A DNA stretch of 64,000 bases. Origin: an uncultured Clostridium sp. Lineage in GTDB: Bacteria > Bacillota > Clostridia > TANB77 > CAG-508. Positions 1 through 64,000 of this stretch are shown piece after piece. The notes under the pieces are model-generated. The model was not told the DNA's origin and did not search any database. It worked only from the letters and a program-made list of their open reading frames with translations. The position numbers were made by a program, and so were the translations under genes. The first letter of the stretch is position 1, and the number at the start of each line of letters is the position of its first letter. The stretch lies in assembly GCA_947388675.1 (NCBI GenBank), contig CANDRW010000001.1, positions 24,658-88,657 on the forward strand, written 5' to 3'.

Positions 1-435
1 ATTTCCAGCTGGCATATTAGCAATTGCCATAGGAATAAACATAGGCGATACTCTTTTATTACCTTTTTCATAGTTAGTTTCGCATTGTTCTTGGATAGTT
101 CTTAACCCTCCAATACCTGAACCAACAAAAATACCTACTCTATCAAAGTCTGTATTTTCCTTTGTAATTCCTGCATCTTTCACAGCTTCTCTTGCTGCGA
201 TAATAGCAAATTGTGATGACCTATCTAACCTTTTAGCTTGCTTTGGGTCAAAATATTCTAATGGGTCATAGTTTTTTACCTCTGCATCTAATTTTGTTTT
301 GTATTCTGTAGTATCAAATAAAGTGATTTTGTCAATTCCACATTTCTTGTTTTTTATTCCTTCCCAAGTTTCTTCTACATTTTTTCCAATCGGAGTAATT
401 GCTCCTAATCCTGTTATTACAACTCTCTTCTTCAT
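1..435 (-). CDS. fabF: 3-oxoacyl-[ACP] synthase II, N-terminal part; gene continues beyond window start
   Basis: Minus-strand translation from ATG at 433-435 reads MKKRVVITGLGAITPIGKNVEETWEGIKNKKCGIDKITLFDT...FIPMAIANMPAGN, a typical KAS II N-terminus, running off the 5' edge. Confidence 0.85.
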   Translation of the reverse strand, partial: MKKRVVITGLGAITPIGKNVEETWEGIKNKKCGIDKITLFDTTEYKTKLDAEVKNYDPLEYFDPKQAKRLDRSSQFAIIAAREAVKDAGITKENTDFDRVGIFVGSGIGGLRTIQEQCETNYEKGNKRVSPMFIPMAIANMPAGN

Positions 436-669
436 TTTCCTATCCTTTCTATTTTAACTACTTAATACTGATTTTTTATAATTTTTTCTTTTAGTAACCA
501 ATAATATATGTTTCGCATTTTGAAAAATCGAGGAACATTTGCCTTATAGTACTTTAGAGCAACGCTTACTATAAAAGCTATTTATGTTTTAGTCCATACG
601 CCAATGAGACGAGTGTATGAGAAAAAGAAACATATATTATTGGTTACTAATTATAATTCTAATAAAAAA

Positions 670-1404
670 TCACATTAACATTCCACCATCAACTTGAATT
701 ACTTGCCCTGTAATATATGAACTCTCATTAGACGCTAAGAATTTCACAACATTTGCTACATCTTCCACTGTTCCCATTCTTTTTAATGGTATTGTTTTTT
801 TGATTTCTTCTTTGATTTCCTCTTTCAACACATCTGTCATTTGTGTTTCAATAAATCCTGGTGCTACTGCATTTACTAAGATGTTTCTACTTCCCACTTC
901 TTTTGCTAAACTTTTAGTGAAGCCAATAATTCCAGCTTTAGAAGCGGCATAATTTGCTTGACCTGCATTTCCGCTAATTCCTACTACGGAAGATAAATTA
1001 ATAATTCTTCCTTCTTTTTGTTTCATCATATATGGAATAACACTTTTGGTTACATTGAAAGTTCCTACAAGATTAACTTGTAATACATCTTCAAAATCTT
1101 CCTTTTTCATCCTCATTAGTAATGTATCTTTGGTAATTCCTGCATTATTTACTAATACATCTACCCTTCCTAATTGCTCAACCACTTGCTTTGTCATATT
1201 TTCACTATCTTCAAAACTAGAAACATCTCCTTGAACGGTCAAGCATTTTACACCCAATTTTTCGATTTCGCTTTTAGTTATGATTAAATCTTGATTTTCT
1301 GTTCTATAATTTACTGCAATATCATATCCTGCCTTTGCTAATGTTATTGCAATTTGCCTTCCTATTCCTCTTGTTCCACCTGTAATAAAAGCAACTTTAC
1401 TCAT
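670..1404 (-). CDS. fabG: 3-oxoacyl-[ACP] reductase (SDR family)
   Basis: 244 aa. TGGTRGIGRQIA Rossmann motif, NNAGI, YAASKAG catalytic motif. Sits in a fab cluster between fabD and fabF. Confidence 0.9.
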   Translation of the reverse strand: MSKVAFITGGTRGIGRQIAITLAKAGYDIAVNYRTENQDLIITKSEIEKLGVKCLTVQGDVSSFEDSENMTKQVVEQLGRVDVLVNNAGITKDTLLMRMKKEDFEDVLQVNLVGTFNVTKSVIPYMMKQKEGRIINLSSVVGISGNAGQANYAASKAGIIGFTKSLAKEVGSRNILVNAVAPGFIETQMTDVLKEEIKEEIKKTIPLKRMGTVEDVANVVKFLASNESSYITGQVIQVDGGMLM

Positions 1405-2344
1405 TTACCTTTTCCTCCTTTAGTTCACTTATCACTTGCTCTAATGTTTCCATATTGTTAATGCTTTTAATTTGAACTGGTCTTTCAAAGTTCATTCTTT
1501 TGACAAATCCAGTTATTGTTTTTCTAGGTAAAATTTCAACAAATGTATCTATTCCACTATCATACATAGTTAGTAAATCTTCTGAAAATCTAACTGGGTT
1601 CATAATATGGTCAGCTAAAGTTTGTACAATGTCATCTGTTTGTCTGTATAACTTTCCGTCAATATTTCTAACTACTTTTGAATCTTTACAGTTAATTTTT
1701 ATTTTACTTAATTCTTCTTTTAAAGCTTTAGAACATTCACTTAGTTTCTCTGTATGGAAAGGACCTGCGGTGTTTAAAACACTTACCTTTTTAGCTCCCC
1801 ATGCTTTCGCTATTTCTCCTACTTGATTTACTGCCTCTTCTTCTCCTGAAATGACAGTTTGACCAATAGTATTAAAATTAGTAGGAACTACAAAACCTTC
1901 TACTTGTTTACAAGCTTCTTGTGCTTTTTCTGCTTCTAAGCCTAATATAGCAGCCATTTTCCAATTTCCTTGAGGAGTTAAATTTTGCATGATTTCTCCT
2001 CTTTTTTGCACTAACTTTATACCATCTTCAAAATCAAATATTCCATCTTCAATTAATGCTGTATATTCTCCCAAGCTTAGTCCTGCCAACATTTCAGCTT
2101 GTATATCATTCTTCTTTAAAATAGACAATACTGCTAAACATTCTGTTAACACACTTACTTGTGTATTTTGCGTTTGATTTAACTCCTCCTCTGGTCCTTC
2201 AAAAGATATCCTTTTAATGTCTATTCCTGTAATTTTCTCTACTTTGTCATAAACTTCTCTTGCTTCTTCATAATTTTCATATAATTCTTTTCCCATTCCT
2301 ACAACTTGCGCACCCTGCCCTGGTAATAAAAATCCTATTTTCAT
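1397..2344 (-). CDS. fabD: malonyl CoA-ACP transacylase
   Basis: 315 aa. GQGAQ and GLSLGEY active-site motifs. Overlaps the fabG start. Confidence 0.9.
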   Translation of the reverse strand: MKIGFLLPGQGAQVVGMGKELYENYEEAREVYDKVEKITGIDIKRISFEGPEEELNQTQNTQVSVLTECLAVLSILKKNDIQAEMLAGLSLGEYTALIEDGIFDFEDGIKLVQKRGEIMQNLTPQGNWKMAAILGLEAEKAQEACKQVEGFVVPTNFNTIGQTVISGEEEAVNQVGEIAKAWGAKKVSVLNTAGPFHTEKLSECSKALKEELSKIKINCKDSKVVRNIDGKLYRQTDDIVQTLADHIMNPVRFSEDLLTMYDSGIDTFVEILPRKTITGFVKRMNFERPVQIKSINNMETLEQVISELKEEKVNE

Positions 2345-2919
2345 CTCTTAGTTCTCCTTTCCATTACAGCTTCAAATTGATTGCAAAACTCTGTTATCAC
2401 TTTATTTCTATCTACTTCTATCCCAAACTCTTTTTGAATAGAAGTAGCTATATTTTCAATATCACTTGTAAAGTTCATTTTATTGGTATTAATTCCAATT
2501 CCTATTACTAAAAATTTCACAGTTTCTAAATGCACTTTACTTTCTGTTAGAATACCTCCTATTTTTTTCTGATGATACATAATATCATTTGGTTCTTTTA
2601 TTTCTAATCCTATACCATATTCTTTCTTTAAAATATCTACTAGAATTTGTGCTATTTCTACTGTAATTCCTTCTAGTTTTTCTGGTGTACATTCTGTTTG
2701 GATATATAGAGAAAAACTAATATTGTTTGGCTCATCAGTGTGCCAAATTCGTCCATGTGTTCCTTTTCCTTGCGTTTGGAGGTCAGCTATTACAACACTT
2801 CCATTGACACTCGTATGGTTTTCTATTCTTCTCCAAATTTCATTTTGGGTAGAATCTATTTCATGATAGAAACTAACATCTCTTCCTAAAAAATTAGTGG
2901 TTAAGTTCGTAAATTGCAT
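2341..2919 (-). CDS. biotin/lipoate protein ligase (BPL/LPL) catalytic-domain protein, no HTH or C-terminal domain
   Basis: 192 aa. GRDVSFYHEIDSTQ and QTQGKGTHGRIWHT resemble BirA biotin-binding motifs. Ends 3 nt before fabD, so there is no room for a BirA C-terminal domain. Confidence 0.55.
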   Translation of the reverse strand: MQFTNLTTNFLGRDVSFYHEIDSTQNEIWRRIENHTSVNGSVVIADLQTQGKGTHGRIWHTDEPNNISFSLYIQTECTPEKLEGITVEIAQILVDILKKEYGIGLEIKEPNDIMYHQKKIGGILTESKVHLETVKFLVIGIGINTNKMNFTSDIENIATSIQKEFGIEVDRNKVITEFCNQFEAVMERRTKR

Positions 2920-4612
2920 CTAAATTTGCCTGCCTTTTAATTTTATTTGTTGTCGTTTTAATAAGTGGTTCTTCTGTTAGAATAAGTCCTCTAATTGCTT
3001 TGTACTTTGGCATTTGCTCATTGACTTCTTTTATTTTTTCTAAAATAGCCTTGTAGATTTCTTCCTCTGTTTCTGCTTTATATACATTTTTTACAATTTC
3101 TTTATCATACACTACTTTGACATGGATTTTAATATTTTCCTTATCCTCTGATAGTTGTTTTCCAAAAATGAAAGACTCTTTTACTCCCTCAATTTTATTC
3201 ACTAAAACTTCCATTTCTTCTGGGAAAATATTTTTACCATTTTTTAATACAATCACACTTTTCTTTCTTCCACAAATATAGATATATCCATCTTCATCTA
3301 TTTTTGCTAAATCACCTGTGTAAAACCATTCACCTTGAAAAGCCTCTTTAGTTGCTACTTCATCTTGGTAATATCCTAAAGCAATATTAGGTCCTTTTAC
3401 TACTAGTTCACCAATACCTTCTTGATTGACATCTACTAGTTTTGCCTCCATACTTGGTACCACTTTTCCAATAGAGCCTAGTCTATATTCTTCATTGGTT
3501 CCTACGGCTACTACTGGTGATGTTTCTGTTAATCCATATCCTTGTACTAAATTAAGTCCTAATAACCTGTATCTTTCTTCTATTTTTCTATCTAAAGCTG
3601 CTGCTCCTGAAATAAATAGTTTGATATTTCCGCCTAGCATTTCATGGATTTCTGGAAATGCTTTTCTTTTTTCTTCCATAGTATGATTTCTTAATTCTTC
3701 TTCTCTTCTTAAAATTTCTTCTAGTTTACCTTGCTTTTCTAGTCCTTTTCTAATAATATCAAATATTCTTTCATAAATTCCTGGAACGCAAGCCATAACA
3801 CTTACTTTGTATTCTTTTAAGTTATCAATTACATGTTTTAATCCATCACAAAATACAGTGGTTGCTCCTTTGTATAAAGAAAAAAGAAATCCAACTGTAC
3901 ATTCAAAAACATGGTGAATTGGTAAAATAGAGAGTAATGTATCTTCTGATGTAATATCTAAAATGCTTCCAATGTCCATTAAATTTGAACATATATTTTT
4001 GTGTGAAAGTGATACTACTTTTGAACTAGAGGTAGTTCCTGAGGTAAATAACATAATTGCCATTTTTTCACTATCAATTTTAGCATCTATAAATTCTCTA
4101 TTTCCTTGTGCAATTAGATTTTCACCTTTTTGGATTAATTCTTGCTCAGAATAAATACCGCTTGCATGTTCTGTATTATCCATTGAGATTAAGTGTTTTA
4201 GTTTATTATTTTCATTGTATTTTATTTTTGTTAATGCTTCTTCATATTTTTGGGAATAAAAAATTGCTTCTACTTCTGATCTTTCAATTAAGGATTCTAA
4301 TTCATTTTCTGGTAAGGATTTGTCTAATGGCACAACAATACCTGTTCCACATACAATAGAAAGATATGCAATTTCCCATTCATAACGATTTTCTCCAATA
4401 ACTGCAATTCTTTTTCCTTTTAATCCCATATCTATTAATGCTGTTCCAAGGCTATCTACCATTTTTCTTACTTGTTTGTGAGTAAATGTGATATATCCAT
4501 CTTTTCCATCTCTTACTTTATACGCTATTTTATCTGCATAGATGTCTTTTGTCTTGTTTAACATATCCTTTAAGTCTGTAATTTCAATAGTTTCATATAG
4601 CTTTTTACTCAT
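2894..4612 (-). CDS. AMP-dependent acyl-CoA synthetase/ligase (long-chain fatty acid CoA ligase-like)
   Basis: 572 aa. AMP-binding signature TSGTTSSSK, GYGLTETS, and a C-terminal GRKK motif. Confidence 0.75.
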   Translation of the reverse strand: MSKKLYETIEITDLKDMLNKTKDIYADKIAYKVRDGKDGYITFTHKQVRKMVDSLGTALIDMGLKGKRIAVIGENRYEWEIAYLSIVCGTGIVVPLDKSLPENELESLIERSEVEAIFYSQKYEEALTKIKYNENNKLKHLISMDNTEHASGIYSEQELIQKGENLIAQGNREFIDAKIDSEKMAIMLFTSGTTSSSKVVSLSHKNICSNLMDIGSILDITSEDTLLSILPIHHVFECTVGFLFSLYKGATTVFCDGLKHVIDNLKEYKVSVMACVPGIYERIFDIIRKGLEKQGKLEEILRREEELRNHTMEEKRKAFPEIHEMLGGNIKLFISGAAALDRKIEERYRLLGLNLVQGYGLTETSPVVAVGTNEEYRLGSIGKVVPSMEAKLVDVNQEGIGELVVKGPNIALGYYQDEVATKEAFQGEWFYTGDLAKIDEDGYIYICGRKKSVIVLKNGKNIFPEEMEVLVNKIEGVKESFIFGKQLSEDKENIKIHVKVVYDKEIVKNVYKAETEEEIYKAILEKIKEVNEQMPKYKAIRGLILTEEPLIKTTTNKIKRQANLDAIYELNH

Positions 4613-4764
4613 TTGTTTCGTTCTCCTTTTTACTTAAATTTCCAATTTATACTATGTTTTTATATCATATTTTCGAAAAAAAATCTTTAGACTGAGAGGT
4701 CAGTATAAAAAACTTTCGCATATTTCTTTCTATTCTTTCATAAATTTTTATTGGTGAAGTTTAC

Positions 4765-5901
4765 ATGTTATTGTCTAAAAAATTAAAATGGATATTCCTT
4801 ATTTCTTTTTCTCTCTTACTAGTTTTAGTAGGTTTCTTTTCTTTTGAAAGACTTTCAGCCATTCCTGTTTCAAGTAGTCAAGCTTTTGAATGGCATAATT
4901 CTACTTCAGAAAATACTGTACAAGAAAAGAAATATATTAAGTGGTTTGAGTTTAAAGTTTCTTATGAGGTTCTAGATAAGACATCTAAATTAGATATTCA
5001 ATCACATAACAATCATGAAGATGTGAAACTAAATTGGATTGAATTAATCTCTTATTTAGCCTGTAAATATGGAAATGATTTTTCAAGATACAAATCTCAA
5101 GACTTAACTAATTTAGTAGAAAAATTAAGAAGCGGTCAAACTATGGCTGATTTGACAAAAGATATGAAGAATTATAACTATTATTTTGAAGGCTATGATA
5201 GTGTATTACATGAATTTATTGGGGATTTTAAACAAGAAGTCAAAACTACTGTAAGTTCAAAAACAAATACCGAAGGCACTTCTAGCCTAGATAATTCTAC
5301 TGTTGAACAAGAAATTCCTCAAAAGCAATTTGAAAATAAATATGGTGTTAAAGCCTTCCACCCTGTTGCTAAAAACTATTCTTATAGTCATTATGATGAT
5401 TTTGGTGCTTCTAGGTCTTATGGATATAAAAGGCTACATTTTGGAAATGATTTAATGGGAAGTGTTGGTGCTCCTATTATTGCAGTAGAATCTGGTGTTG
5501 TAGAAGCAGCTGGTTGGAATCAATATGGTGGTTGGAGAATTGGTATTCGTAGTTTTGATAAAAAACGTTATTATTACTACGCCCATTTGAGAAAAAATCA
5601 TCCTTATGCTGAAAATCTAAAAGAAGGCCAAATTGTGCAAGCAGGTGATGTCATTGGTTATCTTGGTATGACTGGATATAGTACGAAAGAGAATGTCAAT
5701 AATATCAATGTTCCTCATCTTCATTTTGGTATACAGCTTATTTTTGATGAAGTGCAAAAAGAAGGACCTAATCAAATTTGGGTAGATTTGTATGATTTAG
5801 TAAATTTCTTGCAAAAAAATCGTAGTGAAGTTTACAAGAGTAACCAAGAGACTAAAGATTATTCAAGGAAATATGAAATAATAGATCCAATTGTGCCATA
5901 A
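4765..5901 (+). CDS. secreted M23 family metallopeptidase
   Basis: 378 aa. N-terminal signal/TM segment. M23 motifs HFGNDL, GYLGMTGYST, HLHFGI. Confidence 0.75.
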   Translation: MLLSKKLKWIFLISFSLLLVLVGFFSFERLSAIPVSSSQAFEWHNSTSENTVQEKKYIKWFEFKVSYEVLDKTSKLDIQSHNNHEDVKLNWIELISYLACKYGNDFSRYKSQDLTNLVEKLRSGQTMADLTKDMKNYNYYFEGYDSVLHEFIGDFKQEVKTTVSSKTNTEGTSSLDNSTVEQEIPQKQFENKYGVKAFHPVAKNYSYSHYDDFGASRSYGYKRLHFGNDLMGSVGAPIIAVESGVVEAAGWNQYGGWRIGIRSFDKKRYYYYAHLRKNHPYAENLKEGQIVQAGDVIGYLGMTGYSTKENVNNINVPHLHFGIQLIFDEVQKEGPNQIWVDLYDLVNFLQKNRSEVYKSNQETKDYSRKYEIIDPIVP

Positions 5902-5931
5902 ACCGTTTTAGAAATTTCCTCTAAAACGGTT

Positions 5932-6231
5932 TTATTTTTTTTGCTTTTCAATAGGTACTACTCTCAAAGTATATCCCATAGGGTATAATAATTTGAGTAT
6001 AGTATATATTTGAGGTGAATTTGTATGTTTTTCTATTCTAGCAATTGCTGGTTGCTTTATTCCACTTATTCTACTTAATTCTTCTTGTGTAAGATTTTTG
6101 TTCTTTCTTGCTTCAATAGTTGCTCTAATAATATCTTCTTCTATTTTTATTGCTTCTTCTTCTTCAGGAGTTAATTTTAGATTAGCTTTTACTTCTTCCC
6201 AAGTCAATTCTTTCTTTCCCATTTTAACCAT
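5932..6231 (-). CDS. HTH XRE-family antitoxin (HigA-like)
   Basis: 99 aa HTH_XRE (NLTQEELSRISGIKQPAIARIE). Overlaps the upstream toxin gene by 8 nt. Confidence 0.7.
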   Translation of the reverse strand: MVKMGKKELTWEEVKANLKLTPEEEEAIKIEEDIIRATIEARKNKNLTQEELSRISGIKQPAIARIEKHTNSPQIYTILKLLYPMGYTLRVVPIEKQKK

Positions 6232-6580
6232 TCCTCTCTTTATAATCCTTCAACAATCTTCTTGCCCTTTCAATTTCTCTTTTGGGAGTTTTTTGTGTTT
6301 CTTTCATAAAGCATGTTAATAACAAAAATTTATTATTGGTATAATAGGCAAAAAGTATTCTATCTCTTATTGGTCTTAATTCCCATATATCATCTTCTAA
6401 ATGTTTTATATATGGACTTCCTATTTCTAAACCTTGTTCTGATAATAAATTCATATATGCTATTATTTTGTTGAGTTTTACTCTATTATCTTTATTATTT
6501 ACTTGTTTTCTCAATGTATTAATATAATTTTCTACTTCACTTTCTCCATTTTGATTTTGATAAAAAATAATTTTATACAT
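6224..6580 (-). CDS. type II toxin, HigB/Gp49-like (RelE/ParE superfamily)
   Basis: 118 aa. Resembles the phage Gp49-like (DUF891) toxin. Toxin-first then XRE antitoxin is the HigBA arrangement. Confidence 0.6.
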   Translation of the reverse strand: MYKIIFYQNQNGESEVENYINTLRKQVNNKDNRVKLNKIIAYMNLLSEQGLEIGSPYIKHLEDDIWELRPIRDRILFAYYTNNKFLLLTCFMKETQKTPKREIERARRLLKDYKERNG

Positions 6581-6861
6581 ATATTGCTCCTTTTAATATA
6601 ACATATTTGTTATAAAATGTCAATTGATTTTTTCTGGGGATTTGATTAAGAATTAAAATTAAAATGATTTATAATTAACTTTTTTCATGTTACTACAATT
6701 CTTTATACTATGTCAATTAAAATCGATAGACATATTTCTACATAAAATGACAAAGTATATTCCAATAAAAAAGAAACTTTAGAAAATATCTAAATATCAC
6801 TAAAGTTTCATTATCCAATTTAGTCCCATTTGACTTCATTTCTTTATACTTTATGTAAAAA

Positions 6862-7527
6862 CTATTCTCCCTCCATAAGTCCATCTTCTATTTTGTCAAT
6901 TAATTTTTTAGAGATTTCTTCAACAGATTTAACCATAGTTCCTATATTAGCCTCAACAGTTATCTCCTTACTATTAATCCAAATAGTATTTAATCCCTCT
7001 TGCTTTGCTCTTGTGATATCTAAATAAATATCATCACCAATCATAACACATTCATTGGGCTTTTTATCACCACAAGCACTCAAATATGCCTCTTTATTTG
7101 GTTTTATTTTATGTTCTCCATAACATTCTTGAAAATATTGTCCTATTCCCATATTATTTAATCTGTTCAATTGAGACTCTGCGAAATAATTAGTCAATAA
7201 TACTAATTCATATCTTTGTGCTAATCTTTGTATCGCATCTATCAATAATTGGTTTCTAGGAGGTATGCATATTTTCAATTCTTCAAAAAATACTGTAACA
7301 AATTCTTGTGGCATTTCTCTGTTTATAGCATTTCCCATATGTGTTGTATAATCTACAATATTATAATTATCATACATTTGCTCATATGTTTTTATTCCTT
7401 GTAAAAATAGTCTCACTGCTTCATCAGAATATACTCCTATTCTTTTTAAGGTTTTTTCAACACTAGCTACAAAGTTAACTCCTTGTATAAGAGTTCCATC
7501 TACATCAAAAATAAGTCTTTTTATCAT
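6862..7527 (-). CDS. HAD-family hydrolase
   Basis: 221 aa. Motif I FDVDGTL and a C-terminal GDD motif. Confidence 0.7.
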   Translation of the reverse strand: MIKRLIFDVDGTLIQGVNFVASVEKTLKRIGVYSDEAVRLFLQGIKTYEQMYDNYNIVDYTTHMGNAINREMPQEFVTVFFEELKICIPPRNQLLIDAIQRLAQRYELVLLTNYFAESQLNRLNNMGIGQYFQECYGEHKIKPNKEAYLSACGDKKPNECVMIGDDIYLDITRAKQEGLNTIWINSKEITVEANIGTMVKSVEEISKKLIDKIEDGLMEGE

Positions 7528-7692
7528 GTTATCTAAATTCTCCTTTAATTTAAATTACTATAGATTAGGATTATGTAGCTTTTACCTTGTCTTTAAAAAT
7601 TTCCTCTTGCTTTTCTATAATCTTATTAACTAGAATAGATAACGGTAAACATAACAAAATTATCCAAATAACTACTAATTTACCCTACTTTA

Positions 7693-8508
7693 CTATGCAA
7701 ACTGATTAGCTAATTGATCTATTGGAATCCCACCATTATCACTCCAATCAATCTTAACATTATCGAATTCCTCACTTCTAAAATTATTTAGTCTTTGATA
7801 GTCTTCTTTTTCCATCTCAAAGTTTAATGCTTGTTTATTCTCACTTATCCTATCTATATTAGTTGATTTTACTAAGGCTATCATTTTCTTTTCCTTTATC
7901 AACCAATTAAGTATAATCTGATTTTGAGTTTTTTGGTATTTATTAGCCAATTCAACCAATATCGGATAATTCCTTTGTGCTGTCCTATTTCTTCTTAGTG
8001 GTTGATAGCATAAGAATTTTATATTCTTTTGATTGCAATACTCAAAGAAATCTATTTTAATCTCTTTATTTATTTCTTCTAATTGTTCTAAACTTGCATT
8101 GCTAATGCCTATATATTTTACTTTTCCTATTTCTACCATTTTTTGTATTTCTTTATAAACATTTATTAGAGGAATCTTTGAAAATGAAGGCTTATGTAAT
8201 TGAAGCATATCAAGACACTCAATATTAAGACTATTTAGATATTCATCTAACTGCTTTTCCACATCTTCTTCACATTCAATATTAGGTTCCAAATTTGCTG
8301 CAATAAATAATTTTTCTCTATCTACTTTGTCTATAAATTTTTTCAGTTGCTTTACGACTTCTCCATTATTGTATAGCATAGATAAAGACAAATAATTTTG
8401 TCCCAAGTTATAAGAATACATCAAAGCCTTTATATCATTTTCTATATTTTCAGGCTCTATTTTCCATGTCCCTATACCTATTTCAAATATTTCATTTCTA
8501 TTTGTCAT
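7693..8508 (-). CDS. aldo/keto reductase family oxidoreductase
   Basis: 271 aa, AKR-like pattern (IGIGTW, LDMLQLH). Confidence 0.55.
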   Translation of the reverse strand: MTNRNEIFEIGIGTWKIEPENIENDIKALMYSYNLGQNYLSLSMLYNNGEVVKQLKKFIDKVDREKLFIAANLEPNIECEEDVEKQLDEYLNSLNIECLDMLQLHKPSFSKIPLINVYKEIQKMVEIGKVKYIGISNASLEQLEEINKEIKIDFFEYCNQKNIKFLCYQPLRRNRTAQRNYPILVELANKYQKTQNQIILNWLIKEKKMIALVKSTNIDRISENKQALNFEMEKEDYQRLNNFRSEEFDNVKIDWSDNGGIPIDQLANQFA

Positions 8509-8529
8509 AACACTCTCCTAATTTTCTTC

Positions 8530-9075
8530 TCAATACAACTTTTGATACATCTCATAATCATTCAAAATTCGTCTTACATACATATTCGTTTCTTTATATG
8601 GTATGTTTTCCAAATCTGTGCCATCATCCTTAATCGTTCCTCTTTCTATCCAATTGTTTACATTTCCCATTCCTGCGTTATAAGCAGCTAATGCAATTCC
8701 CACTTGATTATCATATTTTTCTAACAATTGCGAAAAATAATAGGTTCCTAATCTAATATTCGTTTCTGGGTCATATAAATCTACTTCTACTTGCTTTGAT
8801 AATTCTATAGCAGTTTTATCCATTAGTTGCATAAGCCCTTTTGCATCATTATGTGATTTGGCTTGTGGATTAAAATCACTTTCCGCTTTAATAATCGCAA
8901 AAATTAGTAAAGGATCTACTTCACATTCTGCAGCATATTTTGTCACATATTCAGCATATTCTTGAGGATATGCTATTTTCATTATCTTGTTTTCCAAGCC
9001 TAATAAATGAAATAAAACAAAATATAAGATAAAAATAAATATTAATAGTATCAATAATCTTTTTAATACTTTCAC
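8530..9075 (-). CDS. lytic transglycosylase (SLT domain), membrane-anchored
   Basis: 181 aa. N-terminal TM, SLT motifs ESDFNPQAKSHNDAKGLMQLM and AAYNAG. Confidence 0.75.
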   Translation of the reverse strand: MKVLKRLLILLIFIFILYFVLFHLLGLENKIMKIAYPQEYAEYVTKYAAECEVDPLLIFAIIKAESDFNPQAKSHNDAKGLMQLMDKTAIELSKQVEVDLYDPETNIRLGTYYFSQLLEKYDNQVGIALAAYNAGMGNVNNWIERGTIKDDGTDLENIPYKETNMYVRRILNDYEMYQKLY

Positions 9076-9215
9076 TTAACTTTCTAAACTCTCCTTTGTT
9101 TTTCTATACTCTAGGAAATTACCTGCGTAGCATGTAATTGACGTAGAGTATAGTTATTACGAATGCTACAAATTCTTAATGACTTTGTCATTTAGAATTT
9201 GTTAACTTCGTTTCC

Positions 9216-19542: not shown

Positions 19543-20208
19543 TTAATTCGTGCTTTCTGACTCCTCAACATTACTTACTACTTCGTAGGAGCAGGGAAAT
19601 ACGAATGCCTCTTGTTCTTCCACAGACAGTTCCTCAAAAGGAATAGTATCGTGAACAAGATAGGTTCCGTCATCCCTTTCTTCTTTTTTCTCTCTTAAAT
19701 CTTTGGCAACTTTTCCATCTTTATTCAGGAAAAGCATATATTGATTAGAGAGTGCAAGAAAATGTTCACCTTTGCTTATTAGATAATCTGCAATCAAAGG
19801 TCCCTGTGTTTCTCCATAGTCCTCACCAATTACATAACCTCTATCTCCATCACTCCATAAAATGGTGAAGACAGCTACGTTAGTCCCCTCGAACCGATAC
19901 ACACCATATCTGTCACCAAATCCCGGCTTGTTATAATGGCCTCCTTCTAACCCTGTTGTGATAAACTCAAAGTTTACCGTTTGCTGTTCGGGCTCCTGCG
20001 TAAGGTTTGGCGAAACATCGGAAGGTTCTTCCGGCAGCATACCAATCAATTGCTCCTTTAATGTCTGCTCCTGCTGAGTGTCAGTTTCTGTCACAATGTC
20101 CGTCTCTGGTGTTGGTCTCATGCTGGCATTTGTGGCGTCACCACCACAGCCCGTCATGAACATCACCATCGATACAACCAAAAGTAGAATACCAATGCCC
20201 TTTTTCAT
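19543..20208 (-). CDS. lipoprotein of unknown function (GC-rich, likely horizontally acquired)
   Basis: [23 protein letters not shown] lipobox. About 45% GC against a ~28% background. Contains an in-frame CGG (YRFEG). Confidence 0.6.
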   Translation of the reverse strand: MKKGIGILLLVVSMVMFMTGCGGDATNASMRPTPETDIVTETDTQQEQTLKEQLIGMLPEEPSDVSPNLTQEPEQQTVNFEFITTGLEGGHYNKPGFGDRYGVYRFEGTNVAVFTILWSDGDRGYVIGEDYGETQGPLIADYLISKGEHFLALSNQYMLFLNKDGKVAKDLREKKEERDDGTYLVHDTIPFEELSVEEQEAFVFPCSYEVVSNVEESESTN

Positions 20209-20357
20209 AATGCAATTCTCCAATCTATTTTAGTTTTTTGGGCATTTGCCCTATGAGTATATTATAGCATAATTGGTAGCATAAAGCAAACAAAGAGAAA
20301 AAGGATAGGTAATACCCATCCTTTTTCTCCCCAAAGCCAATCCCGTTAGCTTTGGCT

Positions 20358-21119
20358 TTAGATGAACTCTTTGTAGTCCCCTCGGTGAAATTTGAGGAAG
20401 AAGCGTTGCAACAGCAGTATGGTAATCTCAGCGAGGTCAAACCCGAAGAAGGGTTTTCTTCCTTCCAAGTAATCTTCCAACTCTTGCTCCACATCTTCTA
20501 ACGAATACCAACTGTCGCGGATATACTCATTCTCATCAAGGTGTTGCTCGGTCTTGTTCTCTACTTTTGCAATAAAAGTCTTTAATGTTTCAGTAGAGCA
20601 AGAAACATGCAGGTGCACGTGTGGTTGTACCAGAGGTTGTATTTTTTGTACTTCATAGCCAATCTCCTCTTGCACTTCACGGCAGGCACTTTCTTCCATG
20701 GTTTCGTCCTTTTCTACCAGACCGGCAGGCAACCCCCAAAAGAAACGAGCATATTGCTTTCCGTCTACAGTAGCAAATCTTGCTCCTCTTGGTTCTAAAA
20801 CCATGCACATCTCGGTTTTGCCTGTACTCTGATTTTTGCGGAGGCATAGAATTTGGACCGCAGGCTGAGAAAGAATCAAATTGAAGGTGAATTCACGAGG
20901 TACTCCATCTCTTTCGCCAAGCACGGTATGCTCAGCTACATTGAATCTTCTCAGTTCTTGAAGAATCTTTTGGCTGACTACTGGCTGCCCATATCTCCGA
21001 TAATAGTCCCAACTGGACTCTGGCGGAAAATATGGCTGTTGTCTCTTTTCCTCTTTGCTTTCGCTTGCCCCATAATCAATGTAGGGGAACATTGTAAGTT
21101 CTTTCTTTTTGTCATTCAT
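20358..21119 (-). CDS. NUDIX hydrolase with N-terminal extension (GC-rich, likely horizontally acquired)
   Basis: 253 aa. Nudix box GLPAGLVEKDETMEESACREVQEEIGY. GC-rich. Contains an in-frame CGG (YYRRYG). Confidence 0.6.
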   Translation of the reverse strand: MNDKKKELTMFPYIDYGASESKEEKRQQPYFPPESSWDYYRRYGQPVVSQKILQELRRFNVAEHTVLGERDGVPREFTFNLILSQPAVQILCLRKNQSTGKTEMCMVLEPRGARFATVDGKQYARFFWGLPAGLVEKDETMEESACREVQEEIGYEVQKIQPLVQPHVHLHVSCSTETLKTFIAKVENKTEQHLDENEYIRDSWYSLEDVEQELEDYLEGRKPFFGFDLAEITILLLQRFFLKFHRGDYKEFI

Positions 21120-21395
21120 TTAAAGTATTCCTCCCAATTTAATCAAAATTCGGACTATTCTACTTACGTTAAATACTTATATTATACCATTTTGGGCACA
21201 ATTTTTCAACTTTTGCTTGTCTTTTCTCCTCATCTAGTGATAAAATATTGATTAAACTGAATTTAAGATTTTCTACGCAATGAAATTGCTAGAAAATCTA
21301 ATATTCGCCATAATTAATTTCTACGTCAAGTGCACTCTTGCGAGATGCACTTTCCTAGAACTTAAAAAATTGTAAATGAAGGGAATGATAATGAT

Positions 21396-22613
21396 ATGGC
21401 AAAAGAAAACGTATTTGATACTTTAATGGAAAGAGGTTATATTGAACAAGTAACTCATGAGGAATTAAAAGATGTACTAGGAAAAGAGAGTGTTCCTTTT
21501 TATATTGGTTTTGACCCTACTGCTGATAGCTTACATATTGGTCACTTTATTTCTTTAATGGTTGCATCTCAAATGCAAAAAGCAGGTCACAAACCTATTA
21601 TTCTACTTGGTGGTGGTACTGCCACTATTGGTGACCCATCTGGAAAAACTGACATGAGAAGAATGATGACACGTGAAGAAATTAATCATAATGCAGAATG
21701 CTTTAAAAAACAAATGGCTAAATTTTTAAGTTTTGAAGGCGAAAATGCTGCTGTTATTGTAAATAATGGTGATTGGCTTTTAAACTTAAACTTTGTAGAA
21801 TTTATGCGTGATATTGGTTCTCTATTTTCTGTAAATAAAATGCTTTCTGCAGAATGTTATAAACAAAGAATGGAACGTGGCCTTACTTTCTTTGAATTAG
21901 GATATATGTTAATGCAATCTTATGACTTTTTACATTTATATGAAACTTATGGATGTAAATTACAATTAGGTGGAAATGACCAATGGTCTAATATTTTAGG
22001 TGGTGTTGACTTAATTCGTAGAGTTGGACATTCTGATTCTTTTGGTTTAACTTTTAAATTATTAACCACTAAAGAAGGCAAAAAAATGGGTAAAACAGAA
22101 AAAGGTGCTTTATGGCTTGACCCAGAAAAAACTTCCCCATATGAATTCTACCAATACTGGAGAAATATTGATGATGCAGATGTAAAAACTGTTTTATCAT
22201 TAATCACTTTCCTACCAATGGAACAAATTAACGAACTATGTGCATATCAAGATGAAAGAATGAATGAAGCTAAAAAAGTGGCAGCTTTTGAAATTACAAA
22301 ACTAATTCATGGTGAAGAAGAAGCTAAAAAAGCTGAAGAAGCAGCTCAAGCTTTATTTGAAGGAAATGGTAGCTTAGATAATATGCCTACTTCTAAAATA
22401 GAAAGCCTACCAATCTCTATCTTAGATGCTATGATACAAATTGGTTTTGCTCCTTCTAAAGGACAAGCTAGAACTTTAATTGAGCAAGGTGGTATTTCTT
22501 TAAATGATGAAAAAGTACTTGAGACTACTTACCAATTATCTGAAAATGATTTTAAAGAAGGATATGCTATTTTGAAAAAGGGTAAAAAAGTATTTCATAA
22601 ATTGGAAAAATAA
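21396..22613 (+). CDS. tyrS: tyrosine--tRNA ligase
   Basis: 405 aa. HIGH motif (SLHIGH), KMGKT (KMSKS-type), C-terminal S4 domain. Confidence 0.95.
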
Positions 22614-22652
22614 AGATACAAATATAAGTACAAATGAAAGGATATAGATACT

Positions 22653-23780
22653 ATGATAAAAAATCAACTCGTGCCTATTTCTCTAAAAAAACATAATGGT
22701 ATTATTAGTTTTTGGAAGTTTTGTTTTTGTATAATGGTTGTTCTTTTTCATAGTCAGCTTTTAGCAACAAATGAAGAATCCACTTTGTTTAGTCAAGGTG
22801 CTATAGCAGTTGAATTTTTCTTTTTAGTCTCTGGCTTTTTATTAGCTAAGACAACCTTACGAAAAAATGAACAAAAAATGGGGACAGAAAATTTAGGAAA
22901 AGAAACTTTCCACTTTATTTGGAAAAAATACCTTTTCTTTCTTCCCTATATGTTATTTGGTGGATTTCTTGGACTACTATTACAGAATATCTATAATGAT
23001 GTTGGAACTTATCAGAATATTTCCTCTATTTGGGATATCTTATTACTACATATGACTGGTTTAAATGGAAATGTAGTAATTGGACAAGCTTGGTATATAT
23101 CAGCAATGCTTTTATCTATGATGATATTATATCCTCTTCTTAGGAAATATCAGCAAAACTTTATTTACTTGGTAGCTCCTTTAATTGTACTTTTAGGTTT
23201 TGGCTGGTTAAGTAGAAATTACTCTAATTTAAGGGGACCTGATATCTGGGTAACTTTCACTTTTAAAGGTGTTATACGAGCCTTTAGTGAACTAACTTTA
23301 GGATGTATTTTATATGTAATCTGTCAAAAACTAAAAAAAGTTAATTTTACTACATTGGGAAGAATTATAATTACTATTATCGAAATTACTGGCTTTATAT
23401 TTCCTTTTTTAATTGCGCAATTCGCATCTACTAGTAAGTATGATTTTATCTTGGTTCCAATTATAGCAATCTCTGTTCTCTTAGCTTTTAGTGAAAAAAC
23501 ATTAGAACTTAACTGTTTTAGCAATAAATTCTTCTTTTTGTTAGAAAAGTTGAGTTTACCATTATACATATGTCATATTGTAGTAAGAGATTTTATGCTA
23601 GAATTTTCCCCACTTTCTTCGCTATCTTATTACAGTAAAATTCCAATCTACCTGCTTCTTTGTTTTGCTCTCTCATTAATTTGTATGTATTTAATTGTAT
23701 TTTTACAAAAATTACATTTAGTAAAACGCTTCAAAAAACTAATCATTAAAGACACTAATCCAGTAATAGAAAAAGATTAA
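22653..23780 (+). CDS. acyltransferase family 3 (OafA-like) membrane O-acyltransferase
   Basis: 375 aa. About 10 TM segments and a conserved N-terminal His (FHSQ), typical of Acyl_transf_3. Adjacent to the teichoic-acid locus. Confidence 0.65.
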   Translation: MIKNQLVPISLKKHNGIISFWKFCFCIMVVLFHSQLLATNEESTLFSQGAIAVEFFFLVSGFLLAKTTLRKNEQKMGTENLGKETFHFIWKKYLFFLPYMLFGGFLGLLLQNIYNDVGTYQNISSIWDILLLHMTGLNGNVVIGQAWYISAMLLSMMILYPLLRKYQQNFIYLVAPLIVLLGFGWLSRNYSNLRGPDIWVTFTFKGVIRAFSELTLGCILYVICQKLKKVNFTTLGRIIITIIEITGFIFPFLIAQFASTSKYDFILVPIIAISVLLAFSEKTLELNCFSNKFFFLLEKLSLPLYICHIVVRDFMLEFSPLSSLSYYSKIPIYLLLCFALSLICMYLIVFLQKLHLVKRFKKLIIKDTNPVIEKD

Positions 23781-23799
23781 ATATTATTAATTTAATCAA

Positions 23800-23925
23800 A
23801 AAAATAACATCTTAATGTAATAAGTTTTCGCAATTTTCAAGGTACCGAGTTGTCTGTCTCCTTTGAATCTTCTGACTACCTCGGGCATTTGAAAATAAGA
23901 AAAATTATTGTATTAAGATGTTTTT
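23800..23925. terminator. long bidirectional hairpin between convergent genes
   Basis: 18-bp stem AACATCTTAATGTAATAA / TTATTGTATTAAGATGTT (two G-U pairs) enclosing a GC-richer ~80-nt loop. A-run on the left, T-run on the right. Confidence 0.5.
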
Positions 23926-23949
23926 ATATTCTAGTAAATATTCAATTCC

Positions 23950-26673
23950 TTATTTTACTCGTCTCCTTTCTAAAACAGCAACTATAATAAATGCTACCAT
24001 TCCTATAACTGTAAAAACTATTCCTACTTTCAAATATGGCACTTCATATTCTAAATAGATTTCATGCTCACCTGCTTTTACTGGAATTCCTATAAATGCT
24101 GTATTCACATGAATTGTTTCTACTGCCACTCCATCTATATATGCTTTCCAGCCAGTAGTATAGCTTGATGCTATTTGTAAAATAGCATCTTGACTTAAGT
24201 CAAGCTTTCCTCTAATTTCTCGATTATTATATGTTACTTCTTTCAATTCATTTTGTTGTAACTCTCGAATTGTATTTTCATAATTATTCATAGGAACTGC
24301 AATTACTTGTATATCGTCAAAATTATAAGTTCCTTTTGTACTAAAAGTTAATTCTATTTTTCCTTCTGCTTTTTCATAATACCCAAGGTTTAATACTATT
24401 TGTGGTGCTTTTTGGTAATAAGCTGAAGTAATTTTATCCTCAATCACCTTACTTGCTACTCTATTTTTAAATCTAGCCATTATAGTATGATTTTTAGTTT
24501 CTTGAAAATCAAAACCTGAAATATAAACATACAATTCAGAATTTTGTATATTCTCTATCTCTAGTTCAATACTTTGTTCTTCCTTTTTTGTAACAATTTG
24601 TTTTCTATTTTCTCTTCTCTTTATAATTTTATCTTTTTCTATCAGTTGATAAGGAATACTTTGATAGCAGTTTTGAATATCACTAATGTCTTGTTTTTCT
24701 TGCAAACTAATCCCTTTTAAATCTTCTATCTTATCAATAACAGCTACCTTTAATAGTGCGTCTTCTTTTTCAATTGGATTTAATTTTTCGTACTCTTCTC
24801 TTAACATATATTGATTATAGGAAACTCCAATAGAAAGTGGATAATTATTTTGATAAGTTTTTACTCCATTTATCTCTTTTGCTAAAGAATATCCATAAGG
24901 AACATACTTTTGATTTTTCTCATCCACTATATAGTATTTATTTCCCAATAATGTAGTTATTTTAGTCCTATCTCCTAAACCTGCAACATTTCTTGTAACA
25001 GAATAACTATTATCTGCTAATTCCCTACTTAAATCATATACATATTTATTTCCCAGTGATAAATAGCCCTCTGTTGATAGATAATTGTAATATATAGAAT
25101 AGTTTGCTAGTTGATGTGGCACTTTTGAAATACGATAAAATCCCTTATCTTCTTCTACAATTTCTCTAATATTTCTTGAATAGTCTTTATTCCCGCCTAA
25201 TTGTGTATTTATTTGTTCTTCTACTTTTCCTATATTCGCAAATTTCTTTGCATATCCTCTATCATAAGAAGTATAAAGTCCATATGCCATAATTCCAATA
25301 TTACTAACTATTAACATTAATATGATAGTCTTATATTTATTTATTTTTATTTTAGGTAAAAGTGTAATCCCATTTGTATTTTGGTAAATGGTAACTGCAA
25401 ACATAAAAAATGCAATTATTATCTGAACCATATAAAGTACTGTTTTCGATTTTGAATTATCTAATAAAACAGTTATTATCATTCCCATTATGCTATATAG
25501 AATGAGAAAACTCCCCATATATTTCAGTTCTTTTGAAGTATATTTATTTTGCAAACACAGAGTAACAATATATGCCAAAATAAAACTATATACAAAAGAC
25601 CATCTATTATTAGGAAATGAAAAACCATTCATTAAAGAACCAATAAAAGGTATCAACAGCATAATTGTTGTAACTATAAAATAAACTAAATAAGTTTTAT
25701 TCTCTTTTCTCTTTAACCACAAAATCGGTAACATTAATAAAATAATAGAAGATACACCTATTATACTCCAATTGTTTGGATTTGTAGTTAATAAATTAAT
25801 AGTGAATATATTTTGATAATATCTTCCACTATATTGGCATATTGTTTCTTCATCACTCCTTGCTGAATTGATAAAGGAATGGATTGTAGGCATTAATATA
25901 ATACCTGCAATTAAAATACCTATTATATAGCATAAAATAGCTGACCCTAATTTCTGAAAGAAGTGTTTTGCTCCTTCTTTTCTATATTCGCAAATATATT
26001 GAATAATTGCATAAATTACTATCATAATTGTATGCATATAGAAAAAGTAATAATTAGATATAGCTGATAATGCAATAAAAATAATAAATGGCACTTTTTT
26101 ATTTTCTCTAAAAAGTTTATCTACTCCTAATAAAAGTAATGGAAATAAAATCATAGCATTTAAAAAGTATGGGTGTCTTACTGCAGTATATAAACTATAT
26201 GCTGAAAAAGTATAAATTAAAGCCCCTATCAAAATATTATATGGTTTTGCTTCCTCATTTCCAACTTTTTTAGCATGATATTGGCTATAAACAATAAAAG
26301 CAAGTCCTATGCAAAATAGCCTTAGAATAATTAAAAAATTATAAGCTATTTCTAAATGTTGCATAGGAAATAGTAAACTAATATAAGCAAATGGATCTCC
26401 TAATACATAGTAGGAATATTGTCCTATGACATCTAGTCCTAAGCCCATATTCCACGAAAAGAGTTCAAATCCCTCACTTGGATTTGACAAGAAATTTCTC
26501 ACTTTTTCATTAAAATCTTTTAAAATAATATAATGTTGCCTTATTCCATCACCTTTCCATATAAAACTACGTTTACTAATAATAAAAGTGGAAAACACAA
26601 TACATGCTATTAATATAAAAAGAAGAGCATATATCCAATATATTTTTGTCTTACTATTAAATATTTTGTGCAT
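23950..26673 (-). CDS. YfhO-family polytopic membrane glycosyltransferase (GT-C-like)
   Basis: 907 aa. More than 12 TM helices in the N-terminal two thirds, a large extracytoplasmic C-terminal domain, and a terminal TM. Size and topology match YfhO-family enzymes that glycosylate teichoic acids. Confidence 0.55.
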   Translation of the reverse strand: MHKIFNSKTKIYWIYALLFILIACIVFSTFIISKRSFIWKGDGIRQHYIILKDFNEKVRNFLSNPSEGFELFSWNMGLGLDVIGQYSYYVLGDPFAYISLLFPMQHLEIAYNFLIILRLFCIGLAFIVYSQYHAKKVGNEEAKPYNILIGALIYTFSAYSLYTAVRHPYFLNAMILFPLLLLGVDKLFRENKKVPFIIFIALSAISNYYFFYMHTIMIVIYAIIQYICEYRKEGAKHFFQKLGSAILCYIIGILIAGIILMPTIHSFINSARSDEETICQYSGRYYQNIFTINLLTTNPNNWSIIGVSSIILLMLPILWLKRKENKTYLVYFIVTTIMLLIPFIGSLMNGFSFPNNRWSFVYSFILAYIVTLCLQNKYTSKELKYMGSFLILYSIMGMIITVLLDNSKSKTVLYMVQIIIAFFMFAVTIYQNTNGITLLPKIKINKYKTIILMLIVSNIGIMAYGLYTSYDRGYAKKFANIGKVEEQINTQLGGNKDYSRNIREIVEEDKGFYRISKVPHQLANYSIYYNYLSTEGYLSLGNKYVYDLSRELADNSYSVTRNVAGLGDRTKITTLLGNKYYIVDEKNQKYVPYGYSLAKEINGVKTYQNNYPLSIGVSYNQYMLREEYEKLNPIEKEDALLKVAVIDKIEDLKGISLQEKQDISDIQNCYQSIPYQLIEKDKIIKRRENRKQIVTKKEEQSIELEIENIQNSELYVYISGFDFQETKNHTIMARFKNRVASKVIEDKITSAYYQKAPQIVLNLGYYEKAEGKIELTFSTKGTYNFDDIQVIAVPMNNYENTIRELQQNELKEVTYNNREIRGKLDLSQDAILQIASSYTTGWKAYIDGVAVETIHVNTAFIGIPVKAGEHEIYLEYEVPYLKVGIVFTVIGMVAFIIVAVLERRRVK

Positions 26674-26682
26674 ACTTACCTC

Positions 26683-27804
26683 CTAAATAATATCAAATAT
26701 AAACTCTACTATTTTATCTGTTGTGTTTTCTATATTCTCTATATATTTTTCTCTAAAGTCTTGCAATTCTTTTTTATCATATTCTTCTTCTTCTATCGCA
26801 TTTATAATTGGCTCTATTGTTTTACTTACTATTCCTGGTAGTTCTTTTTCATAATTAATTGTCAAACCTCTTGTGTTTAAATACTTTTGTAAATCAAAAG
26901 CATAAAAGTATAATGGAATTTCTAAAATAGCAGCTTCATAAATAATACAACTATAATCACTTATTACATAATCAGCTACCATTAACATATCCATAGAAGA
27001 AAACTCTTTATCATTGATAATGTTACTTTCTGTTATTTCTACTTTGCTTAATGGATGCAATTTTAGAATAAGATTATATCTATCTTTATCCACTCTTTCT
27101 ATTATTTCTTTTAGCTTGCTATTAAAATCTTTCTCATTTTTTCGGAAAGTTGGACAATACACAATATTCTTCTTTAGTTTTATCTCTGGATATTTTTCTT
27201 CTATCTTTTTTCTTGTTTCTTCTTTATATGTTTTACTTGTTAATAAATCCACTCTAGGCAACGAAAAAATCCTTATTTTATCCATTCCACAGTTGAATCC
27301 TTCTTCTAATAAGCTAGCATAAGCTTTTCCACTTGCAAAAACATAAGTATAATTTTTATGCATTTTCATAGAATTCGCTATTTTACTAGTAGAACCTTCT
27401 TCTTTATCTAAAATTTGATAACCAAATTTTTTCATCGTTCCCATAGAATGCCACATTTGAATTACTTTCAAACTCTTTTTATGCTTTAATACACTAATTA
27501 AAATACAATAAGAATCTAAGACTATAACTTTAGAAGTAGCAATATGATACATTTGGTGAACACAGTGAAGAGCATAGCTTACTTTATTTTGTAGCTTCGC
27601 TTTTGCTCCTCCTTTTAGTTCTTTGCACAATATCACTACCTTATAGTCTGGTTCCTTTGCTATTATTTTCTTTTCTAGCAACATGAAATCTACTGTTTTT
27701 TTATTTGACTGTCTACTAATCATGGTAATCTTCTTTTTAGTTGGCAACAGCTTAAAAAAACAGTAAATCAAATTGGCTCCAAATATGAATATCTTTTTTA
27801 TCAT
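26683..27804 (-). CDS. CDP-glycerol glycerophosphotransferase (TagB/TagF family)
   Basis: 373 aa. C-terminal motif ISDYSCIIYEAAILEIPLYFYAFDLQKY typical of Glyphos_transf. Confidence 0.7.
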   Translation of the reverse strand: MIKKIFIFGANLIYCFFKLLPTKKKITMISRQSNKKTVDFMLLEKKIIAKEPDYKVVILCKELKGGAKAKLQNKVSYALHCVHQMYHIATSKVIVLDSYCILISVLKHKKSLKVIQMWHSMGTMKKFGYQILDKEEGSTSKIANSMKMHKNYTYVFASGKAYASLLEEGFNCGMDKIRIFSLPRVDLLTSKTYKEETRKKIEEKYPEIKLKKNIVYCPTFRKNEKDFNSKLKEIIERVDKDRYNLILKLHPLSKVEITESNIINDKEFSSMDMLMVADYVISDYSCIIYEAAILEIPLYFYAFDLQKYLNTRGLTINYEKELPGIVSKTIEPIINAIEEEEYDKKELQDFREKYIENIENTTDKIVEFIFDII

Positions 27805-29402
27805 TCTTTTCCCTTTAAAATAATATTATCAATAATTAAATCAGAAGCCATTTTATACTTATCGACTTCTCTATTTTGTTTTTCTTCCATAGGTAAATTC
27901 TCTAGTTGTTCTAATAATTCTTCTAAAGTACAGCACACAGTTGCAAACTCATACTCCTTCACATTTTTATGTACTCTATTAATTAGTTGGTAATCATCTA
28001 AATCAAAAGTATATAATAAAATTGGTTTATTTAACTTGCTATACTCATAAACACTAGAAGAATAATCTGTAATTAGCACATTTGCTATATAATATAAATC
28101 ATTAATATCTGTATAATCACTAAAATCTTGAATATGATCAGCATATTCTTTTGGAATTTCTACTTTCTCTTGAATAAATGGATGCATTTTTATCATGAAA
28201 ACTGCATTTTTTTGTTTACATACTTCATAAATCTTAGCAAAATCTAATTTATCATAAGGATAATATGCCTTTGCTTGTCTTCTACCTCTAAAGGTAGGAG
28301 CAAATAAAATCACTTTTCTTCCCTTTAAATTTGGAAATTGTTTATATAAATTGTCTTTGATTTTTTCTATATTTTCTTTGTCAAAAAAGTGATCCATTCT
28401 AGCAAGCCCATATGGTAATATTTTATCTTTTGTAATTCCAAATACTTCTTCATATACAGGAATTAATGCTTCTTCACCAACAATAGCATAATCATATTTT
28501 CTATGACTACTTTGATATGGTTCTGGACCTCCAAAACCAAACCTCGCATATCCAACTGATTTAAATCCTACACCTGCATGCCATACCTGAATTAACTTTG
28601 TCTTTGGACTAATATCAATATATTTAAATATTGGAGAATAATCATCTACAAATATAAAGCCTTGCTTTGACATTACCCAAATGAGTTTAAACCATTTAAA
28701 CATAATATGCATTTTGCCTTCTTGTAATGTAGTTGAAAAGGAATAGCTTATTTTATATTCCTTGTCTATTCCTCTCTCTTTTAATCTTTGGTCTAATGCT
28801 AACAAATTGCCACTCATAGGGGTTCTTGTTTCTGACATCAACAAAATCTTTTTACTTTTATTTTGATGTAAAAAGCTAAAGAATTTGTATAAAATATTCA
28901 TAGTATTTGCCATAAAATTGAAGCTAGTATCTTTTACAATACTTTTTGCACTTTGGTTAGAAAAACAATACATTCTAGGCTTCTTGTTCAATTTCATATA
29001 TCTAGATATTAATACGCAACCTATTTGTTCGTTCTTTAGTTTTTCTACATCAAAGTTAATAGTATATGCATAGATCTCTCTATAATACCTATATACCTTG
29101 CTTAAATTTTCTAGTTGATAGGCAAGCGAGTAATCAATTGTTAAATCTTCATAATCTTCTCCTCTTTTTATTTTAAATCGATACTCTTGATTTTCTAACA
29201 TTTTTCCTGCTATATTGGTTATGTTGATTTTAGCCTGATATTGATACTGTGTTTCTGTTTTCTCTAGAGGTATACTATACTGCTCTTGAGTTGAAACTAG
29301 ATAAATTTGTTGTATTTCTTCATATATCTTAAAAGTAATGTTTAAAAATATTCTTTCCCAATAAATGTCTTTTATACAATTATTCTTTGCTTGGTTTTCC
29401 AT
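27801..29402 (-). CDS. CDP-glycerol/ribitol phosphotransferase (TagF/TarL family)
   Basis: 533 aa. ITDYSSSVYEYSKLNKPILLYTFDLDDY motif. Confidence 0.7.
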   Translation of the reverse strand: MENQAKNNCIKDIYWERIFLNITFKIYEEIQQIYLVSTQEQYSIPLEKTETQYQYQAKINITNIAGKMLENQEYRFKIKRGEDYEDLTIDYSLAYQLENLSKVYRYYREIYAYTINFDVEKLKNEQIGCVLISRYMKLNKKPRMYCFSNQSAKSIVKDTSFNFMANTMNILYKFFSFLHQNKSKKILLMSETRTPMSGNLLALDQRLKERGIDKEYKISYSFSTTLQEGKMHIMFKWFKLIWVMSKQGFIFVDDYSPIFKYIDISPKTKLIQVWHAGVGFKSVGYARFGFGGPEPYQSSHRKYDYAIVGEEALIPVYEEVFGITKDKILPYGLARMDHFFDKENIEKIKDNLYKQFPNLKGRKVILFAPTFRGRRQAKAYYPYDKLDFAKIYEVCKQKNAVFMIKMHPFIQEKVEIPKEYADHIQDFSDYTDINDLYYIANVLITDYSSSVYEYSKLNKPILLYTFDLDDYQLINRVHKNVKEYEFATVCCTLEELLEQLENLPMEEKQNREVDKYKMASDLIIDNIILKGKE

Positions 29403-29433
29403 TATTGCTCCTTTTTATTTCTATGTGTCAGCC

Positions 29434-40062: not shown

Positions 40063-40398
40063 TTTAATTCCCTCCCTTAACTGTCTGTTTCTTTATATCT
40101 ATTTTTAATTTTGTTAATTTGTATTGTTACATAAAATTACGTACTATAAGATTATACTCGTTTTTGATTTGTTTGTCAACCGATTTCTACTTAATTTTCA
40201 AGATATTTTGTTACTACTCTTCAAAAGTAATTCCATCTATGCAATTATCAAAAATAAATTGTTTTATTTTGTTCTAATGTTAAACAATATTTATTTTCCA
40301 TATTCTTTCCTACCTATTATTTTATTAGTAATATTCTACTATACTTAATGTAAAATAGCAAGGTTTCACTTCATGAATTTGTCTTCAACCATATGCAT

Positions 40399-40427
40399 TT
40401 GCTATTTTATGTCAATTATGGTATAAT
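40399..40427 (+). promoter_or_regulatory. sigma-A promoter for the GC-rich orphan gene
   Basis: TTGCTA, 17 bp, TGgTATAAT (extended -10). A structured ~115-nt leader follows, with hairpins at 40433-40470 and 40482-40498. Confidence 0.6.
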
Positions 40428-40549
40428 ATATTTAGATGTGAGCTTAAATTGATGGAGATTAGTTTCTCGGTCACATATTCAGTGCATTACTGAATAGTAT
40501 TCTTCATTATTTTTGCACATTCTAAATTTTAGAAAAGGTGGTTACTAAC

Positions 40550-40873
40550 ATGTTACAGCCGGCATACTTGGCACGCAATGCCAGCGAGAGAGCGCTCCTT
40601 TCGCTCGACCAAAAGCTTACTCAGTACCAAGAAGAGAACCCATATTCAGTTTCTTTCGTCCTTGAACTTTCCGACACGATTACCAAGGAGGATATGAAAT
40701 GCATCGCATTGCACTTTGCCGATGTAGGATATGATGTCACCAGCGTTGTCTCAGGTAACAACCTAATTATTGACTGGAGGTATGCACAGGAGGGGTTTAC
40801 TGGCAAAGTTGATATTCACACTGATGTTCTCAATTTTGTTCGGTCTGCTCTATCTCACGAAAATGAAGAATAG
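40550..40873 (+). CDS. hypothetical protein, GC-rich orphan (likely horizontally acquired)
   Basis: 107 aa from ATG at 40550 with AAAGGTGG RBS. About 48% GC. No recognisable domain. Contains an in-frame CGG (FVRSAL). Confidence 0.55.
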   Translation: MLQPAYLARNASERALLSLDQKLTQYQEENPYSVSFVLELSDTITKEDMKCIALHFADVGYDVTSVVSGNNLIIDWRYAQEGFTGKVDIHTDVLNFVRSALSHENEE

Positions 40874-40888
40874 CATCTAAGCCAATAG

Positions 40889-40927
40889 CAGGGCACATCC
40901 TTTCGGATGTGCCCTGGTTGGTTTTTA
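40889..40927 (+). terminator. rho-independent terminator of the orphan gene
   Basis: CAGGGCACATCC-TTTCGG-GGATGTGCCCTG stem-loop followed by GTTGGTTTTTATT. Confidence 0.75.
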
Positions 40928-40937
40928 TTATTTCTTT

Positions 40938-43562
40938 CTATCTAGGTTGTTTAATTGCTGCTTGAGCTGCTGCTAATCTTGCAATTGGAACTCTGAATGG
41001 TGAGCAAGATACGTAAGTTAAACCAACATTATGGCAGAACTCAACTGTTGGTGGGTTTCCACCATGCTCTCCACAAATTCCTAAATGAATATCAGGTCTT
41101 GTAGCTTTTCCCATGTCTACAGCCATTTTTACTAATTTTCCAACACCAGTTTGGTCTAATTTAGCAAATGGATCTGATTCATAGATTTTCTTTTCATAGT
41201 AAGAACCTAAGAATTTTCCTGCATCATCACGGCTAAATCCAAATGTCATTTGTGTTAAGTCGTTTGTACCAAATGAGAAGAATTCAGCTTCTTTTGCAAT
41301 TTCATCAGCTGTTAATGCTGCTCTAGGAATTTCAATCATTGTTCCTACTTCATATTTTAAAGATACTCCAGCATTTGCAATTTCTTCATCTGCTGCTTTT
41401 ACAATAATATCTTTTACATATTTTAATTCTTTTACTTCTCCTACTAATGGAATCATAATTTCAGGAACAACATTCATTCCTTCTTTATTTACATTAATAG
41501 CTGCTCTAATAATTGCTCTTGTTTGCATTGCGCCAATTTCTGGGTAAGTAACATCTAGACGACATCCTCTATGTCCCATCATTGGATTGAATTCATGTAG
41601 ACTTACTACTACATCTTTTAGCTCTTGGAAAGTCATTCCCATTTCTTTTGCCAATGTTGTTATTTCTTCGTCTGTATGTGGTAAGAATTCATGTAGTGGT
41701 GGATCTAATAAACGAATAGTTACAGGATATCCTTTCATAGCTTTAAATAAACCTTCAAAATCTCCTTGTTGCATTGGAAGAATTTTAGCTAAGGCTTTTT
41801 CTCTTTGTTCTGCTGTTTTAGAAACAATCATTTCACGAATAGCTGCAATTCTTTCTGGAGCAAAGAACATATGCTCTGTACGACATAATCCAATACCTTG
41901 TGCACCAAAATTGTATGCAACTTCTGCATCTTTTGGAGTATCAGCATTTGTTCTAACTTCCATTTGACGGTATTGATCAGCCCATCCCATTAATTTAGCA
42001 AAATCTCCTGATACTTGAGCTTCTACTGTATCAATTCTTTCACCATATACATTTCCTGTTGAACCATCTAATGAAATATAGTCACCTTCATGATATACAT
42101 TTCCTTGTGGATCTCTAAAGTTTCCTTCTTCTTCATTTACAACTAATTCACCACATCCTGCTACACAGCATGTTCCCATACCACGTGCAACAACGGCTGC
42201 ATGTGATGTCATACCACCACGAACTGTTAAGATACCATGGCATACATTCATTCCATCGATATCTTCTGGAGATGTTTCAAGTCTTACTAAGATTAAATCT
42301 TTATCTCCCTTTTCAAATAGTTCTACTGCTCTATCAGCTGTAAATACAACTTTACCTGTTGCAGCACCTGGTGAAGCAGCTAGTCCTTTTGCAACTGGCT
42401 TAGCAGCTTTTAATTTAGCTTGATCAAAGTTTGGATGTAATAATTGGTCTAATTGATTTGGTTCTACTCTTAAAACAGCTTCTTTTTCAGTAATCATTCC
42501 TTCATTTACTAATTCTACAGCTATTCTAAGTGCAGCATTTGCAGTTCTTTTACCATTTCTTGTTTGTAAGAAGAATAGTTTTCCTCTTTCAATGGTAAAT
42601 TCCATGTCTTGCATATCTCTGTAATGATTTTCTAATAGGTTAGCATATTTTACAAAATCAGCATATGCTTGAGGATTGGTTTGCTCTAATGTGGCAATTG
42701 GTTGTGGTGTTCTAATACCTGCAACAACATCTTCACCTTGTGCATTCATTAAATATTCACCAAATAGTGCTTTTTCTCCTGTTGCTGGGTTACGTGTAAA
42801 TGCAACACCAGTTCCACAATCATCTCCCATATTTCCGAAAACCATTTCTTGAACGTTAACGGCTGTTCCCCAACTTCCTGGGATATCATTTAATCTTCTA
42901 TATGTGATAGCTCTTGGGTTATTCCATGAACGGAATACTGCCTTTACAGCTTCTTTTAATTGTTCTGTTGGATTACTTGGAAATTCACTTCCATGTTCTT
43001 TTAAGTAGATTCCTTTGAAAATTGCAACTAATTCTTTTAAATCTGCTGCTGTCAATTCTGTATCTTGTTTTACGCCTCTTTTTTCTTTCATAGCGTCAAT
43101 TTCTTTTTCAAATAGTGGTTTTGGTATTTCCATAACAACATCACTAAACATTTGAATAAATCTTCTGTAACTATCATAAGCAAATCTTTCATTTTTTTGT
43201 GCCATGCTTGCTGCAACTTCTTCATTTAAACCTAAGTTTAAGATAGTGTCCATCATACCTGGCATTGAAGCTCTTGCTCCTGAACGTACTGATACTAGTA
43301 ATGGGTTTTCTTTATCTCCGAATTTTTTGCCTGTGATCTCTTCTAACTTTGAAAGAGCAGCAAAAATTTCATCTTCGATTTCTTTTGCGATTTTTTCTCC
43401 ATCTTCATAATATCTTGTGCAAGCCTCTGTTGTTACTGTGAAACCTTGTGGAATTGGTAAACCTAAGTTAGTCATTTCTGCAAGATTTGCTCCCTTTCCA
43501 CCTAAAAGTTCACGCATATTTGCGTTTCCTTCTTTGAATAAGTAAACATACTTTTGACTCAT
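40938..43562 (-). CDS. ppdK: pyruvate, phosphate dikinase
   Basis: 874 aa. ATP-grasp N-terminus, phospho-His domain GGMTSHAAVVARG, PEP-utilising C-terminus with the CRTEHMF motif. Confidence 0.95.
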   Translation of the reverse strand: MSQKYVYLFKEGNANMRELLGGKGANLAEMTNLGLPIPQGFTVTTEACTRYYEDGEKIAKEIEDEIFAALSKLEEITGKKFGDKENPLLVSVRSGARASMPGMMDTILNLGLNEEVAASMAQKNERFAYDSYRRFIQMFSDVVMEIPKPLFEKEIDAMKEKRGVKQDTELTAADLKELVAIFKGIYLKEHGSEFPSNPTEQLKEAVKAVFRSWNNPRAITYRRLNDIPGSWGTAVNVQEMVFGNMGDDCGTGVAFTRNPATGEKALFGEYLMNAQGEDVVAGIRTPQPIATLEQTNPQAYADFVKYANLLENHYRDMQDMEFTIERGKLFFLQTRNGKRTANAALRIAVELVNEGMITEKEAVLRVEPNQLDQLLHPNFDQAKLKAAKPVAKGLAASPGAATGKVVFTADRAVELFEKGDKDLILVRLETSPEDIDGMNVCHGILTVRGGMTSHAAVVARGMGTCCVAGCGELVVNEEEGNFRDPQGNVYHEGDYISLDGSTGNVYGERIDTVEAQVSGDFAKLMGWADQYRQMEVRTNADTPKDAEVAYNFGAQGIGLCRTEHMFFAPERIAAIREMIVSKTAEQREKALAKILPMQQGDFEGLFKAMKGYPVTIRLLDPPLHEFLPHTDEEITTLAKEMGMTFQELKDVVVSLHEFNPMMGHRGCRLDVTYPEIGAMQTRAIIRAAINVNKEGMNVVPEIMIPLVGEVKELKYVKDIIVKAADEEIANAGVSLKYEVGTMIEIPRAALTADEIAKEAEFFSFGTNDLTQMTFGFSRDDAGKFLGSYYEKKIYESDPFAKLDQTGVGKLVKMAVDMGKATRPDIHLGICGEHGGNPPTVEFCHNVGLTYVSCSPFRVPIARLAAAQAAIKQPR

Positions 43563-44000
43563 AAAGAACCTCCTTTAATCTTGTTATATTATTTAAAATA
43601 ATATACATTTTGTTTCCCGAGTAAATTCTACCCTAAAACTGACCTTATTATATCGATAAACCCTAAAAAAGTAAAGCATTTTTTGAAATTTTAAATCATA
43701 AGAAAGGAACACTCGGATGTTAGAGTGTCCCTTCCTTTGGAAAGCATTGTTTTGCGTGCATTTACGCAGACCACTTTTATTAAAGCTTTTGCTTTGTTCA
43801 TGGTCCTAGTTTTAAAGAAACATATGTCACAAGGTGGTCCTTGTATCTTCTCTAAGTCTTATTTCTAAGACTTCTCTTTTCGTTCGCCACTACTCAGAGG
43901 ACTGTTTAATAAAACTAGCAAAACTCATCTTTCCTATTTTTACACTCCCTATTGGGTGTGTTGTTTATATTTTATTCGTCTTTTTTCAACATGTCAAGTG

Positions 44001-46124
44001 TTATTTACTATGTTTCCCTTTTTTAGGATTATCTTTTATTTTCTTCTCTTTATGACTTACTACTTTCTTTTTGTTTGGTTCCTTTTTCCTTTTTTCTCTT
44101 GGTGTTTCCAAAATCTCATCTTCAAATAATAATCTTACTTTTTGTTCCATTTTGTTAGATCTATCGAAAATTAAAGTAACTTCTTTTTCAAAGTCAGGAA
44201 TTCCTTGTTCTTGTACTTGCCTTTGAATTTGTTCTTTTAAATCTAAGTTTAATAAGAAATCATCCTCTTCTTTATCCCATTTTTCTTCCTGCCTATATTC
44301 TTTATTATCCCTCTTCTTAGTATTTTCATATTTAGCTGTATCTTCTGCTACCATTAATTCTTGTTGTACATTTTCTACTGGTTCTACTTCATATCTTTGT
44401 GTCTCTATATCCCTTTCTATTTCCTTTGGCATTTCTTCTAATTCAGTTTCCTCTGCCACTAGTTCTGGTTCATCTTGATAAATTCTTAGTCTTACTAGTA
44501 ATGGATAAATCTTCGTTCCAAAAGGTATCATTAAGATATCTTCTTTTAAAAGTACTTTGCCTAAGAATAATGCTAACACATAAATAATGCCACCACAGAT
44601 AATAGAAAGAATAGTACTCATGGAATTTCCTACTACTGTATTTAATCCTTTATTAATGAAATAGACTACCCCTCCCATTAGTGCTCCTGCTGCTATTGGA
44701 GATGCAATCATTCTTCCAAATTCAAAATTTAATTTCAAATTCTTATGGAGTGCAATAATACAAATTAAAAATACAAATCCTTGTGCTACAATAGAACTAA
44801 TCCCTGAACCATTAATTCCAATAGATGGATTACTAATCAAAGTAATATTTAATCCTACTTTTATAAATACTGATAATACTATTGCTATCGCTGGTATATA
44901 GCTCTTATTAACACCGTATAAGCCACCGTTAATTGTTTGGTTTAGTGCTACAAATATCATTGAGATAGAACATAAAATCAATACACTTGCTCCATCTGAT
45001 GCCGTTGGATAAATTAAGTTCAAAATCGGTTGTGCTAAGCTAATAAAACCACAAGCACAAGGAATAATAATCAGTATAGATGCAAATAATGAAAAGGTCA
45101 TTCTCTTTGAAGCTGTTGTATAATCTTTTTTAGCAATAGAAGTAGATATGACTGGCACTAAGGCAGTCGAAAAAGCAATATTTACTGCAATTGGCAGAGC
45201 CGTTAAAGTATCTACTTTTGATAAGATCCCTGTCATACTCATGGCAAAAGCTTCTAGTTCTTCTTTAATTGGATACATACTTGCAAAAGCACTCTGAATA
45301 CATCTGCTAACTGTTGTACTATCAATTAATGGACTAATGATAGAAATAACAGAACTAAAAGTAATTGGAATGGACATCACTAAAATTGTTTTTAATAACT
45401 GCCCTGTTGTTTTATGGGCTTCTGGTGAGATTTGTCTCCTCTTTACTTTTATTTTCTTTCTTTTATAATAAGCTACTAAATAAATAAATGTTAGCACAAT
45501 AGCACAAGTAGTAGATAAGTTTCCTCCTGCTGCCATAATATATGGTTCTTTTCCTATTAAAGCATATACAAAAGTGATAGATAATACACAATTTAAAAAC
45601 TGTTCCAAAATTTGTGAGTAGCTTGTCGGCTTCATGTCATTTAGTCCTGCAAAGTATCCTCTGAATACTGCTGATATAGCAACAAATACAACCGCTGGCG
45701 CCAATACTTGCATAACATATTTTGTATCTGGTACATTAAATACTACTCTTGCAATTGTTTCTGCTCCAAAAAATAGAATAACTGAAAGGATAAGCCCTAC
45801 AATAGTAAAGAAGGTCATGCAAATTTTAAAAATACGCCTAGCCCCTTTGTTATCTCCTATTGCTACTCTTTCTGAAACTAATTTTGAAACAACATTTGGA
45901 ATACCTATTGAAGATAATGCTAATAGTAAAGAATATACTTGATATCCTGCTGAATAATAGCCAAGTCCTGTATCTCCAAAGCCTTCAAAATTGGTGATAA
46001 CTAGCTTATAAATAAATCCTAATATTTTTACCATAATTTGTGAAAACATCAAAACTAGGACATTCTTCATAAAGGATGCCCCTTTTTTCTTATTCATTTT
46101 GGTATCTTTTGTTCTCCTTGCCAT
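44001..46124 (-). CDS. MOP-superfamily polysaccharide/lipid II flippase (MurJ/SpoVB-like) with ~190-aa charged C-terminal tail
   Basis: 707 aa. 14 predicted TM helices in the first ~520 aa (Polysacc_synt-like), then an E/K/R-rich low-complexity tail. The true start may be the internal MKNVLVL. Confidence 0.6.
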   Translation of the reverse strand: MARRTKDTKMNKKKGASFMKNVLVLMFSQIMVKILGFIYKLVITNFEGFGDTGLGYYSAGYQVYSLLLALSSIGIPNVVSKLVSERVAIGDNKGARRIFKICMTFFTIVGLILSVILFFGAETIARVVFNVPDTKYVMQVLAPAVVFVAISAVFRGYFAGLNDMKPTSYSQILEQFLNCVLSITFVYALIGKEPYIMAAGGNLSTTCAIVLTFIYLVAYYKRKKIKVKRRQISPEAHKTTGQLLKTILVMSIPITFSSVISIISPLIDSTTVSRCIQSAFASMYPIKEELEAFAMSMTGILSKVDTLTALPIAVNIAFSTALVPVISTSIAKKDYTTASKRMTFSLFASILIIIPCACGFISLAQPILNLIYPTASDGASVLILCSISMIFVALNQTINGGLYGVNKSYIPAIAIVLSVFIKVGLNITLISNPSIGINGSGISSIVAQGFVFLICIIALHKNLKLNFEFGRMIASPIAAGALMGGVVYFINKGLNTVVGNSMSTILSIICGGIIYVLALFLGKVLLKEDILMIPFGTKIYPLLVRLRIYQDEPELVAEETELEEMPKEIERDIETQRYEVEPVENVQQELMVAEDTAKYENTKKRDNKEYRQEEKWDKEEDDFLLNLDLKEQIQRQVQEQGIPDFEKEVTLIFDRSNKMEQKVRLLFEDEILETPREKRKKEPNKKKVVSHKEKKIKDNPKKGKHSK

Positions 46125-46355
46125 TGATAGCCTCTTTTCATTTTGATGATACTATCTAAAAAAGCGGATTAACAAATTCTAAATGCTAAAAGCATTAAGA
46201 ATTTGTAACATACGCAATAACTATCTTCTATGTCAATTGCACAAATTGTTTTAACAATTTGTTGCAATTTCCTAGAATATAGAAATAGTATATAATCATT
46301 GCTAAGATTATATACTATTTCTATTTTATTTTTCAACCCTTTATTTTTAGTTCTA

Positions 46356-47744
46356 TTAAAATTTCATTTTTTCTGCTATCCAAGCTTCTAATTCATCAAT
46401 TTTCACTCTTACTTGCTCCATGGTATCTCTATCACGAACTGTTACCGTTTCATCTTCTAAAGTATCAAAATCAATCGTTACACAATATGGAGTACCAATT
46501 TCATCTTCTCTTCTATAACGTTTACCAATGCTTCCTGCTTCATCATAATCACACATAAAATTTTGAGATAATTTTTCATATACCTCTTCTGCTTTTTCAC
46601 TTAGCTTTTTAGAAAGAGGAAGTACTGCTACTTTATATGGAGCTAATGCTGGATGCAAGTGTAATACTATTCTTGTATCACCTTCAGCTATTTCTTGTTC
46701 CTCATAGCCATTGCATAGCATAACTAAGAAAATTCTATCTACTCCAACTGCAGGTTCTACACAGTATGGTACATATCTTTCACCTGTTTCTGGATCCAAG
46801 TATGTTAAGTCTTGTTTTGAGGCTTCCATATGTCTTGATAAATCATAATCTGTTCTATCTGCAATTCCCCAAAGTTCTCCCCAACCAAACGGGAATAAAA
46901 ACTCAATATCCGTTGTTCCTTTACTATAGAAAGACAATTCTTCCTTTGAATGTTCTCTCAACCTTAAATTTTCTGGCTTAATTCCCAAATTAATAAGCCA
47001 TTCTTTGCAGAAATTTTTCCAATACTCATACCACTCTAAATCTGTTCCTGGTTTGCAAAAGAATTCTAATTCCATTTGTTCAAATTCTCTAGTTCTAAAG
47101 ATAAAGTTTCCTGGTGTAATTTCATTTCTAAAAGAACGTCCCATTTGACCAATTCCCATTGGCATCTTGCTTCTAGTTGTTCTTAATACATTTTTAAAAT
47201 CTACAAACATACCTTGTGCTGTCTCTGGTCTTAAATATACTGTAGAAGTAGCATCCTCTGTCACTCCCATAAAAGTTTTGAACATCAAATTAAACTTTCT
47301 AATATCTGTGAAATCTAATTTACCACAGTTAGGACAAACTATATTATTTTCTTTAATATATTCCACTAATTGCTCATTTGTCCAGCCATCTAATCCTGAG
47401 ATATCTTTTCCATTTTTAAAGCCCCATTCTTCAATTAATTTATCAGCTCTGTGTCTCGTTTTGCAGGCTTTACAATCAATAAGTGGGTCTGAGAAACCAC
47501 CTACATGTCCTGTAGTCACCCAAACTTGTGGGTTCATCATAATTGCTGCATCTATTCCTACATTATATTTATTTTGTGCAATAAATTTCTTCCACCAAGC
47601 ATCTTTAATATTCTTTTTTAGTTCTGCGCCAAGAGGTCCATAATCCCAAGAATTTGCTAAACCTCCATAAATTTCTGAACCAGGATATACAAATCCTCTT
47701 GCTTTGCATAAGTTAACAAGTTTTTCCATTGTTAAATCTGACAT
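46356..47744 (-). CDS. glyQS: glycine--tRNA ligase (alpha2 class II type)
   Basis: 462 aa. N-terminus [31 protein letters not shown] and class II motifs. Confidence 0.95.
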
Positions 47745-48000
47745 AAAAGTTCCTCCTTTTTATTACTATGCTAGAAACAAACAAAACTTTCATCTCTAGC
47801 TTTTCTCATAAGCTAGGGACGAAAGTTTATTTTCCGCGGTTCCACCCTATTTGATTAACAATTTTGTTAATCCTCTTTCTCTTCTTTATGCTCCAAAGTT
47901 CCCCATTTGGTTATTAAGGTTGGCTCTCACCTTGCCCAACTCTCTCTTGCTTAACTTTTCCAAACTTTTTCTTTTTCATCGCAATTTTTAATTCTATATT
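47745..48000 (-). ncRNA. glycine-specific T-box riboswitch leader of glyQS
   Basis: Minus-strand T-box sequence AGGGTGGAACCGCGG (plus 47834-47848). Candidate specifier GGC in UUGGGCAAGG. Terminator hairpin CTAGCTT...AAGCTAG plus a U-run just upstream of the glyQS RBS. Confidence 0.75.
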
Positions 48001-48030
48001 ATTGTACTCTCCATTTTATATTTTGTCAAC
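48001..48030 (-). promoter_or_regulatory. sigma-A promoter of the glyQS T-box leader
   Basis: Minus strand TTGACA (48030-48025), 18 bp spacer, TACAAT (48006-48001). Confidence 0.55.
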
Positions 48031-48039
48031 ACTTATTAA

Positions 48040-48362
48040 TTTTCCACAATTTTATTATTTTATCCCCATTTTCTAATTTCTACTTGTGGATTTTTTACTT
48101 ACTCTAATTTAGTATTTGTCATTGATTTGTAATATTCCTATCATACATACTTCACAAAATTCACATTTTTATTACAATATTTTTTCAATTTCGACAAATT
48201 TTCGTTCGTTTTATTACGATATTGTTACAAAAGCATTACATTTTGTCAATACATATTACATAATTGTTGCACTAAGTTTACAAAAATCATTTGTGAATAT
48301 CTTGTGGAAATTGTGGATAACTTTGTGAACAACCGTAAATAGGCGCTTGTTTCTGTGGATAA
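48040..48362. promoter_or_regulatory. cluster of DnaA boxes beside the glyQS promoter
   Basis: Perfect TGTGGATAA at 48312-48320 and 48354-48362. One-mismatch boxes at 48303-48311 (TGTGGAAAT), 48040-48048 (TTTTCCACA), 48060-48068 (TTATCCCCA), 48085-48093 (TGTGGATTT). Consensus TTATCCACA. Confidence 0.5.
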
Positions 48363-48417
48363 CTTTTTAAAATTATTTTTTATTATTTATGGTAACATAT
48401 TATTATTGCTATTTTAT

Positions 48418-50754
48418 TTATCTACTACTTTCTTCTAATTTTGACACTAAACTCATTGGTTTGTTTGATTCTCCTTTTGTTGCAGCCTTTTCTTGACTTC
48501 TTTCTTGTTCTAATATTTCATCTATTTTGTTTCTTACACCCATTGTTGAACAGTCTTCTAATCCTAAATAATCCTCCGCAAACTCAATCCCTTCTGTATC
48601 CTTACCCATTTTCATATAAACATAAGCTATATAGGCGCAGTGTCTTTGTGTCAATAAATCTTCATACACTACCAGTATTTTATCAATCATATGCTGTATT
48701 CTGTCTTTTTCTCTTGGTGAAGTATTTGTTATTAAATTTTGAATGCCTCTTTCTAAATCTGCCCAAGCTATTTTCAAATTGACTTCTCTTCTTTCTCTTG
48801 GTATTTCTAAATCTTTGTCTCTTTTCCACTTTTCTTGTACAGCTATGATGATTGAAGAATTTACTCTTGTATCATAAGAAATAGCACTTGCTGCTATTCC
48901 TGTTGCTACTTTTCTTCTAATTAACTCTTGTTTGTCTGCTGGAATACTTCTAATGAGTAACTCTCTTCTTTGTACTTTCCTCCTTATTCTAGTCACTGCA
49001 TTCATATTTCCAAATTCTCCAGCAATTTCTTCATCTGATGTCTCACCCTTTTCGAGCATTCTTTCTACTTCTGCCCTTGTATAGAGACCAAACTTTCTTA
49101 TTTTCAAAATAATTTTGTACTCCGACATATTAAAAGCACTACCTATTTTTTCCACTGGCATATAGTTTCGTGCCATTCTAAATAACACAGCTTTTTCTCT
49201 TCTAGCTTGTATCTCTAGGCTATCTTCTATTACTGCCTCTGCCTCATTTTCCTTTGCAAGTTGTCTCTCCATTTCCTTTTTTCTAACCTTTGCCACTACC
49301 ATATAATCTTTTAAGTCTCCCATAATGGCAATTTGCATATCTGATTTATATGGTAACCATTCTACAACTTCTTCTCTTGTAAAGATATTGTAGTCATATA
49401 AGGCTTCTCTTACTTGTTCTTCTGTTATTCCTAATTGTTTAGCTATTTCCTTTACACTTGTTAAACTTTGTGCTAGTTTTAAAAAAGTTGCTTCATCTTG
49501 TTTTGATATAATTAATCTAAATCTTCGATTAGCTCCTTCTGGTATTCTTACATGAAAGTTTGGCTTTACAATGTTTTCTTCTGCTTTCTTTTTTCCTTGC
49601 TCTTCTTGTTTTTTTCGCTCTTGTTCTGCTACCTCTTTTGCGGCTTCTGTTTCTGGCATTTCTTCTTGTCTAATTTTCTGAACAACTAAAATATCTGTTA
49701 TTCCCGTTATCTCCATAAGTTCCTCATCTGATTTTTCTGGTAATAGCTTAATAATCTGCTTTCTGCTTAAAGCCTTCATATCATGCTTTTTCTGTTTTAC
49801 AGAATCTACATTTTTTAATCCAATTAATTGTGCAATTTCTTTTCCAGTTTTTCCTTGTGCTAATGCAATTAAAAATGCTTGTCTCCTTGCTTCTTCAGTT
49901 TCCTTTTTTCTTTGATTTTCTTCCTGCCTTCTTCTCTCTTGTTCTGCTGCCTCTTTTGCAGCTTCTATTTTTGGCATTTCTTCTTGTCTAATTTCCTGAA
50001 TAACAGAAATATCTTCTATTCCTGTTATTTCCATAAGTTCCTCATCTGATTTTTCTGGCAACAACGCACTAATCTCGCGTCTTCCTAAAAGTCCCGCTTG
50101 GCTCTTCTTTACTCTTACTGTGTTTGGATACTCGTATCCTACTAAAACAGCAATTTCTTCTATAGGTAGTCCTCTTGCTAATCCAATTCTAAGAATTTGA
50201 TCTTTTGCTTCTTGTTCTTTCTTTCTTGCTTGTATTCTAGCCTGCCTTTCCGCTTTTAACATGGCATTTCTTTTATCTGATCGTTCCTTTCTATCAGCTT
50301 GTCTCCTTGCTTTTCTATCTTCTATTTCTTGTCTCATTTCTTCAACAGCTTCTAGCGTCCAACCAGCTTCTTCTTTTACTTCTTCATCCTCTTTTCCAGA
50401 CATTATTAAATCTCTAACTTGTCCTCTAGACATGATACCCTCTTTTTTCCTCATCCATCTAATTGCTGCTACTGTCATTCCTGTTTCTTGTATAATTATA
50501 TTGTTTTCTTTACCACTTCTTGCTAATTTTATAGCTCTTCTTGCCTTTATTCTATCTTCTTCATTTTCCTTCTGTGCTGCATTTTCTACCGAACTTGCTA
50601 AAACAGAAGCAATTTTTTCTTGTATTGCTTCTGGTTCTCCATTCATTGTATCATATAGTTGATTTACTAATTGCATGATTTCTTGCGTTAGTTGTTCTTC
50701 TGTTTTTCTTCCACTACCCATTTTTCGTTTATCCCAATTAACCTTCTTGGCCAA
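48418..50754 (-). CDS. large charged protein built of tandem degenerate helix-turn-helix modules, unknown function
   Basis: 778 aa, E/K/R-rich. At least 8 HTH-like units, e.g. TGKEIAQLIGLKNVDSVKQKK, VKEIAKQLGITEEQVREAL, SDEEIAGEFGNMNAVTRIRRK, ETGMTVAAIRWMRKKEG, SDEELMEITGITDILVVQKIRQ. Two ~105-aa modules are ~90% identical at DNA level (49612-49750 vs 49927-50065). Confidence 0.5.
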   Translation of the reverse strand: MAKKVNWDKRKMGSGRKTEEQLTQEIMQLVNQLYDTMNGEPEAIQEKIASVLASSVENAAQKENEEDRIKARRAIKLARSGKENNIIIQETGMTVAAIRWMRKKEGIMSRGQVRDLIMSGKEDEEVKEEAGWTLEAVEEMRQEIEDRKARRQADRKERSDKRNAMLKAERQARIQARKKEQEAKDQILRIGLARGLPIEEIAVLVGYEYPNTVRVKKSQAGLLGRREISALLPEKSDEELMEITGIEDISVIQEIRQEEMPKIEAAKEAAEQERRRQEENQRKKETEEARRQAFLIALAQGKTGKEIAQLIGLKNVDSVKQKKHDMKALSRKQIIKLLPEKSDEELMEITGITDILVVQKIRQEEMPETEAAKEVAEQERKKQEEQGKKKAEENIVKPNFHVRIPEGANRRFRLIISKQDEATFLKLAQSLTSVKEIAKQLGITEEQVREALYDYNIFTREEVVEWLPYKSDMQIAIMGDLKDYMVVAKVRKKEMERQLAKENEAEAVIEDSLEIQARREKAVLFRMARNYMPVEKIGSAFNMSEYKIILKIRKFGLYTRAEVERMLEKGETSDEEIAGEFGNMNAVTRIRRKVQRRELLIRSIPADKQELIRRKVATGIAASAISYDTRVNSSIIIAVQEKWKRDKDLEIPRERREVNLKIAWADLERGIQNLITNTSPREKDRIQHMIDKILVVYEDLLTQRHCAYIAYVYMKMGKDTEGIEFAEDYLGLEDCSTMGVRNKIDEILEQERSQEKAATKGESNKPMSLVSKLEESSR

Positions 50755-64000: not shown

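Follow-up and report, generated by a model that had tools for sequence, protein, structure and literature searches.

A rare family of proteins with tandem helix-turn-helix-like modules encoded near polC in uncultured gut Clostridia

Introduction

What might a bacterial protein do that appears to consist of little more than helix-turn-helix (HTH) units strung along charged helices? The question is raised by a 778-codon reading frame in a 64-kb stretch of DNA (64,000 nucleotides, hereafter the window) from an uncultured Clostridium. Its product, here called the array protein, is labelled 'hypothetical protein' in public records. A first-pass annotation, made from the letters alone, had described an array of at least eight HTH-like modules that was still expanding, next to a cluster of DnaA boxes. 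We followed up this description by comparative sequence analysis, profile searches and structure prediction.

Results

The gene and its expression signals

The open reading frame occupies exactly 48418–50754 on the minus strand, as first annotated, and encodes 778 amino acids plus stop from a TTG start, with Met12 as an alternative candidate start. It is a genuine gene: the frame is kept through whole-module indels in 14 homologues and dN/dS amounts to 0.27–0.30 in three orthologue comparisons. On the same strand, a ribosome-binding site (AGGAGG, 50763–50768) lies 8 nt before the TTG. It is preceded by a promoter-like site (50815–50843; TTGCCC, 17 nt, TATAAT plus an extended −10 TG) that was recognised by consensus match only. 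The upstream DUF1294 gene ends in an intrinsic terminator (50910–50963, minus strand; a 19-bp hairpin plus downstream U run) with a predicted RNA fold of −22.4 kcal/mol (z = −7.55), and the array gene thus represents a separate transcription unit. A non-coding frame, which had been named as a possible objection, was ruled out by the conserved frame and domain order of the homologues, by dN/dS < 1 and by the ribosome-binding site.

Domain architecture

The array protein is all-helical and consists of an N-terminal helix, five bipartite modules of 77 aa, a sixth, single HTH and a C-terminal helical domain. In total, 11 HTH-like three-helix units are connected by E/R/K-rich helical linkers. The earlier count of at least eight modules of 75–105 aa had to be revised accordingly, with a non-repetitive C-terminal domain following the 11 units. 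A family-derived 77-aa module HMM yielded five matches in the protein (domain E-values 1e-18 to 1e-23) and no other match in the six-frame translation of the window. The recurring motif on which the count had been based is real: a strict regular expression matched five times, where shuffled sequences gave an expectation of 0.04, and more matches were obtained with relaxed forms.

All features lie on the minus strand. The N-terminal region (aa 1–70; 50545–50754) carries a family-conserved helix, RKTEEQLTQEI..L..QLY, which was predicted at aa 19–36 with low confidence in the AF2 model. The same motif was found in the distant members P0015, P0017, P0019, P0025 and P0041 and in the L001 paralogue. 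Module 1 (aa 71–147; 50314–50544; AF2 pLDDT 82–92) is followed by linker 1 (aa 148–185; 50200–50313), which is rich in E, R, K, Q and A and forms the core of a 60-residue predicted helix (aa 134–193). Module 2 (aa 186–262; 49969–50199) and its paralogue, module 3 (aa 292–368; 49651–49881), are joined by linker 2 (aa 263–291; 49882–49968), which lies within a predicted helix spanning aa 249–299. Linker 3 (aa 369–420; 49495–49650) is poorly conserved, indel-rich in the alignment and predicted with low confidence (pLDDT < 50 at aa 366–374, 384–394 and 400–411). Module 4 (aa 421–497; 49264–49494) and linker 4 (aa 498–520; 49195–49263; delimited by alignment and AF2) lead to module 5 (aa 521–602; 48949–49194), where the family-wide conserved core begins. 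This core continues through the single HTH-like unit, a half-module (aa 603–648; 48811–48948), into the C-terminal domain (aa 649–752; 48499–48810), which was recognised by invariant or near-invariant columns and AF2 helices and contains one TPR-like hairpin (AYIAYVYMKMGK..EGIEFAEDYLGL). A variable tail (aa 753–778 plus stop; 48418–48498; pLDDT < 50) concludes the protein. The boundaries of the modules were taken from the module HMM, which places module 5 at aa 521–597.

The AF2 model of the protein showed three-helix units at pLDDT ~88–92 and long linker helices, and the core was modelled at pLDDT 86 and pTM 0.76; the alignments behind both models were shallow (13 and 15 sequences). The linker helices at aa 134–193 and 249–299, candidate ER/K single-alpha-helix (SAH) linkers, contain 45% E + R + K, 18–20% hydrophobic residues and 10–11 opposite-charge pairs at i/i+4 (18% and 11 pairs in the former).

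As first described, the protein is highly charged (37.5% of residues; 148 K + R and 144 D + E), and as a whole it is nearly neutral (net +4, pI 8.45). The charges are partitioned: each bipartite module comprises a basic, variable, HTH_23-like a-half and an acidic, conserved b-half resembling GerE or sigma region 4. Basic a-halves are found in modules 1, 2, 3 and 5 (pI 9.5–11.5, the upper value in module 1), acidic b-halves in modules 1–3 (pI 4.3–4.8, the lower value in module 1). The a-half of module 4 is acidic, though it is the sole part of the protein above Pfam thresholds. Fifteen of the 16 other family members checked have a pI of 8.6–9.5. In all six subfamilies, modules resemble one another less in their a-halves than in their b-halves (a/b pairwise identity 0.38/0.56, 0.28/0.39, 0.35/0.45, 0.57/0.66, 0.30/0.50 and 0.24/0.32). 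The putative recognition helix is conserved across orthologues of a given module and differs from module to module.

Profile and structure searches

The HTH-like nature of the units was corroborated by Pfam: HTH_23 (35.4 bits, gathering threshold 24.6) and HTH_28 (32.1 bits, cut-off 25) exceeded their curated cut-offs at aa 419–456 in module 4, a membership that defines a domain type and not a protein family. Sigma70_r4_2 matched the same residues marginally (26.0 bits vs. 25.7), Sigma70_r4 (15.6 vs. 24.1) and GerE (17.9 vs. 23.5) remained below their cut-offs, and a receiver domain was absent. Sigma70_r2 gave no Pfam match at E ≤ 10, and the protein is therefore not a sigma factor. Among the 73 modules of the family, 18 matched HTH_23 and 16 HTH_28 at E ≤ 0.01; Sigma70_r4 was matched by nine and TnsD (PF15978) by seven. 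In agreement with the first reading, no catalytic domain was detected, as only HTH families matched, and the protein belongs to no named family: neither Pfam, NCBIfam, PHROGs nor PADLOC contained a model spanning the protein or its C-terminal core, and all matches were to generic single-HTH families.

When compared with PDB sequences, the module profile matched the HTH of Cbp2 (2LVS, E = 1e-8), VraR, SsrB, NarL and RcsB, as well as the HTHs of Bin3 invertase, the paired domain and Sleeping Beauty. The best match overall was 8VD6 (E = 1.7e-27, five stretches). Homology to this entry was rejected, as it is a de novo design; the match indicates that the module sequence also resembles an idealised helical bundle. 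The core profile likewise retrieved 8VD6 (E = 1e-7), all its further matches being weak ones to TPR and HTH proteins, and the full-length profile gave zero matches. The single HTH unit (aa 603–648) weakly matched AcrIIA15 and the PAI HTH of Sleeping Beauty, and the C-terminal domain consensus TPR proteins (E 0.0025–9). Foldseek searches of the PDB returned nothing below E = 0.1 for the full-length model, with helical-repeat and TPR noise, and nothing below E = 0.8 for the core-only model.

An old duplication with a homogenised tract

Two modules had been reported as ~90% identical, about 315 bp apart and very recently duplicated. The repeat itself is real, with a spacing of 318 bp, but its high identity is local: 90–93% was reached in 30-nt windows (codons 231–275 vs. 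337–381), the copies at 49586–49771 and 49904–50089 (minus strand) share 81% over 186 nt, and the full 318-nt unit shares 69%. TRF found the same period of 318 (75% matches) as the sole tandem repeat in the window. As delimited by repeat search and sliding identity, the tract at 49904–50089 covers the b-half of module 2 and the start of linker 2, and that at 49586–49771 is the module 3 copy.

Both copies are already present in orthologues at 55% identity, which speaks against a recent origin. The first halves of modules 2 and 3 group by orthology, with nucleotide identities of 68–97% between orthologues vs. 49–60% between paralogues. In the second halves, third-codon identity is 84–87% between paralogues vs. 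66–71% between orthologues. Only the second half of the module has thus been homogenised within the genome, indicating gene conversion. Modules 2 and 3 are hence an old duplication with a gene-conversion tract. The proposed expansion of the array fared no better, as the only recent event observed was the loss of one 106-aa unit in a sister strain (P0004/P0005), which lacks the module 3 unit and is 91% identical over the aligned residues. We accordingly rejected recent duplication and expansion; the data fit an old duplication subject to gene conversion, and contraction in one strain.

A rare and fast-evolving family

An exhaustive search of 1.84 billion representatives returned only 48 clusters, and a word-indexed search with the core profile at least six proteins. 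Members stemmed from bacterial MAGs, and the profile scan of genome contigs reached close relatives only. A scan of JGI metagenomes yielded no family member, and a literature search on tandem HTH arrays no description of this family. The family is rare and unnamed, and its members were found in a few uncultured gut Clostridia only.

Every member contains the ~250-aa core, which runs from the last module through the sixth HTH into the C-terminal domain, and some consist of the core only (240–300 aa). Beyond the core, relatives carry between zero and about eight extra modules; the family HMM counted 1–8 modules per protein and 3–8 in long members. P0066, a core-only member of 264 aa, shares 91% identity with the C-terminal end of the 943-aa protein P0017. 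These counts may be affected by short-read assembly, which breaks or collapses the locus, as illustrated by the N-gap in L010.

Between genomes whose neighbour proteins share 90–99.9%, the array protein is only 55% identical. This value suggested diversifying selection, which was ruled against by the synonymous divergence of the neighbour genes (dS 0.7–0.9) and by the dN/dS of the array gene (0.27–0.30). A dN/dS above 1 was obtained in linker 3 only, a short stretch that makes the value unreliable. The gene is thus evolving fast under relaxed constraint and is not demonstrably under positive selection.

Locus context

In each related locus retrieved, family members reside just downstream of polC, beside the DUF1294 gene and a conserved cluster of DnaA boxes that precedes glyQS. 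Wherever a related locus is long enough to show them, polC, DUF1294 and the DnaA boxes are all present, and the linkage holds in distant family members too. The stable housekeeping synteny comprises rseP, polC, DUF1294, glyQS, a murJ-like gene and ppdK. We also noted that an AAA_14/DUF4143 gene upstream of polC matches the PADLOC candidate PDC-S01. In polC itself, the stretch 53491–53530 was noted as a candidate frameshift, with AUU-CGG-A as the putative shift sequence and ...IVAI-GEKLQK... as the putative peptide across it.

The DnaA-box cluster that had been noticed downstream of the array gene was confirmed, with the only two perfect copies of TTATCCACA in the window (48312–48320 and 48354–48362) and one-mismatch boxes at 48040 and 48060. 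It is part of a conserved non-coding region (48030–48417, minus strand) that reaches from the array gene to the glyQS promoter with 84% mean column identity across six loci. TGTAA is mildly enriched in this conserved spacer (5 per 200 bp vs. 0.36 on average). The region is also present at two loci (L010 and L011) where no family gene lies directly upstream. An origin of replication in the window was considered and rejected, as GC skew is monotonic across it. Candidate target DNA repeats for the array protein were not found either, the only tandem repeat of the window being the gene itself. In relatives whose GlyRS is 83–89% identical, the synteny with polC and the DnaA boxes is lost; it is confined to one narrow clade and may therefore reflect inheritance and not function. 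A nucleoid- or replication-associated role, as suggested by this synteny, is speculative.

Discussion

A DNA-binding array and its alternatives

Our leading, still tentative reading of the sequences and models is that of an all-alpha protein in the cytoplasm, which most likely binds several DNA sites simultaneously. The first three-helix unit of each module, basic, variable and HTH_23- or homeodomain-like, would be a DNA-reading head, and the second unit, acidic, conserved, GerE/sigma-region-4-like and homogenised by gene conversion, would serve as scaffold or spacer. The E/R/K-rich helices could keep the heads apart, which might allow the protein to bridge, coat or loop DNA. For the conserved N-terminal helix and the TPR-like domain at the C-terminus we propose a role in self-association or partner contact, and unequal recombination between the conserved second units could account for modules being gained and lost. 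The weakest step leads from the fixed place beside polC and the DnaA-box cluster to a possible chromosome- or replication-linked role. Speaking against the reading as a DNA binder are the nearly neutral charge of the whole protein, the acidic a-half of module 4, the designed protein 8VD6 as best PDB sequence match, the lack of significant Foldseek matches to solved structures, the shallow alignments behind the models, the restriction of the synteny to one narrow clade and the negative search for target repeats in the window. In a bolder version, which we regard as a long shot, the variable head of each module would recognise a short DNA word, the acidic units and charged helices would set the spacing, and recombination would reshuffle the heads, so that specificity evolves by module gain, loss and swap. 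The protein would then correspond, in bacteria, to TALE, zinc-finger or Myb arrays; its core would anchor it at a chromosomal site near polC and the DnaA-box cluster, and it would act on replication or chromosome organisation.

The protein might instead be a sequence-specific transcription factor with a small regulon (itself, DUF1294, glyQS or the downstream conserved region), whose core binds specifically and whose extra modules only raise avidity. The core-only members of 240–300 aa indeed resemble ordinary HTH regulators with an oligomerisation domain, and the gene has a promoter-like site of its own (consensus match). It also adjoins the 390-bp non-coding region, which is 84% identical despite a neighbour dS of 0.7–0.9. 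However, the persistence of this region at L010 and L011 without a family gene directly upstream argues against such a link; neither a palindrome nor an operator-like repeat was seen, and a repeat search found no inverted repeats in 48300–50900. A single-operon regulator would also leave arrays of up to eight modules unexplained. We consider this explanation unlikely.

We likewise give small weight to a non-DNA-binding helical repeat or scaffold protein, with three-helix beads or protein–protein modules on charged single-alpha-helix spacers. Its appeal lies in the top PDB matches, which comprise the designed helical repeat proteins 8VD6 and DHR4 as well as designed assemblies, in the 37.5% charged residues at a net charge near zero, in the acidic b-halves and in the linkers, which are long E/R/K-rich predicted helices. 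The relaxed dN/dS (~0.3 vs. 0.005–0.13 in neighbours) would fit as well. Against this stand the a-halves, which are basic and score close to or above the curated thresholds of genuine DNA-binding HTH families, the pI of 9–9.5 in most family members, and the variability, which is concentrated in the a-half HTH and not in the linkers alone.

An origin in a phage, plasmid, transposon or defence island, whether as a remnant or as cargo, for example as a domesticated array of transposase N-terminal HTHs or a terminase-like DNA binder, appears very improbable. The a-half does resemble transposase and resolvase HTHs (HTH_23, HTH_28, HTH_Tnp_ISL3, HTH_7, TnsD), PHROG matches are weak (best E = 0.0015, on a single HTH), and the AAA_14/DUF4143 gene with its PDC-S01 match lies nearby, upstream of polC. 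Among the BFVD viral models, Foldseek found one uncharacterised phage protein without annotation (E = 1.6e-4, TM only 0.08–0.11). Nevertheless, the phage or plasmid relative that had been named as a potential counterexample was not found: tblastn gave nothing in 50,697 phage records (INPHARED) or 72,556 plasmids (PLSDB), and IMG/VR yielded no relative. With the housekeeping synteny stable and no integrase, transposase or repeats flanking the gene, this origin was rejected. Finally, a long chance ORF within purine-rich DNA, as the purine skew of the coding strand (AT skew −0.34) and long antisense ORFs might suggest, can be considered already refuted by the comparative data, with homologues down to ~25% identity retaining frame and domain order, indels that are whole modules and multiples of 3 nt, dN/dS < 1 in three of three comparisons, a ribosome-binding site and promoter-like site preceding the gene and a confident AF2 model.

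If the reading as a multi-site DNA binder holds, the family would represent an undescribed bacterial DNA-binding build, in which distinct HTH heads on a constant scaffold are attached to a conserved core and the module copy number varies between strains. Such arrays would deserve attention as candidate nucleoid organisers or factors linked to replication in uncultured gut Clostridia, and could also serve as modular DNA-binding scaffolds. If the protein proves instead to be a structural repeat protein or an ordinary regulator specific to the lineage, the outcome is modest: a rare orphan family described and delimited, together with a clear case of concerted evolution and unequal crossing-over within one gene.

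Comparison with known systems

Several known proteins share single traits with the array protein. In 8VD6, a de novo 'CAP repeat' obtained with ProteinGenerator (PMC12339374), the helical repeat of 33 residues, GRREVRELIEEGKTAEEIAEILGLSVDEIKELI, can be aligned to the consensus of the b-half, indicating that the b-half is a near-ideal helical unit; the match is uninformative on function. The layout of RNPP-type regulators (Rgg, PlcR, AimR), with a single XRE-type HTH ahead of a multi-repeat, peptide-binding TPR domain, was not seen, as the array protein has a single weak TPR-like hairpin and matched AimR in Foldseek at E = 1.7. Sigma-70 region 4 and the GerE/LuxR-type HTHs of VraR, SsrB, NarL and RcsB match the b-half and some a-halves, and SigD region 4 was among the Foldseek sub-domain matches of the core; unlike these proteins, the array protein has neither region 2 nor a receiver, and its scores are below cut-off except for the marginal Sigma70_r4_2.

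Eukaryotic Myb/SANT repeat arrays and Tn7 TnsD-type target selectors are likewise arrays of three-helix HTHs that jointly read an extended DNA site. They are composed of two to three closely packed repeats without long charged spacers, and homology is undetectable beyond the HTH unit. Two linked three-helix HTH subdomains per module also occur in the Pax paired domain and in the PAI + RED regions of Tc1/mariner transposases (Sleeping Beauty). The module and core profiles weakly matched 1PDN and 2M8E, and the matching Pfam families are transposase-type (HTH_23, HTH_28, HTH_29). Paired-type proteins contain the bipartite domain once, fused to a catalytic or homeodomain part, whereas the array protein contains it five times, with an acidic second unit and no catalytic domain. 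The catalytic domains of IS630/Tc1, IS3 and ISL3 transposases and of serine resolvases are absent from it, and terminal repeats were not found.

Among natural proteins of solved structure, the module profile matched Cbp2 best (PDB 2LVS, E = 1.1e-8, two stretches, both in the a-half). Cbp1 and Cbp2 are archaeal CRISPR DNA repeat-binding proteins (Kenchappa et al. 2013, PMC3597662) with two to three tandem homeodomain-like three-helix HTHs and a basic linker, which bind repeated DNA (PMC3597662). No CRISPR-like array was found in the window, where the array gene is the sole repeat array. The Cbp proteins are archaeal, CRISPR-array-associated and ~100–150 aa long, whereas the array protein is bacterial and comprises 778 aa and 11 units, and it is set apart from them by its acidic second units, long helical linkers, N-terminal motif and C-terminal domain.

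The array gene encodes a bipartite HTH repeat protein

The array gene (48418-50754, minus strand) had been placed exactly by the first-pass annotation as an ORF of 778 aa; its start codon is TTG. An AGGAGG ribosome-binding site lies 8 nt 5′ of this start, and a promoter-like site was found at 50843-50815 (minus strand; TTGCCC, 17 nt, TG-extended TATAAT). Since the DUF1294 gene upstream is closed by a strong terminator (19-bp hairpin, -22.4 kcal/mol, z = -7.55, then a U run), the array gene represents its own transcription unit; no terminator was found after its stop codon. The encoded protein contains 37.5% charged residues (K+R = 148, D+E = 144).

As proposed initially, an HTH-like motif recurs far above chance, a strict regular expression yielding five copies versus 0.04 in shuffled sequences. 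A 77-aa module HMM, built by iteration on the family, detected five modules (aa 71-147, 186-262, 292-368, 421-497 and 521-597) with domain E-values of 1e-18 to 1e-23, and no match outside the array gene in a six-frame translation of the window. Module 5 is followed by a sixth, single HTH (aa 603-648) and by a non-repeat helical domain (aa 649-752) with one TPR-like hairpin (AYIAYVYMKMGK..EGIEFAEDYLGL). Every module consists of two halves, each a three-helix unit, with the patterns A..I.LA..G....EIA...G.....V......GI (a-half) and.R.EI..LL...SDEEIA...G.....V..IR.E (b-half). HTH-type units thus recur through the protein as two-part repeats, and the original count of at least eight modules was revised to 5.5 modules, that is, 11 HTH-like units. 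Charge alternates inside the modules, with basic a-halves in modules 1, 2, 3 and 5 (pI 9.5-11.5) and acidic b-halves in modules 1-3 (pI 4.3-4.8). The AlphaFold2 model, computed from an alignment of 13 sequences, reached a mean pLDDT of 78 (modules 82-93) and featured two linkers as very long predicted helices (aa 134-193 and 249-299). With 45% E+R+K and 18-20% hydrophobic residues, these modelled helices are compatible with ER/K-type single alpha-helices.

Only module 4 passed Pfam thresholds, matching HTH_23 (35.4 bits, threshold 24.6), HTH_28 (32.1 bits, threshold 25) and Sigma70_r4_2 (26.0 bits, threshold 25.7). Among 73 non-redundant family modules, the commonest Pfam matches were HTH_23 (18), HTH_28 (16), Sigma70_r4 (9), HTH_29 (9) and TnsD (7). 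Searches of NCBIfam, PHROGs and PADLOC with the array protein returned nothing meaningful.

A small family with a conserved core

The family is very small: 14 proteins shared at least 48% identity among 5.8 billion clusters, all unnamed or "hypothetical protein" and from "Clostridia bacterium" MAGs, and when 1.84 billion representatives were searched exhaustively with HMMER, 48 clusters were recovered. A pattern-limited scan of GTDB species genomes gave three matches, all in uncultured Clostridia MAGs, one being MGBC164179. No relatives turned up in JGI metagenomes. The array protein is a real, lineage-restricted, all-alpha protein. Long members have in common an N-terminal helix (K.TEEQLTKDLE....LY), 3-8 modules and a C-terminal core (module 5, the single HTH and the helical domain in the array protein), which shows the strongest conservation; several members, 240-300 aa long, have nothing but this core. 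One of these, P0066 (264 aa), shares 91% identity with the C-terminal end of the eight-module P0017 (943 aa) and was seen on three contigs in total, its core-only locus in two independent assemblies (L011 and L012), with the caveat that short reads may collapse repeats. In L010, a locus of a distant relative, the P0015-type array gene (at least 898 aa) is broken by an N run inside the repeats (~9760-9860). As short-read assemblies break and may collapse at modules, published module counts for this family are uncertain.

A second member was encountered in a related genome, L001 (GCA_022797215.1, JAAWKD010000001.1; 7524-9515), where a 663-aa protein with four very regular modules is encoded between polC and DUF1294. 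The counterpart position in the window is a 117-bp gap (51258-51374), and in L006 it holds only ORFs of 193 and 99 aa, which look like a decayed copy.

Evolution of the repeated modules

The internal DNA repeat described by the first-pass annotation was recovered with 318-bp spacing and 81% identity over 186 nt (49586-49771 versus 49904-50089) and represents the only tandem repeat within the 64-kb window. Identity rises to 90-93% in 30-nt windows (codons 231-275 versus 337-381), and is only 69% over the whole 318-nt unit. The duplication had been regarded as very recent; both copies are, however, already present in P0007-P0010, orthologues at ~55% identity. Nucleotide identity of a-halves is 68-97% between orthologues of different genomes versus 49-60% between paralogues within a genome; the a-halves thus group by orthology, indicating that the duplication is old. 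In b-halves, within-genome likeness exceeds between-genome likeness: third-codon identity is 66-71% for orthologues (window versus L001) and 84% (window) or 87% (L001) for paralogues, and lineage-specific residues are common to both copies. This pattern indicates concerted evolution by gene conversion across roughly 140-190 nt. The array had also been described as expanding, but the sole recent change seen was a contraction by exactly one 106-aa unit in P0004/P0005 (91% identical over aligned residues), with the deletion junction inside the homogenised tract. The family combines a conserved core with a module number altered by recombination. Among modules of one protein type, a-halves were less alike than b-halves in 6/6 subfamilies (0.38/0.56, 0.28/0.39, 0.35/0.45, 0.57/0.66, 0.30/0.50 and 0.24/0.32), and the most variable columns lie in the a-half, concentrated at columns 11-33.

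Between the window and L001, neighbouring proteins are 90-99.9% identical and the array protein only 55%. A first reading as hypervariability was rejected, because several neighbours already show high synonymous divergence (DUF1294 0.69, GlyRS 0.78, MurJ-like 0.87) and dN/dS of the array gene is 0.27-0.30 in three comparisons (neighbours 0.005-0.13), which gave no clear sign of positive selection. Synonymous divergence from L001 is mosaic across 40938-53489 (low for PolC-C, 0.08, and PPDK, 0.18, versus 0.69-1.09 for DUF1294, the array gene, GlyRS and MurJ-like), and GlyRS of L008 is only 81% identical, its neighbours 94-99.7%; both observations suggest recombination between lineages around the locus.

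Genomic neighbourhood

On the minus strand, the gene order is rseP, NUDIX, AAA_14/DUF4143, polC, DUF1294, the array gene, a spacer with DnaA boxes, glyQS promoter and T-box, glyQS, MurJ/SpoVB-like and ppdK, and it is kept in all close relatives. In the more distant L010 and L011 (PolC 63-88% identical), the sole family member sits between polC and DUF1294, so that the family invariably adjoins DUF1294 in the region immediately downstream of polC. Where GlyRS is 83-89% identical, relatives carry other genes upstream of glyQS, with no polC, DUF1294 or array gene there. Immediately 5′ of polC, the AAA_14/DUF4143 ATPase gene (55851-57053, minus strand) gave a full-length match to PDC-S01, a candidate defence family of PADLOC (E = 2e-145), and is 99.5% identical in the L001 genome. 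The MurJ/SpoVB-like flippase homologue (44001-46124, minus strand; 707 aa) bears a highly charged, E/K-rich C-terminal tail of ~150 residues outside Pfam domains.

The 390-bp non-coding spacer (48030-48417) showed 84% column identity across six loci, far more conservation than the synonymous sites of its neighbours (dS 0.7-0.9). A pair of perfect DnaA boxes (48312-48320 and 48354-48362), spaced by 42 bp, is kept in all loci compared that include the region, and additional boxes vary. The perfect pair and the imperfect boxes next to it make up the run TTGTTCACA-AAG-TTATCCACA-AT-TTCCACA; two one-mismatch boxes lie on the opposite strand (48040 and 48060), accompanied by an invariant, Spo0A-box-like TGTCGAA (48190-48196) and mildly clustered TGTAA words. 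As the GC skew keeps its sign, the spacer was ruled out as oriC. Further downstream, a promoter-like TTGACA-17-TACAAT (48029-48001, minus strand) just precedes a T-box leader upstream of glyQS (47812-47988, minus strand; E = 1.5e-17), which at 80 bits stays below the Rfam gathering score of 93 and was therefore absent from the default scan of the whole window; its alignment lacks ~40 central model positions, and the score is reduced accordingly.

One extra nucleotide splits polC (55827..51375, minus strand) into ORFs of 778 and 704 aa. Three independent MAGs (the window, MGBC164179 and ABMPRH_45_2_1) carry the identical change at the identical site (53491-53530, minus strand, in the window; around 5290-5333 in L007 and L008), reading GCT ATT C GGA GAA versus GCT TTA GGA GAA in intact relatives. 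The 0 frame (AUU CGG AGA) meets a stop 13 codons on, while the +1 frame restores 16 residues of PolC exactly; the two positions at which L008 and the window differ here are synonymous in the +1 frame only. Candidate explanations are programmed +1 frameshifting in this essential polymerase or a PolC made as two proteins, with TGA/GTG coupling.

Possible function

The basic, variable a-halves could serve as DNA-reading heads, with the acidic, conserved b-halves and charged helices as scaffold and spacers, and the conserved termini may mediate association. The protein would then contact DNA multivalently, a prediction we consider plausible but tentative. Its conserved position hints at a link to replication. 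A conventional regulator appears unlikely, and a scaffold devoid of DNA binding, which the acidic b-halves and long helices could form, is similarly doubtful given the basic a-halves. Despite the TnsD matches, a mobile-element origin is highly improbable; searches of phage records, plasmids and IMG/VR brought up no relatives. That the ORF is not a gene can practically be dismissed, its dN/dS indicating a coding sequence under constraint, albeit loose. The array protein family is well defined and unusual, with a putative DNA-binding role and a narrow distribution.

Relation to known HTH proteins

Neither architecture nor family had a model in any library searched or a description in the literature searched. 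Run with the full-length model and with the core modelled on its own (pLDDT 86, pTM 0.76), Foldseek gave nothing significant against solved structures, and one uncharacterised match against viral models (E = 1.6e-4, TM ~0.1). The building block, the HTH, is a known fold. When the module profile was searched against all PDB sequences, the best match was 8VD6 (E = 1.7e-27), which was ruled out as a natural relative, being a helical repeat designed de novo in the ProteinGenerator study (PMC12339374). The GerE/LuxR HTHs of VraR, SsrB, NarL and RcsB, and after them AcrIIA15, Bin3 invertase, the paired domain and Sleeping Beauty, ranked behind the best natural match, 2LVS (E = 1.1e-8). This structure is archaeal Cbp2, a binder of CRISPR DNA repeats with two homeodomain-like HTH units and a basic linker (PMC3597662).
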